DNA of 64,000 bases, taken from assembly GCA_964585085.1 (NCBI GenBank), contig CAZPCM010000001.1, positions 29,500 through 93,499 on the forward strand, given 5' to 3'. Each line of letters opens with the position of its first letter. The stretch's first letter is position 1. The notes beneath the pieces were generated by a model. That model was not told the origin of the DNA. It saw only the letters and a program-made list of their open reading frames with translations, and did no database searches. Below, one piece after another: positions 1 through 64,000 of the stretch. Position numbers and translations under genes: made by a program. The DNA is from an uncultured Propionibacteriaceae bacterium (lineage in GTDB: Bacteria > Actinomycetota > Actinomycetes > Propionibacteriales > Propionibacteriaceae).

Positions 1-3000
1 TCGGCCACCCGCGGGTTACTGCCCGAGACCAGGTCGCAGTCGCTGTCGTCGTTGACGACGGTGACGTCAACACCTTCGGTGAGGAACTCCACAGAGGCAC
101 CGGCGCGGTAGGTGACGGACTGGCCGACGGCGAAGTACGGGGTGCCGAAGGTGATGTGGAAGTCGCCGCCGATCGAGCTGAAGCCGCGCAGCAGAGAGCT
201 CTCCGACGCGGTGGCCGCGGCATAGGTGTCGACGAGCCGGATCCGCAGCGGATCGATCTCGGTGGGGTCGGTGACGTCGCCGCTGATCGAGGTGGACAGC
301 AGCACGCCACGCACGTACAGCACCGCATTGGGGTTCACATACAGCGGGTCGCTGGTCGGCAGGCTCGTCTGCCACGGCTCCACGATGCTCAGCCCGCCGC
401 CAGGAAGGTAGTACACCGCGTCGCCGGACCGGAAGTTGTGCGGGCTGCTGAACGTGATGATGTCGAAGTTGGCGTCGACGCTGGCCACCGAGAAGGTGCT
501 CTCGAAGGCGATCCTGCCGGGGCTGACCACGGTGACGTTGTAGGGACGGCAGTCGGTCAGCGACGTGCAGGCGTCCAGGCCGCCGATCTCGCCGCCGGAG
601 GTGGTGTAGCTGACCACGTCGCCGGTCTGCAGCGGGAAGTCGACGGTCACCGTGTTGCTGGCGGGGTCGCCCGTGGTGTTGCCGGTGTTGACCGACTCGA
701 TCACGTCGCTCGGCGGCGTCTGCAGCGGGGTGCGGGTCAACCTGGCCCGGACGGTCACGTCGCCGTCGGCGGCGACGACCGTGCCGGTGCCGACCGTGAC
801 CGCCACGCTCGGGTCGACCACGGACTTCGCCGAGGACGCACCCGCGGTGATGGCGCCGCCGCCGTAGACCTTGGCGGTGGAGTCGGCTTCGGCCCGTCCG
901 ATCGCCTCGACGGTGAGGTCTCCGCCGATCCCTCCCGCGGCGGCGACCGTGATGTCGGCGCCGGCGCCGATGCCCGCGCTGACCGACGGCGTGCTGGTCG
1001 ACTCGGCGTACGGCGTCCCGACGTTCACCACGCCGCCGGTGCTGATCGTGGTGGAGGTGAGCGCCGAGGAGCCGGCGATCTCAGCGGTCACCGACAGGTT
1101 CCGGGCGGTGGTGATCTTGACGGCCGCTCCCACCGACGCGCCGACGCTGCCCAGCACCTTGGCCTTGGCGTTGAGGTCGGACACCGAGATGGCACCGCCG
1201 CCGGCCCGGTCGGAGGTGGACTTGGCGTACTGGCTGCCAGTGGCGGTGATGGTGATGTCGCCGGTGCTGCTGACGGTGGTGCGTCCCGAGAGCGGCAGGG
1301 TGGCCGCTCCGGCCGGGCCGAGGCGGGCGATGACGCTGGTGTTGACCAGGGTGTTCGACTCGCCCGTGGCCACGGTGATCGCGCCGCCGCCGCTGGAGTC
1401 CATCGTGGCCAGCGCGTTGCTCTCGCCGGTCGCGGTGATGCTGAGGCTGCCCACGATGAGGTCGGCGCCCTCGTCGGCGACGGCCGAGACCGGCGCCGCG
1501 GTGCCGGTGGTACCGATCGAGGCGATGGCGGTGAGGGTGGACACGTCGACGAACCCTCCGGAGCCGGCGACCGTGGTGGCCAGGGCACCCTGCACCACGT
1601 GGGCGTTGACGATCGTGGCCTGGGTGGTGGTGACCGTGGCGTTGCCGATCCGAGCCGCCGCGCTGCCGGTGATGATGGCCTCCGCCTTGAGGTTGGTGAC
1701 GGCGGCGATGCCACCCGTCCCGCCGGAGAGGACGGCGTTGGCGTTGCGGGTCGCCGGGGCGGACGCGTCGAGGTCGCCCACCTGCACCCGCAGGCTCTGG
1801 GCGGTGACCGTGGCGCCGTCGCCGACCTGGGCCAGCAGCGCGTCGGCGATGGTGGCGGTGCCGTTGACCGTGGTCACCGCGACGCCGATGACGCCGCTGC
1901 CGCCGGCCATGACGGCACTGGCCGCGGAGGCCGAAGTCGCGGCGACATCGACACCGCCGGCCGAGGCGGTGACGTCGGCTCCGTTGTCCAACCGGGCCTG
2001 CGTGCTGCCGCCGATCGTGGTGACCGCCTTGACCGTCGCCGTGCTGACACCCAGGGCGATGCCCACGGCGATGGTCAGGGTCTCGGCGTGCGCCAGGGCG
2101 TCCGTCCGGGCCTTGACGCTGACGCCGCTGGTGGTGGACGTGACGCCGCCGGCGATGACCGCCTCGACCGCGCTGCCGATGGTGTTCTGGGTGAACGAGT
2201 CGGCGCCGGCGCCGCCCACGAAGCCGGCGGCGACCGACACCGTGGGAAGCACGGCGACGATGCTGGAGGTGTCGTGCGCGGTCACGCTCACGGCGCCGTG
2301 CGCGGTGACGGAGCCGGCGCCGATGGACGCCCGCGTCCGCGAGGTTGTCGTGTTCACGGCCTTGGTGCCGGCGCCACTGAACGCACCGAGGCCTCCGGCC
2401 ACGGCGGCGGCGACGGTGTAGGCGCTGATCGTGGCGCGCGAGACCTGCAGCGTCCCGGCCACCCAGCGCAGCAGGTAGGCGCGGCCGGCGGCGATGTCGA
2501 CCAGGTGCCACACCGCGTCGGTGGTCACCGTGGTCAGGTCGAGGAGGCCGGCCGCCGAGAGCGGCTCCCCCTGGGCGGCGAAGAGACTGCCCAGCGTGGT
2601 GAGGGTGCTGCTGGCACCGGCGTTGAGCTGGGCCTTCGTGGGCAGACCCGAGGACAGGGTGAACAGCGCGGGCGACTGGGTGATCGCCGCGACCGTGACG
2701 CCGCCGGTGGTGGCCTCCAGCCCGGTGTCGGTGTTGCGAATGAACGCGGCGGTGTCGGTGCCGATCTCGTTGGTGGCCAGCGCGACCGCGATGGCGAGCG
2801 AGGCGCCCAGGGGGGCGATCGACAGGGCGACCGCCACCGCCCCGGTGGTGGCCGTGATCGACGTCGTGCTGGTCGCGGTCACCGAGACGGACGCGGCCGA
2901 GATGCCGGTGGCGCCGTCGCCGTCGATGGACGCCCACACCTGGGTGGCGATCCGGTTGGTGGCCTGGGCGCCCGCGCCAGCACCGGCCAGCGCGACGCCG

Positions 3001-6000
3001 AAGCTGGCGGCGGCCGCCACCGAACCTGCGGCGACGAGGGCGTTGATCGAGGAGGTGTCGGCGGCCGAGACGGTCAGCGCGCCGCCGGCGTCCACGCTGG
3101 TGTCGTCGAGGAACGCCTTGACCTGGTTCGGGCCCTCCTCGACCCACAGGGACGCGTTGGTGTAGTCCTGCGTGCCGAGGTTGCGGGACGCGCGCGGGCC
3201 GAGGTAGCGGTAGACCGCACCCGGGGTGCCGCCGCCGGCGTAGCCGTCCGCGAGCCGCACCTTGTCGCCGTACAGCACGGTCTTGGTGCCGGACGCGGTG
3301 GTGTAGGCGTAGTCCCAGCCGAGGATGTTGCGGGCGATCGCCGCGCCGATCGCCAGGGCACCGCCGCCCAGGACGCCGCCGGAGACACTGGCCGACAGGA
3401 CCGCGATGGTGGCCAGGATCCGGGCGGTGTTGGTGGCGGTCACCGACACCGCGCCGGTGGCGCCGAGGTCGGCGTCCGCGGCGGAGGAGCGGACGGCGGA
3501 GAGGATGACGTTCTCGGCGATCGCACCGGCGCCGCTGATGGTCAGGCTGATCGCGCCGAGGGCGGCGCTGATCGCCGCGGCGACGGTGAGCGACTCGATG
3601 GACGCCGCTTCGGTGGCACTGATGGCCAGCGCCCCGGCCTCGGCCTCGACCGAGGCGTCGCTGACGAAGGCCTCGATGCGGTCGTCGATGGTGTTGGTCG
3701 CCAGCGCCACCGCGATCGACACCGCACCGGCCACCCCGCCGACGCCGCCGGCGATGGCCACGGCGCCCACGTCCACCTTGATCGTGGACGTGTCGGTGGC
3801 GGTCAGGCTGACAGCGCTCGCCGTGATGATGTCGTCGATCCCGGCCACGCCGTCGCCGGCGATGAAGGCGGCCACGTCGACCGCGATCCGGTTCTCGGCA
3901 CTGGCGCCCGCGCCCGCGCCGCCCAGGCCGACCAGACCGCCGGCGACCGCCGCGGAGCCGGCCACCACGATCGCGGCGATGGTCTGCCGTCCGGTCGCCT
4001 GGACGGTCAGCGCCCCGGTGGCGTCCACGCTGCTGTCGAGCAGGTAGGCGCGCACCTGGGCGGCGTTGCGGGTCCGGACCTCGCGCCACAGCGTCGGGTC
4101 GGTGAAGTCGACACCGGTGTAGCTGCTCACCGCGGGCGTGCCGACGTAGCGGAACACCTTGCCGCTGAGCGGGCCGACGTCGACCAGAACCGTGTCGCCG
4201 GTGACGATCGTCTCGCCGCCGGTCAGGCCGTCGCTCACCACGTGGTCGGCCACGGTGCCGTCCCCGGCGTCGTAACCGATGATGTTGCGCGCGATCGCCA
4301 CGCCGATGGAGACGGCGACGCCGGCGATCCCGCCGCCCAGGGCCACCGACACCGAGACCACCGTGGCCAGGATCGCGGAGCTGGAGTCGGCGGTGAGGCC
4401 GACGGCCCCGCCGCTGGTGATGGTGCTGCGGGCGGCGTAGGCGTTGGTGGTGGAGGTGACGGTGTTCGCCGCCAGGGCTCCGGCGCCGCTGATCGCGATG
4501 CCGACCAGGCCGATACCGGCGGCCAGGGACGCGGCCACGGTGACGGCGTCGATGCTGGAGGCCACCACGTCGTAGCCGGTGGCTGTCTTGCGGATCACCC
4601 AGCTGCGGCCCGAGGCCACGTCGCGCAGCGCCCACTCGGTGCCCTGGGCCAGGACGGTAACCGCAAGGGTGTCCGAGAGCGCCAGGGCGGACAGCGCGCT
4701 CTTGATGGCATTGCGGGTGACGGCGGTGAGGCCGCCGGAGGACGACACGTCCGCGCCCTGGGACGCCGCCGTGGTCAGGGTGGAGCCGAGGCTCCCGGAG
4801 CCGACGGTGAGGACGGGGCCGGCGCCGGTGGTGGCCTTGATCTCCAGGGAGGAGACGTCGACCTCGGCGACGTCGGCCAGGTAGGCGGCGACGTCATTGG
4901 CCACCTCGTTGCGAGCCAGCGCGACTGCGATGGAGACGCTGACACCCACCACGCCGGCGGCCACCCCGAGGGACGCCGCGCCGACGATCGCCAGGATCCG
5001 GGAGGTGTCGGTGGCCCAGATCTTCGTCGTCCCGGCGTCGACGGAGGTGGCGGCGGCATCGGACGGATCACCCTGGACGTAGGCATGGACGATGGTCTGG
5101 ATGCGGTTGTCCGCGGTGGACCCGGCGCCGGTCAGTGTCCCGGCCACGGCACCGCCGGCCAGCGCGACGGAGAACGCCACCACGATCGCGTCGATGGTGC
5201 CCGACTCGGAGGCGCTCAGGAGGAGGTCACCGGCGGCGTCCACGGTGGACCGCAGGATGAACGCCTGCACTTCGGCCGGCGAGCTGACCGGGGTCAGGCC
5301 GTCCAGCGCCCAGCCGATCAGGTTGCGGGCGATGGAGAGCCCGACCGTGGCGCTGACCCCGACGAAGCCGCCGGAGATCGCCGCGGACGCCGCCGCCACG
5401 ACCGCCTTGATCGAGGCGGAGTCGGTGGCGGTGACACTCACGTCACCCGAGGTTCCGGACGCGGTCGTGGTGAGGTCGCTGTCGGTGACGTGCGCGAGGG
5501 TGTGGTTGAGGATGACGTTGGTGGCCACGGCGCCGGCGCCGCTGATGCCGATGCCGACCAGGCCGCCGCCGGCCGCAAGCGAGGCCGCGATGGCCAGGCT
5601 GTCGATAGCAGAGGAGTTGGTGGCTGCGATCGTCACCTCGCCGGCGCCGACCCCGTCGCCGACCCCGTCGATGCCGGCGGTGGTGGTGACGTCGATGGTG
5701 TTCTGGGCCAGCGAGACGCCCACCGACACGGCCACCGCGGCGACCCCCGCGAAGGCCGCGGCCAGGGAGGCGCCGAGGGTCAGCGCCCGGATCCAGGAGG
5801 CGTTGGTCGCGGTCACCGTCAGGGTCGCGGCGCTGATTCCGGTGAGGGCCTGGGCGGCCGGGGCGTCGCCGCTGATGGTGGCGGCGATGTCGGCGACGAT
5901 GGTGTTGAAGGCGACCGCACCGGCGCCGCTGACCCCGACACCGACCGTCCCGCTGCCGGCGACCGCGGCCGAGGCGGCGATGACCAGCGCGCTGATCGTC

Positions 6001-9000
6001 TGCTCCGCGGACGCGGTCACCTCGAGGGCGCCGTCCGCGTCCACCGAGGTGGTGGTGAGGGCGGCAGCGACCTCGTAGGGCACCCGGTCGCCCTGGTCGT
6101 CGTAGCCGCCGATGGCGTTCTCGGCGATGGCCACGCCGATGGAGACGCCGATGCCGGCGGTGCCGCCGATGGCGAAGGAGGCCGAGGCCGACACAATGGT
6201 GGCCACCACGGACGCGGTGCCCTCGGCGGTGACCTCGACGCCGGCCGCGCTGGTCAGCGCGCTGTCGGCGGCCCACGCGTGGGTGGAGCCGGCGATCTCG
6301 TTGCGGGCGTAAGCGCCGGCGCCGGAGACCGACACCCCGACCGACCCACCGATCGCCACCGCCAGGGACGCGGCGACGGCGACGGCGCTGATCGTGGGCC
6401 GCGAGACGCGGTAGACGGTCCCGCTGCCCGTGACCACCTTGGTGATCAGGTAGACGTCGGTGCCCGAAGTGAGCTGCCACGCCTGGCCGGGCTTCACGAT
6501 GGTCAGGGCCGGTGGGACGTAGGTCCACACCGTCGGTGAGGACGCGTACGCCTGCGCGTTGAGGTTGAGCAGGTCGGGGGTGCTGTCGCCATTACCGAGG
6601 TAGCGGTAGGACAGGCCGGTGGCGGTGTTGCGGACCACTTCGCCGTTCTTGACGATGACCCAGGTGCCCTGCTTCCAGTCGCTCCCGGTGAAGTCGACCG
6701 CGCCCAGGTCGACCCCGGTGGCGTCCGCGCCGGAGTAGATGTACACCTCGCCGGCCGTACCGCCGGCCGCGTGCCCGGCCGCGACCCGGACGGCGTCGCC
6801 TGCGGTCAGGTCGACCGTCCCGGCCAGTGTGGTGAACACCGGCTTGACGACGTCGCTGGTGGAGTGCGCGCCGGCGGTGAGCGGGACGCCGTTGCTGTTG
6901 AACTGCTGCTCGATGCCGTTGAGGATGGCCGCGTCGGCAGCGGCGTCCACCGTCTGCTCGTTGACCCCGGTGTTCGGGTCGTCGTCGGCGCCGGTGGCGG
7001 CGTCGTCGAGGGTGGCGGCCGGATTGGCGCCGAGCCCGCCGGTGCTCAGGTCGAACAGGTGCGAGCCGCGCGAGGTGGCCTTGATGACCAGGGCGTCGGC
7101 TGTGCTGGTGGTGGTGACAGTGGCGGCGATCACGGCCGCCTCGACGTCGACGTCGAGGGAGTTCAGTGCGATCGACAGGCCGATGGAGACGGCCACGCCG
7201 GTCGACCCGCCGACCCCGGCAGCGACGGACGCGGCACCGGCGATGACCCGGATCTGGGAGGCGTCGTCGGCGGTCACATTGAGCGATCCGACAGAGATGG
7301 TGACCGGGGCGGTGGGGTCGCCGCCGTCGATGATCGCCCTGGTGGCCCCGTTGATCCGGTTCTCGGTGTAGACCCCGGCTCCGGACAGGCCGACCCCGGT
7401 GGACCCGCCGCCGCTGACGGCGACGGCGCCGGCCAGGACGATCGCGTCGATGGTCTGATTGGACGATGCGGTGACTGCCACCGCACCGGTGGCGTGGACG
7501 TCGGCGCCGGAGACGCGTGCCTCGACGGCGGCCGTGCTGGGGTCGAGCCCCACCCGCGTCCACGCGGACGGGTCTGAGTAGTCGATGGTGGACAGGTCGG
7601 CGCTGGCCACCGGTGGGCCGCGGTAGCTGTAGACCTCGCCGTCCAGCACCCCGCCGACGATCCGGACCGTGTCGCCGGTGTTGAGCGCGACCGCGGTCTG
7701 GTCGGAGGTGTGATCGGAGGTGACCGCCACCTCGCTCCAGCCGATGATGTTGCGGGCCACCGAGACGCCCAGGGCCAGTCCGGCGGAGGTCCCGGTGCCG
7801 AAGCTGATCGAACCGGCGACGGCCAGGACGAGAGCCTTGATACTGCCGACGGAGGACGCGGAGATGGTGACGTCCTCGACGGGGTCGTCGACCGTGCCGA
7901 GCGAGCCGCCGCTGACGCCGGCGCGGGTGGTGGAGACGATGGTGTTGGTGGACTCGGAGCCGCCGCCTGCCAGGGCCAGGGCGGGGTTGCCGCCGGCGAC
8001 CGCGACCGAAACGGCGACCGCGATCGACTGCACCAGGATCTGGGCGTTGTTGGTGGCGGTGATGACCACGCCGTCGGGGGCGATGACCGTCCCGGGCGTG
8101 GCGACCAGGGCGAGCACCTGAGTGTCGATGGTGTTGTGCGCCAACGACAGCCCGACCGACCCGGCCCCGCCCTTGCCGCCGGAGAGGCTGGCGGCGACGG
8201 CCGCGGCCCGGGCGTCCGCGGTGATCGTGGAGGTATCGGACGCGGTGACCGCGAACGCGTGGCCGGTCTCGATCGAGGTGCTGGTGGCCGAGGCCTCGAT
8301 CCGGGTGCCGATCTTGTTGTCGGTCCACAGCCCGCCGATGGAGACCGCGAACGCGCTGTCGGTGGAGGCCGCGATCGCGACCGCGGTGGCCTCGACGACG
8401 GCGGTGATGGACGCGGTGCTCGTGGCCGAGATGGTGATGTCGTCGCCGGCGATGAGCTCGGCCGAGATCGCCCGGGCCTTGACCTCGATCGGGGTGACGC
8501 CGCCGTACTCGGCCCAGCCGATCAGGTTCCGGGCCAGCGAGAAGCCGATGGCGATGCCGGGCGTGGTCCCGGTCACGCCGCCGCCGATCGCGACCGCCAG
8601 CGCCGAGACCAGCGCGTCGATGCCGGCCGAGATCGCGGTGGTGATGTCCAGCGTCCCGCCCGCCTCCAGCTTGGCCGAGGTGACGGTGGCATTGGTGTGA
8701 CCCTTGATCAGATTGACCGCGGTGGCGCCGCCGCCGGAGAAGGCGATGCTGCCCTTGACGCTGATGGCCACTGTGATCGCCGAGGCGGTGGAAGTGGCGT
8801 CGATCAGCATGGCATCGGACGCGGCGACCTGGATGTTGCCGCTGGCCTTGGCCCACGGCACGTCGGTGACTTCGGCGTCGGTGGCGACCCGGACGTCGTT
8901 GCGGGAGATGCTCACGGCGACGCCGACACTGGTGCCGTCCTTGACGGCCAGCGACACCGCGGTGACCGGCGCCTCGACGAAGGAGGTGATGACGGCGCTG

Positions 9001-12000
9001 TCGGTGGCGGTGACGACCAGGTCTCCACCCTTGGCGTCGACCGACGGGGCGGGAACCGACGGCGGCAGCACGACCGCCGGGGCATCCTCCAGGATCGCCT
9101 GGGTCTTCGTGCTCACCTTGTTCATGGCCACCACGGCGTCCACGGAGACGGCGGTCGCCGAGCCGGTGAAGCCCTTGTCGAAGGTGGCGGCCGAGGTGGC
9201 GATGTGGGCGTTGATGGTGGCGTGGTTGACCGCGGTGACCGCGATCCCGCCGCCGGCGCTGAGGGTGCTGTCGGTGACGTGCGCGATCGTCTCAGCGGGC
9301 TTCTGGGTGCCGATATCGAGGCCGAGCAGGGCGTCGGCGAAGTTGAACGCGATGTTCTGGGAGTCCCAGCCGATGGTGTTGAACGCCAGGGTGACGCCGA
9401 CACCAGCGGTGGTGGCCTTGGTCTCGCTGGTGATCACCGCGGTGATGAACGAGGTGTTGGAGGCACCGACGACCACGCCGCCGCTGGTCGCGACGAGGTC
9501 CGCGCCGTCGACGGTTGCGTGCGCGCCGCTGAGGACGAGGTTGGTGGCGATGATCCCGTTGTAGGCCGACGAGCCGGAGCCGCCCTCGGCGGTGATCAGG
9601 CTGACGTCGGTGGCCTGGATGACCGCGCGCTCGCTGGCGGTCACGGTGATCCCGGCACCGGCGGTGACGTCGACGTCGAGAATCTCGGCGGTGACGCCGC
9701 CGCGGACGTCGTTGACGACCGCGATCCCTCCACCCGCGGTCGCCTTGGTCTTGAAGCTGAAGCCGATGTTGTCGAAGGACTGCAGGATCAGCTTGTCCCA
9801 CGGCCCGGTGGAGTAGTTGACCGCACCGAGGTCGATGGACGCGGTCGGGCCGGTGTACTCGAAGATGAACCCGGCTTCGGGGCAGGTGGCCAGGCCGCAC
9901 CCGGTGTAGTCGTCGGCGACCCGGACGAGCTCGCCGTCGGTCAGCGTGCGCACCCCGGAGTTGGAGGTGTAGCCGTAGTCGAGGAAGGCGGCCTCCAGCA
10001 GGCCCTTGACCAGGCTGAGGCCGAAGTCGTTGACGGTCTGGGCCAGCACCTCGAGGGTGACGTCGGCGTGGATCTCGGCGATCTCGTCCGCGGTGACACT
10101 GACCGCTCCCCCGGCCTGGACGCTCAAGGGGTCGCCGGTGGATTCCAGGGCGGCCCGGGTGGACACGTTGACCATGTTCTTCGCGATCGCGATGCCGACG
10201 GCCAGGCCCTCCGACCCGTAGACCATGACCACCACGGAGGAGGCCTGGTTGGTGACCTCAGCGTTGATGACCGCCTCGTTGACCGCCGCCACGGCGACCT
10301 CGCCGCCGGCGTCCACGCTGGAGTCGATGATCAGCGCCTCGACCAGGGCCGGATCCTGATTGCCGAAGGCGTCGGCGATCAGCGGGTCGCCCAGGATCGC
10401 GTCCACCAGGTTGAACAGGAAGTTCTGCGACTTCCAGCCGATGGAGTTGAACGCCAGGACCACGCCGACCGTCTGCCCGGCCGACTCCAGCGCCGCCTTG
10501 GTGGTGGCGTCCATCTGGGAGAGGTTCTCGGCGTCGACGATCACGTCGCCGGCGGTGGTGATCGTCGAGTCCGTGATGGTTGCGCGGGCCTCGGAGAGGA
10601 CGACGTTGGTGGCGATGACCCCGCCGGCGGCGATCGAGTCGCCGTCGATCGGGAACGAGCTGCCACCGGAGGAGGTGATCGAGGCGTCCGCGATTGCCCG
10701 CATCAGCGCCAGCTCGACCGCGCGGACGGTAAGGGCCGCGGCGTCCACGGTCATCGCGTCGATGTGGGCGGTGGCCTCGCTTCGGATGTCGTTCATGACC
10801 ACTAGGCCGCCGGCGGCGATCGCGTCCGAGCCGCTGACGTTGATGCCGCTGGGCAGCAGGCCGGTCACGGGCAGCGGCTTCCACCAGCCGAGATCGTCGT
10901 AGGGGTGCGCGGGGGTGCCGAGGTCGACGCTGGTGGTCGGGCCCATCCACTCGTAGATGACGCCCTCGTCGCCGCCGAGAGGCTGCCAGGTCGCGGTGTC
11001 GGTGTAGTCGACCAGGCCGAGGTCGAGGGTGACGTCGGCGCCGAGGTAGCGGTAGGCACGTCCGTCCTCGCCGGCGATGAGCGCCCACAGGGCGGTGTCG
11101 GTGTAGTCCTGGGCACCCAGGTCGAGACGGGCGGTCTCGCCGACGTAGCGGTAGGTGGCGCCCGCGGTGCCGCCGCCGGCGTACCCGGTCGCCACCGTCA
11201 CCGCGTCACCGGCGAGGACGATGCGGTTGCCGGAGCCGGTGGTGAACCGGGCGTCGGCGTAGCCGTCCTCGACCCGGACGACCTGGCCGTTGGTCAAGTC
11301 GACCTCACCGTCGGCGCTGGTGAAATCGTCGTCGATGGCGGCGATCTGGACGGTGTCGCCGAACGCCAGGGTGCGGACGCCTTCGCTGGAGAGGTAATCG
11401 GCCGGGGTGAGGTTGTTGATCATCTTCTGGGCCACCGAGAACCCGCCGTCGTTGGAGGTCGTCGCGGAGGTCACCAGAGTGATGTTGGCGTAGATGCCGG
11501 CGTTGTCGGTGGCGATGACCGTCACGTCGCCGGTGGCGGTCACCGTCTCCTGGGCGGTGCCCGCGGTGCTGGCGATGAAGGCGTCCGCCCGCGAGGAGAC
11601 CTTGTTGGACGCGATGAGCCCGCCGACCGCCTTGCCGGTGGCGCCGTACAACGCGGAGGCGGCCGAGGTGGCAGCGTTGCTGAGGGTGGCATTCAGCTGG
11701 GCGGAGTTCTGAGCGTCGACGATGACGTTGGTGGCAGTCACCTCGGTGTCAACGATGGACGCGACTGCCTTGGACGGCTGCTCACCACCGAAGGCCCCCG
11801 AGATCAGCGGGTCACCCAGCAGCGCGTCGACGGTGTTGAACAGGAAGTTCTGCGACTTCCAGCCGACGGTGTTGAAAGCCAGGGTGATCCCGACTCCGGT
11901 GTCGCCGCTGGTGACCGCCGACAGCACGGTGGCGTCGATCCCGGAGGTGTTGAGCGCGGTGACACGCACATCACCGTCGACCGTCAGCACCGAGTCCTCT

Positions 12001-15000
12001 ATGGTCGCCGTGGCCGAGGCCAGCACCACGTTGGTCGCGATCTGCCCGCCGACCGCCAGCACGGTTCCGCTGCCGTAGAAGCTGCCGCCCGACGCGGTGA
12101 CGTTGAGCAGGCCTTGCGCCTGCAGCCAGGCGTTCTCGATCGCGCTGACCTCGACCGAGGCGGCGGTGACGTCGGCGTTGCTGATCCGCGCCGCCACGTT
12201 CGAGCGCAGATCGTTCATCACGACGAGGATGCCCACCGCGCGTGCATCGGAGTTGGTGAAGTTGCCGATGCCGGGGTAGTACTGCCCGACGTTATTGCTG
12301 TCGCCGACGATCCGCTCCCACAGCAGGGTGTCGGTGTAGGTGGCCGCGCCGAGGTCGACCAGGGCGTCCGCGCCGAGGTACTGGTACACGTCGCCGACCA
12401 CGACACCGACGCCGGAGTAGCTGGAGCCGATCCGGACGTAGTCGCCGGCCTCGAGCGAGCGCACCCCGGAGGCGGTGGTGAAGTCGTAGTCGCCGGGGAC
12501 GAGGACCTGGTTGACGATCTCGACGATCCCCTCCATGGTGTTCCCGGTCGTCACGTCCTGCACCACGGTGCTGGAGGCATTGATCCCGGCGTCGTCGCGG
12601 GCCGCCACGGTGACCGGGCCGCCGGCGTCGATGGTGCCTTGGGCTCCGGTGAACTCGATGAAGGCCTCGGCGCCGCTGGAGACCTTGTTGGAGGCCAGGA
12701 TTCCGCCGCCGGCCAGACCGCTGGCACCGTAGCCCTCGGTCTTGCTTGAGGTCTTGCCCGTCTTGGCATCGGTGGAGGTGGTGGTGGTCTGGGCGCCGGT
12801 GAACAGCAGGTCGAGGACGGCCTCGACGACGTTCTCGTTGCCTGCCACCGCGTTCAGCTGGGACGCCGAGGTCGCGGTCACCGAGATCGCGCCGCCGGCG
12901 TCTACCGTGGTGTCGCGGATGTACGCCAGCGCGTCGGAGGGCTGCTCGCCATTGAAGGCCGTGGAGATCAGCGGGTCGCCGAGCAGCGCGTCGAGGGCCT
13001 GGAACAGGATGTTCGACGGCTTCCAGCCGATCGAGTTGAACGCCACCACCGCGCTGATCGCCGTCCACGCCTCGATCGATGAGTAGGCGCTGGCATCGAT
13101 CTGGGCAACGTTCTCAGCCTGGACGGAGAGGTCGCCGCTGGTCGTGATCGTGCTGTCGACGATGTGCGCGTCGGCATCAGCCAACACCGTGTTGGTCACG
13201 ATAACCGCGCCGAATCCCCCCCAGGGGACGATGACGCTCTCGTCGCTGACGGCGATGCTGCCCAGCCCGAGGGCCTGGACGCTCACCGACGCGGCGGTCA
13301 GGTCGACCTTGCGCAGGTACGCCTCCACCACCGAGCGGACGTCGTTGTAGTCGACCAGCCCGTAGTAGGAGGTGGACGACCCGACCAGCCCATCCTTCTT
13401 CAACGCCGTGCCGGCTTCGGAGAGGACCGCGTAGGTCACCGAACCGTTGATCAGGTTGGTGGGGGTGAGTTCCTTCCAGAGCTCGAAGTCGCTGTAGTCC
13501 TGGGTCCCCAGGTCGACCGAGCTGCCGTCCAGACCCATCCACTCGAAGACCTTGCCGGCAGCATCGAAGGCCGGGTCGACCACGTACGTGCCGGCGAAGT
13601 CCTCGGCGACCCGCACCTTGTCCCCGAACACCAGGCTCTTGACGCCGGACCGGTTGGTGTAGTTGTACTGGTCGAGCAGCAGTTGGGCGAAGTTGTTGAT
13701 GATGCCCGCCCCGGCGTCGTTGGTCGGCGAGACCTCCCCGTACATCGCGGTGTTCGCGGTGATGACGGACGAGTTCACGGCGATCACCTCGACGGCTCCG
13801 CCGGCGCTCACGGGCAACAGACTCGTCGAGGACGTTTCCGGAGCCACGTACGCGCTGGCCTTCGCGGAGACCTTGTTGCTGGAGACGACCATCCCGACGC
13901 TGGTGCCGCCGGCACCGAAGAGGGCGGCCGGCGCTGAGGTCGCCGCGTTCGAGACCAGCGCGTTGATCTGCGCATCGGTGGTGGCGCTGACCAGGATGTC
14001 ACCGGCAACCGTGAGCGGTGTCCCGGTGATGAAGGCCAGCGTCGCCACCGGGTTCTCACCGTCGTAGGCGTCCGAGATCAGCGGGTCGCCGATGAGCGCA
14101 TCGATCAGCGCGAAGAAGGTCGGCGACGGGTTCCACCCGACGGTGTTGAACGCGAGGACGAGCCCGACGGACTTGGCACCCGAGGCGGCCGCCACGAGGT
14201 TCGTGGCGTCGATGACCGAGAGGTTCTCCGCCGAGACCGCGAGGTCGCCGCTGGTGTTCTCGTTCGCGGCTGTCGCCGGGTCGTCGGTGCGCGTGGTCAC
14301 GGTGCTGTCGGTGATGGACGCCGTGGCGCTGCCGAGCACCCGGTTGGTGGCGATCACGGCCGAAATCGCGGACGACGTGCCCTGGCCGTCCCAGGAGCTT
14401 CCACCCGACGACGAGGTAGTCACGTCTGCGACGGCGCGGATGACGGCCTGCTCCACAGCACGCACCTCGACGCTGCCCGCAGTCACCGTCGAGTCGACCA
14501 CGGACGACTCCACAGTGCTCACCACGTCGTTGAGCACGATCGTGCCGCCCATGGCGCTGGAGTCCGAGTTGGTGATGTTGAAGGTCGGGAAGATCTGCGT
14601 CTCGGCAACCGGTCGCCAGTAGCCCAGGTCGGTGTAGTTCTGGGTGGCCAGGTTCACGTTGGTCGCAGTCTGGCCCAGGTACTCATAAACGGTGCCCGCG
14701 GTACCGGCGAGCTCGGTCCACAACGACGCGTCGCCGAAGTCGGTGGAGTTGATGTCGATCGTCGCGTCCGGCCCGAGATAGGCGTACACGCCCCCGGCGT
14801 TCCCGCCGACGGGCTTCCACAGCGAGGTGTCGCGGTAGTCCACCGACCCGAGGTCGAGACGAGCGTTCGGACCCACATAGCGGTACGTGACGCCCCAGTC
14901 GCCGCCGGCGAGGTACCCATCCTCGACCGTGACGTTGTCGCCCAGGGTGAGCAGTCGGATCCCCGACGCCGTGGTGAGGGTGGAAGCCGCGTAGCCGGCA

Positions 15001-18000
15001 TGCAGTTCGACGTTGTGACCAGCCGTCAACGCCACCGGCTGAAGGCCGATGCTGCTCGTGGTCGCGACCGGCGAGCCGAAGTTCGAGTCGATCCGCACCC
15101 GATCGCCGAAGCTGAGCACGGAGGCGATCTCGGAACTGGCGAAGTCGGCGTCCACGGAGCTCTTGATCTGGCCGCTGATCACGTCGATGGCCCCGCTGTT
15201 GGTGGTGACCGAGGAGCCGACGATCTTGACGTTGGAGTACACGCCCGCGTCGTCGGAGGCGAGGACGGTCATCGCGCCACCGGCGGTGACCTGCGACCGC
15301 TCGACCAGGGCTTCGGCGCGGCTGGAGACCTTGTTGCTGGCGAAGATCGCGTTCTTGGTGCCTCCGGTCACCAGGAACAGCCCGTCCGCGGCGGAGCTGG
15401 CCGCGTTCGACACCGTCGCGTTGAGGATGGCCGCGTTCACGGCGCTGACGGTGAGGTCGCCGGTGAGGACGACCTCGGAGTCGATCAGCGACGCGATCGC
15501 TGCCGCGGGCCGGGTCTCGTCCGCCGGTGACTGCCCGAGGAAGGTGTCGAGGGTGTTCTCGAAGATGTTCTGCGGCTTCCAGCCCAGCAGGTTGAACGCG
15601 AGCGTCGCCCCGAGGGCCGTGGTGGTCGTTGCGGCCGTGGACAGCAGCGTCGCGTCGATGCCCGAGCGGTTGGCGGCCTCGACGGTCAGCGACGCGGCCT
15701 CGACCGAAGAGTCGGTCACCGACGCCGTGGCGGTCGCGAGCACCACGTTGGTGACGATCTGGATGCTCTTGGCCGAGCCGTTGAACAGCAGGCCCAGCAG
15801 GAAGCCGAACCCGATCGGCGAATCGCTCAGGGCGCCAACCGTGCTGGTCGCCTCGGCAGTGAGAAGGGCGTCCTCGATCGCCGACACGGTGACATCGCCG
15901 CCCGCGTCGACCTGGGCGTTGGCCAGGGTCGCCGTCACGTCGCCGCGGACGTCGTTCATCGCCACCAGGATGCCCATGGCCTTCGCCTTGGACAGGGTGA
16001 TGCTGCCGATGCCGGGGTAGAGGCTTTCGAGGTTGTCCGCGCCTGCCTCCAGCCGGTCCCACAGCAGGGTGTCGCCGTAGTTCGCCGAGCCGAGCGGCAC
16101 GACCGTCCCGGTCGCCCCGAGGAACTCGTACACCGAACCGGCGAGTCCGCCGCCGGCGTAGCCGGCGCCGAGGCGGACGCGATCACCCTGCACCAGGGTC
16201 TGCGTCCCTGACGCTGTCGTGTAGTCGTAGTCGTTCGGCAGGAGCTCGTCGTTGACGGTCTGGATCAGCTTGGTGGGGTCGTTCTGGGCCTCGGCGGACT
16301 GGACCAGAACGATGCTGGAGTTGATGCCGGCGGCGTCCTTGGACTGGATCGTGACGTCGCCGCCGGCGGTGACCTCGCCACCGGCGAGGGTGAAGGCGAT
16401 GGCGGCCTGGGCCTGGCTGGAGACCTTGTTGGACGCAAGGATCAGGCCGGTGACCGATGCGTTCTGGCCGAACCCGGTGACTGATCCCTGCTGCCCGGCT
16501 TCGGGGAGGACGACGCCCGCGATCGCGGCGACGTTGTTCGCGTTCTCCGCGGACGCGTTGATCTGCGTGGCCGAGGTGGCCCGGACGCTGATGCTGCCGG
16601 CGATGTCGAGAGCGGAGTCGGTGACCTGGGCGAGAGCCTGAGCCGGTTGTTCGCTCCCCCAGTCCTGGGTCTTGCCGAGGAAGGCCTCGATGGCGCCGAA
16701 GACGATGTTGGTCGGGGTCCATCCGATCGAGTTGAACGCCAGGATGGCACTGGTGCCGTCCCCGTCCTCGATCCGGGTGGTGGCGGTCGCGTCGATCCGT
16801 CCGTTCTGGTCGGCGCTGACGGAGAGGTCACCGCCGGCCGTGGTGGTGATCGGGCTGCTGGTGACGAGGGCCTCGGCAGTGGAAAGGACCACGTTGCTGA
16901 CGATGACTGCACCGCTACCGCCGCCGGAAACCTCACTGGAGTCGTTGGCGACGATGGACGCGGCATCGGCGGCGGTCACCGCGACGGCTCCCGCGGCGGC
17001 GATCTCGGTGCCGGCGATCGAGGCGACCACGGCGGAGTTCACGGTGTTGGTCGTCAAGAGGACGAACGTGGTGCTGCCCGCACCACCCAGGAACAAGGTC
17101 TGCAGCCACACCGCACGGCTGGCCAGATCCTCGTAGCTCATCGAGTCGTTGACGAGGTTGGTGGGGGTCAGTTCTTTCCAGAGCGCGTAGTCGGTGTAGT
17201 CGGTGCCCGCGAGGTTGATCGCCTGGGGGGTACCCATCCACTGGTACACCCGCCCCGCCGCGGCGGCGTTGCCGTAGTCGTCGGCCACCCGAACGCGGTC
17301 GCCGAAGGCGAGGTTCTGGGTGCCGGAGTTGCTGGTGTACTCGTAATCGCCGAGAACGTCGGCGGCCCATTGGTTGAGGATGCCGGAGGCGGCATCACTG
17401 TCCGAGGAGACCTCGGAGCTGAGGGTGCTGGTCGAGTCGATGGTGGCGTTGTTGTGAGCTTCCACCGTGACACCGGCGGCGATGACCAGGTCGACGCGGC
17501 GCCAGTCTGCGGAGCTGAAGTCTTCGTTGGCCAGTCCGCCGGCCGGGGGCGCGCGTCCGGCTCCGACGAACTCGTAGACCTCGCCGGCGGACAGCCGGAC
17601 CCGATCGCCGGGAGCCAGCAGCGCCGGGTTGGACGCCAACGTCAGGTCGCCGGGCAGGTCGCTGTCGATGATGGAGGCGTTGGCGCCGCTGCTGACCCGA
17701 TTCGCGGTGAGCACGCCAGCGGCGTTCATGGCGCCGAACCCGAACAGAGTCGCCGGCGCTGAGGTCGCGTCGTTGCCGACCGAGGCGCGGATCGTCGCCG
17801 CGGTGACGGCGGTCACGTGGACGACGCCGCCAGCCGTGACCGGGCTGTTCGCCAGCGTGGCGTTCGATTCGACCGGAGTCTCGCCGCTGAACGCCTCGTT
17901 CTGGATCAGCGGGTCGCCGATCAGCGCGTCGACGGTGGCGAAGAACACGTTGGTGGGCTGCCAGCCGATGGTGTTGAAGGCCAGGATCACGCCGATGGCC

Positions 18001-21000
18001 GTAGCGCTTCCGGCCATCGCCGCGCGCACCGAGGCCTGGATCTCGGCGACGTTGCTGGCATCCACCACGATGTCGCCGGTCGCGCTCACGACACTGTTGG
18101 CGACTGTTGCCGACGCCCCGCCCAGCACCCGGTTCGTCGCGATGATGCCGTTGGCCGCCAGCGCCAGCCCGCCGCTGAACGAACTGCCGCCCGAGGCGGT
18201 GGCGGTCACGTCCACGTCGGCCCGGACGAAGGCTTGCTCCAGTGCCTGTACCAGCAGGTCGTGTACCTCGATCTCGGCGTCGGTGACGGAGGCCGCCACG
18301 TCGCTGCGGACGTCATTGAGCACGACCACGGCCGCGACCGCGACAGAGGGCGAGGTGGTGACGTTGAAACCCTGGGGGAAGTAGTCGGTGGCGCCGACCG
18401 GCTTCCAGTAGCCGAGATCCTCGTAATCGGCGGTGAGGAGGTCGACCAGCGTCGGCGTGTTCGGGCCCATCCACTGGTAGACACTCCCGTCCGCCAGCAC
18501 CGTGTCCCCGAACACCAGGCTCTGCAGGCCGTCGCTGCTCTCGTAGGTCGGATCGATGAGGAGATCGAGGACGGTGCCCAGCGCGTGGACGCCGCCGTCG
18601 TTGGTGGTGACCGAGGACGCCACCAACTTGACGTTGGAGTAGATGCCGGCCGCGTCGTCGGCCAGCACCGACAGGGCTCCTCCGGCCGTCAGGTTGACGC
18701 GCTGCGAGGTCGTGGAGTCGACCAGCGCACGGGCTGCGCTGCTGATCTTGTTGCTGGCCAGAACCGCACCGGCCCCGGCCGAGAAGGTGCCGAACATCCC
18801 GGCCGCGGTCGAGGAGGCGGTGTTGCTGACCGTGGCGTTGATCACCTCGGCGCTGCGCGCCGAGATCGTGAGGTCGGCGTCGGCGGTCAGGTCGGAGTCG
18901 ATCGCGGAGGCGGTGACGTCCCAGGTCTCCTCGCTGCCGGCGCCGAAGTCGGTGCCGAGCAGGGCGTCGATGGCGCCGAGAAAGGCGCTCAACGCGGTGT
19001 GGGTGACGGCCCAGCCGATGAAGTTCACCGCTAGCGCGACGCCAAGGGTGAGCTTGGGCAGGAGCTCCAGTGCGGACGTGCCGGTGGCGGCGACCGCGCT
19101 GACCTGAGAGGTGGCGTCGATCAGAGCCTGCTCGGCGAGGGCCGCGACGAGGACGTCGGCGGCGTCGACGGTGCTGCCGATGACCGCCGCCGACACGTCC
19201 CCACGGAGCACGTTGGCCGCGAACAGAGCCGCGACGGCCGCGACGTCGGTGGTGATGAGCGCGCCGGGATTCAGGGCGATCGACGCCGCGGTGGTGTCAG
19301 AGACCAGGGTCGCGTCGGCGAGTGCCCGCACCGCCACGTCGCCGAGGGCGTCGATGCTGGAGTTCTCGACGGCGGCGCGGACGGTGCGGTCCAGCAGGTT
19401 CCACGCCAGCGCTGCGGTGGCGGTGACCAGCGGGGTGCCGGGGACGAGGATCTGGTCGCCGGCGTGGGCCCGCAGGGTGGACAGGTCCTGCGCGGTGATC
19501 GCGACGCCGCCGGTGCCGGCGGTGACGGTGCTGCCGGTCACCGACGCGAGGGTCTGACCGGTGACGTCGTTGCGCGCGTCCTTCGCGCTGGCCTCGAAGC
19601 TGCCGGACGTGGTGGCGTTGATCTCCAGCCCGCCGACGTTCAGCGCGGCGCCGGTCAACGAGGCCACCGCGTCGTCGACGGGGACGGTGTGGCGGGCGAT
19701 GCCGACCAGGTCGGAGGTGACGGTGCTCTCGATCGTTCCCTGGTTCCGTGCCCGGACGGCCACGACGCCGGTGCTCACGACGTCCGCGGCCAGGGTGGCC
19801 CGGGTGTCACGCGAGAGCGTGACCAGCGCCTGGAGGTTGTCGAAGCTGAACTGCGCCCCGGAGTTGACGCCCGGGACCAGCGTGCCGAGCCGGTCCGCGC
19901 TGCCGTCGGCGATGGTGATGGCGACCGAGGTGTCGTCCAGCGCCGAGACCAGCACGGTGGCCGGCTCGGTGCCGGAGATGGGAGTGCCGCCCACGGTGAG
20001 GGTCGCGCCGTCGAGGATCCGCGCCGTGGTGGAGTTCGTCACAGCCACGTTCACCGTCGCGTCAACGGACAGCGGCCCGACCCCGAACCAGGGGGTGGTG
20101 GTCGGGGCCGTGCCGACGTAGACGACATCGACGAGGGTCTGGGCGATGGCCTGCAGGGTTGCGGCCACGATGCTCGCGGTACCCGTGATCTCGGCCAGGG
20201 CGTTCGAGGTGAGCGCGATGCTCACCGGGCCAGAGGCGATCTGGGCGAGCAGGTTCACCGTCTGCTCGGTGGTCGCCCGCACGATCACGTCGCGCCCGGT
20301 GATCGAGCCGTTCACCTGGGCAGTGGCCGACAGGTTCGTCGTCGTCGCGCCGACCGGGTTGGACGCCCGTGCGTCGAGGGTGACGTCGCCAGTGGTGACG
20401 AGAGACCCGTCGACGACGATCGTCTCGGCCGTGATGGTCACCGGGATGGCGCCGAAGTCCAGGACCCCGAACGTGTTCGCGACCGTGACCGAGTCCAGGC
20501 CGTCCAGACCGTCGACGAGCAGTGAGACCGACGGCCGTTCGAAGTCGATGGTCTCGAAGGTGACTCCGGAGAAGGTGAACCAACCCGGCAGGGTGACGTG
20601 GGCGGTCAAGGTCGCGACGTCGTCGCCGAGGGAGCCGTTCACGGTCAGGTTGGTGGGGCCGGTGATCGAGATGGGCTCAAGGCCGGTGTAGGCGTAACGG
20701 ACTCCGTCGATCGCGATCACGCCGGAGTGCGGGTCGTAGGCGAGCGCCGAGACCGAACCGCCCGCGGCGTCCAGAGCCAGGCTGTCGTAGCCGCCCGCAC
20801 CCCCGTCGACGACTCCGGCGATCCGGCCGCCGCGAGCGAAGGCGAAGGTGTCTTGGTTGTTCTCGGCGCCGGTCAGGTTCTCGAAGCCCTCGAAGGCCAC
20901 CCCGGCGACCGATCCTGCGCCGTCACCGGTCACCTGCCACGTCTGGTCGCCCGACGGGCCGACGAGGGTGTCGACGCCGCCGCCGCCCAGCACCCGCAGC

Positions 21001-22655
21001 GCCCGCAGCCCGGCCTGGCCCACCAGGACCAGCGTGTCGGCCAGCGACCCGCCGGCCACCTCGAACGAGGCCGCCTCGGGGGCCTCGTCGAGGTCCAGGG
21101 CATCCGCCAGGCTGACCAGCGACACCGCATCGGTGTCGAGACGCAGCGCGTGCGCGAAGAATTCATCATTTCCGACGGACGCGGTCGCGGTGACGCCGTC
21201 CGAGGCCCAGCGGGTCAGCCGGCCGGACAGGTCCACCGTCAGCCCCCCGCCGAACGACAGCTTGGCCGTCCGCTTGCCTGCGCGGCCCGCGGCCAGGGTG
21301 ACCGTCACCGTCGCCGACTGCCCCGGAGCCAGGGTGGCCGGGACCGGCCCGACCACGAACGACCCGGCCGGGTCATCGAGCACCGCACCGCTGAGCACGA
21401 TGGTGTCGGTCCCGTTGTTCGTCAGCGTGATGGTCTGGCTGGCTCCCGAGGACGGCTGGACGCGACCGAAGTCGAGCGCGGTCGTGCTCACCGAAACGCC
21501 GGGGGTCGTGCCTCCCGTGGCGCGGACGTCGGACGGCGGCACGAACGCCGGATCGGCACTCGTGGAACCGGTCGGCGCGGACGCAGGGTCGGAGGCCGGG
21601 TTCCCGCTGGGATCGGGGGTGTCCCCGGAGTCGGCGGAACCCGCCGCGGAGGCGGACGGGGTGCCGGAGCTCTCCGACAGGGCAGGCTCAGGATCGGTCG
21701 CCGGCTCAGGTTCGGCTGCCGTCTCGGCGGCGGGTTCGGGCGCTGCCTCAGCCGTCGCCTCCGGCGCCGGAGCGGGATCAGCCTTCGCCTCTGGTGCGGG
21801 GTCGCTCTTCGGCTCCTCTTTCGCCTCGGGTGTGGGATCGGCCTTCTCCGCCGGAGCGGGATCGGCCTTCGGCTCAGGAGCGGGATCGGCCTTCTCCGCC
21901 GGAGCGGGATCAGCCTTCGGCTCAGGAGCGGGATCAGCCTTGGGCTTGGACTCGGGCTCCGGTTCGCTGACCGCCTCCTCGTCCTCCAGGGGCAGGAGTT
22001 CGGGCGCCGTCAACGCCATCCCCGGGCCGTCCCCGGCCATCCGCGGGAGACCGTCCGGGACAGCAACGGGGAAGTCCGTGCCGGGCTCGAGCGTCTCACC
22101 CATCAGGCCTGACGTGGCGTGCCCGTACCCGAGCGCGTGCCCCACCTCATGGCGAAGCACGGTCACCAACGACATCCGCGACCAGCCCCAGCCGGCCGCA
22201 TCGTCGTCGATCGCAACGTCCTTCCCCTGAGCCAAGCCCAGGAGTTGGCCGGGAAGGTCACGAACGGAGACGGTGATCCCCGTCGTGTCCGCGCCGGTCG
22301 CCCGCCAGTCCGCGGTCGCCTGGCCGAACGCCGTCCTCAGCTCTCCCTCGCTGAGGGAGTCGTCCGAGGCGGTCTCGGGCGCGCGAGCGGGCAGCAAGGC
22401 CCGATCAGCCGGGAGCACCGAGGACCAGAAGGACCGCGACTGGTGGAAGACATCGCCGAGTTGGACCGGGGAAAGCCCGGCGTTCGCAGTGGTCGGGGCA
22501 CTCATCGCCACAGCAGCCGAGGTGCCATAGGGGAGGGAAAGGCCGAGCACCAGCCCGGCGACGACGGTCCGGAAGCACACCCCGCCGACCCCAGCGCGCC
22601 GCCACGACGAGCCGCAGCTGGCTGCGACGCGTGGGTTCGCCTGCGATCCAGTCAC
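1..22655 (-). CDS. Giant secreted repetitive surface/adhesin-like protein, at least about 7,550 aa, 3'-truncated by the window edge
   Basis: Minus frame with codons on + positions divisible by 3. No minus ORF in this frame is listed between 1 and 22733, although it contains ATG codons, so the frame has no in-window stop. The long + strand shadow ORFs (652, 871, 2494 ... 20848, 22273) keep a single phase. GTG at 22655 has GGAG 7 nt upstream and gives MTGSQANPRVAASCGSSWRRAGVGGVCFRTVVAGLVLGLSLPYGTSAAVA|MSAP, a signal peptide. Alternative start is ATG 22733. Translation is Ala/Val/Gly/Thr/Ser-rich with repeated modules. Confidence 0.9.
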   Translation of the reverse strand, partial: MTGSQANPRVAASCGSSWRRAGVGGVCFRTVVAGLVLGLSLPYGTSAAVAMSAPTTANAGLSPVQLGDVFHQSRSFWSSVLPADRALLPARAPETASDDSLSEGELRTAFGQATADWRATGADTTGITVSVRDLPGQLLGLAQGKDVAIDDDAAGWGWSRMSLVTVLRHEVGHALGYGHATSGLMGETLEPGTDFPVAVPDGLPRMAGDGPGMALTAPELLPLEDEEAVSEPEPESKPKADPAPEPKADPAPAEKADPAPEPKADPAPAEKADPTPEAKEEPKSDPAPEAKADPAPAPEATAEAAPEPAAETAAEPEPATDPEPALSESSGTPSASAAGSADSGDTPDPSGNPASDPASAPTGSTSADPAFVPPSDVRATGGTTPGVSVSTTALDFGRVQPSSGASQTITLTNNGTDTIVLSGAVLDDPAGSFVVGPVPATLAPGQSATVTVTLAAGRAGKRTAKLSFGGGLTVDLSGRLTRWASDGVTATASVGNDEFFAHALRLDTDAVSLVSLADALDLDEAPEAASFEVAGGSLADTLVLVGQAGLRALRVLGGGGVDTLVGPSGDQTWQVTGDGAGSVAGVAFEGFENLTGAENNQDTFAFARGGRIAGVVDGGAGGYDSLALDAAGGSVSALAYDPHSGVIAIDGVRYAYTGLEPISITGPTNLTVNGSLGDDVATLTAHVTLPGWFTFSGVTFETIDFERPSVSLLVDGLDGLDSVTVANTFGVLDFGAIPVTITAETIVVDGSLVTTGDVTLDARASNPVGATTTNLSATAQVNGSITGRDVIVRATTEQTVNLLAQIASGPVSIALTSNALAEITGTASIVAATLQAIAQTLVDVVYVGTAPTTTPWFGVGPLSVDATVNVAVTNSTTARILDGATLTVGGTPISGTEPATVLVSALDDTSVAITIADGSADRLGTLVPGVNSGAQFSFDNLQALVTLSRDTRATLAADVVSTGVVAVRARNQGTIESTVTSDLVGIARHTVPVDDAVASLTGAALNVGGLEINATTSGSFEASAKDARNDVTGQTLASVTGSTVTAGTGGVAITAQDLSTLRAHAGDQILVPGTPLVTATAALAWNLLDRTVRAAVENSSIDALGDVAVRALADATLVSDTTAASIALNPGALITTDVAAVAALFAANVLRGDVSAAVIGSTVDAADVLVAALAEQALIDATSQVSAVAATGTSALELLPKLTLGVALAVNFIGWAVTHTALSAFLGAIDALLGTDFGAGSEETWDVTASAIDSDLTADADLTISARSAEVINATVSNTASSTAAGMFGTFSAGAGAVLASNKISSAARALVDSTTSQRVNLTAGGALSVLADDAAGIYSNVKLVASSVTTNDGGVHALGTVLDLLIDPTYESSDGLQSLVFGDTVLADGSVYQWMGPNTPTLVDLLTADYEDLGYWKPVGATDYFPQGFNVTTSPSVAVAAVVVLNDVRSDVAASVTDAEIEVHDLLVQALEQAFVRADVDVTATASGGSSFSGGLALAANGIIATNRVLGGASATVANSVVSATGDIVVDASNVAEIQASVRAAMAGSATAIGVILAFNTIGWQPTNVFFATVDALIGDPLIQNEAFSGETPVESNATLANSPVTAGGVVHVTAVTAATIRASVGNDATSAPATLFGFGAMNAAGVLTANRVSSGANASIIDSDLPGDLTLASNPALLAPGDRVRLSAGEVYEFVGAGRAPPAGGLANEDFSSADWRRVDLVIAAGVTVEAHNNATIDSTSTLSSEVSSDSDAASGILNQWAADVLGDYEYTSNSGTQNLAFGDRVRVADDYGNAAAAGRVYQWMGTPQAINLAGTDYTDYALWKELTPTNLVNDSMSYEDLASRAVWLQTLFLGGAGSTTFVLLTTNTVNSAVVASIAGTEIAAAGAVAVTAADAASIVANDSSEVSGGGSGAVIVSNVVLSTAEALVTSSPITTTAGGDLSVSADQNGRIDATATTRIEDGDGTSAILAFNSIGWTPTNIVFGAIEAFLGKTQDWGSEQPAQALAQVTDSALDIAGSISVRATSATQINASAENANNVAAIAGVVLPEAGQQGSVTGFGQNASVTGLILASNKVSSQAQAAIAFTLAGGEVTAGGDVTIQSKDAAGINSSIVLVQSAEAQNDPTKLIQTVNDELLPNDYDYTTASGTQTLVQGDRVRLGAGYAGGGLAGSVYEFLGATGTVVPLGSANYGDTLLWDRLEAGADNLESLYPGIGSITLSKAKAMGILVAMNDVRGDVTATLANAQVDAGGDVTVSAIEDALLTAEATSTVGALSDSPIGFGFLLGLLFNGSAKSIQIVTNVVLATATASVTDSSVEAASLTVEAANRSGIDATLLSTAATTTTALGATLAFNLLGWKPQNIFENTLDTFLGQSPADETRPAAAIASLIDSEVVLTGDLTVSAVNAAILNATVSNAASSAADGLFLVTGGTKNAIFASNKVSSRAEALVERSQVTAGGAMTVLASDDAGVYSNVKIVGSSVTTNSGAIDVISGQIKSSVDADFASSEIASVLSFGDRVRIDSNFGSPVATTSSIGLQPVALTAGHNVELHAGYAASTLTTASGIRLLTLGDNVTVEDGYLAGGDWGVTYRYVGPNARLDLGSVDYRDTSLWKPVGGNAGGVYAYLGPDATIDINSTDFGDASLWTELAGTAGTVYEYLGQTATNVNLATQNYTDLGYWRPVAETQIFPTFNITNSDSSAMGGTIVLNDVVSTVESSVVDSTVTAGSVEVRAVEQAVIRAVADVTTSSSGGSSWDGQGTSSAISAVIATNRVLGSATASITDSTVTTRTDDPATAANENTSGDLAVSAENLSVIDATNLVAAASGAKSVGLVLAFNTVGWNPSPTFFALIDALIGDPLISDAYDGENPVATLAFITGTPLTVAGDILVSATTDAQINALVSNAATSAPAALFGAGGTSVGMVVSSNKVSAKASAYVAPETSSTSLLPVSAGGAVEVIAVNSSVITANTAMYGEVSPTNDAGAGIINNFAQLLLDQYNYTNRSGVKSLVFGDKVRVAEDFAGTYVVDPAFDAAGKVFEWMGLDGSSVDLGTQDYSDFELWKELTPTNLINGSVTYAVLSEAGTALKKDGLVGSSTSYYGLVDYNDVRSVVEAYLRKVDLTAASVSVQALGLGSIAVSDESVIVPWGGFGAVIVTNTVLADADAHIVDSTITTSGDLSVQAENVAQIDASAYSSIEAWTAISAVVAFNSIGWKPSNILFQALDALLGDPLISTAFNGEQPSDALAYIRDTTVDAGGAISVTATSASQLNAVAGNENVVEAVLDLLFTGAQTTTTSTDAKTGKTSSKTEGYGASGLAGGGILASNKVSSGAEAFIEFTGAQGTIDAGGPVTVAARDDAGINASSTVVQDVTTGNTMEGIVEIVNQVLVPGDYDFTTASGVRSLEAGDYVRIGSSYSGVGVVVGDVYQYLGADALVDLGAATYTDTLLWERIVGDSNNVGQYYPGIGNFTNSDARAVGILVVMNDLRSNVAARISNADVTAASVEVSAIENAWLQAQGLLNVTASGGSFYGSGTVLAVGGQIATNVVLASATATIEDSVLTVDGDVRVTALNTSGIDATVLSAVTSGDTGVGITLAFNTVGWKSQNFLFNTVDALLGDPLISGAFGGEQPSKAVASIVDTEVTATNVIVDAQNSAQLNATLSNAATSAASALYGATGKAVGGLIASNKVSSRADAFIASTAGTAQETVTATGDVTVIATDNAGIYANITLVTSATTSNDGGFSVAQKMINNLTPADYLSSEGVRTLAFGDTVQIAAIDDDFTSADGEVDLTNGQVVRVEDGYADARFTTGSGNRIVLAGDAVTVATGYAGGGTAGATYRYVGETARLDLGAQDYTDTALWALIAGEDGRAYRYLGADVTLDLGLVDYTDTATWQPLGGDEGVIYEWMGPTTSVDLGTPAHPYDDLGWWKPLPVTGLLPSGINVSGSDAIAAGGLVVMNDIRSEATAHIDAMTVDAAALTVRAVELALMRAIADASITSSGGSSFPIDGDSIAAGGVIATNVVLSEARATITDSTITTAGDVIVDAENLSQMDATTKAALESAGQTVGVVLAFNSIGWKSQNFLFNLVDAILGDPLIADAFGNQDPALVEALIIDSSVDAGGEVAVAAVNEAVINAEVTNQASSVVVMVYGSEGLAVGIAIAKNMVNVSTRAALESTGDPLSVQAGGAVSVTADEIAEIHADVTLEVLAQTVNDFGLSLVKGLLEAAFLDYGYTSNSGVRTLTDGELVRVADDYTGCGLATCPEAGFIFEYTGPTASIDLGAVNYSTGPWDKLILQSFDNIGFSFKTKATAGGGIAVVNDVRGGVTAEILDVDVTAGAGITVTASERAVIQATDVSLITAEGGSGSSAYNGIIATNLVLSGAHATVDGADLVATSGGVVVGASNTSFITAVITSETKATTAGVGVTLAFNTIGWDSQNIAFNFADALLGLDIGTQKPAETIAHVTDSTLSAGGGIAVTAVNHATINAHIATSAATFDKGFTGSATAVSVDAVVAMNKVSTKTQAILEDAPAVVLPPSVPAPSVDAKGGDLVVTATDSAVITSFVEAPVTAVSLAVKDGTSVGVAVSISRNDVRVATDAEVTDVPWAKASGNIQVAASDAMLIDATSTASAITVAISVKGSIAFSGGGATAVNLIKGHTNATVTSAKLEAGGTLDITTAISAGIDALVSALAVAIGGGVTGTTPGIAIGFSLARNLIGWAEYGGVTPIEVKARAISAELIAGDDITISATSTASITAVVEATAVAIAASTDSAFAVSIGGLWTDNKIGTRIEASATSTSIETGHAFAVTASDTSTITADARAAAVAASLSGGKGGAGSVGLSLAHNTIDTQVLALVATPGTVIAPDGVVITATNNAQILVQSIAVAVSVAVAGGNPALALAGGGSESTNTIVSTTRAGVSGGSLGTVDDPVEDVTISASSVGSIKALVLAVAGSISFGTGTSAGLALGVSVARNIIGWSEVAVTSDHTSDQTAVALNTGDTVRIVGGVLDGEVYSYRGPPVASADLSTIDYSDPSAWTRVGLDPSTAAVEARVSGADVHATGAVAVTASSNQTIDAIVLAGAVAVSGGGSTGVGLSGAGVYTENRINGATRAIIDGGDPTAPVTISVGSLNVTADDASQIRVIAGAASVAAGVGGSTGVAVSIGLSIALNSLDVDVEAAVIAATVTTTSTADALVIKATSRGSHLFDLSTGGLGANPAATLDDAATGADDDPNTGVNEQTVDAAADAAILNGIEQQFNSNGVPLTAGAHSTSDVVKPVFTTLAGTVDLTAGDAVRVAAGHAAGGTAGEVYIYSGADATGVDLGAVDFTGSDWKQGTWVIVKNGEVVRNTATGLSYRYLGNGDSTPDLLNLNAQAYASSPTVWTYVPPALTIVKPGQAWQLTSGTDVYLITKVVTGSGTVYRVSRPTISAVAVAASLAVAIGGSVGVSVSGAGAYARNEIAGSTHAWAADSALTSAAGVEVTAEGTASVVATIVSASASFAIGGTAGIGVSIGVAIAENAIGGYDDQGDRVPYEVAAALTTTSVDADGALEVTASAEQTISALVIAASAAVAGSGTVGVGVSGAGAVAFNTIVADIAATISGDAPAAQALTGISAATLTVTATNASWIRALTLGASLAAAFAGVAAVAVSVGVSLAQNTIDVTTTAGIDGVGDGVGAGEVTIAATNSSAIDSLAIAASLAAGGGLVGIGISGAGAVATNVILNHTLAHVTDSDLTTTASGTSGDVSVTATDSASIKAVVAAASAAISGGFVGVSATVGLSIARNLIGWALDGLTPVSSPAEVQAFILRSTVDAAGDLLLSASESGTIDAIVVAFSVALAGGAVAGTLTGAGSTADNRIQTIVHAYVQGDPSDAAATSVDAGTTKIWATDTSRILAIVGAASLGVAAGVVGVSVSIAVALARNEVANDVAAYLADVAEVDVSSLEIKATTGAGPVLTVGSGSLGSTLTTAASQGADVSSSGGLTAVTRNAIKSALSALALSDTLAVTVLAQGTEWALRDVASGRSWVIRKTATGYDVVASSIDAVTVAASLAAGIGLVGIAISGAGALAANTVTSTTNAYAARSTITSGGAVGLTADSSSAILATVVSVSVALGGGIAGVAVSIGVAIARNIIGYDAGDGTVADHVVSDGLTGGETIVTGDTVLVDVGPLSGKVFRYVGTPAVSSYTGVDFTDPTLWREVRTRNAAQVRAYLLDSSVDATGALTVQATGRQTIAAIVVAGSAAVAGGLVGLGGAGAGASAENRIAVDVAAFIAGDGVAGIDDIITASAVSLTATDTSTIKVDVGAVAIAGGVGGVAGAVSIAVALATNTIDDRIEAFVSDASVEAEAGALAISATEAASIESLTVAAAISAALGAISLTISGAGAIAENVILSAVRSSAADADLGATGAVSVTATNTARILATIAVLSASVSGGVLGGGALAIGAAIARNILGWDYAYTTASGTKTVLYGDKVRLADGYAGGGTPGAVYRYLGPRASRNLGTQDYTNASLWVEEGPNQVKAFLDDTSVDAGGALTVSAADTSSINALVAAGSVAAAASFGVALAGAGAGAQATNRIATQVWASIDGDGATGISAASVSVTATSTTSITATTGAVAVALSIAPLGASLAIAVALATNEIGTDTAAFIRNTDTGLEATTGGVTVAAITQSPALFTLSSGLPTKAQLNAGASSTLTTLGSLFAAQGEPLSAAGLLDLTTVTTDAVWHLVDIAAGRAYLLRWVAGTLQVSRATISAYTVAAAVAGGLGAFSGAGTKAVNTTTSRTRASIGAGSVTAHGAVSVTAHDTSSIVAVLPTVSVAAGFVGGAGADSFTQNTIGSAVEAVIAGGVTSTTSGVSVKARTDALAHAETLTIAVGIALGVSTATVKAVTTIGGSTQARLDNGADVTASAGGVDVAATSASAASAVMAGGSGVIGVAVTTVNGTATIADALLAQVGDGATVTAQSLRVQVGDLDASAPATRNANAVLSGGTGGIAAVTNLKAEAIITGSAAARIGNATVTTTQATIVNAHVVQGALATTVAGSGGFVDVSTLTAIASIGTTGTAAPVSAVADEGADLIVGSLSITATGESNALATMDSSGGGAITVATGESNTLVNTSVIARLGPAGAATLPLSGRTTVSSTGDITITATGSQYAKSTSDRAGGGAISVSDLNAKAKVLGSVGASVGAAVKITTARNLSVTAEIAGSSALTSTTISTGGVVNVGTPYAESTSTPSVSAGIGAGADITVAAAGGIGGDLTVEAIGRAEADSTAKVYGGGAITAGASSAKSVVDPSVAVTVGTGTVVAADGDVTVRARLTRTPLQTPPSDVIESVNTGNTTGDPASNTVTVDFPLQTGDVVSYTTSGGEIGGLDACTSLTDCRPYNVTVVSPGRIAFESTFSVASVDANFDIITFSSPHNFRSGDAVYYLPGGGLSIVEPWQTSLPTSDPLYVNPNAVLYVRGVLLSTSISGDVTDPTEIDPLRIRLVDTYAAATASESSLLRGFSSIGGDFHITFGTPYFAVGQSVTYRAGASVEFLTEGVDVTVVNDDSDCDLVSGSNPRVA
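21770..21960 (-). repeat. Coding tandem repeats (ADPAPEPK / ADPAPAEK) forming a low-complexity linker in the giant protein
   Basis: Repeated gcgggatc(a/g)gccttc on the + strand; translation EPEPESKPKADPAPEPKADPAPAEKADPAPEPKADPAPAEKADPTPEAK. Confidence 0.85.
22101..22151 (-). other. Metzincin-type zinc-binding motif HEVGHALGYGH plus Met (ATSGLM) inside the giant protein
   Basis: Codons 22151-22119 read H-E-V-G-H-A-L-G-Y-G-H; Met at 22103-22101; preceded by DDDAAGWGW. Confidence 0.8.
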
Positions 22656-22958
22656 AGAAGGGCTCCCGGGGTGGGTCGGACTTGACAAACGCAACACTGG
22701 CACTTCGTCCGCCCGCTGGGAAGATCCCCACATGAAGAGAATCTGAGATGTTGTGCGTAGTTCAACCCATTGCGCCGACACCGTTGGTCCGGGGTGAGGG
22801 TCGAACCAAAGGGGATCGAGTGCAGGACTAGAAGCGGAGCAAGGTCCCCCGGCTGGTGATCGCGAGGCGGTGCTCGGTGAACCTGATGAGGTCCAGCACC
22901 TCGCGTTCCTTCATCGTGGCGCTGACCGACGTGGCGACGGTAGGTGGGCCACGAGACG

Positions 22959-23954
22959 TCAGGCGCAGCCGCAGGAGCGACGGATCACCGGCTTGGTTGG
23001 ATACGGCACCGGCATCGTCACCGCTTGCTCACCCAGGACACGGGCGACCGCGTCGCGGGCCATTTCGGCCATGGGCACCTCGACCGTGGTCAGCGGGGGG
23101 ACGGTGAACTCCGACTCCGGCGAGCCGTCGAACGACACCACGGCCAGATCTTCGGGGACCCGCCGCCCCGCCAGCTGGGTCCCCGACAACAGGCCGGTGG
23201 CCTGCTGGTCGGAGGTGACGAAGACCCCGGTCACGTCGGGGTGCTCGGTGATCAGCGTGCGGGCGGCCTCCCGTCCACCTGCCATCGACCAGGGCACCCG
23301 CAACACGACGGACGGGTCCTGGCCGGACTCGACGAGCACGTCCCGCCAGGCGCGTTCTCGTTCTTCGACGACCTCCGACCCGGTGACCAGCGCGATCCTG
23401 TCGTGGCGGTGCGCCTCCACCAAGTGCTGGACCATCGCACGGGCGCCCTGGTAGAAGTCCGGGGCCAGGGACGGGAAGGGCCCCATCCCCCCGCCGAGGC
23501 TGAAGACGATGATCGGCACCCGTTGGCGGGCGAGCTCCAGGACGACATCAGGCGGTGCCGAGGCAGCGGTGATCACCCCCATCACGAGCCGGCCGCCGAG
23601 GGCCTCGACCACTTTGGCAAGCCCGGTGGGGCTCGACTGCGCGAGCACCAGGGTCAAGCCGCGTTCACGTGCCGCTACCTCGACCTCCTGCGCCATGGCG
23701 GCGAAGTACGGGTTGCCGACATCCGGGACGATCAGGCCCAGCAGGTCTGCACGTCCGGTGATCAGCGAGCGAGCCGCCGCGTTGGGCTGGTAGCCGAGCT
23801 TTTCGATGGCGTCGAGCACACGCTCGCGGGTCGCCGCGGCCACCGGCCTGGGACCGTTGTTCACCACGTAGCTGACGACCGCCGTGCTCACGCCGGCGAG
23901 TCTGGCCACGTCGTCGCGCGTGGCACTGCGCCGACCGTCCGCCGTCTCCGCCAT
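22959..23954 (-). CDS. LacI-family transcriptional regulator
   Basis: N-terminal TRDDVARLAGVSTAVVSYVVNNG helix-turn-helix; sugar-binding C-terminus with VSFDG and PPLTTV motifs. Confidence 0.95.
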   Translation of the reverse strand: MAETADGRRSATRDDVARLAGVSTAVVSYVVNNGPRPVAAATRERVLDAIEKLGYQPNAAARSLITGRADLLGLIVPDVGNPYFAAMAQEVEVAARERGLTLVLAQSSPTGLAKVVEALGGRLVMGVITAASAPPDVVLELARQRVPIIVFSLGGGMGPFPSLAPDFYQGARAMVQHLVEAHRHDRIALVTGSEVVEERERAWRDVLVESGQDPSVVLRVPWSMAGGREAARTLITEHPDVTGVFVTSDQQATGLLSGTQLAGRRVPEDLAVVSFDGSPESEFTVPPLTTVEVPMAEMARDAVARVLGEQAVTMPVPYPTKPVIRRSCGCA

Positions 23955-24017
23955 GATCCCCCCGCCGCAGTGGTTCGGCTCACAGGCTAGCCTGCCGCCG
24001 GACCCCCCTGAGGAGGC

Positions 24018-26276
24018 TCAGGAGGTGGCTTCCACAACGAACAGCACTGCGTGGTCGGGATTGATCGGAGCGTGCATCAGGCCGACTCCGGACAGCAGGC
24101 TGCCCGGCAGGTCGAGCCCCGCCGAGTCGCCGACGGACGCGAACCGGGGGGCGTGCCCGGCGGCCAGTTCGGCGAGTTCGTCCTCAACCACTCGCTCGAT
24201 GCCCCACCATCGCGGTGGGAGCAATCCGGTCGGCGCCTCGCCGAGCAGCAGCGGGGTGACCCGGTAGCGGCGCTCGGGATCCAGCCCCGGGAACCGCAGC
24301 CGGCCGAGCAACGCCACCTCGGAACGATCGACGCTGGCGAAGGAGTAGATCGCACGGCTGCGATCCGAGGCGAGGACCGCCGAGGCGGTCAGCGACGGGT
24401 CGGGGAAGTCGATGCGGAGGAGGTCCCCGCCGAGCAGCAGGTCGCGGTGCTCCTTGTAGAACGTGACCCACTGAGCCAGTTCGGCCAGGTCCGTCGCCGA
24501 AGCCCGGCGCAAGTCCCACTCGATCCCGAGGTGACCGAAGATCGCCGTCCCGGCCCGGAAGTTGAGGTCATGGGTGCGGCCGGTGGTGTGCGACTTCTCC
24601 GAAGCGATATGGGAACCCATCATCTCCGGCGGGATCAGCTGGCCGGTCCAGCGCAGCATCATCTGTCGCTCGTGCGGGTCGATGCAGTCCGACACCCACA
24701 CGCGCTCGGTGCGTTGCAGGATGCCGAGGTCGACGCGTGCGCCGCCGGAGGAGCAGGACTCGATCTCCAGCCCGGGATGGGCCGCCTTGATTTCATCAAT
24801 GAGTCGGTAGAGCGCCTCGGTCTGGGCATGGACGCCGGGACGGCCCTGCGGCTGCGTGCCGGCGTCGATGAGGTCGCGGTTGTGGTCCCACTTGAGGTAG
24901 GAGATGTCGTATTCGGCGAGGATCGCGAAGATCGCGTCCCGGATGTAGGCGTAGCACTCGGGGATGCCGAGATTGATCACGTGCTGGTGTCGCGACAGCA
25001 CCGGGAGCCGATCCCCGGTGGCCATGACCCAATCCGGGTGCGCCCGGGCGGTGTCGGAGTCGAGGTTGATCATCTCCGGCTCGAACCACAGCCCGAACTC
25101 CATGCCGAGTTCTTTCACCTTGTCAACGAGCGGATGCAGGCCGTTGGGCCAGACGTCGCCGGAGACCCACCAGTCGCCCAGGCCGGCGAAGTCGTCGCGC
25201 CGCGAGCCGAACCAGCCGTCGTCCAACACGTAGCGCTCGACGCCGACCGCCGCCGCCTTCTCGGCCAGTTCGATGAGCGGCGCCAGGGTGTGGTTGAAGT
25301 AGACGGCCTCCCAGACGTTGATGGTGACCGGTCGCTTGGACGACGGGTGGCCCGGACGCGAGCGAAGGTAGCGGTGGAAGCGCCGGGCGACGGCGTCCAG
25401 GCCGAGGCCGTAGGAGCCGTACAGCCAGGGTGTGGTGTAGGTCTCACCCTCGCCGAGGATCACTTCTCCGGGCAGCAGCAATTCACCGCCACCGATCAAC
25501 TGCTCGCCGGTGGACAGCCGCTCGGCGTAGTGGGTGTGGTTGCCGCTCCAGCCGGTGTGCACCGCCCACACCTCGCCTTCGGCGAAGGAGAACCCCGGCG
25601 TCCCGGCATGCAGCACGGTCGCGGCGTCCGGCCCGGTGCGGCCCTTGCGCCCCTCACGCAGGTGAACACCGACGGTGAAGTCCCGGCGTTGAGGGGCGCG
25701 CTCGCGGCCCCAGCGACCGGCCAGGTCGAGCAGCTCACGGGCCACCGGCGGGACCGGGTAGGCAAGCACCAGGTCGTCGAGGGTGTAGGAGTCCGCGGCC
25801 AGGTTGGTGACCTCCGCCTGGGATCGCAGCACGCCGCCGGGAAGCAGTTCGATGCGCACCGACAGGCCGAGCTGGGCGGACGCGTCGATGGCGTCCACCT
25901 CGACCAGGGCGCAGCCGGCGGTGACCAGGGACGGCTGCCCGTCCCCGGGGGCCACCGCGTCGCCGTCGAGCCGCACCGCGGTCGTGGTGAACTTCGGCGA
26001 CCAGTCTCGGCCTCCGCGTGAGCCGCTGATCCCGGGACGGCCGACCCAGCCCGTCCAGTGCTCGGGCAGCACGGACACCCGGACCGGGTCGTCGACCAGG
26101 TTCGGGGCGATGGGGTGGACGCCGGCGCGGATGAGGGCGACGGCGTCCTCGGCGGCGACGTCCCCCACGTCGGCGCCCCAGTGGACGATGGCGGGCAGTT
26201 GGCCGTCGGTCAGGTCGAGGACGACACCCACCCCCTCGGAGCGCAGGACGATGCAGGTGTTCACGGGCGTGGCCAT
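24018..26276 (-). CDS. Alpha-galactosidase, GH36
   Basis: NVWEAVYF, ERYVLDDGWFG, FGLWFEPEM, YLKWDHNR, IESCSSGGARVD and WVSDCID motifs; 752 aa. Confidence 0.93.
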   Translation of the reverse strand: MATPVNTCIVLRSEGVGVVLDLTDGQLPAIVHWGADVGDVAAEDAVALIRAGVHPIAPNLVDDPVRVSVLPEHWTGWVGRPGISGSRGGRDWSPKFTTTAVRLDGDAVAPGDGQPSLVTAGCALVEVDAIDASAQLGLSVRIELLPGGVLRSQAEVTNLAADSYTLDDLVLAYPVPPVARELLDLAGRWGRERAPQRRDFTVGVHLREGRKGRTGPDAATVLHAGTPGFSFAEGEVWAVHTGWSGNHTHYAERLSTGEQLIGGGELLLPGEVILGEGETYTTPWLYGSYGLGLDAVARRFHRYLRSRPGHPSSKRPVTINVWEAVYFNHTLAPLIELAEKAAAVGVERYVLDDGWFGSRRDDFAGLGDWWVSGDVWPNGLHPLVDKVKELGMEFGLWFEPEMINLDSDTARAHPDWVMATGDRLPVLSRHQHVINLGIPECYAYIRDAIFAILAEYDISYLKWDHNRDLIDAGTQPQGRPGVHAQTEALYRLIDEIKAAHPGLEIESCSSGGARVDLGILQRTERVWVSDCIDPHERQMMLRWTGQLIPPEMMGSHIASEKSHTTGRTHDLNFRAGTAIFGHLGIEWDLRRASATDLAELAQWVTFYKEHRDLLLGGDLLRIDFPDPSLTASAVLASDRSRAIYSFASVDRSEVALLGRLRFPGLDPERRYRVTPLLLGEAPTGLLPPRWWGIERVVEDELAELAAGHAPRFASVGDSAGLDLPGSLLSGVGLMHAPINPDHAVLFVVEATS

Positions 26277-26330
26277 GGTTTCCTCTCGGGATGGTGCTGG
26301 CGTTGGTGCGGTGCTGGTGGGTGCTGGTGG

Positions 26331-27440
26331 TCAGGGTGTAAGGGTGATCGCCGGGTCAGAGGCGTTCCGACCCGCGGGCTGGTAGGGGCAGCCGCAGGAG
26401 CTGCGGATGACCACGTCGGTCTTGAGCTCGACGTGTCGGCCCTCGGAGTCCAGCGGGAGACGGACCAGGTCCATCGCTGCCGCCGCCATCTGGGCGAGGG
26501 GCTGCCGGGCGACGGTGAGCGGCGGCCAGCAGTATTCGCTCTCCATGGTGCCGTCGAACGCGACCACAGCCACGTCCTCGGGGATGCGGAGACCCTGCTC
26601 ATGGATCGCCCGGAGCAGGCCGATCGCCAGTTGGTCGGAGGTGGCGAAGATCGCCTCGGGGCGCGGGTCCAGCGCCAGCAACTCCAGGCCGCCGGCGTAA
26701 CCGCCTTCACGGCTGAACGGCACATGCACCGTCGGGCCCAGGGGTAGGCGAGCCGTGCGCAGGGCGTGCTGCCAGCCCACGTCGCGCGGATCGGGGTGGC
26801 CGTAGCCGGATTCCCCGACGATGATCCCGATCCGTCGAAAGCCGTGGACGTCGATGAGGTGCGCCACCAACTCGTACGCGCCCTGCTCAGCGGTGGAACC
26901 CACGGTCAAACGCCCGGGAACCGGACCTGGGCAATCGATGAGGACCAGTGGGACGCCTCGGGCGTGAGCCCAGAACGACGGATCGGAGCGGGCCGTGTCG
27001 CTGGCCAGGAGCAGGCCGTCGACCTGGCGAGCGACCAACTCCTCGACCAGCTCCTCGGTGCTCGCGTCGTGACAGGAGTCGGCAACGAGCAGTCGCTGGC
27101 CCGTCGCTGCAGCCGCCCGGACCAGCTCGGAGGTGTACTCGGTGAAGAAGGGGTTCAGGCTGTCGGCGACGATCAGGCCCAGGATCTCGGTCGTGCCGCG
27201 GCGGAGCGCGCGTGCCGAACTGTTGGGGCGGTAGTCGAGCAGCTTCATGGCTTCGCGCACGCGCATCGCCGTCTGCTCGGCGACGGGACGGGGACCGTTG
27301 TTGAGGACGTAGCTGACGACGGCGGTGCTGACCCCGGCCAACCGGGCCACCTCGGCCCGAGTCACTCGTCGCCGAGGCGGACGCGGCGCCGACGCGGGCC
27401 GCTCCACGAGCTGACGCGCGGCGGTGGCTTCGGAACTCAT
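26331..27440 (-). CDS. LacI-family transcriptional regulator
   Basis: TRAEVARLAGVSTAVVSYVLNNGPRPVA helix-turn-helix; VAFDG and PPLTVA motifs. Confidence 0.95.
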   Translation of the reverse strand: MSSEATAARQLVERPASAPRPPRRRVTRAEVARLAGVSTAVVSYVLNNGPRPVAEQTAMRVREAMKLLDYRPNSSARALRRGTTEILGLIVADSLNPFFTEYTSELVRAAAATGQRLLVADSCHDASTEELVEELVARQVDGLLLASDTARSDPSFWAHARGVPLVLIDCPGPVPGRLTVGSTAEQGAYELVAHLIDVHGFRRIGIIVGESGYGHPDPRDVGWQHALRTARLPLGPTVHVPFSREGGYAGGLELLALDPRPEAIFATSDQLAIGLLRAIHEQGLRIPEDVAVVAFDGTMESEYCWPPLTVARQPLAQMAAAAMDLVRLPLDSEGRHVELKTDVVIRSSCGCPYQPAGRNASDPAITLTP

Positions 27441-27475
27441 GTGGCACCCCCCGGTTCTGTTCGACCGGTAGGAAT

Positions 27476-27576
27476 CTACACCAATAGATAGTGCCTGTAA
27501 ACCGGGATTCCGGGCTCTCTGCGCCTAAGAAATGATCTCGGATTGCCCCTTGCGTAGGAAGGGTCTACTCGTGTAG
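27476..27576. promoter_or_regulatory. Two candidate LacI operators, CTACACCAATAG (27476-27487) and CTACTCGTGTAG (27565-27576)
   Basis: Imperfect CTAC-N4-GTAG palindromes in the divergent intergenic region between the LacI gene and the ABC operon. Confidence 0.55.
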
Positions 27577-27642
27577 CGTTCCTGAACAGCAACCGCCGAA
27601 CCCCGTCGCAGAGAGCGCCGGGCTGATCCCAAAGAAGGGAAT

Positions 27643-28599
27643 GTGGTGACCGCGAAACCCGCCGAGCCTTCCGTGCGCAAAGGACCCGCGACGTCGGGCC
27701 GCACAGCCAAGACCAGATCGACAGCACCCGCCTCACGGTCCGACCTCAAGACCGCCTTGGTCTTCATCGCACCGGCGGCGATCGGCTTCCTGGTCTTCTA
27801 CCTCTACCCCAGCATCCGGGGCTTCTACTTCAGCCTCACCCAGTACAACCTGCTGGGCCAGCCCAAGTTCATCGGCTTCGACAACTTCACCAAGCTGTTC
27901 GCCGACAAGCTCTTCTGGAACTCACTGCTGGTCACCGGGGAGTACGTCCTGCTCAACATCGGCTTCCAGACGGTGCTCGCCGTCGGACTGGCCGTCCTCA
28001 TGCACCGGCTGACCAAGTCGACGATCCTGCGCGGCGCGCTGCTGATGCCGTGGCTGATCTCGAACGTCATCGCGGCCATGCTCTGGTTCTGGCTGCTGGA
28101 CTACCAGATCGGCCTGGTGAACATGTTCTTCGAGACGGTGGGCATCCCGAAGATCGCCTTCTTCGGCGACGAAACCTGGGCCATCCCGACGATCGCGTTC
28201 GTCAACGTGTGGCGGCACATGGGCTACACCGCCCTGCTCGTCTTCGCCGGCCTGCAGACCATCCCCGAGTACGTCTACGAAGCGGCCTCCCTCGACGGCA
28301 GCGGCGAGTGGTCCTCGTTCTGGCGGATCACGCTCCCGCTGCTGCGCCCGGTGCTGGCCCTGGTGCTGGTGATGACCGTCACCGGCTCGTTCCAGGTCTT
28401 CGACACCGTCGCGGTCACCACCAGGGGCGGACCGGTCAACGCCACCCGGGTGATCCAGTACTACATCTACCAAAAGGGCTTCGCCGAAGGGCAGTTCGGT
28501 TACGCCAGCGCCCTCTCAGTGATCCTGTTCGCCATCCTCGCCTTCGTCGCGTTCGTCCAGATGCGCCTGCTGCGCGCTGGCGAATCGGACCTCGCCTAG
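27643..28599 (+). CDS. Carbohydrate ABC transporter permease
   Basis: Multiple transmembrane segments; EAA motif YEAASLDGS; FQVFD motif. Confidence 0.93.
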   Translation: MVTAKPAEPSVRKGPATSGRTAKTRSTAPASRSDLKTALVFIAPAAIGFLVFYLYPSIRGFYFSLTQYNLLGQPKFIGFDNFTKLFADKLFWNSLLVTGEYVLLNIGFQTVLAVGLAVLMHRLTKSTILRGALLMPWLISNVIAAMLWFWLLDYQIGLVNMFFETVGIPKIAFFGDETWAIPTIAFVNVWRHMGYTALLVFAGLQTIPEYVYEAASLDGSGEWSSFWRITLPLLRPVLALVLVMTVTGSFQVFDTVAVTTRGGPVNATRVIQYYIYQKGFAEGQFGYASALSVILFAILAFVAFVQMRLLRAGESDLA

Positions 28600-28608
28600 G
28601 AGCCCGCC

Positions 28609-29532
28609 ATGTCCGCCGCCACCACCACCATGTCCGAGACCGCCACGACCAAGCGCCGCAAGCTCAGCCCCGGACGGATCGCCGCCTGGACAGCGCTGAT
28701 CGCGATCCTGCTGCTCTCGCTGTTCCCCTTCTACTGGATGATCCGCACCGCGTTCTCCACCACCCGCTCCCTGCCGTCCGATCCGGGGTCGCTGCTCCCG
28801 GTCGACTTCACCTGGGGCGCGTTCAAGCGGGTGCTGGGGCTGTCCTCCACCGAGCAGGCCATCGCCGAGGGCGGCTCAGGCGCCTCGGTCAACTTCTGGC
28901 TCTACCTACGCAACTCGCTGATCTACTCCACGCTGGTCACCTTGGGCCAAGTGATGTTCTGTTCGCTGGCCGCCTACGCGTTCGCCCGGCTCCAGTGGCC
29001 CGGACGCGACAAGGTGTTCGCCCTCTTCCTGTCCGCCCTGCTGGTGCCGCCGATCTTCACCAGCCTGCCCAACTTCATCCTGATCAAGAACATGGGGCTG
29101 CTGAACACCTGGCCGGGCCTGATCGCGCCCAGCTTCCTGATGACCCCGTTCGCGATCTTCTTCATGCGCCAGTTCTTCCTCGGCATCAACCGCGAGATCG
29201 AGGAGTCGGCCGCCATCGACGGGGCCGGACGATGGCGCATCTTCTTCCAGATCGTCGTCCCGATGAGCACCGCCCCGATCGCGACGCTGAGCATTCTCAC
29301 CTTCATCGGCACCTGGAACGACTACTTCTGGCCGCTGCTGGTGGGCAACGCCGAGGGGACCAAGGTGCTCACCGTCGCCCTGGGTGTCTTCCGCTCCCAG
29401 ACCCCGCAGGGTGCCCCCGACTGGGCCGGCCTAATGGCCGCCACCCTGGTCGCGGCGCTGCCCGTCCTCATCCTGTTCTTCGCTGCCGGCAAGAAGGTGG
29501 TCAACTCCATCGGCTACTCCGGCATGAAGTAG
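28609..29532 (+). CDS. Carbohydrate ABC transporter permease
   Basis: EESAAIDGAG EAA motif; WNDYFWPL motif. Confidence 0.93.
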   Translation: MSAATTTMSETATTKRRKLSPGRIAAWTALIAILLLSLFPFYWMIRTAFSTTRSLPSDPGSLLPVDFTWGAFKRVLGLSSTEQAIAEGGSGASVNFWLYLRNSLIYSTLVTLGQVMFCSLAAYAFARLQWPGRDKVFALFLSALLVPPIFTSLPNFILIKNMGLLNTWPGLIAPSFLMTPFAIFFMRQFFLGINREIEESAAIDGAGRWRIFFQIVVPMSTAPIATLSILTFIGTWNDYFWPLLVGNAEGTKVLTVALGVFRSQTPQGAPDWAGLMAATLVAALPVLILFFAAGKKVVNSIGYSGMK

Positions 29533-29573
29533 CTCTACCGACTCTCACTACATCCCTAGGAAAGGAAACACCA

Positions 29574-30923
29574 GTGGGCAACAAGTCCAAGCTGGCAGCA
29601 GTGGCAACCGCTGCGGCCATGGCTCTCACCCTGACGGCCTGCGGCGGCGCCGAAACCCCGCAGGCCAGCGGCAGCGCCGCCGGCGCAGCCTCCGGAACCG
29701 TCAGCTACTGGCTCTGGGACGCGAACCAGCTCCCCGCGTACCAGGCCTGCGCCGACGCGTTCACCAAGGCCAACCCCGACATCAAGATCGAGATCACCCA
29801 GGCGGGCTGGGACGACTACTGGACGAAGGTCACCAACGGCTTCGTCGCCGGGACCGCCCCGGACGTCTTCACCGACCACCTCTCGAAGTACCCCGAGTTC
29901 ATCTCCCAAGGCCAGCTCGAACCGCTGGACGACGTGAAGCTCGACACCTACCAGCCGGGTCTCGCCGACCTCTGGGTGGGCCAGGACGGCCAGCGCTACG
30001 GCGTGCCGAAGGACTTCGACACCGTCGCCATCTTCTACAACAAGAAGCTGGTGAAGGACGCCGGCATCGATGAGGCGTCGCTCCAGACCATGGCCTGGAA
30101 TCCGGACGACGGTGGCACCTACGAGAAGCTGATCGCCCACCTCACCGTCGACGCCAACGGCAAGCGCGGCGACGAGTCCGGCTTCGACAAGAGCAAGGTG
30201 AAGGTCTACGGTCTCGGCCTCGACGGCGGCTCCGGCGGCGCCAACGGCCAGACCCAGTGGAGCATGTACACCGGCACCACCGGCTGGACCGTGACCGACA
30301 AGAACCCGTGGGGAACCCACTACAACTACGATGACGAGCGCTTCCAGAAGACCCAGGCGTGGATGTACAGCCTGATCCAGAAGGGCTACATGCCGTCCCT
30401 GGCCGCGACCACCGGTCAGAGCTCGGCCGACATCTTCGGGGCCGGCAAGTACGCGATGATCACCCAGGGCTCCTGGATGACCAGCACCTTCTTCTCCTTC
30501 AAGGGCATCGAGACCGGCCTCGCGCCGACCCCGGTGGGCCCGTCCGGCAAGCGCGCCAGCATGTACAACGGTCTGGCCGACTCCATCTGGGTGGGCTCGA
30601 AGAACAAGCCGGCCGCGAAGAAGTGGGTCGAGTACCTCGGCGGGGCCGAGTGCCAGAAGATCGTGGGCAGCAAGGCTGTCGTGTTCCCGGCCGTCCCGAC
30701 CGGCACGGACGCCGCCGAGGCCGCGTTCAAGGCCAAGGGCATCGACGTCACGGCCTTCCTGGTGCATGTCAAGGACCAGACGACCTTCCTGTTCCCGATC
30801 ACCGACCACGCCTCCCAGGTCGGCGGCATCATGCAGCCGGCGATGGACGCGGTGTACTCGGGGAAGGCTCCGGCGTCCTCGTTGACCGAAGCCAACACCC
30901 AGGTGAACGCCCTGTTCGGCTGA
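29574..30923 (+). CDS. Carbohydrate ABC transporter substrate-binding lipoprotein
   Basis: GTG 29574 after AAGGA; lipobox LTLTAC; YWLWD, PDVF and YNKKL motifs. It is the 3' part of the listed 28050-30923 ORF. Confidence 0.9.
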   Translation: MGNKSKLAAVATAAAMALTLTACGGAETPQASGSAAGAASGTVSYWLWDANQLPAYQACADAFTKANPDIKIEITQAGWDDYWTKVTNGFVAGTAPDVFTDHLSKYPEFISQGQLEPLDDVKLDTYQPGLADLWVGQDGQRYGVPKDFDTVAIFYNKKLVKDAGIDEASLQTMAWNPDDGGTYEKLIAHLTVDANGKRGDESGFDKSKVKVYGLGLDGGSGGANGQTQWSMYTGTTGWTVTDKNPWGTHYNYDDERFQKTQAWMYSLIQKGYMPSLAATTGQSSADIFGAGKYAMITQGSWMTSTFFSFKGIETGLAPTPVGPSGKRASMYNGLADSIWVGSKNKPAAKKWVEYLGGAECQKIVGSKAVVFPAVPTGTDAAEAAFKAKGIDVTAFLVHVKDQTTFLFPITDHASQVGGIMQPAMDAVYSGKAPASSLTEANTQVNALFG

Positions 30924-30977
30924 GCCTCTCCGCTGTCGTGGGCCTGGTGCGCACTCACCCGGCCCACGACAGCCCGC

Positions 30978-31040
30978 TCTACCTCTACTCCCCCACCTCT
31001 CTCCCCCCACCCCTACTCCCCTACCTCTCTCCCCCCACCA
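30978..31040. repeat. C/T-rich intergenic tract with a 16-bp direct repeat ACCTCTCTCCCCCCAC
   Basis: Copies at 30995-31010 and 31023-31038; no G on the + strand from 30978 to 31040. Confidence 0.8.
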
Positions 31041-31069
31041 CTCAGCACCCGGAGGAAAGAACGTCCCCC

Positions 31070-32236
31070 ATGATCGACACCGCACCGCTCTCCCGGTTCT
31101 TCCAGGCGGCCTTCGGCGCCGCGCCGTCCGGCTTCTGGGCCGGTCCCGGCCGGGTCAACCTGATCGGTGAGCACACCGACTACAACGACGGGTTCGTCCT
31201 GCCGTTCGCGATCGACCGCTGGGCGGTGGCCGGGTTGCGGCTGCGGTCGGACCGGACGATCCGGCTGGCGACCGACTTCGTCGACGGCATCGTGACCGCC
31301 GACCTCGACTCCATCGGCACCGCACCGGTGTCGGGGTGGTCGGCCCACCCGCTGGGGGTGGTCTGGGCTTTGGGCGAGTTCGGCGCTGACCTGGGCTCGG
31401 TGCCCGGCTTCGACCTGGCTCTGACCTCAGACGTCCCCGTGGGGGCCGGGTTGTCGTCCTCGGCGGCGATCGAGAGCGCGGTGGGGATGGCCCTCAACGA
31501 CGCGTGGGCGCTGGGTCTGGACCGTCGGACGCTGGCCCGGGTCGGCCAGCGGGCCGAGAACGTGGTCGTCGGCGCCCCGACGGGGATCATGGACCAGTCG
31601 GCGTCCCTGCTGGGCGAGCCGGACTGCGCAGTGTTCCTGGACTGCCGCACCCTGGACGCCGAGGTCGTCCCCCTGGGCCTGGCCGACACCAGTCTGGAGG
31701 TGCTGGTCGTCGACACCCGCGTCAGCCACGCGCACGCCGACGGCGGGTACGGCTCCCGCCGGGCCGCCTGCGAGGCGGGGGCCCGCGCGCTGGGCGTACC
31801 CAGCCTGCGGGAGGTCTCGGTGGCCGACCTGGATCGGGCCCGCGAGATTCTGGACGATGTCACCTTCCGCCGGGTGCGGCACGTGGTGACGGAGAACCAG
31901 CGGGTCCTGGACACCGTCCAGCTGCTCCGCACCGCCGGCCCGCGTGCGATCGGCGACCTGCTGGACGCCTCGCACGCCTCGATGCGTGACGACTTCGAAA
32001 TCTCCACCCCCGAACTCGACCTGGCCGTCGACACTGCCCGCGCGCACGGGGCGGTCGGGGCCCGGATGACCGGCGGCGGCTTCGGCGGCTGCGCGATCGC
32101 CATCGTCCCCGCCGTGGCCATCGGCACGGTGACCCGGGAGGTCGAGGCGGCGTTCGACGCTGCCGGGTTCACCGCGCCTCGGGTGTTCACCGTTCGCGCG
32201 GTCGCGGGCGCGGGCGCACTGGAGGTGACCGCATGA
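31070..32236 (+). CDS. galK: Galactokinase
   Basis: ATG 31070 after GGAGG; GPGRVNLIGEHTDYNDG, VPVGAGLSSSAA and GARMTGGGFGG GHMP motifs. Confidence 0.95.
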   Translation: MIDTAPLSRFFQAAFGAAPSGFWAGPGRVNLIGEHTDYNDGFVLPFAIDRWAVAGLRLRSDRTIRLATDFVDGIVTADLDSIGTAPVSGWSAHPLGVVWALGEFGADLGSVPGFDLALTSDVPVGAGLSSSAAIESAVGMALNDAWALGLDRRTLARVGQRAENVVVGAPTGIMDQSASLLGEPDCAVFLDCRTLDAEVVPLGLADTSLEVLVVDTRVSHAHADGGYGSRRAACEAGARALGVPSLREVSVADLDRAREILDDVTFRRVRHVVTENQRVLDTVQLLRTAGPRAIGDLLDASHASMRDDFEISTPELDLAVDTARAHGAVGARMTGGGFGGCAIAIVPAVAIGTVTREVEAAFDAAGFTAPRVFTVRAVAGAGALEVTA

Positions 32237-33207
32237 GAAGCACCTGGCTGGTCACCGGCGGCGCCGGCTACATCGGGGCCCACGTGGCCCGGGTCTTCGC
32301 CAAGCGCGGATTCGGCGTCGTCGTGGTGGACGACCTGTCGAGCGGGCACCGCGAGTTCGTGGCACCGGGTGTCCCGTTCGTCCAGGGCTCGATCCTGGAC
32401 GGCGCCCTGCTGCGTGCGACCTTCGCCGAGCACCCGATCGAGGGCGTGATCCACATCGCCGGGTTCAAGTACGCTGGCGAGTCGGTGAAGCGCCCGCTGC
32501 ACACCTACCGGCAGAACGTGGTCGGCACCATGGTGCTGCTGGAGGAAATGCAGCGGGCCGGGGTCGACAAGATCGTGTTCTCCTCCTCAGCCGCGGTGTA
32601 CGGCACCCCCGACGTCGACCTGGTCACCGAGGACACTCCCAAGAACCCGCAGTCGCCCTACGGTGAGTCGAAGCTGATCGGCGAGTGGCTGCTGGCCGAC
32701 CAGGGCGTGGCCGCCGGGCTCGCGCACACCTCGCTGCGCTACTTCAACGTGGTCGGCGCGGGCTACCCCGAGATCTACGACACCAGCCCGCACAACCTGT
32801 TCCCGTTGGTCTTCGACGCCCTGCTCACCGGCCGCACCCCCAGGATCTTCGGCGACGACTACCCCACCCCCGACGGCACCTGCGTCCGTGACTACCTCCA
32901 CGTCCACGACCTCGCGGTTTCCCACGTCGCTGCCGCCGAGCGGCTGACCGCCGGGGACACCCTCGCCCCCGCCTACAACCTGGGCAGCGGCGCCGGCGTG
33001 TCGGTCGGCGAGATCATGACCACCATCGCCGAGGTCACCGGCATCGGCTTCACACCCCAGGTCGCCCCACGCCGTCCGGGAGACCCGCCCCGGATCGTCG
33101 CCAACGGCGACCAGGCCGCCCGCGACATCGACTGGACGATGCGCCACACCCTGGCCGAGATGGTCGCCAGCGCCTGGCAGGCCCGCCGGAAGGGAGACGA
33201 CCGGTGA
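32233..33207 (+). CDS. galE: UDP-glucose 4-epimerase
   Basis: TGGAGYIG, FSSSAAVYG, YGESK, LRYFNVVG and GTCVRDYLHV motifs; 4-nt overlap with galK. Confidence 0.95.
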   Translation: MRSTWLVTGGAGYIGAHVARVFAKRGFGVVVVDDLSSGHREFVAPGVPFVQGSILDGALLRATFAEHPIEGVIHIAGFKYAGESVKRPLHTYRQNVVGTMVLLEEMQRAGVDKIVFSSSAAVYGTPDVDLVTEDTPKNPQSPYGESKLIGEWLLADQGVAAGLAHTSLRYFNVVGAGYPEIYDTSPHNLFPLVFDALLTGRTPRIFGDDYPTPDGTCVRDYLHVHDLAVSHVAAAERLTAGDTLAPAYNLGSGAGVSVGEIMTTIAEVTGIGFTPQVAPRRPGDPPRIVANGDQAARDIDWTMRHTLAEMVASAWQARRKGDDR

Positions 33208-34577
33208 GCCGGGACGGACTCGCCCAGGCCGTGGCGAAGATGCGCGGCGCCGGCCAGGACGAAACCGCGGTCGCGGTCTTCGCGCACTACTACTCCCTGG
33301 CCGCTTCCGGAGCGACCGGCCTGATCGGCGAGGATACGATCAAGCCGCTGGCCGACCTCCCCCGGATCACCGACCTGCGCGTCGACGACACCCAAGCCCG
33401 GGAGGCATTCGCGCACACCGCGATCATCAGACTGAACGGCGGCCTGGGCACCTCGATGGGCCTCAACCGGGCCAAAACCCTGCTCCCGGTCCGCGACGGC
33501 CTGACCTTCCTCGACCTCATCGTCGCCCAGGTGCAGCACGCCCGGCAGCACCACCAGGTGCGGCTGCCGCTGCTGTTCATGAACAGCTTCCGCACCCGCA
33601 CCGACACTCTGGCCCACCTGGAGCGCTACCCCGACCTCGCCGTCGACGGACTGCCGCTTGACTTCCTGCAAAGCGCCGAACCGAAGATCCGCGTCGACGA
33701 CCTCACCCCAATCGCCTGGCCCGACGACCCGTCCCTGGAATGGTGCCCACCCGGTCACGGCGAGGTCTACACCCGGCTGGCCTCCTCCGGCCTGCTCACC
33801 GCACTCATCGACCGGGGCTACCGCTACGCGAGCATCGCCAACGGCGACAACCTCGGCGCCGCCCCCGACCCGAGGTTGGCCGGCTGGTTCGCCGCCTCCG
33901 GCGCCCCCTACGCCGCCGAGGTGTGCGTCCGGACCGCCAACGACCGCAAGGGCGGGCACCTCGCCGTCCGGCGCAGCGACGGACAGCTGATCCTGCGCGA
34001 TACCGCGCAGACCCCCGCCGACCAGCTGCACTACTTCACCGACGAACACCGCCACCGCTACTTCCACTGCAACAACCTGTGGCTCGACCTCACCCGTCTC
34101 CACGACCGTCTGGCGCGGTCCGGGCCCGTGCTCGGGCTGCCACTGATCCGCAACGAGAAGACCGTCGACCCCAGCGACCCCGGCTCCCCCGCCGTCCTGC
34201 AACTGGAGACCGCGATGGGCGCCGCCATCGAGGTCTTCCCCGGCGCCCAGGCGATCGCCGTCGAACGCGACCGCTTCCTGCCGGTGAAGACCACCAACGA
34301 GCTGACGCTGCTCCGCTCCGACGTGTTCACCCTCGGAGCAGACGGCCGGCTAACCGCCACCGTGCCCCGGCTGCCTGAAATCGACCTCGACCCGCGCTAC
34401 TTCAAGACCATCGACCAATTCGACGCACGCGTGCCCGTCGTCCCGTCCCTGCGCCACGCGCACTCCCTGCGGATCCGCGGCGACTGGACCTTCGACCAGC
34501 CCGTCAGCGTGGTCGGGGACGGCGTTCTGGACGACCCCGGTTCGCCGCAGAGCGTGGTTCCCGGGTCACTTGGTTGA
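33204..34577 (+). CDS. ugpA: UTP--glucose-1-phosphate uridylyltransferase, eukaryote-like UDPGP/UgpA family (possibly broad UDP-sugar pyrophosphorylase)
   Basis: RLNGGLGTSMG, WCPPGHG, NGDNLGA, KGGH, QLETAMG and RFLPVKTT motifs; 4-nt overlap with galE. Confidence 0.88.
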   Translation: MSRDGLAQAVAKMRGAGQDETAVAVFAHYYSLAASGATGLIGEDTIKPLADLPRITDLRVDDTQAREAFAHTAIIRLNGGLGTSMGLNRAKTLLPVRDGLTFLDLIVAQVQHARQHHQVRLPLLFMNSFRTRTDTLAHLERYPDLAVDGLPLDFLQSAEPKIRVDDLTPIAWPDDPSLEWCPPGHGEVYTRLASSGLLTALIDRGYRYASIANGDNLGAAPDPRLAGWFAASGAPYAAEVCVRTANDRKGGHLAVRRSDGQLILRDTAQTPADQLHYFTDEHRHRYFHCNNLWLDLTRLHDRLARSGPVLGLPLIRNEKTVDPSDPGSPAVLQLETAMGAAIEVFPGAQAIAVERDRFLPVKTTNELTLLRSDVFTLGADGRLTATVPRLPEIDLDPRYFKTIDQFDARVPVVPSLRHAHSLRIRGDWTFDQPVSVVGDGVLDDPGSPQSVVPGSLG

Positions 34578-34646
34578 CCAAGTCGGGCCGGTGATCGACG
34601 AAGTCGGCCCCGCGTGCCACTCTGGAAATCGGGACAAGGAGGAGCG

Positions 34647-35195
34647 ATGAGCAGAACGAGACAACAGGCCGCCCCCCACGCGACCTACTCCGACCCGCCA
34701 GCGACGCAGCGACTGCGCAACGCGGCCTGCTCCGGCGCCTTGGTGGCCACGGCGGCGGTGGCTGGTTCGATCGCGAGCCGGCCCAACGATGAGTGGTACC
34801 GCACCCTGGACAAGCCTGCCTGGCAGCCGCCCCCGATCGCGTTCCCCATCGTGTGGACCGCCCTGTACGCCGACATCGCCGGCACCTCGGCCGCCGTGTT
34901 GAGCGAACTCGAACGTCGTGGGGACCATGACGGGGCCGCGCAGCATCGCAAGGCACTGGCGACGAACATGGCGCTCAACGCTGCCTGGAGTTGGCTGTTC
35001 TTCCGCTGGCACAACCTGCCCGCGGCGACCTTCGGTGCTGGCGTGCTCGCGCTCAGCTCGATCCGGCTGGCCAAGCGCGCGAGTCGGGTGGATCCGCGGT
35101 TCGGCCGGTTGCTCGCCCCGTACGCCGCCTGGACGTCGTTCGCCACCGTCCTGGCCGGGGTGGTCTGGTCGCGCAACCGCGACCGGGAGACCTGA
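34647..35195 (+). CDS. tspO: TspO/MBR family sensory membrane protein
   Basis: ATG after AGGAGG; WYRTLDKPAWQPPPIAFPIVWTALY, LNAAWSWLFF and LLAPYAAWTSFATVL motifs. Confidence 0.92.
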   Translation: MSRTRQQAAPHATYSDPPATQRLRNAACSGALVATAAVAGSIASRPNDEWYRTLDKPAWQPPPIAFPIVWTALYADIAGTSAAVLSELERRGDHDGAAQHRKALATNMALNAAWSWLFFRWHNLPAATFGAGVLALSSIRLAKRASRVDPRFGRLLAPYAAWTSFATVLAGVVWSRNRDRET

Positions 35196-35528
35196 GCCCC
35201 GGAGCGGACGCGTCCGCGCGCGTCGAGCCGGTCGGCGGGCCAGGCCACTGGAACAGGCCAGTGGCAAGACGCGACGGTGGCGACTCTCGATGGGAATCGC
35301 GAGGCCTCGCCGAGCGAGGGCCCGGTCATCGAGTGTCGCCATCGTCACACCGGCGACACTCCCGACCGTAGCGACACTCCCGACCGTGCTCACGCGGGCG
35401 CTCGCGGCGGTGTTCTCCAGCACGATCCTCTTGACTTCCCGTGTCAACTGGCCGACCCGACCGCAGGGGCAGATACGGTCGCCGACGCGCCCATCAGGAG
35501 TATTTTGTCGGGGACGTGAACAAACCCC

Positions 35529-35599
35529 TTGACAGGTGGCCGCCGCAGGCCCCAAGATGAAGCCACGGCTGATGCAAAGCGCTTAGACAAAGCGCATTG
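35529..35599 (+). promoter_or_regulatory. Promoter (TTGACA 35529-35534, CAAGAT 35553-35558) with tandem LacI-type operators CAAAGCGCTTAG (35575-35586) and CAAAGCGCATTG (35588-35599)
   Basis: CG-centred AAGCGCTT-type palindromes immediately upstream of a LacI gene that heads an operon. Confidence 0.65.
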
Positions 35600-35618
35600 A
35601 CCAACGAGGAGGTCCGCC

Positions 35619-36641
35619 GTGGTGACGATGCAGGACGTGGCCCGCCGCGCGGGCGTCTCGGCCGCGACGGTCTCCTTCGCCTTGAACAACACCCGTCCGG
35701 TGGCGCCGGCCACGCGGCAGCGCATCGAGGCCGCGATGGCCGAACTGGGATTCCGCCGGAACGCGCTGGCTCGAGGGCTCGCGTCGCGTCGGAGTCGCAT
35801 CCTCGCGCTCGCCCTGCCCGCGGGGCGGTCGGGGCTCAACTCCACGGTCATGGAGTTTGTCGCCGGCGTGACGGAATCGGCTCGCAGCCACGGCTACCAC
35901 CTCGTCCTGTGGCCCCTGGGCCACGACCAGGCCGACGAACTCTCCAACCTGTGCCGCCAGGGCCTTAGCGACGGCGTGATCCTGATGGACGTCCACCTCC
36001 AGGACCGCCGGGTGGACGCGGTCCTGGCCGAGCGGGTCCCGGCGATGCTCATCGGTCGCACCGCGGATCTGAGCATCCCCCATGTCGACGTCGACTTCGA
36101 GGCGACCGCGCGCGACGCCGTCCGCTACCTGGCCAACCTCGGCCACGCTCGACTCGGCTTCATCAACCATTCCCAACGCGCCTTCGAAGCCGGCTACGGA
36201 CCCGCCGTCCGCGTCGTCGACGGGCTGGTCCGTGCCGCGGCTGAAGCGGGCGTGACCTGCGAACAGCGCTTCGCCGACGAGTCGGCCGAATCCGGTCGGG
36301 TCACCGTCCACCACCTGCTGGACGAGCACCCGGAGATCACCGGGATCATCGTGATGAATGACGACGCCAGCTTCGGCGTCCTCCAGGCCGCTCGGGAGCG
36401 GGACCTCAGGGTCCCCGACGACCTGTCGATCCTGTCCATCGTCTCCTCGCCCGGCAGCAGCGAGCAAACCTTCCCGGCGCTGACCACCTTCCACGCCCCA
36501 GGCCTGGAACTGGGTCGCCTGTCGGCGACCGCCCTCATCGGCCTTCTGGAACATCCGAACGATCCGACACCGCGATCCGCACTCTTGCCCTGCACCCTCG
36601 CCGAGGGACACAGCACGGCGCCCGCACCAGACCGTCCCTGA
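35619..36641 (+). CDS. LacI-family transcriptional regulator
   Basis: VTMQDVARRAGVSAATVSFALN helix-turn-helix; PALTT motif. Confidence 0.95.
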   Translation: MVTMQDVARRAGVSAATVSFALNNTRPVAPATRQRIEAAMAELGFRRNALARGLASRRSRILALALPAGRSGLNSTVMEFVAGVTESARSHGYHLVLWPLGHDQADELSNLCRQGLSDGVILMDVHLQDRRVDAVLAERVPAMLIGRTADLSIPHVDVDFEATARDAVRYLANLGHARLGFINHSQRAFEAGYGPAVRVVDGLVRAAAEAGVTCEQRFADESAESGRVTVHHLLDEHPEITGIIVMNDDASFGVLQAARERDLRVPDDLSILSIVSSPGSSEQTFPALTTFHAPGLELGRLSATALIGLLEHPNDPTPRSALLPCTLAEGHSTAPAPDRP

Positions 36642-36677
36642 CCACCACCGCACCGATCACCGATAGGAGAACAACCC

Positions 36678-37982
36678 ATGCCCTCATCTCGCAGACTCCG
36701 AGGTCTCGCGGCCGCGAGCCTCGCCCTACTCCTGCCCCTGGCCGCCTGCTCGTCCGGCCCCTCGACGACGACCGCCGCCAGCGGTGACTCGCTGACCGTC
36801 TGGCATTACGAGAGCGACGAGTCCGCGATGGCCAAGGCCTGGAACAAGGCCATAGACATCTTCAAAGCCGAGCACCCCGGGGTGACCGTGAAGGTGGAAA
36901 AGCAGACCTTCGAGCAGATCCAGAAGAACGCCAAGATCGTGCTGGCCGGCGACTCCGTTCCCGACGTCATGGAGTACAACAAGGGCAACGCGACCGCAGG
37001 CGTCCTGGCGTCGGAGGAACTCGTCACGCCGCTGACCGCAGAAGCCACCAAGCGCGGCTGGGACGCCAAACTCCCAGGCGCCCTGCAGACCACCGCCCGG
37101 TACTCCGCACAGGGCCTGATGGGCTCGGGCGACTGGTTCGGCGTCCCGAACTACGGCGAGTACGTCACCGTCTACTACAACAAGGATCTGTTCGCCAAGC
37201 ACGGCGTGAAGGTGCCGACCACGCTCGCCGAGTTCGAGTCGGCCATGGACACCTTCGCCAAGAAGGGCGTCACTCCGCTCGCCGCCGCCGGCGCGGAGTA
37301 CCCGATGCAGCAGGTCTGGTACCAGTTGGTGCTGGCTAACGCGAACCGTGACTTCGTCAACAACTTCCAGCTCTTCGCCTCCGACGTCGACTTCCACGGC
37401 CCCGAGATGACCAAAGCCGCCGAGACCCTCGACTCCTGGGTCAAGAAGGGCTACGTCTCCAAGAACTCCGCAGGCTTGAAGGCTGAGGACATGGGCGTGT
37501 CGTTCATCAACGGCAAGTTCCCGATGATGATTTCCGGTTCCTGGTGGTTCGGCCGGCTCAAGAGCGAGATCTCCTTCAACTGGGGCTCGTTCCTGTTCCC
37601 GGGCAACACGCTCAACACCGGCGCGACGGGCAACCTGTGGGTCGTCCCCGAGAACGCCAAGGCCAAGGGCCTGGCCTACGACTTCATCGACATCACCCTG
37701 CGCCCTGAGATCCAGAACGTGCTCGGCGCCGAGGGCGGCCTGCCCCTGGCCGGTGACTCGTCAGCGATCAGCGACCCCCAGGTGCGGGCGTTCACCGAGG
37801 ACTTCGGCAAGGTGCTCAAGGCCGACGGCCTCGCGTTCTACCCCGACTGGCCGGTCGCCGGGTACTACGACGTGCTCGTCTCGGGCTTCCAGTCGCTGAT
37901 CAACCAGACCAAGTCGCCGAGCGAGGTGCTCGACTTCATCGCCAAGCCGTACGCCGAAGGCAAGGCCGAGATCAAGGGCTGA
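36678..37982 (+). CDS. Carbohydrate ABC transporter substrate-binding lipoprotein
   Basis: Lipobox LPLAAC; PDVMEYNKG and YYNKDLF motifs. Confidence 0.92.
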   Translation: MPSSRRLRGLAAASLALLLPLAACSSGPSTTTAASGDSLTVWHYESDESAMAKAWNKAIDIFKAEHPGVTVKVEKQTFEQIQKNAKIVLAGDSVPDVMEYNKGNATAGVLASEELVTPLTAEATKRGWDAKLPGALQTTARYSAQGLMGSGDWFGVPNYGEYVTVYYNKDLFAKHGVKVPTTLAEFESAMDTFAKKGVTPLAAAGAEYPMQQVWYQLVLANANRDFVNNFQLFASDVDFHGPEMTKAAETLDSWVKKGYVSKNSAGLKAEDMGVSFINGKFPMMISGSWWFGRLKSEISFNWGSFLFPGNTLNTGATGNLWVVPENAKAKGLAYDFIDITLRPEIQNVLGAEGGLPLAGDSSAISDPQVRAFTEDFGKVLKADGLAFYPDWPVAGYYDVLVSGFQSLINQTKSPSEVLDFIAKPYAEGKAEIKG

Positions 37983-38047
37983 GCCGAGACCGGATCGGGT
38001 GGAGCCGGCCCCACGGCTCCACCCACCACGCGCCGCAGGAGAACAAC

Positions 38048-39004
38048 ATGACCCAACTCGCCGCACCGCCGGCCGTCCGCGAGCGTCGGCACCGCGCCAC
38101 TTCCACGAACCGCTCGGCCGGCTACTGGCCCTACCTGGTGCCCGGCGCGATCGCCTTCCTCGTCGTCATCGTCATTCCGTTCGGGATGAACTTCTACTAC
38201 TCGCTCACCGAATGGAAGGGCGGACGACGCCCTCCGGTGTTCGTCGGGGCCCAGAACTACCTGGACCTGCTGTCGGACGCCAACTTCTGGATCTCGTTCC
38301 GCACCTCGCTGGCCATGATCGTCGCCATGGTGATCCTGCCGACGCTGATCGGCCTGATCCTGGCCGCGGTGCTGTTCGACTACATCGGCAAGAAATTCAA
38401 CGGCAAGGTGGCATCGTTCCTGCGGGGTGCCTACTACCTGCCGCAGGTGCTGCCGGTGGCGGTCGCCGGTGTGCTGTGGGGCTGGATCCTCAACGCCGAG
38501 ACCGGTGCCCTCAACATGGTCCTGCGCACGATCGGAGTCGCCGACCCGCCCAACTGGCTGGGCGACGTCTCGACCGCGTTGCCGTCGGTGATGATGGTCA
38601 TGGTCTGGGTCCAGATCGGATACCCGGTGGTCATCTTCATGTCCGCCCTGGAGCGGGTCGATCCCGAACTGTACGAGGCCGCCGAGATCGACGGCGCCGG
38701 CTGGTGGCAGCGCTTCCGCGCGATCACCCTGCCCCAGATCAAGCCCGAGACATTCGTCATCGTCCTGACCTGCACGATCGCCGCCCTGAAGGTGTTCGGC
38801 CCTATCTACGTCCTGACCTCGGGCGGGCCGGAGAGTTCCACGCTGGTGCCGTCGTACTACTCGTACCTGAACTTCTTCCCCAAGTCGAAGGTCGGCTACG
38901 GCGCCGCCATCGCCAACGTGCTGACCGTCCTGATCATCGTCGTCTCGGTGGTCATCACCAGCCTGCAGAACCGTTCCGCCCGCAAGGAAGAAGAGGGCCA
39001 CTGA
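38048..39004 (+). CDS. Carbohydrate ABC transporter permease
   Basis: LYEAAEIDGAG EAA motif; transmembrane segments. Confidence 0.93.
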   Translation: MTQLAAPPAVRERRHRATSTNRSAGYWPYLVPGAIAFLVVIVIPFGMNFYYSLTEWKGGRRPPVFVGAQNYLDLLSDANFWISFRTSLAMIVAMVILPTLIGLILAAVLFDYIGKKFNGKVASFLRGAYYLPQVLPVAVAGVLWGWILNAETGALNMVLRTIGVADPPNWLGDVSTALPSVMMVMVWVQIGYPVVIFMSALERVDPELYEAAEIDGAGWWQRFRAITLPQIKPETFVIVLTCTIAALKVFGPIYVLTSGGPESSTLVPSYYSYLNFFPKSKVGYGAAIANVLTVLIIVVSVVITSLQNRSARKEEEGH

Positions 39005-39005
39005 C

Positions 39006-39857
39006 ATGACCGCCATCGCGCAAGCCGACCGGCACCATCGTGGCGCTCTGCGCTGGATCATCCTCGCCGGCGCCGTGGTCGCCGCGATCCTGATGCTCGT
39101 CCCGTTCGGGATCATGGTGCTCAACGCCTTCAAGGCTCCCGCGGACTACTCCGCCAACGGTCCGCTCAGCTGGCCGCAGGAGTTCTACACCCAAGGCCTG
39201 GTGACCTTCTGGAATCGCACCAATTTCCCGGTGAAGATGTGGAACTCGTTCTTCATCTCCGGCATGGTCGCCGTCCTGGCCGCCCTGATCTCGCTGCTCA
39301 ACGCCTTCGCCCTGGGCATCGGACGGGTGAAGGGGAACATGGGCATCGTCACGCTCTTCCTGCTGGCCAACATGCTCCCCCAGGAAGTGCTGATCTACCC
39401 ACTGTTCAAGATGGCCCAGGCAGTCGGGCTGGGTGACAACCCGTGGTCGGTGATCATCATCTTCAGGGTGATCCAGTCCGCCTTCGGTACCTACCTGCTG
39501 GCCTCGGTGCTGGGGACCTTCCCCAAGCCGCTGCTCGAAGCGGCCGCCCTCGACGGCGCCGGACGCTGGCGGATCCTGTGGCAGGTCGTCTACCCCGTGG
39601 TCCGGCCGACCGTGGTCGTGCTGATGATCTTCTTCTTCATCTGGACGTGGAACGAGTTCTTCATCCCCCTGGTCATGCTGACCACCCCGGACAACCAGAC
39701 CGTGCCCATCGCCCTGGCTTCGCTGCAGGGCGACCGGCTGATGGACGCGCCCACCACCAACGCCGGTTCACTGCTGTCGGTGATCCCGGCCGTGGTCTTC
39801 TTCTTCCTCTTCCAGCGCTCACTGACCCGCGGCATCACCGCCGGGGCCGTCAAGTAA
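39006..39857 (+). CDS. Carbohydrate ABC transporter permease
   Basis: LLEAAALDGAG EAA motif; WNEFFIPL motif. Confidence 0.93.
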   Translation: MTAIAQADRHHRGALRWIILAGAVVAAILMLVPFGIMVLNAFKAPADYSANGPLSWPQEFYTQGLVTFWNRTNFPVKMWNSFFISGMVAVLAALISLLNAFALGIGRVKGNMGIVTLFLLANMLPQEVLIYPLFKMAQAVGLGDNPWSVIIIFRVIQSAFGTYLLASVLGTFPKPLLEAAALDGAGRWRILWQVVYPVVRPTVVVLMIFFFIWTWNEFFIPLVMLTTPDNQTVPIALASLQGDRLMDAPTTNAGSLLSVIPAVVFFFLFQRSLTRGITAGAVK

Positions 39858-39873
39858 CCCACGAAGGATCGTC

Positions 39874-42141
39874 ATGAAGTTCACCGACGGCTACTGGATG
39901 CTGGCCGACGGCGTCCAAGCCACCTACGCCACCCATGTCCGTGACCTGGAGACCGACGGCAGTTCGCTGACCGCCTACGCCCCGTCCGCTCTCATCACCT
40001 CGCGGGGCGACACCTTGAACCGTCCGCTTCTCACCGTGCGCTACTCGACGCCGATGCCCGACGTGATCCGGGTCCAGGTGACCCACCACGCCGGCGGGAT
40101 CGACCCCGGACCGCGGTTCGAACTCCACCGGCAGCCGGTCGAGCCCGAGATCCGCATCGACGCGGACGAGGGGGTGCTCACCTCCGGAGGCCTGACCCTG
40201 CGCCTGCAGCGCGGGGACCGCTGGGCGGCCGGTTTCGAAGCCGGCGGGCGCACCCTCGTCCGCGAAGCCGACAAGTCGGCGGCCCTGATGACCATGCCGG
40301 ACGGCGCCGTCCACACCCGCGCGCAGCTGGTGCTCGGGGTCGGCGACCTGGTCTACGGGCTGGGCGAACGATTCGGTCCGGTGGTCAAGAACGGCCAGCG
40401 GGTCGACATCTGGAACGCCGACGGCGGCACCAGCTCCGAACAGGCCTACAAGAACGTTCCGTTCTTCCTCACCAACGCTGGCTACGGCGTGTTCGTCAAC
40501 CACCCCGAGCAGGTTTCGTTCGAGGTCGGCAGCGAGGCGGTTTCGCGGGTCCAGTTCTCGGTCCCCGGGCAGGGCCTGGACTATTTCATCATTCATGGGC
40601 CTTCGCCGAAGGAGATTCTCAGCCGCTACACCGCGCTGACAGGGCGGCCGCCCCAGGTGCCCGCTTGGTCGTACGGACTGTGGCTGACCACCTCGTTCAC
40701 CACCAGCTACGACGAGGCGACGGTGACCTCCTTCGTCGACGGCATGGCCGAGCGCGGCATCCCGCTCAGCGTGTTCCACTTCGACTGCTTCTGGATGCGC
40801 GAGTTCCACTGGTGCGACTTCGTCTGGGACCCGGCCACGTTCCCCGACCCGCCCGGCATGCTGGCCCGGTTGCACGAACGCGGACTGCGGGTGTGCGTGT
40901 GGATCAACCCCTACATCGCCCAGCGCTCAGAGCTGTTCGACGAGGGCCGCCGGCTCGGCTACCTGGTGCGACGACCGGACGGCAGCGTCTGGCAGTGGGA
41001 TCTGTGGCAAGCGGGGATGGGCCTGGTCGATTTCACCAATCCCGACGCCACGGCGTGGTTCCAGGCGAAGCTGGCGACCCTGCTGGACATGGGCGTCGAC
41101 TGCTTCAAGACCGACTTCGGCGAACGCATCCCCACCGACGTGGCGTGGTTCGACGGCTCGGACCCGGCGGGGATGCACAACTACTACACCCAGCTCTACA
41201 ACGAGGCGGTGTTCGAGGTGCTCCGGGAGCGCCGGGGCGAGGGCGAGGCCGTCCTGTTCGCCCGGTCGGCGACCGCCGGCGGGCAGCAGTTCCCGGTCCA
41301 TTGGGGCGGTGACTGCGACTCCAGTTGGGAGTCGATGGCCGAGACCCTGCGCGGCGGCCTGTCACTGGCTTACAGCGGCTTCGGCTACTGGAGCCACGAC
41401 ATCGGCGGGTTCGAGGGCACCCCGGACGTCGGTGTCTTCAAACGCTGGCTCACTTTCGGCCTGCTGTCGAGCCATTCCCGACTGCACGGGTCCGGCTCCT
41501 ACCGGGTCCCCTGGGCCTTCGACGACGAGGCCGTCGAGATCACCCGCCGCTTCACCCGACTGAAGGCGCGGCTGATGCCTTACCTGTTGGAGCAGGCGCG
41601 GGCCGTCACCGCCGAGGGATGGCCGCTGTTGCGGCCGATGCTGCTGGAGTTCCCCGACGACCCGGCCGTGGAGCATCTCGACCGGCAGTACCTGCTCGGC
41701 TCATCGCTGCTCGTCGCCCCGGTGTTCAATGCCGAGGGGACCGTCCGCTTCTACGTGCCCGCCGGCCCCTGGACGAACCTGCTCACCGGTGAACGCCTGG
41801 TCGGCCCCCGCTGGGTGACCCAGACCCACGGGTTCGACACGCTGCCGCTGCTCGTGCGCCCCGACTCGGTGCTGCCGCTCGGCGCAGGTGAGGACGGTCC
41901 CGTCTACGACTGGGCCGACGGCGCCGAACTGCTGCTGCACGAACTGGCAGACGGGCACCGCTCGACGGTGGTCGTGCCGGGCGCTGCGGGAGACCGGAGC
42001 TTCCAGGTGACAAGGACGGGCAGCCGCATCGAGGTCACCGCAGGCGGCTCGCAGCCGTGGTCGGTGCGGCTGCCGGGCGGCGACCCGGTGACCGCCCCGG
42101 CAGGCACTTCGTCGATCGTCCTCGACCTGGACGGGGCCTGA
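39874..42141 (+). CDS. yicI: Alpha-xylosidase, GH31 (YicI-like)
   Basis: MKFTDGYW start; GTSSEQAYKNVPF, HFDCFWM, FKTDFGERIP, HWGGDC and WSHDIGGFE motifs. Confidence 0.93.
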   Translation: MKFTDGYWMLADGVQATYATHVRDLETDGSSLTAYAPSALITSRGDTLNRPLLTVRYSTPMPDVIRVQVTHHAGGIDPGPRFELHRQPVEPEIRIDADEGVLTSGGLTLRLQRGDRWAAGFEAGGRTLVREADKSAALMTMPDGAVHTRAQLVLGVGDLVYGLGERFGPVVKNGQRVDIWNADGGTSSEQAYKNVPFFLTNAGYGVFVNHPEQVSFEVGSEAVSRVQFSVPGQGLDYFIIHGPSPKEILSRYTALTGRPPQVPAWSYGLWLTTSFTTSYDEATVTSFVDGMAERGIPLSVFHFDCFWMREFHWCDFVWDPATFPDPPGMLARLHERGLRVCVWINPYIAQRSELFDEGRRLGYLVRRPDGSVWQWDLWQAGMGLVDFTNPDATAWFQAKLATLLDMGVDCFKTDFGERIPTDVAWFDGSDPAGMHNYYTQLYNEAVFEVLRERRGEGEAVLFARSATAGGQQFPVHWGGDCDSSWESMAETLRGGLSLAYSGFGYWSHDIGGFEGTPDVGVFKRWLTFGLLSSHSRLHGSGSYRVPWAFDDEAVEITRRFTRLKARLMPYLLEQARAVTAEGWPLLRPMLLEFPDDPAVEHLDRQYLLGSSLLVAPVFNAEGTVRFYVPAGPWTNLLTGERLVGPRWVTQTHGFDTLPLLVRPDSVLPLGAGEDGPVYDWADGAELLLHELADGHRSTVVVPGAAGDRSFQVTRTGSRIEVTAGGSQPWSVRLPGGDPVTAPAGTSSIVLDLDGA

Positions 42142-42183
42142 GCCGGCCCTGGGCGGGGCGGGCCGCTCGCCGGTGAGCCCCGC

Positions 42184-43347
42184 TCAGCCTGCGATGGAGG
42201 CAGGGTCGGCGAGCAGCGGCGCGAACGCCAGGCCGGCGGCGCCGATCATCAGGAGGTTCGACCCCAGTTCCGACGCCGCGATCTGGACGCCCTCCAGTGA
42301 GGGGTTGAGCGTTGAGGCGGCCACCGCGCGCTCCAGGAGGTCCTGATCGTAGGCCAGCAGAGCCGCCAGGAAGCCGCCGAGCACGACGAGCTGGGGATTG
42401 AAGACGTTGATCGCCGCGGCGAGAGCCGTGCCGAGATGGCCCAGCTGACGTTCGACCACAGCGGCGATCCGCGGCGATCTGTCCGCCAGCAAGGCGGCCT
42501 CGAATTCGCTGGGCTCCGCCCGCGTCAGGGCCAGGGCTTCTAGCAGTTCCGCCCGGGTGACCTCGGCCTCCAGCGTTCCGGCGATCCCGGCGGAGTCGGT
42601 CACGGCGGAACTGGACACCCGGATGTGGCCGAGCTCCCCCGCGTACCCGGCCGCCCCCATGAGCGCCGACCCGGCCACGATCACGCCGCCACCGATGCCG
42701 GAAGCCCCGCCGTTGACGTAGATCAGGTGATCCTTGCCCCGGCCTGCGCCGAACTCGTGCTCCGCCAGCGCTCCCAGTGAGGCGTCGTTGGCGACCCGCA
42801 CCGGAAAGCCGGTCGCCGCCGCCAACGGCTGCGCAAACGGCTCGTCGTGCCAGTCCAGGTGCGGCGCGTTGCGCACGAGCCCGTCCTCGGTGCGCACCTG
42901 CCCCGGCACCGCGACGCCGATCCCGACCACGAGCAACTGCTCCAGTTCCACTTCCATGCCGGCCACCACCGCGGCGGTGATGCTGAGCACCTCGGCGGCG
43001 GTGGGGATCCGGTCGTACTCGTGCCTGATCGTCCGCCGGATCTGCCCGTCCAGGCCGACCAATCCGATGGTCAGTGCGTCGATCTCGGGGTTCACCGCTA
43101 TCGCGACCACCTCGGGACGGATGCTCACGACCGGGCTGGGCCGTCCCACGTGACCCTGGGGATCCGGATCACGCTCGGCGACGAGCCCCAGTTCGGCCAG
43201 GTCGCCGACCAGGCTGGCGATGGTCGAGCGGTTCCTCCCGGTGCGCTTGCTCAGCTGTGCCCGTGACGCCGGCCCCTGACGATGCAGTATCCGAAGGATC
43301 GCCGAGAGGTTGGAACGTCGAACGTCCTCGGTGGTCACTGCCTCCAT
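42184..43347 (-). CDS. xylR: ROK-family transcriptional regulator (XylR-like)
   Basis: Probable ATG 43347 (MEAVTTEDVRRSNLSAILRIL); GRPSP, NDASLGALAE and GYAGELGH motifs; divergent from xylA. Confidence 0.85.
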   Translation of the reverse strand: MEAVTTEDVRRSNLSAILRILHRQGPASRAQLSKRTGRNRSTIASLVGDLAELGLVAERDPDPQGHVGRPSPVVSIRPEVVAIAVNPEIDALTIGLVGLDGQIRRTIRHEYDRIPTAAEVLSITAAVVAGMEVELEQLLVVGIGVAVPGQVRTEDGLVRNAPHLDWHDEPFAQPLAAATGFPVRVANDASLGALAEHEFGAGRGKDHLIYVNGGASGIGGGVIVAGSALMGAAGYAGELGHIRVSSSAVTDSAGIAGTLEAEVTRAELLEALALTRAEPSEFEAALLADRSPRIAAVVERQLGHLGTALAAAINVFNPQLVVLGGFLAALLAYDQDLLERAVAASTLNPSLEGVQIAASELGSNLLMIGAAGLAFAPLLADPASIAG

Positions 43348-43541
43348 CGCGCTGCGCCTCTCTCGGTGCTGTTCTGCCGCGTCGGAGGCTGGCCGTCTGC
43401 CGCCTTCCAGGTCGTGCACGAGGCAGGGCTGTGTTTGTCCCACGCACCAACATAAACGGTGGCGCGTCGCACGGCAACGACGAATCACTCAGCCTGCCTG
43501 CGAGCTCTGGGTGGCCCGGAAGCGCGATTCGATGTTGGTAC

Positions 43542-43579
43542 TGGACAAGCGGTGCTTCCCGCTATAAGTTGTGAGCAAC
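43542..43579 (+). promoter_or_regulatory. xylA promoter (TGGACA-17 bp-TAAGTT) overlapped by a GTTG-N4-CAAC palindrome, candidate XylR site
   Basis: TGGACA 43542-43547, TAAGTT 43565-43570, GTTGTGAGCAAC 43568-43579. Confidence 0.5.
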
Positions 43580-43607
43580 AACATTTAATCCGCGTGATTG
43601 GACTCCC

Positions 43608-44798
43608 ATGAGCCTCGCTCCAACTCCCTCCGACAAGTTCACCTTCGGCCTGTGGACGGTCGGCTACAACGGCACCGACCCCTTCGGCGGGCCGACCCGC
43701 AAGCCGCTCGACGTCGTGCACGTGGTGGAGAAACTGGCGTCCTACGGTGCCTACGGCCTCACCCTGCACGACGACGACCTGTTCGCATTCGGTTCCACCG
43801 ACGCCGGGCGGCGCACCCAGATCGACCGGCTCAAGGCCGCCTGCGCCACCACGGGGCTCGAGGTGCCGATGGTCACCACCAACCTGTTCAGCGCACCGGT
43901 CTTCAAGGACGGCGGCTTCACCTCCAACGACCGGGCGGTGCGCCGGTTCGCCCTGCGCAAGGTGCTGCGCAACCTCGACTTGGCCGCCGAACTTGGTGCG
44001 TCCACCTTCGTGATGTGGGGCGGCCGCGAGGGCGCGGAGTACGACGCGGCCAAGGACGTCCGCGCCGCGCTCGAGCGCTACCGGGAGGCGGTCAACCTGC
44101 TCGTCCAGTACGTGCTCGACAAGGGGTACGGACTCAAGTTCGCGATCGAGCCGAAGCCGAACGAGCCCCGGGGCGACATCCTGCTGCCGACGGTCGGCCA
44201 CGCGCTGGCGTTCATCGAGTCCCTGGAGCGCCCGGAGATGGTGGGCCTCAACCCCGAGGTCGGGCACGAGCAGATGGCCGGGCTGAACTTCGCAGCGGCG
44301 ATCGCGCAGGCGCTCTACGCGGGCAAGCTGTTCCACATCGACCTCAACGGCCAGCGCGGCATCAAGTACGACCAGGACCTGGTCTTCGGCCACGGCGACC
44401 TGCACAACGCGTTCGCCCTGGTCGACCTGCTGGAGAACGGCGGCCCCGCCGGCGGGCAGGCCTACACCGGCATGCGGCACTTCGACTACAAGCCCTCCCG
44501 CACCGAGGACGAGACCGGGGTCTGGGACTCCGTGCAGGCGAACATGCGCACGTACCTGCTGCTCAAGGAGCGGGCCAGGGCGTTCCGCGCCGACGCCGAG
44601 GTGCAGCAGGCACTCGCCGAGGCCAAGGTGGCGGAACTGGCGGTGCCGACCCTGGGTGAGGGCGAGGACTACGCCGAGCTGCTGGCCGACCGCTCCGCGT
44701 TCGAAGACTTCGACGCCGATGCCTACCTCGGCGGCAAGGGCTTCGGGTTCGTCCGGCTGCAGCAGCTGGCCACCGAGCACCTGCTCGGCGCGCGCTGA
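43608..44798 (+). CDS. xylA: Xylose isomerase (class I, actinobacterial type)
   Basis: [47 protein letters not shown] and HFDYKP motifs. Confidence 0.97.
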
Positions 44799-44830
44799 TC
44801 TCGATCCTGCAACGACAAGGGGTTTCAGCC

Positions 44831-46231
44831 ATGACCCAGGTGATCGGGGTCGACTCCTCGACCCAGAGTTGCAAGGTCGTCGTCCGCGACATCGACACCG
44901 GCGACCTGCTCAGAACCGGACGGGCCTCCCACCCGGCAGGTACCGAGGTCGACCCCGAGTACTGGTGGGCGGCCCTGCAGACCGCCCTGGCCGAGGCCGG
45001 GGGTCTTGATCCGGTGGCGGCGGTCAGCATCGCCGGCCAGCAGCACGGGATGGTCGCCCTCGACGCGGCCGGCCGGGTGATCCGTCCCGCGTTGCTGTGG
45101 AACGACACCCGCTCGGCCCGGGCGGCAGCCGAGTTGGTGGCCGAGGCGGGGGCGGACGTCTACGCGTCCCGCACCGGCCTGGTCCCGGTCGCCTCCTTCA
45201 CCGCCACCAAGCTCCGTTGGCTGCGCGACGCCGAACCTGACAACGCCGCCCGGGTGGCCGCGGTGTGCCTGCCGCACGACTGGCTCACCTGGCGCCTCCG
45301 AGGCTTCGGACCGACCGGCGCATCCGTGCTCGGCCCAGAGCTGTCCGAGCTGGTCACCGACCGTTCGGACGCCTCCGGCACCGCGTACTGGTCACCGGCC
45401 ACCGGCGACTACGACCGCGACCTGTTGGCCCTGGCGCTGGGTCACGATGCGATCGTGCCGCGCGTGCTGGGGCCGTCCGACCCGGTACCGGGCCCCGGCT
45501 TCGAAGTCGGTCCGGGTGCGGGAGACAACGCCGCCGCCGCGCTGGGCCTGGACGCCCGGCCCGGCGACGTCGTGGTCTCGCTCGGCACGTCGGGCACCGT
45601 GTTCGCAGCCACGACCTCGCCCGTTGCCGACCCGACCGGCACTGTGGCCGGGTTCGCCGACGCCACCGGCGGCTTCCTGCCCCTGGTGTGCACCCTCAAT
45701 GCCGCACGGGTCCTGGACGCGATCGGCGGCCTGCTCGGCGTGGATCACACCGAACTCGCCCGGCTCGCCCTCCAGGCCGAAGCCGGTGCGGGCGGGGCCG
45801 TCCTGGTGCCCTACTTCGAGGGCGAACGCACCCCCAACCTGCCGGACGCGACCGCCACCCTCGCCGGACTGACGCTTTCCAACACCACCCGACCCAACCT
45901 GGCCCGGGCCGCCGTCGAGGGGATGCTCTGCGGACTCGCCGCCGGCCTCGACGCGCTCCGTGACGTCGGCGTCGCCACCCGCCGCATCCTGTTGATCGGC
46001 GGCGCCGCCGCCAACCCCGCCGTCGCCAGGATCGCCGGCGAGGTCTTCGACCTGCCCGTGCACCTGCCCAGCCCCGGCGAGTATGTCGCCGACGGCGCAG
46101 CCCGCCAGGCCGCCTGGGCGCTCACCGGGCAGCGTCCGGCCTGGCAGGTGCACGAGGAGGCCGCCCCGCGGCCCGGACACCGGCCGCTCATCGCCGGTCA
46201 ATACCACCACTTCGCCGACCGCTACCGCTGA
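44831..46231 (+). CDS. xylB: Xylulokinase
   Basis: [39 protein letters not shown] and GERTP FGGY motifs. Confidence 0.95.
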
Positions 46232-46235
46232 CACG

Positions 46236-46274
46236 GCGTGCGGGCCGGCCCTCCCGGAAGGCCGGCCCGCACGC
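46236..46274. terminator. Bidirectional hairpin between convergent xylB and the dehydrogenase gene
   Basis: Perfect 15-bp inverted repeat GCGTGCGGGCCGGCC / GGCCGGCCCGCACGC with a 9-nt loop. Confidence 0.8.
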
Positions 46275-46285
46275 GTCGGTTTCGG

Positions 46286-47308
46286 TCAGAACGTCAGCAG
46301 CGCTTTGATGGCGCGGCGTTCGTCCATGGCGGCGAAGGCGTCGGCCGCCCGGTCGAAGGGGAGTTCGAGGTCGAACACCTTGCCGGGATCGATCCGGCGG
46401 GTCATGATCCGCTCGATCAGGTCGGGCAGGTAGTCCCGGACGGGGGCCGGGCCGCCGTGCAGGTGGACGTGGGAGAAGAACAGCTCAAGCCCGGGCAGGA
46501 GGACGTCATGGGAGACGCCGACGTAGCCGACGTGGCCGCCGCGCCTGGTCGCGCGGATGGCCTGCATCATCGATTCCTGGGTGCCGACAGCTTCGAGGGC
46601 GCTGTGGACACCGAGCCCGCCCGTCATCTCCTTGATCTTCGCGACGCCCTCGTCCCCGCGTTCGGTGACGATGTCGGTGGCGCCGAACTCGATCGCCAAC
46701 TTCTGGCGGGCTTCGTGACGGCTCATCGCGATGATCCGCTCCGCCCCCAGTTCCTTGGCGGCGAGGACGGCGAGCAGCCCGACCGCGCCGTCCCCGACCA
46801 CGGCGACGGTCTTGCCGGGCCCGACCTCGGCGGCCTTCGCGGCGAACCAGCCGGTGCCGAGCACGTCCGAGGCCGCGAGTAGGGACGGGATCAGGTCCGC
46901 CTCGGGCATGCCCGGGGTGGCGACCAGGGTGCCGTCGGCGAGCGGGACGCGCAGGTACTCGGCCTGGCAGTTCTCCGCGCCCATGCCGCGCCGGTCCACG
47001 CAACCGCTCTGGTAGCCGGACCGGCAGATCTCGCAGGTGTTGTCGGAGGCGAAGAACGAGCCGACCACGAAGTCGCCGGGCTTCACGTTCCGTACGCTCG
47101 GCCCGACCTCCTGCACGACACCGCAGTACTCGTGCCCCACCGTGATGGGCTCGGTGATCGGGTCGATTCCGCGGTAGGCCCACAGGTCGGAGCCGCACAC
47201 GCAGGCGGCGGCGAGCTTGATGATCGCGTCACCGTCCTCGACGATCACCGGCATCGGGACCTCGTCGACGCGCACGTCGCGCGTCCCGTACAGCTTCACT
47301 GCTCGCAT
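46286..47308 (-). CDS. Zinc-dependent alcohol dehydrogenase (MDR family)
   Basis: CVCGSDLW, GHEYCG, CEICRSG...C and VGDGAVGL motifs. Confidence 0.93.
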   Translation of the reverse strand: MRAVKLYGTRDVRVDEVPMPVIVEDGDAIIKLAAACVCGSDLWAYRGIDPITEPITVGHEYCGVVQEVGPSVRNVKPGDFVVGSFFASDNTCEICRSGYQSGCVDRRGMGAENCQAEYLRVPLADGTLVATPGMPEADLIPSLLAASDVLGTGWFAAKAAEVGPGKTVAVVGDGAVGLLAVLAAKELGAERIIAMSRHEARQKLAIEFGATDIVTERGDEGVAKIKEMTGGLGVHSALEAVGTQESMMQAIRATRRGGHVGYVGVSHDVLLPGLELFFSHVHLHGGPAPVRDYLPDLIERIMTRRIDPGKVFDLELPFDRAADAFAAMDERRAIKALLTF

Positions 47309-47550
47309 GGTGGTTCCTCTCGGTCTCTGGGTCTCAGGCTGTCATCCACTCAACCGTGTTTCGCGCCGGTGTGGGAGTCCCTCTGGATGGGTGTACTGAG
47401 AGTGCACCCCACGGCGGCTGTTTCGGCCCGCGTGGTGGTAGCCACGGACGACCGTCGCTCGTCCAGGCGTCTGCAGGCCGGTGCACCTCTGTGCGGTTCC
47501 GGCATCGTCCACGGTGGCGACTCGTCGATGGCCTCGACCATGATGGTGCC

Positions 47551-48507
47551 GTGACCTGGACGAACGGACGCCAGCTGGGTGCCGACCCGCGCGTCGTGTG
47601 CGTCGTCGCCGCAGCGGGTGTTCTGGTCGTCGGCTGGGCGGGTCTGACCGGTGGGGGCGCGATCGTGCACGGCCACCCGCTCTACGCCGTCCTGCTCGTC
47701 GCGACCCTCCTCGGCGCCGGGTTCGGCTGCTGGCGGTCGGGTCGCCCCCGGACCCCCCGGACTCGAGGGCGTCGCATCGTCAGGATCGCCCTGCTCCTCG
47801 CAGGGCTGGCCTGGATCGCGCTGATGGCGTGGCTGCGCCCGTTCTCCGCAGTGGAGCCCGCCGTGGCCGCGATGAGCACCGACGCCAGAATCACCGTCAC
47901 CGACTACCCGACCCGGATCGTCATGTCCCCGACCGGATCCGCCAGCCACACCGGCGTCTTCTTCCAGCCCGGCGCGAGGGTCGACGCGCGCGCCTATGCG
48001 GCCATCCTTCGCCCGCTCGCCGACGCGGGGCACGTCGTCGTCATCGCGAAACAACCCCTGGGCATCGCGTTCCTGTCCATGTCCGACTTCGACGCGACCA
48101 GATCGGACTTCCCGTTCCTGACTCGCTGGGTCGTGGGCGGCCACTCCCTGGGCGGAACCGTCGCCGCGATGCAAGCAGACTCCGGGGACGGCGACCCCGC
48201 CGCACCGGTCGTCGGCCTGCTCCTGTTCGCCTCCTACCCGGCCAACGACATCAGCACCTCGCTCCACGCGAGCGTCCTGTCCATCTCCGGCAGCCATGAC
48301 GGACTCGCCACGCCCGACAAGATCGAGGCCTCCAAGGCCACACTGCCCGCCCACTCGGCGTTCATCACGATCCAGGGGGCCGTGCACTCTTCCTTCGGCG
48401 ACTACGGACCGCAACCCGGGGACGGAATCCCCACGACCAGCCGCGACGACGCCCGGGCGCAGATCTCCCGTGCCGCCGTCGACTTCGTCACCACCCTGAG
48501 CACCTGA
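47551..48507 (+). CDS. Membrane-anchored alpha/beta hydrolase (Abhydrolase_5-like); start approximate
   Basis: N-terminal transmembrane segments; FQPGARVD, VGGHSLGG nucleophile elbow, GSHDG and GAVHSSFGDYG motifs. Confidence 0.8.
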   Translation: MTWTNGRQLGADPRVVCVVAAAGVLVVGWAGLTGGGAIVHGHPLYAVLLVATLLGAGFGCWRSGRPRTPRTRGRRIVRIALLLAGLAWIALMAWLRPFSAVEPAVAAMSTDARITVTDYPTRIVMSPTGSASHTGVFFQPGARVDARAYAAILRPLADAGHVVVIAKQPLGIAFLSMSDFDATRSDFPFLTRWVVGGHSLGGTVAAMQADSGDGDPAAPVVGLLLFASYPANDISTSLHASVLSISGSHDGLATPDKIEASKATLPAHSAFITIQGAVHSSFGDYGPQPGDGIPTTSRDDARAQISRAAVDFVTTLST

Positions 48508-48751
48508 GCCCCCCAGCGCATGCGCCACCAGCCCGAAGCCGGGACAAGACGCCGACGCGAGGGGACGAAGGCCGCGGGCGTGTCGGGGATGTGGGTGGTG
48601 TCAAGGCCATCGCTGGCCGGGTGGCGGCATTTCAGTCGCGGAGGACACCGCCTTCGCCGAGCACCCCCGGGGCGGGACCCCCCACGGTTACAGTGGTTTC
48701 ACGGCGTCCATTGCCCACCGCGCCGCAGGCGATACAGACAACGAGGTCGCC

Positions 48752-51700
48752 ATGTCGCAGTCACCCGGTCCTCGGGGCGGCGGCCGCGGGTGGCTCATCC
48801 GCGGCTCCCTCGCCTTCCTGCTGCTGCCCCTGCTGGCGGTCCTGAGCGCTGCGGCCGTCGCGGCCCGTCCGGCGGCACCCCCGCCCGCGGGGCCGGGGGT
48901 GCCGGTTCTACCCCGGGAGGTGCCTCAGGCCCCCGACTGCCAGGCAGGTGGCCTGCCGGCCGGCTTCGAGGGTTGGGAGGACACCAGCGTCAAGGAGCGG
49001 CGGCTGACCCACGATGTAGCCACGGACGTGATCAAGGCAGCGACCGGTGAATTCATCTCCTGGCGCTGCGCCTACTCGACCAAACCGGTGGGTTCGGGGT
49101 GGGGGGTGAGCGCCACGGTCCTGGCGTGGGTCGAGTACGACTGCCAACCGGACACCTTCCTGCAGACGCAGTACGTGTGGCAGAAGCGCGACAACGACAT
49201 CTTCGGCCTCCCAGACATCCCGGTGACCGGACGGACGGCCACGTCGGTGTCCGGACGGTCCTCGGCCTACCAGGACGGCGGACGCCACCTCATCTACGAT
49301 GCGACAAGGGTGGTTGTCGCGCCGCTCGGCCGGCTGTGGGTGTTCGTCCGCACTGAGAGCGTCAACCCGCCCGCGCCCAGCCCGATGGAGGCGGCGGAGT
49401 TCGTGGACATGGGTACCACGATGGTCCGGCAGTACATGCCGGTCGACACCCTGGGCAAGCGCTGCGGGCTCACCCCGACGGCGTCGGTCAGCTCGACGCC
49501 CGGCACCACGCTGGGGGTGACGCTCGCCTGCCAGAGCAACTTCAGCGACCCCGGGCTGGTCGTCTGCACCGCCACCCCCGTCAACGCCCCGGCCGGCGCG
49601 ACGATCACGTATCAGTGGAGCCTGGACGGACGGCTCCAGGCCGGTACAGGAAGCGAATTGCGGCTCACCGACGTGTCCGCCGGCCGCCACACCGTCACGG
49701 TGCGGGCCACCGACACCGGCAGCGGACAGGCGTCCGAGCCGGAGAGCGTCACCGTCGACACCGGTGGCGCGGGCAGGCCGGGCGAGCAGAGCTCCCCTCT
49801 CGACTCCCTCATCCCGGTCCTGCTCGGCGCTGCCGGGGCGGGACTTGCCGCGGTGGCGGTCGTCGTGATCATCCGCAACACCCGCGGGAAGCCGTCCAAG
49901 CCGACGGGCCCGTCCTCGGGTGGCCCCTCCTCGGGCGGGACGCCGTCAGGTGGGCCGTCCTCAGGTGGCCGGCCCGCAAGTGGCCCCTCCGCAGGGGGGA
50001 CGCCCTCAGGCGGGTCGACAACAAGGCCGCAGACCGGGGGCGGCCCTGCAGGCGGCCCTGCGGGCGGATGGCCCTCCGCGGCACCGCCGTCCCGCCCAAC
50101 CGGGCTTCCTGAGTCCCGGCCGGCCGGCGGGGCACCGTCGGACGGCGGCGCGCCGGGTCTGCCGCCGCGGCCATCCACCCTGCCCGAGGCCGGCCCGCCC
50201 TCCTGGCCGGGCTTGCCGTCGGGTGGCGGGGGTGTCGGCCCGACCGCCGGCGCCCCAGTTGGTGGCGGTGCTTCCGGCGTCGTCCCGACTGCCGGCGGCG
50301 CAGGTGGCGGCGTCCTCGCCACCGCGACCGCGTCCGTCCTGCCGCTGGGCGCGCCCTTGCTGACCTCCCCGCCCTCGCCGCTGGCCTCCTCCCAGCAGCG
50401 CGCCGAGTACTGGTTCGAGGCCGACCCGGCCGCGATCACCGTCCGCGGCGACGCCAGGGACATGGCCAACCTCAGCATCCGGGTCTGGAAGCGCGTCGGC
50501 ACGCTGGTCACCGACGCCGCCGGGGAGGTGCAGGTCTCCGTCCGCCCCTCCGTGCGGCAGAAGATCAAGCTGGAGAAGGCGGCCGGCGGGCTGCAGGTGG
50601 AGGTCCGCGGCCTTCACCTGGGCACCGCCCCCTACGACGGCGCGATCGAGATCTCAGGGCTCAGCCGGTCGGGACTGCTGCCCGTCCCGCCGCTCCGGGT
50701 GCCCGTCCGGATCACCCCGGTTCCGGCGCAGGTCCGGATCGTCGCGCTCAAGGACGGCTTCCACTTCCAGAGCTACGACGAGGCGCTGGCCCGCAGTTGC
50801 TTGAAGCTGACCGGATATGCCACCGCCTCCCGCGGCCCGCTGGGTGAGGAGCAGGTGACGATCGCCCACGCGCGCTGCGTGGCCGAGGTGAACGTGGACG
50901 GCCGGGGCTGGGCGGTGTTCGGCCGGACGACGACGGACGAGAACGGCTGGTTCTCGTTCCCGATGCACCCGACAGTGGTCGCGCTGTGGGGCGCGGACGA
51001 GGCCGCGCACGCGCTGGTCCGGCCCGTCCAGCTGGACCTGAGCGAGGACTCCCGGACGGCGCTGAAGACCTTCCAGACCTATACGGCGTCGATTCCCGAC
51101 ACCACCGGTTTCGCGACCGCACGCGAGCAGTACGGCCGCTATCCCGGGGTGTTCTTCCGCCAGCTGTGCAAGAACGAGGAGTCCGACGCCAGACGTATCC
51201 TCGGCGCGATCCACCTGCTGTGCCAGTCGATCACCTTCGTGAGCATCTACCGCCACAGCTTCCAGGCGCAGCGTTCGTGTGTCCGGACGGCGATCAGTGA
51301 GACGTTCGGGTCGCTGACGACGGTCGTCATCGAGTTCACCGGCGTTGTCGGACTCGCCTGGGACTTCGCGCATGCCATGACCCACCCGAACGTCCTGAGC
51401 CTGGCGGCCCGCGAGGCGAACCTCGGGACGCTGCGCCGGACGCTGTTGACGTTCGCCGGCGAGTGCGCGACGCGCTGGAGTCGCTGGGTCAGCCAGACCA
51501 ACGCGCTGCGCCAGAAGCTCGCCAAGAACCTCAAGTCGATCTGGCCCTACGCCAAACCGTCCGCGCTGCCCGAGTTCGTCTCCAGCACCTACGAGGCGGA
51601 GGTTTCGGGGTACCTTCGCGGCCGGACCGGCCCGGTGGCGTCAGGGGACGCCACGGCGCAGTGGCTGGACGACCTGATCGTCAAGCTCGTGGTCGGACTG

Positions 51701-52528
51701 GTGGTGACCTTGGTCGCGGTCGCCATGCTGCCGGTGTACCTCATCACCGTGCTGATGCTGGCGGTGTTCGTGCTGCTGTACGCCGGCGCGAGCGCGATCC
51801 GCGCTGTCGGCAGCATGTTCGCCTGGGGCGGGGTCGCCGGCGGACGCGAGGCGCTGATCGACGCGATCGAAAAGGGCCTGGCGGGCGTGGTGGGCTCCCT
51901 CTACGACCGCATCTGGGGCTGGAACGACGCGGTGCGCACCCAACTGATGTCGTTGCCGCCCGGAGGCGGGGCCACCACCCCGGATCTGGCTTCGTGGGTC
52001 CTGGAAGCCTTCCCCACGGTCGACGACTTCGACCAGGTGATGGGCCGGGCCCTCGAAGAGGCGATGTACCTCTCCGAGCACCTGCTGGTGCCCGACGACG
52101 CGGCGGCCGCGGCCGAGCGGGTCCGAGCAGCCGAGGTGGCCGACCGCGAAGCCGCGAAGCAGTGGGCGGAGAAGGTCGAGACGATGGAGATCGCCATGGC
52201 GGCCCTGCAGGTGGCCTACACCGCCTTCAGCGGGATGGGCTACCTGGCGGGACTGGTGCTCTCCCGGGGGGCGATCCTGGGCCTGGGCGGCCTTCCGGCG
52301 CTCACGCAGCGGTTCGCTGGAGGCGCGAAGGCGCTCAGCACACGGGCCGAGGCGGCCGTCCTGCGGCTCTCGGCGCTCTGCGACAAGGTCGGCTCCGCGG
52401 TCGACTTCGGACAGAAGGCCTGGATCCTGTGGCAGACCATCACCGATCTGGAGCTCTACCGGCACGTCCCGCAGCGGCGGATCGGCCATCTCTACCGTCG
52501 TGAGGGGGGGCAGAGCGATGGACGGTGA
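48752..52528 (+). CDS. Large uncharacterised membrane protein: signal peptide, Cys-containing ectodomain, PKD/Ig-like domain, transmembrane helix, Gly/Pro/Ser linker, large C-terminal region with hydrophobic segments
   Basis: 1,258-aa ORF after GAGG; ITYQWSLDG...GRHTVTVRATD Ig/PKD-like motif; LIPVLLGAAGAGLAAVAVVVII followed by RNTRGK. Confidence 0.8.
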   Translation: MSQSPGPRGGGRGWLIRGSLAFLLLPLLAVLSAAAVAARPAAPPPAGPGVPVLPREVPQAPDCQAGGLPAGFEGWEDTSVKERRLTHDVATDVIKAATGEFISWRCAYSTKPVGSGWGVSATVLAWVEYDCQPDTFLQTQYVWQKRDNDIFGLPDIPVTGRTATSVSGRSSAYQDGGRHLIYDATRVVVAPLGRLWVFVRTESVNPPAPSPMEAAEFVDMGTTMVRQYMPVDTLGKRCGLTPTASVSSTPGTTLGVTLACQSNFSDPGLVVCTATPVNAPAGATITYQWSLDGRLQAGTGSELRLTDVSAGRHTVTVRATDTGSGQASEPESVTVDTGGAGRPGEQSSPLDSLIPVLLGAAGAGLAAVAVVVIIRNTRGKPSKPTGPSSGGPSSGGTPSGGPSSGGRPASGPSAGGTPSGGSTTRPQTGGGPAGGPAGGWPSAAPPSRPTGLPESRPAGGAPSDGGAPGLPPRPSTLPEAGPPSWPGLPSGGGGVGPTAGAPVGGGASGVVPTAGGAGGGVLATATASVLPLGAPLLTSPPSPLASSQQRAEYWFEADPAAITVRGDARDMANLSIRVWKRVGTLVTDAAGEVQVSVRPSVRQKIKLEKAAGGLQVEVRGLHLGTAPYDGAIEISGLSRSGLLPVPPLRVPVRITPVPAQVRIVALKDGFHFQSYDEALARSCLKLTGYATASRGPLGEEQVTIAHARCVAEVNVDGRGWAVFGRTTTDENGWFSFPMHPTVVALWGADEAAHALVRPVQLDLSEDSRTALKTFQTYTASIPDTTGFATAREQYGRYPGVFFRQLCKNEESDARRILGAIHLLCQSITFVSIYRHSFQAQRSCVRTAISETFGSLTTVVIEFTGVVGLAWDFAHAMTHPNVLSLAAREANLGTLRRTLLTFAGECATRWSRWVSQTNALRQKLAKNLKSIWPYAKPSALPEFVSSTYEAEVSGYLRGRTGPVASGDATAQWLDDLIVKLVVGLVVTLVAVAMLPVYLITVLMLAVFVLLYAGASAIRAVGSMFAWGGVAGGREALIDAIEKGLAGVVGSLYDRIWGWNDAVRTQLMSLPPGGGATTPDLASWVLEAFPTVDDFDQVMGRALEEAMYLSEHLLVPDDAAAAAERVRAAEVADREAAKQWAEKVETMEIAMAALQVAYTAFSGMGYLAGLVLSRGAILGLGGLPALTQRFAGGAKALSTRAEAAVLRLSALCDKVGSAVDFGQKAWILWQTITDLELYRHVPQRRIGHLYRREGGQSDGR

Positions 52529-53456
52529 CTGGCCGACGCTGGATGTCACCGCGGTGGGGCCGGTGCTCGACGAGTTCGTGACCCTGCTGGCGCCCGGGCC
52601 TGACCAAGCGCCCAGCACAACAGTCCTGCTGGCCCAGGTGGGCGCGGTGCTGGCCGGCCTGAGCGAGTGCCCCGCCCTGCCACCGGAGCAGTCGCCGGCG
52701 GCCGGCCAACCCTGGCGCGGCCTGCGGATCACGGACGGGGAATGCCTCGCGGTCTGGGCCTGGCGTGTCGGACAACCACCGGAGGTGTCGCTGGGGGTCA
52801 CCTCGTCGTCCGACCGCGGCGCGGACCTGACCGTCGAGATCGGCGAACAGACCTGGATCTTCCAGCAGCCTCCGCACGCCGAACCCCGGCAGCTGTTCGG
52901 TCCCGAGCGGGTGGCCGGGATCCTCACCGACTCGGCCACCGACGTCCTCGCCCAGCAGGCGCAGGACAGCCTGAACGTCCACACGCGCGAGGTCTACCAG
53001 CAGTGGCTGGAGAAGCAGGGACTCCCGGCGTCCTGGGTGTGCCCAGCCTGCGGCATGGTCAACGACCAGCGCGGGGAGGTCTGCAGCATCTGCCGGGAAC
53101 CGACGCCGACGGACGCGCCGCCGTTCTTCCCCGGCATGATCGTCGAGCTCCCGGAGCTCCTCCGCAGCCCGCCGGCGATCCCGGACGTCCCCTCGGCGAT
53201 CCACGACCTCTTCCAGCCCTCGGCGGAGGAGGCCCAGTCGCCCGACTACCTCCAGCAATGGCTCGACGAAGTCTCCTCGAAGACCTGGGACGAGGTCGTC
53301 GAGTTCACCGCCCACACCGTCGAACACGCGGTGGCCACGACCCCCTGCGTCGCGTGCGGCCGGGGCATCCCGCACGGTGCGGACCCCTGCCCGGTCTGCG
53401 GCGCCTCGCAACATGCTCCCGGGGCGCCCCCGCGTCCGTCCGTCCTGCCCCGATGA
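52518..53456 (+). CDS. Uncharacterised protein with a RanBP2-type zinc finger and a C-terminal zinc ribbon
   Basis: ATG 52518 overlaps the upstream gene end; WVCPACGMVNDQRGEVCSICR and CVACGRGIPHGADPCPVCG. Confidence 0.8.
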   Translation: MDGDWPTLDVTAVGPVLDEFVTLLAPGPDQAPSTTVLLAQVGAVLAGLSECPALPPEQSPAAGQPWRGLRITDGECLAVWAWRVGQPPEVSLGVTSSSDRGADLTVEIGEQTWIFQQPPHAEPRQLFGPERVAGILTDSATDVLAQQAQDSLNVHTREVYQQWLEKQGLPASWVCPACGMVNDQRGEVCSICREPTPTDAPPFFPGMIVELPELLRSPPAIPDVPSAIHDLFQPSAEEAQSPDYLQQWLDEVSSKTWDEVVEFTAHTVEHAVATTPCVACGRGIPHGADPCPVCGASQHAPGAPPRPSVLPR

Positions 53457-53473
53457 TCGGCTGAGGAGCGCTC

Positions 53474-54730
53474 ATGGATCAGTTCACCCACGTGGAACAG
53501 GAGTACGCCCGGTTGCGCGGCCAGTTGCAGGCCGGTCAGCTGACCCGGCAGCAGTTCGAGGCCGCGCTGGACCAGCTGATGTTCGTCCACGACAACCGCT
53601 ACTGGATGATCGGGGTGGAATCCGGCACCTGGTTCGTCCACGACCAGGGGCGCTGGTTGGCAGCGGAGCACCCGCGTCCGTCCGGGACCAGCGCTCCGAG
53701 CCCAACCCCCGCACCGGCACCTGCACCCCTTCCGCCCCCAGCGCCCACACCAACTCCGGCCTCCGCTCCCGCAGCGTCACCTTCCCCCGCCCCCGCACCG
53801 GCCGCCTGGGAGGTGCGCCGCTTCAGCCACGGGAGCGCCGTGGAGTGCGTGGCCCTCTCCCCGGACGGCCGGCTGGCCGCCTCGGGCGGGGACGACGGCG
53901 CCCTGCGGATCTGGGACGTCTCCACCGGCCACGCCCTCGGGGCCCTGATGGCGCACCAGTTCGGGGTCAGCTCTGTCGCCCTCGCGTCACGTTTCGCCTT
54001 GTCCGGCGGCAATGACCGGGCCGTCCGGGTCTGGGACCTCCGGACCGGAAGCCAGTTGCGGCACCTGGAGCATGCAGACGCGGTCACCTGCGTGGCCTGG
54101 TCGCCCACCGGGGAGAGTTTCTCCGGCTCCCAGGACCGGACGCTGCTGTGCTGGAACCACGAGCGGGGCCAGGTCCTGCGACGATACGAGGGGCACACCG
54201 CCGGCGTGACCGGCCTCGCGGTCTCCCGCGACGGGCGCGTCCTGGTCTCAGTCGGCAACGACGGCACGCTGCGGGTCTGGGAGGCCGCCACCGGCCGCCT
54301 GTACGGGCGGATCGAACTGGGCAATATGTACACCGACCCCCTGGTCCGCACGGTGGCGCTGTCGCCCGACGGCCAGTACGCGCTGACCTGCAGCCTGGCC
54401 GCCAGCGCCGACCTGTGGGACCTGCGGCGCGGCGTCCGGATCAGGGGTTTCGAGGGCCCGACTGTCAACGTGTTCGGCGTCGCCTTCTCCCCCGACGGCC
54501 GCCTCGCCTGGGCCTGCTCGGGCAGCGACTTCATGCCGGCGGGTGAGCGTGGCCCGCGCGGCCACGACAACGTCATCTGGGCCTGGGACGCCGCCTCCGG
54601 CGCCGTCCGAATCTGCCTCGAGGGCCATGCGGGCAACGTCAACAGCATCGCGATCGCCGCGGACGGCCGCCACGTGCTCAGCGGAAGCCGGGACGGGACC
54701 GTCCGGCTGTGGCAGCCGCGGCTGCCCTGA
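53474..54730 (+). CDS. WD40-repeat protein (7 blades) with a small N-terminal domain and Pro-rich linker
   Basis: GAGGAG ribosome-binding site; seven repeats ending IWD, VWD, CWN, VWE, LWD, AWD and LWQ. Confidence 0.92.
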   Translation: MDQFTHVEQEYARLRGQLQAGQLTRQQFEAALDQLMFVHDNRYWMIGVESGTWFVHDQGRWLAAEHPRPSGTSAPSPTPAPAPAPLPPPAPTPTPASAPAASPSPAPAPAAWEVRRFSHGSAVECVALSPDGRLAASGGDDGALRIWDVSTGHALGALMAHQFGVSSVALASRFALSGGNDRAVRVWDLRTGSQLRHLEHADAVTCVAWSPTGESFSGSQDRTLLCWNHERGQVLRRYEGHTAGVTGLAVSRDGRVLVSVGNDGTLRVWEAATGRLYGRIELGNMYTDPLVRTVALSPDGQYALTCSLAASADLWDLRRGVRIRGFEGPTVNVFGVAFSPDGRLAWACSGSDFMPAGERGPRGHDNVIWAWDAASGAVRICLEGHAGNVNSIAIAADGRHVLSGSRDGTVRLWQPRLP

Positions 54731-54830
54731 GGGGGCCAGGGGCGTAGCCTGAAGGTGCGAGTGCAGGGGCTCCGCGCGACGGAGTTCTGTTCGATCCTTG
54801 GTCCCGACCCTCAACGAGGAGATGAGGACG

Positions 54831-56033
54831 ATGACAAGGCTCACCATGAGCATTCCGATCGACGCCCCGCCCGGGGGCGTGTTCAACTTCCTGAAGGACC
54901 CGGCCAGGTTGGCCGGGTCGATGCCCCACACACAAGCCCGCGACGCCCATCTGACGCCTGAGGGCGTGGGCACCACGGCCGTGTGGGAAGGCAGGTTCCT
55001 CGGCATCCCGGTGGCCGCGACCATCGAGTACACCGAGTTCGTCCCGGACGAGCGGCTCGTCGTGACATCGTCCAAGGGCTTCGTCTTCAGTTTCAGCCTC
55101 GAGCCCGCCGGAGGAGGGACGGAGTTGACCCTCACCGAAGAGGACGTCCCGTCGAACTGGGCTGAATCGGCGGTCGACGCGGTCGCCATGAAGCTGACCG
55201 AGCATGACCTCGACACCTGGCTCGCGGGAATCAAGGCGGGAGCTGAAGGACAGCCGCCCGCGGAGGTTGTCGCGACAGCCGGCCAGTCGGGATCCGCCCG
55301 GGCGCCCCTCGACCCTCAGAACCTCCCCAAGGAACTGATGGTCCGGCTGCTGAATCTGCACGCCGACGTCCTGTCCCAGCGGTTCGGCGCCGCGACGGCC
55401 GAGGTGATGAGGCGCGAGATCCTGCAGGAGTACCGGGCGCTGATTCCGGGCCTGCCCGAGATCGGCGGCCGCAGCAATCCGGAGTCGATGTCGATGGTGC
55501 TGGCCCCTTGGGCCCTCGGGCTGTACCGGGTGGTCCAACGGCAGGGCGGTAGCGTGGAGGACGCGGGAGAAGTCATCCACTACTGCTTCAAGAAGCTTCT
55601 CGGTCGCATCCCCCGGAGACTGCGCCTGTCTATGGGCCGGACGAGAACCCGGGAAACGGCCGAGAAGAAGGCCCGCTGGTTCGCCGAGCACTACTACCCC
55701 GACAACTGGGTCTACGGAGTCGTCGACGGTACCGGGCAGCCCTTCGACTTCGGACTCGACGCCACCCAATGCGCCATCGTCAACTACCTGCACGCCAAGG
55801 GGGCAGACGAACTCACGCCCTACCTGTGCGACCTCGACTACGTGATGTTCGAGGCCATGGGCCTCGGACTCACCCGCACCAAGACGCTGGCGTGGGGCTG
55901 CGATCGCTGCGACTTCAGGGTCACGAACCCTGGCACGACCACCAGCCCGTGGCCGCCGCTGTTCGTCGAACGCGCCTGCGGCCGGCAGGAGCCGAACCCG
56001 TCGGGAGCGCCAATCCCTGCTGCTCGGGGGTAG
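54831..56033 (+). CDS. Fusion of an SRPBCC/START-like domain and an L-2-amino-thiazoline-4-carboxylate-hydrolase-like (V4R-type Cys-rich) domain
   Basis: N-terminal SIPIDAPPGGVFNFLKDP...GVGTT...YTEFVPDERLV; C-terminal FGLDATQCAIVNY...YLCDLD...RTKTLAWGCDRCDFR. Confidence 0.7.
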   Translation: MTRLTMSIPIDAPPGGVFNFLKDPARLAGSMPHTQARDAHLTPEGVGTTAVWEGRFLGIPVAATIEYTEFVPDERLVVTSSKGFVFSFSLEPAGGGTELTLTEEDVPSNWAESAVDAVAMKLTEHDLDTWLAGIKAGAEGQPPAEVVATAGQSGSARAPLDPQNLPKELMVRLLNLHADVLSQRFGAATAEVMRREILQEYRALIPGLPEIGGRSNPESMSMVLAPWALGLYRVVQRQGGSVEDAGEVIHYCFKKLLGRIPRRLRLSMGRTRTRETAEKKARWFAEHYYPDNWVYGVVDGTGQPFDFGLDATQCAIVNYLHAKGADELTPYLCDLDYVMFEAMGLGLTRTKTLAWGCDRCDFRVTNPGTTTSPWPPLFVERACGRQEPNPSGAPIPAARG

Positions 56034-56118
56034 GCGCCCGGCGCTCATCACGGGATGGAGTGGCGCACACGAACCACGATCCCAGCGTTCTTGCCGTCAG
56101 CTCCGGCCGATGGTGTCG

Positions 56119-56201
56119 ATGGCCTGGCCCAAGCGGCCACCAGCATCAGGCCGGTGGGTTATGGCCTGGCCCAAGCGGCCCCAAAATCAGGCCGGTGGGT
56201 T
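56119..56201. repeat. Tandem imperfect duplication (42 bp + 41 bp)
   Basis: ATGGCCTGGCCCAAGCGGCC-N5/6-ATCAGGCCGGTGGGTT at 56119 and 56161. Confidence 0.85.
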
Positions 56202-56212
56202 GTCGAGGCATG

Positions 56213-56248
56213 CAGAAGGACCCGGCGGTGAGCCGGGTCCTTCTGTTT
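56213..56248. terminator. Intrinsic (probably bidirectional) terminator downstream of cspA
   Basis: Perfect 14-bp inverted repeat CAGAAGGACCCGGC / GCCGGGTCCTTCTG with a 5-nt loop, followed by TTT on the + strand. Confidence 0.85.
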
Positions 56249-56255
56249 GCTGAGG

Positions 56256-56462
56256 TCAGCTCAGGACGGTGACGTTCGCCGCCTGCAGGCCCTTCGGGCC
56301 CTGCTGGGTGTCGAACGACACACGGTCGCCCTCGTTCAGAGAGCGGAACCCGCGGGAATTGATCGCCGAGAAATGAACGAAGACGTCGGCGGAGCCATCC
56401 TCGGGAGCGATGAACCCGAAGCCCTTGTCGCCGTTGAACCACTTGACAGTACCGGTAGCCAT
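56256..56462 (-). CDS. cspA: Cold-shock protein
   Basis: [15 protein letters not shown] (RNP1) and VFVHFSAI (RNP2); 68 aa. Confidence 0.97.
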
Positions 56463-56616
56463 GAAGTTTCTCCTCTAGTAGGAAGCGGAGCATCCGCGGT
56501 CGCGGCACCCCTTGTGATGGAGCTGCAAAGAACGCTTCCCGAAAAGGACTACTTACACCGGAGGACCAGTGGTTCAACCAAACAAGCAAACGAAACTGCC
56601 CAACACCAACGCAGTT

Positions 56617-56644
56617 ACTCTACCAGCCAGACAAGGGAGAGCAA
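56617..56644 (-). promoter_or_regulatory. Candidate cspA promoter (TTGCTC-16 bp-TAGAGT), implying a 5' leader of about 150 nt
   Basis: Hexamers read on the minus strand; long untranslated leaders are typical of csp genes. Confidence 0.4.
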
Positions 56645-56924
56645 GACGAGACCGACAGCATGACCTCCAGAACGGGCCCGCCCGCAGCCGCAGAGAACCT
56701 CGCCCGCCTGACCGCTGACACCGAACCACCACACCGGCCAACGCCTGATCGCTGCCACCGGCGGCGCGACCGCGGCAGGTCACCCGCAGGCGTCGGCCAC
56801 TTGCCCCCGGTGCAGCCCCCGTGTCCTAGACTGCTCCTCGCTGGATCCCGGCACTACCGGGGTCCGACCACGTCGCCAACGGTCGTCGCGACGACCGGGG
56901 GCCACCGTCTTCAAGGGGTGCAGC

Positions 56925-57434
56925 ATGGAACACGTCAGGACCGGCGCACACCACGTCCTCCCGCGCGGCGATCAGACCGTCACCTTCCACGGCGTCTGGA
57001 GCAACGACCGAACCGTCGTCGACCACCCCACCGGCGAGGTGCGCGGTCAGGAATGCACGCTGGTGTTCACCTTGCGAGTCGACCGTCATCGGCTCGACGG
57101 AGACGTCGCGCGACTGGGGTTCAGGGGCAGCCACAACGGCGACATCTTCACCCTGGACGTACCGGCGAGCATGGAATACCGGACAGGACTGTGGGATCTG
57201 CTGTTCCCGATCCGCTGGGTCTCCGCGGTGTCCGGCCCTTCCTCGGTCGAAGCGGGCGGCCCCGGGCAGCCGGCCACCGCGCCGAAGGAAGAGCGGCACT
57301 CCTACGCGGGGGCTTTCTACGCGGAAACCGTGCACGGCACCTACTACTGGCTCAAGTACCGCGGCGAGTCGGACTTCAGGTTCGACTACACCTCACTGCC
57401 CACGCTGGCCACCCTCGCGCCCACGGACCGGTAA
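56925..57434 (+). CDS. Hypothetical protein, 169 aa
   Basis: AAGGGG before the ATG; protein-like beta-rich composition; no family recognised. Confidence 0.6.
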   Translation: MEHVRTGAHHVLPRGDQTVTFHGVWSNDRTVVDHPTGEVRGQECTLVFTLRVDRHRLDGDVARLGFRGSHNGDIFTLDVPASMEYRTGLWDLLFPIRWVSAVSGPSSVEAGGPGQPATAPKEERHSYAGAFYAETVHGTYYWLKYRGESDFRFDYTSLPTLATLAPTDR

Positions 57435-57927
57435 GGCGTCCAGGAGCCGAGCCTGTCGGCGCGGTGGCCGGGCTCCGAACCGCGAGGCGGCCGCGGATGG
57501 CGGCGGCGGGGACGTAGGGGGAAGCCCAGGACCGGCTGTCGCTGGATCGGGTTCTGTTGTCGCCGAGAACGAGGTAGGCGTTCGGGGGGACGCGGAAGTG
57601 GCCAGAGGGGCCACCGCGGGTGTTGAGGTAGGGCTCCTCGAGGCGGTGGCCGTTGATAGCGACCTGGTCAGGGTGAATACGGACGTCGTCGCCCGGCAGC
57701 CCGATGACCCGCTTGATGACGCGGAAGCCCAGCTCTGCGGAGTCGATGACCACGATGTCGCCTCGGCCGATGCGCCGGCCGCCCCCGATTCTGCGGGTGG
57801 GGACGAGCGTGGGGGGCCGGAGCGTGGGATACATCGACCAGGAGCGGACGCGGGTGAGCCACCAGTGACGGCGCACCACCAGGGCGGCGGTGGCCACCAC
57901 CAGCGCTGCGAGCAGGGAGGCGTCCAT
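57376..57927 (-). CDS. S26-family (signal peptidase I / SodX-like) peptidase
   Basis: N-terminal hydrophobic anchor; SWSMYPTL (catalytic Ser), VIKRVIGLPGD (catalytic Lys) and GDNRTRSSDSR motifs; starts 5 nt after the DUF6448-like stop. Confidence 0.9.
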   Translation of the reverse strand: MDASLLAALVVATAALVVRRHWWLTRVRSWSMYPTLRPPTLVPTRRIGGGRRIGRGDIVVIDSAELGFRVIKRVIGLPGDDVRIHPDQVAINGHRLEEPYLNTRGGPSGHFRVPPNAYLVLGDNRTRSSDSRSWASPYVPAAAIRGRLAVRSPATAPTGSAPGRLTGPWARGWPAWAVRCSRT

Positions 57928-57932
57928 GACGG

Positions 57933-58607
57933 TCAGAGCTGGTGCGCGTGCCCGGGCGCGGCGGCCGGGGTGTGCTCGTGGTGGTACGCCTCGGGCCCGT
58001 GTCCGCCGTGACCTTGCTCGTGTTGACGGTGCTCGTGTTGACCGTGCTCGTGGCCGTGATCCTCGCCTTCGGCGTAGGTGAAGAAGGCGACGTAGGCGGC
58101 GATATAGCGGCGTCCCGCGATGACGTCGTCGAGCGGGTGGTCCTTCAGGGCGAGGGCGGCGTGGAGGCGATGGTCGAGTTCGGGTAGCCGGTCGGCGGGC
58201 ACGAGCCCGATGAGGGAGTCGATGCTGCCCGTGGCGATGGCCGTGTCAGCGGCGATCACCACCGGGTCGATCGCCGTGCCCTGGGGCTTGAGGCCGTCGA
58301 AGCCGGCGCCCTCCCCCGCCCGATGCAGTCGGACCAGAGTCTCCAGGAACAGCCGGTCCGCCACCTTGGTGGCGTCTCCGCCGAGAGCCCGGACCCGCAA
58401 GCAGGCGTCGAAGACCTCCCGCAGTTCGGGTTCGGCGTCTTCGCCGACCCATTTCAGGGCGTGGTTGAGGTTGCCCGTGGCCAGCGCGGCACGGCCGTCA
58501 GCGACGGCGGGTCCGTCCAGGGTGTCGCAGTGGGCGGCGGCGGCGCGAGGCCAGAACACGATCAAGGCGAACGCTGCGAACGCGGCCGCGAGGAGAAGGT
58601 GGTCCAT
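57933..58607 (-). CDS. DUF6448-like exported helical protein with predicted mature N-terminus HCD and a His-rich tail
   Basis: 25-aa hydrophobic leader ending AAAA, then HCDTLDGP, LKWV, FLETLVRLHRAGEGAGFDGLKP; C-terminal EDHGHEHGQHEHRQHEQGHGGHGPEAYHHEH. Confidence 0.8.
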   Translation of the reverse strand: MDHLLLAAAFAAFALIVFWPRAAAAHCDTLDGPAVADGRAALATGNLNHALKWVGEDAEPELREVFDACLRVRALGGDATKVADRLFLETLVRLHRAGEGAGFDGLKPQGTAIDPVVIAADTAIATGSIDSLIGLVPADRLPELDHRLHAALALKDHPLDDVIAGRRYIAAYVAFFTYAEGEDHGHEHGQHEHRQHEQGHGGHGPEAYHHEHTPAAAPGHAHQL

Positions 58608-58667
58608 GGTGGGGTCCTTTCAGTTTCGGATGACACTTCGACGGTAGGGCGGAGGCATCTGAGGTTC

Positions 58668-58683
58668 CTTGACGGGGGTCAAG
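58668..58683. promoter_or_regulatory. Fnr/Crp-type palindromic operator CTTGAC-GGGG-GTCAAG
   Basis: Perfect 6-bp arms with a 4-bp spacer, resembling the FNR box TTGAT-N4-ATCAA, between the divergent DUF6448-like and Crp/Fnr genes. Confidence 0.75.
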
Positions 58684-58727
58684 TTCGTGCGGATCGTGCC
58701 ACCCTGGGAGGGAGCAGGGGGTGGCGG

Positions 58728-59414
58728 ATGGGTGAGCCAGGCGATCTGTGTGTCACGCGGGTGCCGATCTTCGGCGGACTCGGGCCAAGGGAACAGGCAG
58801 CGGTCGCTGCAGTGGCGCGTCCGCTGCGGCTGGCGCGCGGGGAGAGCGCCTACACCGCGGGCGCGGCCGTGGGTCGGCTGCTGGTCGTCCACCACGGCCG
58901 GCTCGCCCTGGTCCACCACGGCGCGGACGGCCGGGACCAGGTGGTGCGGGTGCTCGGCGAGGGCGACTTCGTCGGTGAGGACGCGTTCCTGTCCGGCACC
59001 CGGCCCGGGCATGATGCAGTGGCCGCCTCCGAGGTGCAGCTGTGCACCTTCGCCCATCACGATCTGGCCGGCCTCGTCCGCCGTCATCCCGGGATCGCGG
59101 TGCGGATGCTGCACAGCGTCAGCGCTCGGCTGGCCGACGCCGAGCGGAGATTGGCGTCCCTGGCCGGCTCGGACGTCGGCGCCCGGTTGGCCGCCTACCT
59201 GCTGGACCAGCCGGCCAACCGGGACGCCTCCGGGCAGGCACTGGTTCGCCTGCCGATGGCGAAGAAGGACGTCGCGTCCTACCTCGGCACGACCCCCGAA
59301 TCGCTCAGCCGGGCCCTGGCCACCCTCGTCCGGGACGGGGCGATCGCCCAGTCCGGACGCCGGGACGTCGTCCTACTCGACCCCGACGCCCTCGAAGCCC
59401 GCGCGCACCGCTGA
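58728..59414 (+). CDS. Crp/Fnr-family regulator (Flp-like, two Cys)
   Basis: MGEPGDLCVTRVPIF; GDFVGE cNMP-domain motif; VQLCTF; LPMAKKDVASYLGTTPESLSRAL helix-turn-helix. Confidence 0.92.
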   Translation: MGEPGDLCVTRVPIFGGLGPREQAAVAAVARPLRLARGESAYTAGAAVGRLLVVHHGRLALVHHGADGRDQVVRVLGEGDFVGEDAFLSGTRPGHDAVAASEVQLCTFAHHDLAGLVRRHPGIAVRMLHSVSARLADAERRLASLAGSDVGARLAAYLLDQPANRDASGQALVRLPMAKKDVASYLGTTPESLSRALATLVRDGAIAQSGRRDVVLLDPDALEARAHR

Positions 59415-59461
59415 CCGCCGTCCTGACCGGACTCGCGGAAGCGCTCCACCAGGAGAGTTGC

Positions 59462-60547
59462 CTACCGGTACTCCAGCTTCCCGGAGTCCACCAGCGTGAG
59501 CGCCAGGGTCTCGCCCATGATGGCGAAGCTGACCGTGTTGCCGATCCCCGTGAGATATAGGTCGCCGTAGGAGCCCTCGCTGCAGGCCACGATGGTCGCC
59601 ACTCCCGGGACGAGGGTCAGGCTGCTACTCGAGCCCGACGGGTTGGACGGGGAGTACGTCCCGGAAACGGTGTTGCAGTCAGCCCGAGCGGTGAACGTGC
59701 CGTCCGCGCGGAACTGAAGCGTGTAGTCGGCCTGCTGATCCTGCGGCACGGAACCTTGGAACGGCGGCACCAGGAGCGTGAAGGCTGTGAGTTTCCACTC
59801 ACGACTGGTCAGACCCGGGCCGGGTGTGGGTTCCGGTGTCGGCTTGGGAGTGGGCGTGGACGTCGGCCTGACCGTGGACGCGCTGGGCGTGGGCGTCGGG
59901 GTCGGCCGGACCGTGGACGCACTCGGCGTCGGGGTCGGGGTCGGCCGGACCGTGGACGCACTCGGCGTGGACGTCGGCCTGACCGTGGAAGGTGTGCTCG
60001 GCGTCGGGGTGGTCGAGGGTGGCACGGTTACCGTCAGGGTGGCCGTCGGTGCGGGGGACGGCGTCGGCGTGACCGTGGGTTCAGCCGACTCACCCGCGCT
60101 GGGTGATGGGCTGGGGGGCGCGATCGACGTGTAGTCCAGCCGTCCGCCGTCCGCGAGAGTGAGACTCAACCCGGTTGAGGCGACGTTCCAGCTGCGGACC
60201 TGGCTCAGCGTGCTGGCATACAGGATGTCCAACGACAGCTCACCGCAGAAGGCCATGGACATCGGCCCGGGAGTGATGGTGACCCGGTCCGATCCGCGTG
60301 CCTCCCAGGATCCGGCCAGCTGGTTGCAGTCGGCCCGCGAGGTGAACGTGCTGTTCTTCTCGAACCGGATGGTGTACCGGGACTGCAGGTCCGGCGGCAC
60401 GGTCCACTGCCAGGACGGGTTCTTCTCCCCGCCCGCGACCAGATACCAGGTCGTGGCGGTCAACTGGTCTGTGTTGCTGCTGCTGCACGCGGCGAGGAGA
60501 ACACCGCCCAGAGCGAGCACCATGGCCATCGCGATTGCTTTTCGCAC
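59462..60547 (-). CDS. Lipoprotein with two META (HslJ-like) domains joined by a Pro/Thr repeat linker
   Basis: Lipobox VLLAAC; two copies of YT(I/L)xF...F(T)xRADCNxxxG...(M/I)xxC; STVRPTPTPTPSA repeats at about 59820-60060. Confidence 0.85.
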   Translation of the reverse strand: MRKAIAMAMVLALGGVLLAACSSSNTDQLTATTWYLVAGGEKNPSWQWTVPPDLQSRYTIRFEKNSTFTSRADCNQLAGSWEARGSDRVTITPGPMSMAFCGELSLDILYASTLSQVRSWNVASTGLSLTLADGGRLDYTSIAPPSPSPSAGESAEPTVTPTPSPAPTATLTVTVPPSTTPTPSTPSTVRPTSTPSASTVRPTPTPTPSASTVRPTPTPTPSASTVRPTSTPTPKPTPEPTPGPGLTSREWKLTAFTLLVPPFQGSVPQDQQADYTLQFRADGTFTARADCNTVSGTYSPSNPSGSSSSLTLVPGVATIVACSEGSYGDLYLTGIGNTVSFAIMGETLALTLVDSGKLEYR

Positions 60548-60612
60548 GCGTCCTCCCTCAGGGTCTCTGGTGCCGGACGGCGTCGCGTCCCGGCAGCCAC
60601 CGGGCGGGCACA

Positions 60613-60858
60613 TCATCCCACAGCTCGGCGCGCCATCTCCTCAACGATCCAGCGCGCGGTGTCGCGGGTGCACGCCCCTGGCTCACTGAAGCTCACGGCG
60701 AAGACGCCGGTGATCTCGGTCAGTTGCGGGACGCCTCGCAGAGCCAGGATCGCGTCAGCCTCCGCTGCGTACTCGTCCGATGGAGCACCGCCCGCGATGA
60801 GCCCCACCGGGTCGGCCTCGGCCAGAATCCTGATCAGTTCGTCCCTTGTGATGGCCAC
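60613..60858 (-). CDS. Small hypothetical protein (DUF1871-like), probably leaderless
   Basis: ADPVGLIAGGAPSDEYAAEA motif; TAGGCT 7 nt upstream of the GTG start. Confidence 0.65.
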   Translation of the reverse strand: MAITRDELIRILAEADPVGLIAGGAPSDEYAAEADAILALRGVPQLTEITGVFAVSFSEPGACTRDTARWIVEEMARRAVG

Positions 60859-60965
60859 AGCGACGAGCCTAAGGCGTCCCGGAATCCGAGGTGCGGACGA
60901 GGATGTGCCCGGTGCGTGCGCTTCGCACGGCGTACGCCTTCAACCGGCCCACGCAGGACCGCGGC

Positions 60966-61601
60966 TCACCGGCGCCCGCAGCCTCGCTCCGGCCTGCTCA
61001 GGCCCGGCGCCTGGTGACGTGGGCGCTCAGCCTTGGCGGCGCGCTCCTGCGCGGTGCGCGAACTGTTCACCGTGCGGCCCCGGACGATGCCGATGAACTC
61101 GTCGATGAGCGGGTTGGCGTTGTCGACGCGCCACAGCAGCGCGATGGTCGTCGCGTCGGCGTCCGTGACGGGCCGGTGGGCCAGGTCACGCCGGCTGTGG
61201 CTGCGGGCGACCGACTGCGGAACGCGCAGGACGGCCTCGCCCACCGCGACCCGGGAGAGGGAGTCCTCGTCGACCACGGCCAGCACGGTCTCGCCGGCGA
61301 GGTCGGCCACAGTCACCGAGTCGTACAGCGCGATGGGGTGGTCCTTGGCGACCCAGACCGCCGGAACCTCCTCCCACAGCCGGATCGCGTGCAGGCCGGT
61401 CGTATCCACCGGGAGCCTCGCGAAACACAGGTCGACGGTGCCGGCGTCCAGCACCCGACGGACGTCCGACTCGGCCACGTCGACGACGTCGAGCGGCACC
61501 TCGCGGAAACGGTCCGCCCAGATCGTGCGCCACTTGGTGAGGGTGACGCCCGGGACGTAGCCCACGGTCAGCCGTCGGGGCGCGTCAGCTGGAATCGTCA
61601 C
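60966..61601 (-). CDS. LysR-type substrate-binding domain protein lacking the N-terminal helix-turn-helix
   Basis: LTVGYVPGVTLTKW, LDAGTVDLCFARLP, LWEEVPAVWVAKDHP and IALLW...LIDEFIGIVRGR motifs. Confidence 0.85.
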   Translation of the reverse strand: MTIPADAPRRLTVGYVPGVTLTKWRTIWADRFREVPLDVVDVAESDVRRVLDAGTVDLCFARLPVDTTGLHAIRLWEEVPAVWVAKDHPIALYDSVTVADLAGETVLAVVDEDSLSRVAVGEAVLRVPQSVARSHSRRDLAHRPVTDADATTIALLWRVDNANPLIDEFIGIVRGRTVNSSRTAQERAAKAERPRHQAPGLSRPERGCGRR

Positions 61602-61607
61602 GCGGGC

Positions 61608-61633
61608 AGGCTACCGGGCACCCCGGCTACGCT
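61608..61633. promoter_or_regulatory. Back-to-back leaderless -10 elements (TAGCCT on minus 61613-61608; TACGCT on plus 61628-61633)
   Basis: Each TAnnnT hexamer lies exactly 6 nt from the GTG start of its gene; no Shine-Dalgarno sequence. Confidence 0.7.
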
Positions 61634-61639
61634 GCAGCG

Positions 61640-62002
61640 GTGAGTCAAGTCATGAAGCCGATCACCGCCGCCGCCAAGCTGGGCATCCACCTGCCCTCGG
61701 CGCCCGAGGAGTTCCAGCGCTCACCCCTCACGCGCGCCGAGCTGGACGCTCTGCGCGCAGACCCGCCCGCCTGGCTCGTCGAACTGCGCCGCAACGGTCC
61801 GTTCCCGCGCGACGTCGTCGCGCAGAAGCTGGGCGTCTCCCGCTCCGGACTCGGCCGCGCCGGCATCACCGAGGCGCTTGACGCCGACGAGATCGGCTCC
61901 TTGCTCGCCGACCCGCCCGAGTGGCTCGTGCACGAACGGGAGATCCACCGCAAGGTCATCGCCGAGAAGGCGCGTCACAAGAACGCCTCCCGAAACCGCT
62001 GA
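61640..62002 (+). CDS. DUF5997-like protein
   Basis: MKPITAAAKLGIHLPSAPEEF...PPAWLVELRRNGPFPRDVVAQKLGVSRSGL...PPEWL; recognised by similarity to that family. Confidence 0.8.
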   Translation: MSQVMKPITAAAKLGIHLPSAPEEFQRSPLTRAELDALRADPPAWLVELRRNGPFPRDVVAQKLGVSRSGLGRAGITEALDADEIGSLLADPPEWLVHEREIHRKVIAEKARHKNASRNR

Positions 62003-62028
62003 GCATTCACCCGTGCGAGGATGCCGCC

Positions 62029-62394
62029 ATGGCGGAAACCTCACAGGAGTATCTCGAGCAGGCACCCGCGGAGGGGCGTCCGTGGCTGCGTGAGTTCTGG
62101 GACCACGTCGCCCAGCGCAACCCCGACCTCGCCCTGGTGATGTTCCGCGGGGTTCCGATGTTCAAGTTCGGGCCGTCCCACACCAGGGACGGCTACGTCA
62201 TGTTCACCGCGGCCGCCAAGCACTTCTCGGCCCACGCGCTGGAGTTCGACCTCGTCAGCGACGCGAAGGCGGCCATCCCGGGAGCGTTCGGCGGCAAGGG
62301 TTGCGTCAGCGTGAAGTACACCAACGAGGAGGCCAAGCCGGCGCTCAAGGCCTGCGTCGACGAGGTGCTGCGACGCCGCGGCTTCCTTTCCTGA
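62029..62394 (+). CDS. DUF1801/YdhG-like protein
   Basis: YLEQAP...LRE...P, PMFKF, AKHFSAH and GKGCVSVKY pattern. Confidence 0.65.
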   Translation: MAETSQEYLEQAPAEGRPWLREFWDHVAQRNPDLALVMFRGVPMFKFGPSHTRDGYVMFTAAAKHFSAHALEFDLVSDAKAAIPGAFGGKGCVSVKYTNEEAKPALKACVDEVLRRRGFLS

Positions 62395-62578
62395 GGAGCC
62401 CGCGCCAGATCCACACGGACTTCCCAGGAGTCGGGACCTGAACTCACGAACCAGAACGCGCACCAGGACTGACGGGTGTCGAATTGGGGCAGCCCGCCGA
62501 TGGAGGCGAGGTGGGCGCGGGCGACCGGCCCGGTTGCGTCCCCGTCCCGCCGACAGGTACCTGGTGTTTGATGGTGAG

Positions 62579-63442
62579 GTGACTGGGTCAAGGCTGAGCC
62601 GGACTGCAAGCGGGGTTGCCTTCTGTCGACTCGTCGAGCAGTACCAACCGCCCGAGATGCGCCAGTTCGTCGATCCGGTCGTGGGGAGGCTTCTGGATCC
62701 GGTGATGGTCGCGATGGCGGCCAGCGGCCCGCTGCAGGATCAGATGCTGGGTGCGCTGGCCCCGGGAACCTACGGGGGCCTGGTCATGCGGACCCGCTAC
62801 ATCGACGACGTCGTGACGGCGTGGGCGGCCGGGGGAGGCACCCAGCTGGTCATTCTGGGTGCCGGTCTGGACACCCGGGCGTACCGTCTCCAGTCGCTGG
62901 TGAACGCGATCGTGTTCGAGGCCGACCTTCCCGATCTTCAGCGGCTCAAGCAGGGCAAGCTCAAGGGCGTCCCACGAAGCGCTGGTGAGGTCCGCTTCGT
63001 GCCGGTCGACTTCAATACCGAACCGCTCGGGCAGGCGTTGGGTACAGCCGGGTTCGACCCCGCCCGCCCGGCCCTGTTCGTGTGGGAAGGCGTGACGCAG
63101 TACCTCACAGAATCGGGCGTGCACGCAACGTTGGCGTTCGTGGCCGGCTGCGCGCCCGGCAGCAAGCTGGTGTTCACCTACGTCCTGCCGGCCTGCGTGG
63201 GGTCGAACGGCTACCAGGGGTGGTCGCCGAGTCTGAGGCAGCAACTGGGCTCGACAGAGCCGTGGTTGTTCGGGATCGATCCCGACAGCCTGGCGAGCGT
63301 CCTGGAAGGTCTCGGCCTGCGACTCCTCGAGGACGTGGGCGACCTGGAGTACCAGGAGCGCTACCTCAATCCCATCCACAGACAACTCCTGGTCAACTCC
63401 TGCGAACGTGTGGCCCTCGCGGAAGTCCCCGGCCGGCATTGA
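62579..63442 (+). CDS. SAM-dependent methyltransferase, leucine carboxyl methyltransferase (LCM)-like; start approximate
   Basis: RTRYIDD, QLVILGAGLDTRAYRL, FEADLP, VPVDF and WEGVTQYL motifs. Confidence 0.92.
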   Translation: MTGSRLSRTASGVAFCRLVEQYQPPEMRQFVDPVVGRLLDPVMVAMAASGPLQDQMLGALAPGTYGGLVMRTRYIDDVVTAWAAGGGTQLVILGAGLDTRAYRLQSLVNAIVFEADLPDLQRLKQGKLKGVPRSAGEVRFVPVDFNTEPLGQALGTAGFDPARPALFVWEGVTQYLTESGVHATLAFVAGCAPGSKLVFTYVLPACVGSNGYQGWSPSLRQQLGSTEPWLFGIDPDSLASVLEGLGLRLLEDVGDLEYQERYLNPIHRQLLVNSCERVALAEVPGRH

Positions 63443-63636
63443 CCCGAGCAGACGCCGCGACCGGCGCGGAGGGACCACCCTTGCGGTGAGCAGACAGAGA
63501 CTCCCGCGCCCCTGGGGCGAATTGTGCGCATTGACGACGGGGGCGTCACGTGGGGATCGTGGAACCAGACCCCTGCGGTCCCCACGTGGCACCGGCACTG
63601 ATCGCCGAAGGCCACGGCGCTTCGAAGGGAGCAGCC

Positions 63637-63909
63637 ATGCATGTCCTGATTCGCCGGGTCCTGCACGATTTCGATGCCTGGAAGAAGGTCGTCTCCGAAT
63701 TGGACGGCCTGCGGGCCCAGCACGGATCGCGGGGACTCACCGCCTACCGCAGCGCGGGCAACCCCAACGAGGTCCTGTTGGTGTTCGAGTGGGACGACGA
63801 CAAGCCCTACCGCGCCTACCTCGACCTGCCAGAGGTTCAAAACGCCCTGGCCGCGACCGGCACGACCGAGATCACCGAGGTCAGCGAGGTCTTCCACCTC
63901 GCGGAGTGA
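63637..63909 (+). CDS. Small dimeric alpha/beta-barrel (ABM/cyclase-like) protein
   Basis: AGGGAG before the ATG; DFDAWKK...YRSAGNPNEVLLVFEWDD pattern; 90 aa. Confidence 0.75.
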   Translation: MHVLIRRVLHDFDAWKKVVSELDGLRAQHGSRGLTAYRSAGNPNEVLLVFEWDDDKPYRAYLDLPEVQNALAATGTTEITEVSEVFHLAE

Positions 63910-64000
63910 GCCCTCGCGTTCCCCGCTGCATCGGTGCCTCTCGCACCGCGAGGTGGCATCCTGGCCCTCATCGTCGGCAGCGGGATCCCGGTGTCCTGGG

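What the first reader, a model, noticed from the sequence alone, without database searches (positions are those of the whole stretch)
48752..54730. Uncharacterised three-gene operon with eukaryote-like interaction domains (receptor-like membrane protein, RanBP2 zinc finger, WD40)
Seen: three co-oriented genes with an 11-nt overlap and a 17-nt gap. They encode a single-pass protein with a Cys-containing ectodomain and PKD-like domain plus a large inner region, a double zinc-finger protein, and a 7-blade propeller. No kinase, NTPase or DNA-binding domain is recognisable. Inference: a transmembrane sensing or assembly complex, possibly for conflict, defence or envelope signalling, that matches no system I can name.
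Basis: partly seen in the sequence, partly recalled or inferred. Interest (0 to 1): 0.72.

Follow-up and report, generated by a model that had tools for sequence, protein, structure and literature searches.

The report
Rare three-gene membrane scaffold module
A wastewater actinobacterium carries a rare three-gene set that is kept together in a few other bacteria: a large membrane protein, a zinc-finger partner and a propeller protein. None of them contains an enzyme domain or matches any described system, so the set looks like a new membrane-bound protein assembly whose function is still unknown.

Summary
The three genes are real, tightly packed and conserved together. g1 (48752-52528, 1258 aa) has a signal peptide, a variable Cys-containing ectodomain, a conserved PKD-like domain and a TM helix. 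Inside the cell it has a Pro/Gly repeat linker, two Ig-like sandwiches and a long-helix region with a hydrophobic hairpin, so it is not strictly single-pass. g2 (52518-53456, 312 aa) is acidic and soluble. It has an α/β domain of unrecognised fold, an invariant RanBP2/NZF-type finger and a variable C-terminal module. g3 (53474-54730, 418 aa) joins a 65-aa docking module to seven WD40 repeats.

An exhaustive HMMER search found only 31 g1 relatives among 1.84 billion representatives. None was found in 40 related genomes or 400 genomes of the phylum. A g2 homolog follows g1 in all 14 readable loci, including an Acidobacteriota MAG. A third gene with the same N-module is present in 9 of 12 loci, but it carries WD40 only in this clade and membrane anchors elsewhere.

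g1 and the g2 N-domain have no Pfam, NCBIfam or PADLOC family, and no convincing solved fold matches g1's helical region or the g2 N-domain. The best reading is a non-enzymatic sub-membrane sensing or assembly complex. A defence role is possible but unproven.

The parts
48508..48751 (+). 244-nt intergenic region upstream of g1; presumed promoter region
   Evidence: It lies between the stop of the α/β-hydrolase gene and the g1 ATG. The consensus scan found no sigma-70 site and no terminator between 48300 and 55100.
48752..52528 (+). g1: 1258-aa membrane protein and founding member of a rare family with no existing model
   Evidence: It has no Pfam or NCBIfam family. HMMER found 31 relatives among 1.84 billion representatives.
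48791..48865 (+). g1 signal peptide or N-terminal anchor (aa 14-38)
   Evidence: Hydropathy peak of 2.53 after an Arg-rich N-terminus.
48866..49486 (+). g1 variable ectodomain (aa 39-245) with lineage-specific Cys
   Evidence: Mean identity is 18% and coverage only 47% across 15 relatives.
49487..49771 (+). g1 PKD-like Ig domain (aa 246-340) with the conserved Cys pair C260/C272
   Evidence: Pfam PKD E 1.3e-3 (19.1 bits, cut-off 23.5). Four of 16 members hit PKD. PHROG Hoc-like Ig E 8.7e-5. This is the best-conserved block, at 40% identity.
49808..49873 (+). g1 TM1 (aa 353-374), followed by RNTRGK
   Evidence: Hydropathy peak of 2.68. A TM segment at the equivalent place was picked up in 15 of the 16 family members.
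49874..50386 (+). g1 Pro/Gly/Ser-rich disordered linker (aa 375-545), including a 15-nt tandem repeat at 49910-50014
   Evidence: Strains differ here by 25-aa and 8-aa indels.
50396..51037 (+). g1 tandem Ig-like β-sandwiches (aa 549-762), predicted to be cytoplasmic
   Evidence: AF2 pLDDT above 90. Foldseek hits to invasin, cadherin, S-layer and phage Ig domains. One member hits CarboxypepD_reg.
51038..52525 (+). g1 long-helix region (aa 763-1258), ending in the conserved R-I/V-x-x-L-Y motif
   Evidence: AF2 predicts helices of 54-66 residues. No solved or viral fold matches it.
51674..51811 (+). g1 hydrophobic helical hairpin (aa 975-1020)
   Evidence: Hydropathy peak of 2.81 over 56 residues. 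The hydrophobic character is conserved across the family.
52518..53456 (+). g2: 312-aa acidic soluble partner, starting 11 nt before the g1 stop
   Evidence: Homologs follow g1 in every readable locus. pI is 4.35.
52518..52922 (+). g2 N-terminal α/β domain (aa 1-135): two helices and a six-strand meander
   Evidence: AF2 pLDDT 70-90. Only weak similarity to p32/MAM33 (probability 0.2-0.33, E above 0.1).
53034..53102 (+). g2 RanBP2/NZF-type zinc finger (W-x-C-x2-C-x3-N-x6-C-x2-C)
   Evidence: The four Cys are invariant in all 10 members. Profile against PDB RanBP2/NZF fingers gives E from 5.7e-7 to 1e-3. The model superposes on these fingers at 0.4-0.9 Å.
53346..53405 (+). g2 second CxxC-x10-CxxC zinc ribbon, not conserved in the family
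   Evidence: Pfam DZR E 7e-4. It is replaced by an L7/L12-CTD-like domain in L015 (E 1e-13), and apparently in L012, L019 and L020.
53474..54730 (+). g3: 418-aa protein, 17 nt after g2
53474..53671 (+). g3 N-terminal docking module (aa 1-66): a SHOCT-like helical part followed by a Trp-rich β-hairpin (R42, W44, G47, W53, W61 invariant)
   Evidence: Alignment A6. Pfam SHOCT only E 0.048. The same module heads the third gene in L002, L009, L015, L018/L038, L019, L020 and L034, and in L017 where that gene lies upstream of g1.
53672..53806 (+). g3 Pro/Ala-rich linker
   Evidence: Read from the translation.
53807..54727 (+). g3 seven-repeat WD40 β-propeller, a clade-specific addition
   Evidence: Pfam WD40 E 1.2e-53 with 7 stretches. 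It is absent from the third gene in L015, L018, L019 and L034.

Best explanation
This is a dedicated three-protein module that assembles at the cytoplasmic face of the membrane. It contains no enzyme domain, so it must work through binding and assembly.

g1 is the membrane-embedded core. Outside the cell it shows a fast-evolving Cys-containing domain on a conserved, probably disulfide-bonded PKD-like stalk. Inside, a long flexible Pro/Gly linker carries two Ig-like domains and a long-helix region that dips back into the membrane through a hydrophobic hairpin.

g2 is made in step with g1, because their reading frames overlap. It is an acidic adaptor with an invariant RanBP2/NZF-type finger and an exchangeable C-terminal domain. 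g3 brings a system-typical 65-aa SHOCT-like/Trp-hairpin module, which would dock it to the complex or to the inner leaflet. In this lineage g3 also adds a WD40 propeller as a further interaction platform.

The most likely mode of action is outside-in. A ligand or a disturbance at the ectodomain changes the state of g1's helical/hairpin region, and with it the assembly of g2 and g3 beneath the membrane.

Shown: the gene structure, the domain anatomy, the conserved co-occurrence, the rarity and patchy spread, purifying selection, and the absence of known catalytic domains. Inferred: the physical complex, the topology of the inner part, the direction of signalling and the biological role.
For: Tight packing with ribosome-binding sites and no terminator-like site.

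A g2 homolog lies directly after g1, overlapping or within 27 nt, in all 14 readable distinct loci at 25-71% g1 identity: L002, L009, L010, L011, L012, L014, L015, L017, L018/L038, L019, L020, L034 and L039. One of these is an Acidobacteriota MAG, while the window's genome is actinobacterial, with three WhiB genes.

The third gene carries the same N-module in 9 of 12 loci, with different C-terminal parts.

In 20 related genomes and elsewhere in this genome, the module occurs only in this operon.

The g1 architecture is conserved across 16 members, with a variable N-terminal ectodomain (18% identity) and a conserved PKD-like domain (40%) and inner domains.

AF2 models exist for g1 (pLDDT 75.7; Ig domains above 90) and g2 (pLDDT 65; N-domain 70-90). 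The finger matches RanBP2/NZF fingers.

Pfam, NCBIfam, PADLOC and PHROGs find no catalytic domain.

dN/dS is 0.13-0.19 for g1 and g3.

SHOCT-like bihelical domains have been proposed to anchor disparate domains to the inner leaflet and to assemble membrane-associated complexes (PMC11237479).
Against: No interaction has been tested or modelled, because no multimer tool was available.

The SHOCT match is below threshold (E 0.048).

Tandem Ig-like domains with semi-conserved Cys (C683 in 12 of 16 members, C709 in 9 of 16) are more typical of extracellular proteins. The predicted inside location of aa 549-762 therefore rests only on hydropathy and the positive-inside rule.

About 40% of the g1 helical region is modelled with low confidence.

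The g3 N-module also occurs in many Chloroflexota membrane proteins that lack g1 and g2, so it is not exclusive to this system.

Evidence for transcription is a single 219-nt metatranscriptome contig.
Confidence: 0.5

Rival explanations
1. An anti-phage or other conflict system. g1 would monitor the envelope from outside and act as its own effector: its hydrophobic helical hairpins would open or disorder the membrane (abortive infection). g2 and g3 would hold it in check or trigger it.
For: The distribution is extremely patchy. The module is absent from 24 congeners and 16 same-order genomes and from 400 genomes of the phylum, yet it is present in at least two phyla. The ectodomain is variable while the inner part is conserved. 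There is no enzyme, but there are conserved hydrophobic hairpins. One homolog sits about 2 kb from Gabija (GajA E 5e-131, GajB E 8e-73) and an Mrr-type nuclease.
Against: g1 and g2 have no PADLOC hit. Only about 1 of 8 readable neighbourhoods is a defence island. The others hold sugar metabolism, ribosomal protein, polysaccharide or ESX genes. No integrase or tRNA lies nearby and the GC content does not shift. No similarity to a pore-forming fold was found.
Confidence: 0.25
2. An accessory cell-surface or envelope module with a maintenance role. This could be adhesion or floc and biofilm contact through the PKD-like ectodomain, or an envelope-stress scaffold analogous to PSP partners. It would not act in conflict.
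For: The host and nearly all holders come from activated sludge, wastewater or biofilm metagenomes. PKD- and Ig-like domains are typical surface binding modules. SHOCT-like domains are linked to membrane-associated stress complexes (PMC11237479). In most members the third gene is itself a bitopic membrane protein with an extracellular part.
Against: No PspA, PspC, Toastrack, LiaF, sortase or polysaccharide gene is consistently linked to the module. The module's rarity argues against a general envelope function.
Confidence: 0.2
3. An accessory of a type VII (ESX) secretion system. The NZF-like finger of g2 would bind ubiquitin-like domains such as those of EccD or YukD.
For: One homolog (L019) lies between rplM-rpsI and an ESX cluster with two WXG100 genes, an FtsK/SpoIIIE ATPase and EccD/YukD. 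From general knowledge, NZF fingers bind ubiquitin folds; the matching PDB entries are listed.
Against: Only one of about ten contexts is near ESX genes, and none is near the window's operon. The ubiquitin-binding T-F dipeptide of NZF fingers is G-M in the window.
Confidence: 0.04
4. Three unrelated neighbours that happen to be adjacent.
For: No direct experimental link exists, and the RNA evidence is minimal.
Against: The order and the overlap are conserved down to about 25% identity and across phyla.
Confidence: 0.01

Closest known systems
RanBP2-type / NZF zinc fingers (Nup153, RanBP2, TRABID, HOIP, Npl4, Vps36; also the ArnA finger of the archaeal ArnAB complex)
   Same: g2 aa 173-195 has the W-x-C-x2-C-x3-N-x6-C-x2-C spacing. 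A profile of the family matches solved fingers at E from 5.7e-7 to 1e-3. The model superposes on them at 0.4-0.9 Å.
   Different: The finger is a single 25-residue element inside a bacterial protein whose other parts match nothing. The Pfam score is below the gathering threshold. The ubiquitin-binding T-F signature is absent here (G-M), so the ligand cannot be inferred.
SHOCT-like membrane-proximal adaptor domains of PSP-associated proteins (Ravi et al. 2024, PMC11237479)
   Same: The first half of the g3 N-module is a short helical element with weak SHOCT similarity. It sits at the terminus of otherwise unrelated domains (WD40 or TM anchors), always on the cytoplasmic side.
   Different: The match is sub-threshold (E 0.048). 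The module continues into a Trp-rich β-hairpin (R-Y-W-M-I-G...W-Y...W) that is not part of SHOCT. No PSP component is linked to it.
Membrane-anchored defence systems that monitor the envelope (Zorya ZorAB, Kiwa KwaA); named from my own knowledge
   Same: A multi-component system with a membrane protein that has external parts and cytoplasmic partners, and a patchy distribution.
   Different: There is no homology. PADLOC, which includes Zorya models, has no hit for g1 or g2. The module has no motor, nuclease or DUF4868 partner.
NTP-dependent conflict systems with WD40/TPR arrays in multicellular bacteria (Kaur et al. 2020, PMC7159879; seen only in the search listing, content from my own knowledge)
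   Same: Bacterial WD40 propellers used as interaction platforms in rare, eukaryote-like multi-domain systems of actinobacteria.
   Different: The defining STAND or other NTPase and the effector domains are absent.
Bitopic Chloroflexota/Acidobacteriota membrane proteins that carry the same 65-aa N-module
   Same: They share the module (34-57% identity), followed by a Pro-rich linker and a TM segment. This matches the third gene of most g1-g2 loci.
   Different: They have no g1 or g2 nearby and different extracellular parts. The family is undescribed and has no Pfam model.

Membership tests
RanBP2-type/NZF zinc finger (g2 first finger) | W-x-C-x2-C-x3-N-x6-C-x2-C spacing with four Zn-binding Cys | tested here: met
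   WVCPACGMVNDQRGEVCSIC. The four Cys are invariant in 10 of 10 members and N182 is nearly invariant.
RanBP2-type/NZF zinc finger (g2 first finger) | Significant sequence match to the family model | tested here: inconclusive
   Pfam Zn_ribbon_RanBP scores 14.3 bits against a cut-off of 27 for the single sequence. The family profile against PDB fingers gives E from 5.7e-7 to 1e-3.
RanBP2-type/NZF zinc finger (g2 first finger) | Fold superposes on solved fingers | tested here: met
   Foldseek gives rmsd 0.4-0.9 Å, TMt 0.63-0.92 and probability 0.97-0.99 over 25-29 residues. This is a predicted model, and the E-values are not significant because of the short length.
RanBP2-type/NZF zinc finger (g2 first finger) | Ubiquitin-binding T-F...Φ signature of NZF fingers | tested here: not met
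   The window has G-M at that position. Relatives have A-W, D-W, A-F or V-W.
WD40 β-propeller (g3 C-terminal part) | Seven WD repeats above the Pfam threshold | tested here: met
   PF00400 E 1.2e-53, 177.6 bits, 7 stretches.
PKD domain (g1 aa 246-340) | Match above the Pfam gathering score | tested here: inconclusive
   19.1 bits against a cut-off of 23.5. Four of 16 family members hit PKD (best E 6.6e-5). The region also hits the Hoc-like Ig PHROG at E 8.7e-5. It is best described as a PKD-like Ig domain.
SHOCT domain (g3 aa 12-36) | Match above the Pfam gathering score | tested here: not met
   13.9 bits against a cut-off of 27, E 0.048.
WW domain (g3 aa 42-66; a lead from my own pattern reading) | Sequence similarity to WW domains | tested here: not met
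   No WW hit in Pfam at E up to 0.1. The module profile found no WW domain among PDB chains at E up to 10.
Known anti-phage defence systems (PADLOC-DB 2.0) | Any component matching a defence-system model | tested here: not met
   g1 and g2 have no hit. g3 hits a repeat model (HEAT-ARM_XIII) through its WD40 part, plus a weak ZorF match (E 0.045) on its Pro-rich linker.
PSP / envelope-stress systems | Linked PspA, PspC, Toastrack or LiaI-LiaF-TM gene | tested here: not met
   None is present in the window's neighbourhood or in the 12 related loci.
NTP-dependent conflict systems / STAND with WD40 | A STAND, AAA+ or other NTPase in the operon | tested here: not met
   The trio has no NTPase domain. 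The AAA_16 cyclase in L009 is a separate gene 3.3 kb upstream, and two genes on the opposite strand lie between it and g1.
p32/MAM33 fold (g2 N-domain) | Significant structural match | tested here: inconclusive
   The best Foldseek hits are 1yqf and 1p32 at E 0.15-0.5, probability 0.2-0.33. The domain is acidic (pI 4.1-5.0), as p32 is, but there is no sequence match.

The most novel reading that the evidence does not exclude
A previously unrecognised, enzyme-free envelope-surveillance system. A receptor-like membrane protein with a diversifying ectodomain acts as both sensor and membrane-active effector. It is controlled from inside by a RanBP2/NZF-finger adaptor and a docking-module protein. 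The system would have spread by horizontal transfer between Actinomycetota and Acidobacteriota, and it reuses 'eukaryotic' interaction domains (NZF finger, WD40, Ig/PKD) in a bacterial immune or conflict role.
Probability: 0.22. Interest if true: 0.75.

Novelty: categorically new. Interest (0 to 1): 0.55.

Why it matters
If the three proteins do form one machine, it would be a new kind of bacterial transmembrane assembly built only from interaction domains. Two of its parts, g1 and the g2 N-domain, have no family model and no recognisable solved fold.

The work also defines three undescribed sequence families: the g1 family, the g2 family, and a 65-aa SHOCT-like/Trp-hairpin module that is widespread in Chloroflexota membrane proteins. 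It adds a clear case of a RanBP2/NZF-type finger conserved in a bacterial operon.

The practical weight is limited. The system is very rare, its hosts are uncultured, and no function has been shown.

Tried and rejected
1. The word-based homolog search for g1 and g2 found only near-identical proteins and one relative with 57% identity. The exhaustive HMMER search was needed to find the family.

2. The search for related loci with g1 alignments failed twice because no stretch was conserved enough. The PKD block worked in the metagenome collection but gave only 2 loci.

3. The genome search with the large alignment returned errors twice. The single-protein search worked, but its loose first-pass filter may miss relatives at about 25% identity.

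4. I tried to define an insertion site by comparing synteny with a congener (G010). Only the downstream ATC-hydrolase gene is shared there, so no boundaries could be set.

5. Foldseek of the g1 inner region against the PDB and BFVD returned only Ig-domain hits plus non-specific long-helix hits (Tc toxin, Rad50, tape measure; probability 0.06-0.44). I rejected these as evidence.

6. Foldseek of g2 gave no significant hit. The FBPase and p32 hits were not accepted.

7. My idea that the g3 module is WW-like found no support.

8. Two literature searches found no description of this gene set.

9. The RNA search found one metatranscriptome run with a single 219-nt contig. That is too little to show co-transcription.

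10. A prophage or mobile-element origin is not supported. There are no relevant PHROG hits, no nearby tRNA and no GC shift.


Full report
**Observation**

The window has about 70% G+C. Three + strand ORFs with GC3 of 0.90 occupy 48752-52528 (g1, 1258 aa), 52518-53456 (g2, 312 aa) and 53474-54730 (g3, 418 aa). An alternative GTG start for g2 at 52500 is also open. The ATG of g2 lies inside the last codons of g1, giving an 11-nt overlap, and GAGGGGGG precedes it. g3 starts 17 nt after the g2 stop, behind GAGGAG. No terminator-like site lies inside the block. A 244-nt spacer separates g1 from the upstream α/β-hydrolase gene. Against a near-identical strain, dN/dS is 0.19 for g1, 0.69 for g2 and 0.13 for g3. 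Against a relative with 57-71% protein identity, dN stays well below dS. The genes are real and under selection.

**Anatomy of g1**

Hydropathy shows several membrane features:
- an Arg-rich N-terminus with a signal or anchor segment (aa 14-38);
- a TM helix at aa 353-374, followed by RNTRGK;
- a 45-residue hydrophobic stretch at aa 975-1020, long enough for a helical hairpin.

The protein is therefore not strictly single-pass.

The outer part has a poorly conserved N-domain (18% mean identity, half of it not alignable) and a well-conserved PKD-like Ig domain (40%). The Cys pair C260/C272 in that domain is kept in 13 of 16 members. Pfam PKD is just below threshold. Four relatives hit PKD, and a Hoc-like Ig PHROG also hits the region.

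After TM1 comes a 170-residue Pro/Gly/Ser linker. It is built partly from a 15-nt tandem repeat and varies in length between strains.

An AF2 model of aa 545-1258 was built with 28 sequences and has pLDDT 75.7. It gives two β-sandwiches (pLDDT above 90), then helices of 54-66 residues. Foldseek against the PDB and against viral models returns only Ig-domain matches (invasin, cadherin, S-layer, phage decoration and tail proteins). Nothing credible matches the helical part. A 16-member profile of the whole protein finds nothing relevant among PDB sequences.

**Anatomy of g2**

g2 has no TM segment and is acidic (pI 4.35). The AF2 model (pLDDT 65) shows an N-domain of two helices and a six-strand meander (pLDDT 70-90). 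This is followed by a long helix, a small finger, a disordered acidic Pro-rich spacer, a helix and a second ribbon.

The first finger, WVCPACGMVNDQRGEVCSIC, has invariant Cys in all ten family members. The family profile matches solved RanBP2/NZF fingers at E from 5.7e-7 to 1e-3, and the model superposes on them at 0.4-0.9 Å. The NZF ubiquitin-binding T-F dipeptide is not present.

The second ribbon is not a family feature. In L015 it is replaced by a ribosomal L7/L12-CTD-like domain (Pfam E 1e-13), and similar sequence occurs in L012, L019 and L020. The N-domain has only a weak, non-significant resemblance to p32/MAM33.

**Anatomy of g3**

g3 has seven WD40 repeats (E 1e-53). Before them come a Pro/Ala linker and a 65-aa N-terminal module in which F4, Y11, R42, W44, G47, W53 and W61 are invariant across seven sequences. 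The first half of the module resembles SHOCT only weakly (E 0.048). My impression that the second half is WW-like was not supported.

**Relatives and co-occurrence**

An exhaustive HMMER search of 1.84 billion representatives with g1 aa 545-1258 found 31 proteins. Most are 1000-1400 aa long and have the same architecture. None carries a Pfam family beyond occasional PKD, zinc-ribbon or RDD hits.

I fetched contigs for ten of these relatives, plus the contigs that carry the two g2 homologs, and obtained three more loci from pattern scans.

- **g2.** In every distinct locus where the downstream DNA can be read, a g2 homolog follows g1 directly, overlapping or within 27 nt. There are 14 such loci: the window's species, L002, L009, L010, L011, L012, L014, L015, L017, L018/L038, L019, L020, L034 and L039.
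- **Third gene with the module.** A third gene carries the same N-module in 9 of 12 loci. It is fused to WD40 only in the window, L002 and L009. In L015, L019 and L034 it is fused to TM segments. In L018/L038 it has an extra N-terminal zinc ribbon and a TM segment. In L017 it has a zinc ribbon, a TM segment and an outer domain, and it lies upstream of g1.
- **Third gene without the module.** L010 and L039 instead have a zinc-ribbon/TM protein whose outer domain is homologous to that of the L017 protein. L014 has a zinc-ribbon/TM protein and a PQQ-type propeller upstream.

The conserved unit is therefore g1+g2 plus a third protein that acts at the cytoplasmic face of the membrane. The WD40 propeller is a lineage-specific exchange.

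**Distribution**

- No g1 homolog was found in 24 genomes of the same genus and 16 of the same order.
- None was found in 400 genomes from 249 genera of the phylum.
- The g3 module is absent from 20 related genomes and from the rest of this genome.
- The host is an actinobacterium, with three WhiB genes, from wastewater or activated sludge.
- L034 is an Acidobacteriota MAG with g1-g2-g3 in the same order.

The module is thus rare, patchy and shared between phyla.

The g3 N-module on its own is more widespread. Fifteen further GTDB genomes, mostly Chloroflexota/Anaerolineae with some Acidobacteriota and Aminicenantes, carry it at the cytoplasmic end of bitopic membrane proteins that have no g1 or g2 nearby.

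**Neighbourhoods**

In the window the neighbours are xylose isomerase, xylulokinase, an alcohol dehydrogenase, an α/β-hydrolase and an SRPBCC-ATC-hydrolase fusion. Elsewhere they are varied:
- Gabija (GajA/GajB) plus an Mrr-type nuclease in L010;
- rplM-rpsI and an ESX cluster in L019;
- polysaccharide genes in L018;
- a cyclase-AAA_16-TPR protein in L009.

No partner recurs beyond the trio. There is no clear defence-island enrichment, no tRNA or integrase nearby and no GC shift.

**Interpretation**

All recognisable parts are binding modules: Ig/PKD, zinc fingers, WD40 and a SHOCT-like element. No catalytic domain appears in any member. The three proteins meet at the inner face of the membrane. 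g1 does so through its linker, Ig pair and helical hairpin region. g2 is a soluble acidic adaptor whose synthesis is coupled to that of g1. g3 arrives through a module that, in all its other occurrences, sits on the cytoplasmic side of a membrane anchor. SHOCT-like elements have been proposed to bring disparate domains to the inner leaflet and to assemble membrane complexes (PMC11237479).

The contrast between a variable outer N-domain and a conserved inner part is what one expects of a receptor. I therefore read the module as a non-enzymatic, outside-in sensing or assembly complex (confidence 0.5).

Its biological role is open. Rarity and transfer between phyla fit a conflict or defence role, with g1's hairpins as a membrane-active output (0.25). 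The habitat and the surface domains fit an adhesion or envelope role (0.2). A link to ESX is weak (0.04).

**Unresolved**

- Tandem Ig domains with semi-conserved Cys (C683, C709) are unusual in the cytoplasm, so the topology needs an experiment.
- RNA evidence is limited to one 219-nt metatranscriptome contig that covers the 3' end of g2 and 10 nt of the spacer.

**Novelty**

g1 and the g2 N-domain have no Pfam, NCBIfam, PADLOC or PHROG model, and no solved fold matches g1's helical region or the g2 N-domain. Two literature searches found no description. The set cannot be filed under any known kind of system. It is a new module of unknown function, but it is rare and so far purely computational.

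Noticed in passing
window 49910-50014 (g1 linker): A 15-nt tandem repeat (about 7 copies, PSSGG-type units) encodes part of the Pro/Gly linker. The near-identical strain differs here by 25-aa and 8-aa indels, so the linker length is polymorphic.
   Followed up: partly
L015:7826-8848; also L012:9182-10096, L019:9791-10738, L020:3992-4984: In these relatives the second zinc ribbon of g2 is replaced by a ribosomal L7/L12 C-terminal-domain-like module (Pfam E 1e-13 in L015). This domain is known for binding translational GTPases, so it is an unexpected exchange partner for a zinc ribbon.
   Followed up: partly
L022-L033, L035-L037 (Chloroflexota, Acidobacteriota and Aminicenantes MAGs): The 65-aa g3 N-module (…GRYWM[IL]G…W[YF]…W…) is an undescribed, fairly widespread cytoplasmic domain of bitopic membrane proteins. 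It is usually N-terminal, before a Pro-rich linker and a TM segment. In L031 and L032 it is C-terminal, after a secreted domain and a TM segment. It has no Pfam model.
   Followed up: partly
L010:128-4679: A complete Gabija pair (GajA E 5e-131, GajB E 8e-73) and an Mrr-type nuclease lie about 2 kb upstream of one g1 homolog.
   Followed up: yes
L019:1-17794: One g1-g2-g3 set is inserted between rplM-rpsI and an ESX/type VII secretion cluster (two WXG100 genes, an FtsK/SpoIIIE ATPase and EccD/YukD).
   Followed up: no
window 54798-56033: The downstream gene is a fusion of an SRPBCC (Polyketide_cyc2/AHSA1) domain with an ATC_hydrolase domain. Gene callers on sister contigs start it later (281 aa), but a congener matches residues 2-410. 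The genome has at least four more SRPBCC paralogs, three of them in tandem on contig C16, one of which has an in-frame TAG.
   Followed up: partly
window 47556-48507: An α/β-hydrolase gene (GHSLGG motif, Abhydrolase_5 in sister contigs) lies directly upstream of the operon. The long ORF pair 47350-48528 (-) and 47356-48507 (+) is a high-GC shadow-ORF effect, and only the + frame shows GC3 bias.
   Followed up: partly
window 50798-50878 (g1 C683 and C709) and 51167-51169 (C806): Cys residues are semi-conserved in the second Ig-like domain (12 of 16 and 9 of 16 members) and in the QLC motif (11 of 16). This part of g1 is predicted to be cytoplasmic, so the Cys may form a metal site, or the topology prediction may be wrong.
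   Followed up: no
window 53248-53466: A 219-nt contig from a wastewater metatranscriptome matches perfectly. It covers the 3' end of g2 and 10 nt of the g2-g3 spacer, which is a weak hint of transcription across the junction.
   Followed up: partly

What the first reader, a model, noticed from the sequence alone, without database searches (positions are those of the whole stretch)
57376..59414. Candidate new metalloprotein maturation system: His-Cys-Asp 'hook' protein, dedicated S26 peptidase and Fnr-type regulator (sodN-sodX-like logic)
Seen: a 25-aa leader with no basic n-region ends AAAA, exposing H-C-D-T-L-D-G-P. The S26 peptidase gene starts 5 nt after the stop, and a divergent Crp/Fnr gene with a palindromic box lies upstream. 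Knowledge: nickel superoxide dismutase (SodN) needs cleavage by the S26-family peptidase SodX to free His1-Cys2-Asp3, whose amine and thiolate bind nickel (hook HCDxPCGxY). Inference: this DUF6448-like helical protein uses an analogous processed N-terminal metal hook. It lacks Cys6, so the metal or chemistry would differ (an exported redox/NO-stress enzyme or a Ni/Cu chaperone), under O2, NO or metal control.
Basis: partly seen in the sequence, partly recalled or inferred. Interest (0 to 1): 0.87.

Follow-up and report, generated by a model that had tools for sequence, protein, structure and literature searches.

The report
Protease-matured His-Cys-Asp protein operon
An uncharacterised helical protein (DUF6448) is encoded next to its own signal-peptidase-like enzyme and an Fnr-type regulator; the enzyme most likely cuts off a leader to free a His-Cys-Asp N-terminus, as in nickel superoxide dismutase, but on an unrelated fold tied by gene context to nitric-oxide and oxidative stress genes.

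Summary
Window 57933-58607(-) encodes a 224-aa DUF6448 protein whose 25-aa uncharged leader ends AAAA|HCDTLDGP. An S26 peptidase gene (57376-57927) starts 5 nt after its stop. A divergent Crp/Fnr gene (58728-59414) shares a perfect TTGAC-N4-GTCAA box (58669-58682).

His-Cys-Asp sits directly after the leader in all 120 close homologues and in nearly all full-length diverse representatives. The family frees this N-terminus in two ways. Bacteroidota and Clostridia members have classical Sec signal peptides and no linked peptidase. Actinomycetota and Pseudomonadota members (54 of 80 loci) lack a basic n-region and carry a dedicated S26 gene whose membrane anchor co-varies with leader hydrophobicity.

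The linked peptidases are neither housekeeping LepB nor SodX. Profile comparison with NiSOD matches only leader plus hook, Cys6 is replaced by Asp/Glu/Asn, and the fold has no PDB relative.

Fusions and neighbours (hemerythrin/RIC, Hcp, cupin, an HcpR-type box) point to nitrosative or oxidative stress.

Processing, metal binding and activity are inferred, not shown. In this clade processing probably occurs at the cytoplasmic face rather than during export. I found no literature on DUF6448.

The parts
57933..58607 (-). DUF6448 precursor gene (224 aa): leader residues 1-25, mature protein from His26
   Evidence: ORF; Pfam PF20046 at E 9e-50; more than 1450 clusters of relatives
58533..58607 (-). 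Leader MDHLLLAAAFAAFALIVFWPRAAAA: hydrophobic, no K/R before the core, Pro-Arg after it, Ala at -1 and -3
   Evidence: The same leader type occurs in other S26-linked loci. 49 of 54 S26-linked leaders have fewer than 2 K/R in the n-region, against 2 of 26 unlinked ones
58509..58532 (-). Predicted mature N-terminus His26-Cys27-Asp28-Thr-Leu-Asp-Gly-Pro ('hook')
   Evidence: H, C, D, G and P invariant in 129 diverse representatives. HCDT-x-[DE]-GP (Gly or Ala at position 6 in 3) in all 120 close homologues. pLDDT 88 in the mature-protein model
57936..58067 (-). C-terminal AEGE-His-rich tail (residues 181-224; low model confidence)
   Evidence: His count in the tail has a median of 8 in S26-linked members and 4 in Sec-type members
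57376..57927 (-). Dedicated S26 (signal-peptidase-I-like) peptidase, 183 aa: N-terminal anchor followed by RRHWWLTRVR, Ser31 in SMYPTL, Lys72 in VIKRVIGLPGD, GDNRTRSSDSR box
   Evidence: It is one of two S26 genes in the genome; the other is the housekeeping LepB on contig C84
58669..58682 (.). FNR/HcpR-type palindrome TTGACGGGGGTCAA in the divergent promoter region
   Evidence: A perfect TTGA[CT]-N4-GTCAA box lies about 70 nt upstream of the DUF6448 ATG in nearly all Crp-linked loci. It matches the HcpR motif wyTTGACnnnnGTCAArw (PMC1274295)
58641..58646 (-). Possible -10 element TACCGT (TAnnnT type). It would centre the box at about -41.5 from the transcription start
   Evidence: Read directly; inference only. 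The sigma-70 consensus scan found nothing
58728..59414 (+). Crp/Fnr-family regulator, 228 aa, with two invariant Cys (C8, C106), invariant His55 and an E--SR recognition helix (PESLSR)
   Evidence: Pfam hit; generic FnrL/FixK-like matches below NCBIfam cut-offs; conservation across 26 linked regulators

Best explanation
This is a three-gene module. An Fnr/HcpR-like regulator with two conserved cysteines binds the TTGAC-N4-GTCAA box and switches on a two-gene operon, probably in response to a redox or NO signal. The operon encodes a DUF6448 precursor and, translationally coupled 5 nt downstream, its own S26 Ser-Lys peptidase. The peptidase cuts after Ala25 (AAAA|H), so that His26 becomes residue 1. 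The free N-terminus H-C-D-T-x-D-G-P then forms the functional site. That site is most likely a metal site built from the terminal amine, the His1 imidazole and the Cys2 thiolate or amide. Asp6, or conserved residues of the helical body (Glu89, His95, Glu99, Asp121), could complete it. The His-rich tail may help capture metal. In this clade both the leader and the peptidase anchor have their positive charges after the hydrophobic segment, so cleavage most likely occurs on the cytoplasmic face of the membrane and releases the mature protein inside the cell, as for NiSOD/SodX. The protein most likely works in the nitrosative or oxidative stress response, alongside hemerythrin/RIC and Hcp-type proteins. 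What is shown: gene order, motif invariance, co-variation of leader and peptidase, box conservation, and the fusions and neighbours. What is inferred: the cleavage, the topology, metal binding and the biochemical role.
For: - HCD sits directly after an AxA-type site in 120 of 120 close homologues and is invariant in 129 diverse representatives.
- S26 lies directly downstream in 54 of 80 species loci.
- Within the genus, every strong extra S26 gene (82-106 bits) sits beside a DUF6448 gene, including two pairs in G151.
- S26-linked precursors lack a basic n-region (49 of 54), whereas unlinked ones have classical Sec leaders (24 of 26). Fisher p = 2e-13.
- Hydrophobic leaders pair with anchor-bearing peptidases (17 of 18). 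Weak leaders pair with anchor-less peptidases that start about 10 residues before the catalytic Ser (34 of 34). p = 8e-13.
- The window's juxta-catalytic motif RRHWWLTRVRSW|SM matches the anchor-less MWWLTRVRSH|SM peptidases in the same tree clade.
- SodX proteins show the same two architectures.
- Profile-profile alignment with NiSOD matches l-P-x-r-x-x-x-A|HCD-x-x-x-G at P = 8.6e-4.
- A perfect FNR-type box lies at about -70 in nearly all Crp-linked loci, whatever the orientation of the regulator gene.
- C8, C106 and H55 are invariant in 26 linked regulators.
- Fusions exist of DUF6448 with hemerythrin, with ScdA_N plus hemerythrin (the RIC architecture) and with cupin.
- Hemerythrin neighbours occur in 10 loci, cupin in 10, Hcp in 2 and P-type ATPases in 7.
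- The box equals the published HcpR motif (PMC1274295).
Against: - No experiment or read data show cleavage, metal binding or expression (searches gave nothing usable).
- The NiSOD similarity is confined to 19 columns at 24% hhalign probability and could be convergent.
- Cys6, essential in NiSOD, is absent.
- The cytoplasmic-face topology rests only on the positive-inside rule and on sister clades.
- The association statistics are not corrected for phylogeny.
- Two loci with S26-type leaders (L056, L076) show no S26 gene in the DNA held.
- The DUF6448-RIC fusions carry Sec-like leaders with no transmembrane segment between the domains. This is hard to reconcile with a cytoplasmic RIC domain.
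- The genome already has an Fe/Mn SOD.
Confidence: 0.62

Rival explanations
1. This is a dedicated export system. The S26 enzyme is a specialised true signal peptidase, as SipW is for TasA in Bacillus subtilis. It removes an unusual signal peptide during secretion, and the mature HCD protein acts outside the membrane, for example as a copper-binding N-terminal-His protein of the envelope.
For: The window's leader has a 16-17 residue hydrophobic core and an AxA site, and its peptidase has a hydrophobic anchor. The peptidase scores above the cut-off for bacterial signal peptidase I (TIGR02227). Many family members are clearly exported. They have Sec leaders, C-terminal anchors and, in two Clostridium loci, an adjacent sortase.
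Against: Neither the leader nor the peptidase has a basic residue before its hydrophobic segment; both have Arg after it. 34 linked peptidases have no anchor or signal at all and pair with weakly hydrophobic, NiSOD-like leaders, so they must act in the cytoplasm. The window's peptidase clusters with such anchor-less enzymes. An exported protein would not need its own peptidase, as the Sec-type members show.
Confidence: 0.17
2. The freed N-terminus is not a metal site but a thiol-based catalytic or sensing centre. A His1-Cys2 pair would react directly with NO, peroxide or nitrosothiols, and the His-rich tail would be incidental.
For: There is a single invariant Cys next to an invariant His. The context of RIC, Hcp and a two-Cys regulator suggests reactive nitrogen or oxygen species.
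Against: A thiol enzyme has no obvious need for a free alpha-amine on the preceding residue, yet the family has evolved two separate routes to create exactly that. The His-rich tail is longer in the cytoplasmic type. Heavy-metal P-type ATPases are over-represented nearby. The hook resembles the NiSOD metal hook.
Confidence: 0.12
3. It is a divergent nickel superoxide dismutase, a true SodN/SodX pair.
For: An HCD start after a leader, Gly7, an adjacent S26 gene and a weak TIGR02754 hit.
Against: Pfam reports only DUF6448 for this protein. hhalign matches only leader plus hook. Asp replaces Cys6. Two confident models give no Foldseek match below E = 1, with NiSOD not among the matches listed. 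The peptidase scores 22 bits against a 63-bit cut-off and falls outside the SodX clade.
Confidence: 0.04
4. The adjacency is a chance arrangement of an ordinary secreted protein, a spare LepB paralogue and an unrelated regulator.
For: None beyond the generic nature of each Pfam hit.
Against: 54 of 80 loci across several phyla keep the pair. The extra S26 gene co-occurs with DUF6448 within the genus. Leader and peptidase co-vary. The box is conserved.
Confidence: 0.02

Closest known systems
Nickel superoxide dismutase SodN with its maturation protease SodX (Streptomyces, cyanobacteria)
   Same: The precursor has a short leader ending in a small residue before His-Cys-Asp. Gly is at position 7 of the mature chain. 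A dedicated S26-family peptidase gene is adjacent, and both anchor-less and anchored peptidase forms occur. The maturation protease activates NiSOD by cleaving the preprotein (PMC8346466).
   Different: The protein body is unrelated: DUF6448, about 150 residues, eight helices in the model, no Sod_Ni hit and no NiSOD fold match. Residue 6 is Asp/Glu/Asn rather than Cys, and Pro is at position 8 rather than 5. The peptidase falls outside the SodX clade and below the TIGR02754 cut-off. Part of the family is exported through Sec. There is a His-rich tail.
SipW-type dedicated signal peptidases (tapA-sipW-tasA operon of Bacillus subtilis; from my own knowledge)
   Same: An S26-family peptidase is encoded in one operon with the substrate it processes.
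   Different: SipW is an ER-type S26B enzyme acting during secretion. Here the enzyme is a bacterial-type S26A, most linked enzymes lack any membrane anchor, and the cleaved product's new N-terminus is itself the conserved functional motif.
Extracytoplasmic N-terminal-histidine copper proteins (CopC, YcnI, LPMO 'histidine brace'; from my own knowledge)
   Same: Signal-peptide cleavage creates a mature N-terminal His whose amine and imidazole bind metal. This matches the Sec-type DUF6448 members.
   Different: There is no fold or sequence relation. An invariant Cys2 follows His1. A large clade appears cytoplasmic and has its own peptidase.
HcpR / Fnr-like regulators of nitrosative-stress genes
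   Same: A Crp/Fnr-family protein is transcribed divergently from its target and has a TTGACnnnnGTCAA site (PMC1274295). It has an E--SR recognition helix. FNR-like proteins with only two cysteines are known in Gram-positive bacteria (PMC5039431).
   Different: It reaches no NCBIfam cut-off. The target here is DUF6448-S26 rather than hcp. The sensing mechanism is unknown.

Membership tests
DUF6448 (Pfam PF20046) | Profile HMM match above the gathering score | tested here: met
   168.9 bits against a cut-off of 27, covering profile positions 1-147 of 147
NiSOD / SodN (Pfam PF09055 Sod_Ni) | Sequence membership in the Sod_Ni profile | tested here: not met
   The Pfam scan reports only DUF6448. 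hhalign against 24 actinobacterial NiSODs aligns 19 columns (leader plus hook) at 24% probability
NiSOD / SodN | Ni-hook His1-Cys2-Asp3-x-Pro5-Cys6-Gly7-x-Tyr9 with two Cys ligands | tested here: not met
   The window has HCDTLDGPA. Position 6 is Asp/Glu/Asn across the family, with no second Cys and no Tyr9
NiSOD / SodN | Four-helix-bundle NiSOD fold | tested here: not met
   Models with pLDDT 87.7 and 95.0 give no Foldseek PDB match below E = 1, and NiSOD is not among the matches listed
NiSOD / SodN | Proteolytic exposure of His1, Ni binding and superoxide dismutation | not testable with these tools
   Needs protein chemistry
SodX (NCBIfam TIGR02754, NiSOD maturation protease) | HMM score above the curated cut-off | tested here: not met
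   22 bits against 63.25
SodX | Groups with sodN-adjacent peptidases in a tree | tested here: not met
   14 SodX form their own clade (SH-aLRT 99). The window's enzyme lies in a separate DUF6448-linked clade. The backbone of the tree is unresolved
Peptidase S26 / signal peptidase I (PF10502, TIGR02227) | HMM above cut-off and catalytic Ser-Lys boxes | tested here: met
   106.4 bits against 22.9, and 99.5 bits against 47. SMYPTL, KRVIGLPGD and GDNRxxSxDSR are read
Peptidase S26 / signal peptidase I | Housekeeping role, with N-in anchor and the catalytic domain outside | tested here: inconclusive
   There is no K/R before the anchor and four Arg after it, the opposite of LepB L110. The housekeeping LepB is a different gene on C84. 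Topology was not measured
Crp/Fnr transcription factors | cNMP-binding-like domain plus Crp-type HTH | tested here: met
   PF00027 at E 8.7e-16 and PF13545 at E 1.5e-19
FNR proper (oxygen-sensing [4Fe-4S]) | Four-cysteine cluster-binding motif | tested here: not met
   Only C8 and C106 are present and conserved. NF008365 Fnr scores 43.6 bits against 228
HcpR-like NO-stress regulators | TTGACnnnnGTCAA operator next to the regulated gene | tested here: met
   The box is at 58669-58682 and conserved in nearly all Crp-linked loci. The motif is as in PMC1274295. Orthology to HcpR was not tested

The most novel reading that the evidence does not exclude
DUF6448 is a previously unrecognised class of N-terminal-hook metalloenzyme that arose independently of NiSOD or borrowed its leader-hook module. 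It would use a His1/Cys2(/Asp6) site on a new helical fold to detoxify or sense NO or superoxide. It would exist in an exported form matured by the general signal peptidase and a cytoplasmic form matured by its own SodX-like peptidase. It would act in one pathway with RIC/YtfE and Hcp.
Probability: 0.25. Interest if true: 0.9.

Novelty: new variant of a known kind. Interest (0 to 1): 0.78.

Why it matters
NiSOD/SodX is, as far as I know, the textbook and essentially only case in which a cytoplasmic signal-peptidase homologue exists to create a metal-binding N-terminus. This module shows the same logic on an unrelated protein family that has no PDB fold relative. The family is large: more than 1450 clusters at 50% identity and at least 586 matching stretches in the species-genome collection. 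It is widespread in wastewater, sediment and gut anaerobes and in denitrifiers.

The two alternative maturation routes are a natural experiment. They argue that the free His1 amine is the point of the system. The fusions with RIC/hemerythrin and the neighbouring Hcp give a concrete and testable link to nitrosative stress and Fe-S repair, where several steps are still unassigned.

If metal binding and activity are confirmed, this would add a new metalloprotein class and a second family of substrate-dedicated S26 peptidases.

Tried and rejected
- **Sequence and profile searches of the PDB.** They found nothing meaningful.
- **Foldseek of two confident models against the PDB.** Best E was 1.8 to 2.9 and TM at most 0.33, so there is no fold assignment. 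No library of predicted cellular structures was available.
- **NiSOD membership.** Rejected. The genome has no sodN, and the same search finds sodN in 49 of 151 genomes of the phylum.
- **Expression evidence.** Only one candidate run of unknown type turned up, with depth 1-3 contig fragments, so it is uninformative.
- **Sigma-70 consensus promoter scan.** None found, as expected for a high-GC actinobacterium.
- **Literature.** There were no hits for DUF6448, and nothing on an HCD/S26 system outside NiSOD.
- **Neighbour clustering for a third conserved structural gene.** None exists beyond S26 and the regulator. Neighbours are mostly varied regulators (AraC in Bacteroidota, two-component systems in Clostridia, Crp in Actinomycetota, and a MerR beside the P0137 fusion).
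- **Metal identity from adjacent P-type ATPases.** The signatures are mixed (SPC, CPC, TPC), so no call is possible.
- **SOD redundancy.** The genome has an Fe/Mn SOD, so a SOD role is not required.
Full report
**1. What is in the window**

On the minus strand, 57933-58607 encodes a 224-aa protein, MDHLLLAAAFAAFALIVFWPRAAAA|HCDTLDGPAVADGR.... It matches Pfam DUF6448 over the whole profile (E 9e-50). The match starts at residue 31, so the HCD motif lies just upstream of the Pfam domain.

Its stop is at 57933-57935. Five bases later, at 57927, a 183-aa S26 peptidase begins (PF10502 E 2e-30; TIGR02227 99.5 bits against a cut-off of 47). The peptidase has intact Ser (SWSMYPTL), Lys (VIKRVIGLPGD) and GDNRTRSSDSR boxes.

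Divergently, 58728-59414 encodes a 228-aa Crp/Fnr regulator. My first scan of it used a wrong frame and was repeated correctly.

The intergenic region holds a perfect palindrome, TTGACGGGGGTCAA, at 58669-58682.

**2. The family and its N-terminus**

The word-indexed search found 1453 relatives at E <= 0.001. The exhaustive search found 1450 clusters at 50% identity. They come from Actinomycetota, Pseudomonadota, Bacillota, Bacteroidota, Spirochaetes and Myxococcota.

- In all 120 close homologues the mature start reads HCDT-x-[DE]-GP, with Gly or Ala at position 6 in three, directly after a small-residue cleavage site.
- Among 148 diverse representatives the full-length ones read HCD-[TSAG]-x-[DEN]-GP. 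Only four have a deviant His or Cys, and these may be metagenome errors.
- In an alignment of 129 diverse members the invariant or near-invariant positions are H26, C27, D28, G32, P33, W53, E59, E89, H95, R96, E99, G100, G105, D121, R166 and Y172.
- A C-terminal AEGE-His-rich tail follows the domain.

**3. Two ways to free His1**

I sorted the 80 best genome loci by whether an S26 gene follows. The result is a sharp dichotomy.

*Loci without S26 (26 of 80; Bacteroidota, Clostridia, a spirochaete).* These precursors have textbook Sec signal peptides with 2-8 Lys/Arg in the n-region (24 of 26). Many also have a C-terminal membrane anchor. In Clostridium magnum and C. tanneri there is a sortase-type signal with an adjacent sortase gene.

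*Loci with S26 (54 of 80; Actinomycetota, Pseudomonadota, some Bacillota).* These leaders have fewer than two basic residues before the core (49 of 54; Fisher p = 2e-13). They fall into two groups:

- Short, weakly hydrophobic leaders of two related kinds, such as MFINRIATLLAALKPATVQA and MNITTLLGLFVRTASA. They pair with peptidases that start only about 10 residues before the catalytic Ser (MKRLVRVAGE|SMAPTY or MWWLTRVRSH|SMAPTL). These peptidases have no anchor and no signal, so they are cytoplasmic (34 of 34).
- Long hydrophobic leaders with an uncharged N-terminus and Pro-Arg/Lys after the core, the window's type. They pair with peptidases that carry a hydrophobic anchor with no basic residue before it and RR/RK right after it (17 of 18; p = 8e-13).

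The window's RRHWWLTRVRSW|SM closely resembles the anchor-less MWWLTRVRSH|SM enzymes, and the two lie in the same tree clade. By the positive-inside rule (established knowledge), and given these sister enzymes, the catalytic domain and the mature substrate most likely lie on the cytoplasmic side. This step is inferred, not shown. These statistics are not phylogenetically corrected. On a tree of the mature domains, the S26 state needs only about 5 changes against 22 expected by shuffling.

**4. The peptidase is dedicated**

The genome has two S26 genes: the housekeeping LepB on contig C84 (128.8 bits) and this one. In the congeneric genomes searched for both families, every strong extra S26 gene (82-106 bits) sits beside a DUF6448 gene: one pair in G000 and two in G151. 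Four other genomes show only weak second matches (20-25 bits) and no DUF6448.

In a maximum-likelihood tree:

- LepB forms one clade (SH-aLRT 100).
- SodX forms another (99).
- The DUF6448-linked enzymes form at least two further groups, separate from both.
- The deep branches are unresolved.

The window's enzyme scores higher against some SodX proteins (up to 60 bits) than against its own genome's LepB (21 bits). It still fails the SodX model (22 bits against 63.25).

**5. Relation to NiSOD**

I collected 24 actinobacterial NiSODs with their SodX genes. Their leaders (such as MLEAFLKPRRSVHA|HCDLPCGVY) resemble the short DUF6448 leaders. SodX also comes with and without an anchor.

Profile-profile alignment aligns only 19 columns, l-P-x-r-x-x-x-A|H-C-D-x-x-x-G (P = 8.6e-4, probability 24%). 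The rest is unrelated:

- Pfam reports no Sod_Ni hit for the DUF6448 protein.
- Position 6 is Asp/Glu/Asn rather than Cys.
- AlphaFold models of the precursor (pLDDT 87.7) and of the mature core (pLDDT 95.0, pTM 0.88, eight helices, hook pLDDT 88) have no Foldseek match in the PDB below E = 1. NiSOD is not among the matches listed.
- Sequence and profile searches of PDB chains are empty.

So it works like sodN-sodX in its maturation logic but is not a member of either family. The genome has no sodN. It does have an Fe/Mn SOD.

**6. Regulation**

A perfect TTGA[CT]-N4-GTCAA box lies 57-82 nt (mostly about 70) upstream of the DUF6448 start codon in nearly all of the 32 loci with an adjacent Crp gene. 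Three are offset (-40, -171, -130/-82) and four have none. The box is there whether the regulator is divergent upstream, as here, or convergent downstream of the peptidase. It also occurs in several loci without a local regulator.

In the window a TAnnnT-type hexamer (TACCGT, 58641-58646) would place the box centre at about -41.5, the class II activation geometry. This is my reading and is an inference; one search found no sigma-70 consensus.

The 26 closest linked regulators share invariant Cys8, Cys106 and His55, and the E--SR recognition helix. They lack the four-Cys FNR cluster motif. Two-Cys FNR-like proteins are known in Gram-positive bacteria (PMC5039431). The box equals the HcpR motif wyTTGACnnnnGTCAArw that was described for regulators divergently transcribed from hcp or norB (PMC1274295).

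**7. Functional context**

No further structural gene is conserved beside the pair. Upstream neighbours are mostly regulators of lineage-specific type: AraC with a membrane domain in 11-12 Bacteroidota loci, Crp, and two-component systems.

Recurrent non-regulatory partners are:

- hemerythrin-domain proteins (10 loci, all of the Sec type);
- small cupins (10 loci);
- P-type ATPases (7 loci, several of heavy-metal type with mixed signatures);
- TetR regulators;
- the hybrid-cluster protein Hcp, directly adjacent in two Bacteroidota loci.

Domain fusions are decisive for an association. Among ten long representatives, five are DUF6448 plus hemerythrin, two are DUF6448 plus ScdA_N plus hemerythrin (the RIC/YtfE architecture) and one is DUF6448 plus cupin. 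One fusion sits in the cluster MerR, DUF6448-RIC, hemerythrin, ferredoxin, RIC.

RIC/YtfE and Hcp are established players in nitrosative stress and Fe-S repair (PMC9052748 and PMC9268430, listed). Many carriers are denitrifiers or anaerobes. The window's organism recurs in wastewater, sludge and biofilm metagenomes.

**8. Distribution**

The module is accessory. DUF6448 occurs in 3 of 151 sampled genomes of the phylum and 3 of 19 of the genus. The window's protein is closest to an Actinomycetota MAG (84% identity) and then to Hyphomicrobiaceae and Neoroseomonas proteins. This indicates transfer between phyla.

**9. Verdict**

'Exported' is probably wrong for this clade. The nature of the site (metal, and which one) and the activity are open.

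I treated it as a lead and re-derived the claims here. This report adds the two-route dichotomy, the leader-peptidase co-variation, the regulator box and the RIC/Hcp/cupin link. I found no publication on DUF6448.

Noticed in passing
P0137, P0243, P0164, P0263, P0152, P0210, P0187, P0165; L137:6001-7383: These are natural fusions of DUF6448 with hemerythrin, with ScdA_N plus hemerythrin (RIC/YtfE architecture) or with cupin. They carry Sec-like leaders and have no transmembrane segment between the domains, which would imply an exported RIC-type di-iron domain. That is odd and unexplained.
   Followed up: partly
L037:5710-7347 (-) and L061:5765-7402 (+): A full-length hybrid-cluster protein (Hcp, Prismane, E about 1e-165) lies directly next to DUF6448 in a Bacteroidaceae and a Rikenellaceae genome.
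   Followed up: partly
L039:5885-6628 and L047:5860-6603: In Clostridium magnum and C. tanneri, DUF6448 is followed by a sortase gene. The DUF6448 protein ends in an NPKTA-hydrophobic-basic sorting-signal-like tail, which suggests a cell-wall-anchored form.
   Followed up: no
L056 and L076: Two loci have the uncharged hydrophobic 'S26-type' leader but no S26 gene in the DNA held. L056 is a 2.9-kb contig. The peptidase may lie elsewhere or be missing.
   Followed up: no
window 56925-57434 (+): This 169-aa ORF has no Pfam or NCBIfam match. It is convergent with the S26 gene and overlaps its 3' end by 59 nt. Gene callers also call it on a Logan contig (L106).
   Followed up: partly
window 59462-60616 (-): This META-domain protein has a lipoprotein-like N-terminus and a central Thr/Pro-rich tandem repeat (STVRPTPTPTPSA repeated). 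It is convergent with the regulator gene and also lies next to the module on L106.
   Followed up: no
window 56256-56462 (-): A 68-aa cold-shock (CspA-like) protein gene lies about 900 nt from the S26 gene. It was read from the translation only.
   Followed up: no
G151 contigs C270 and C160 (L125, L131, L132, L135): A congeneric genome carries two separate DUF6448-S26 pairs of the short-leader, anchor-less type, unlike the window's anchored type. The genus has therefore acquired the module more than once.
   Followed up: partly
L004, L006-L011, L013, L015, L016 and others: In many Actinomycetota the Crp gene is convergent with the S26 gene and overlaps its 3' end by about 40 nt, while the box stays upstream of DUF6448. 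This is a very compact three-gene cassette.
   Followed up: partly
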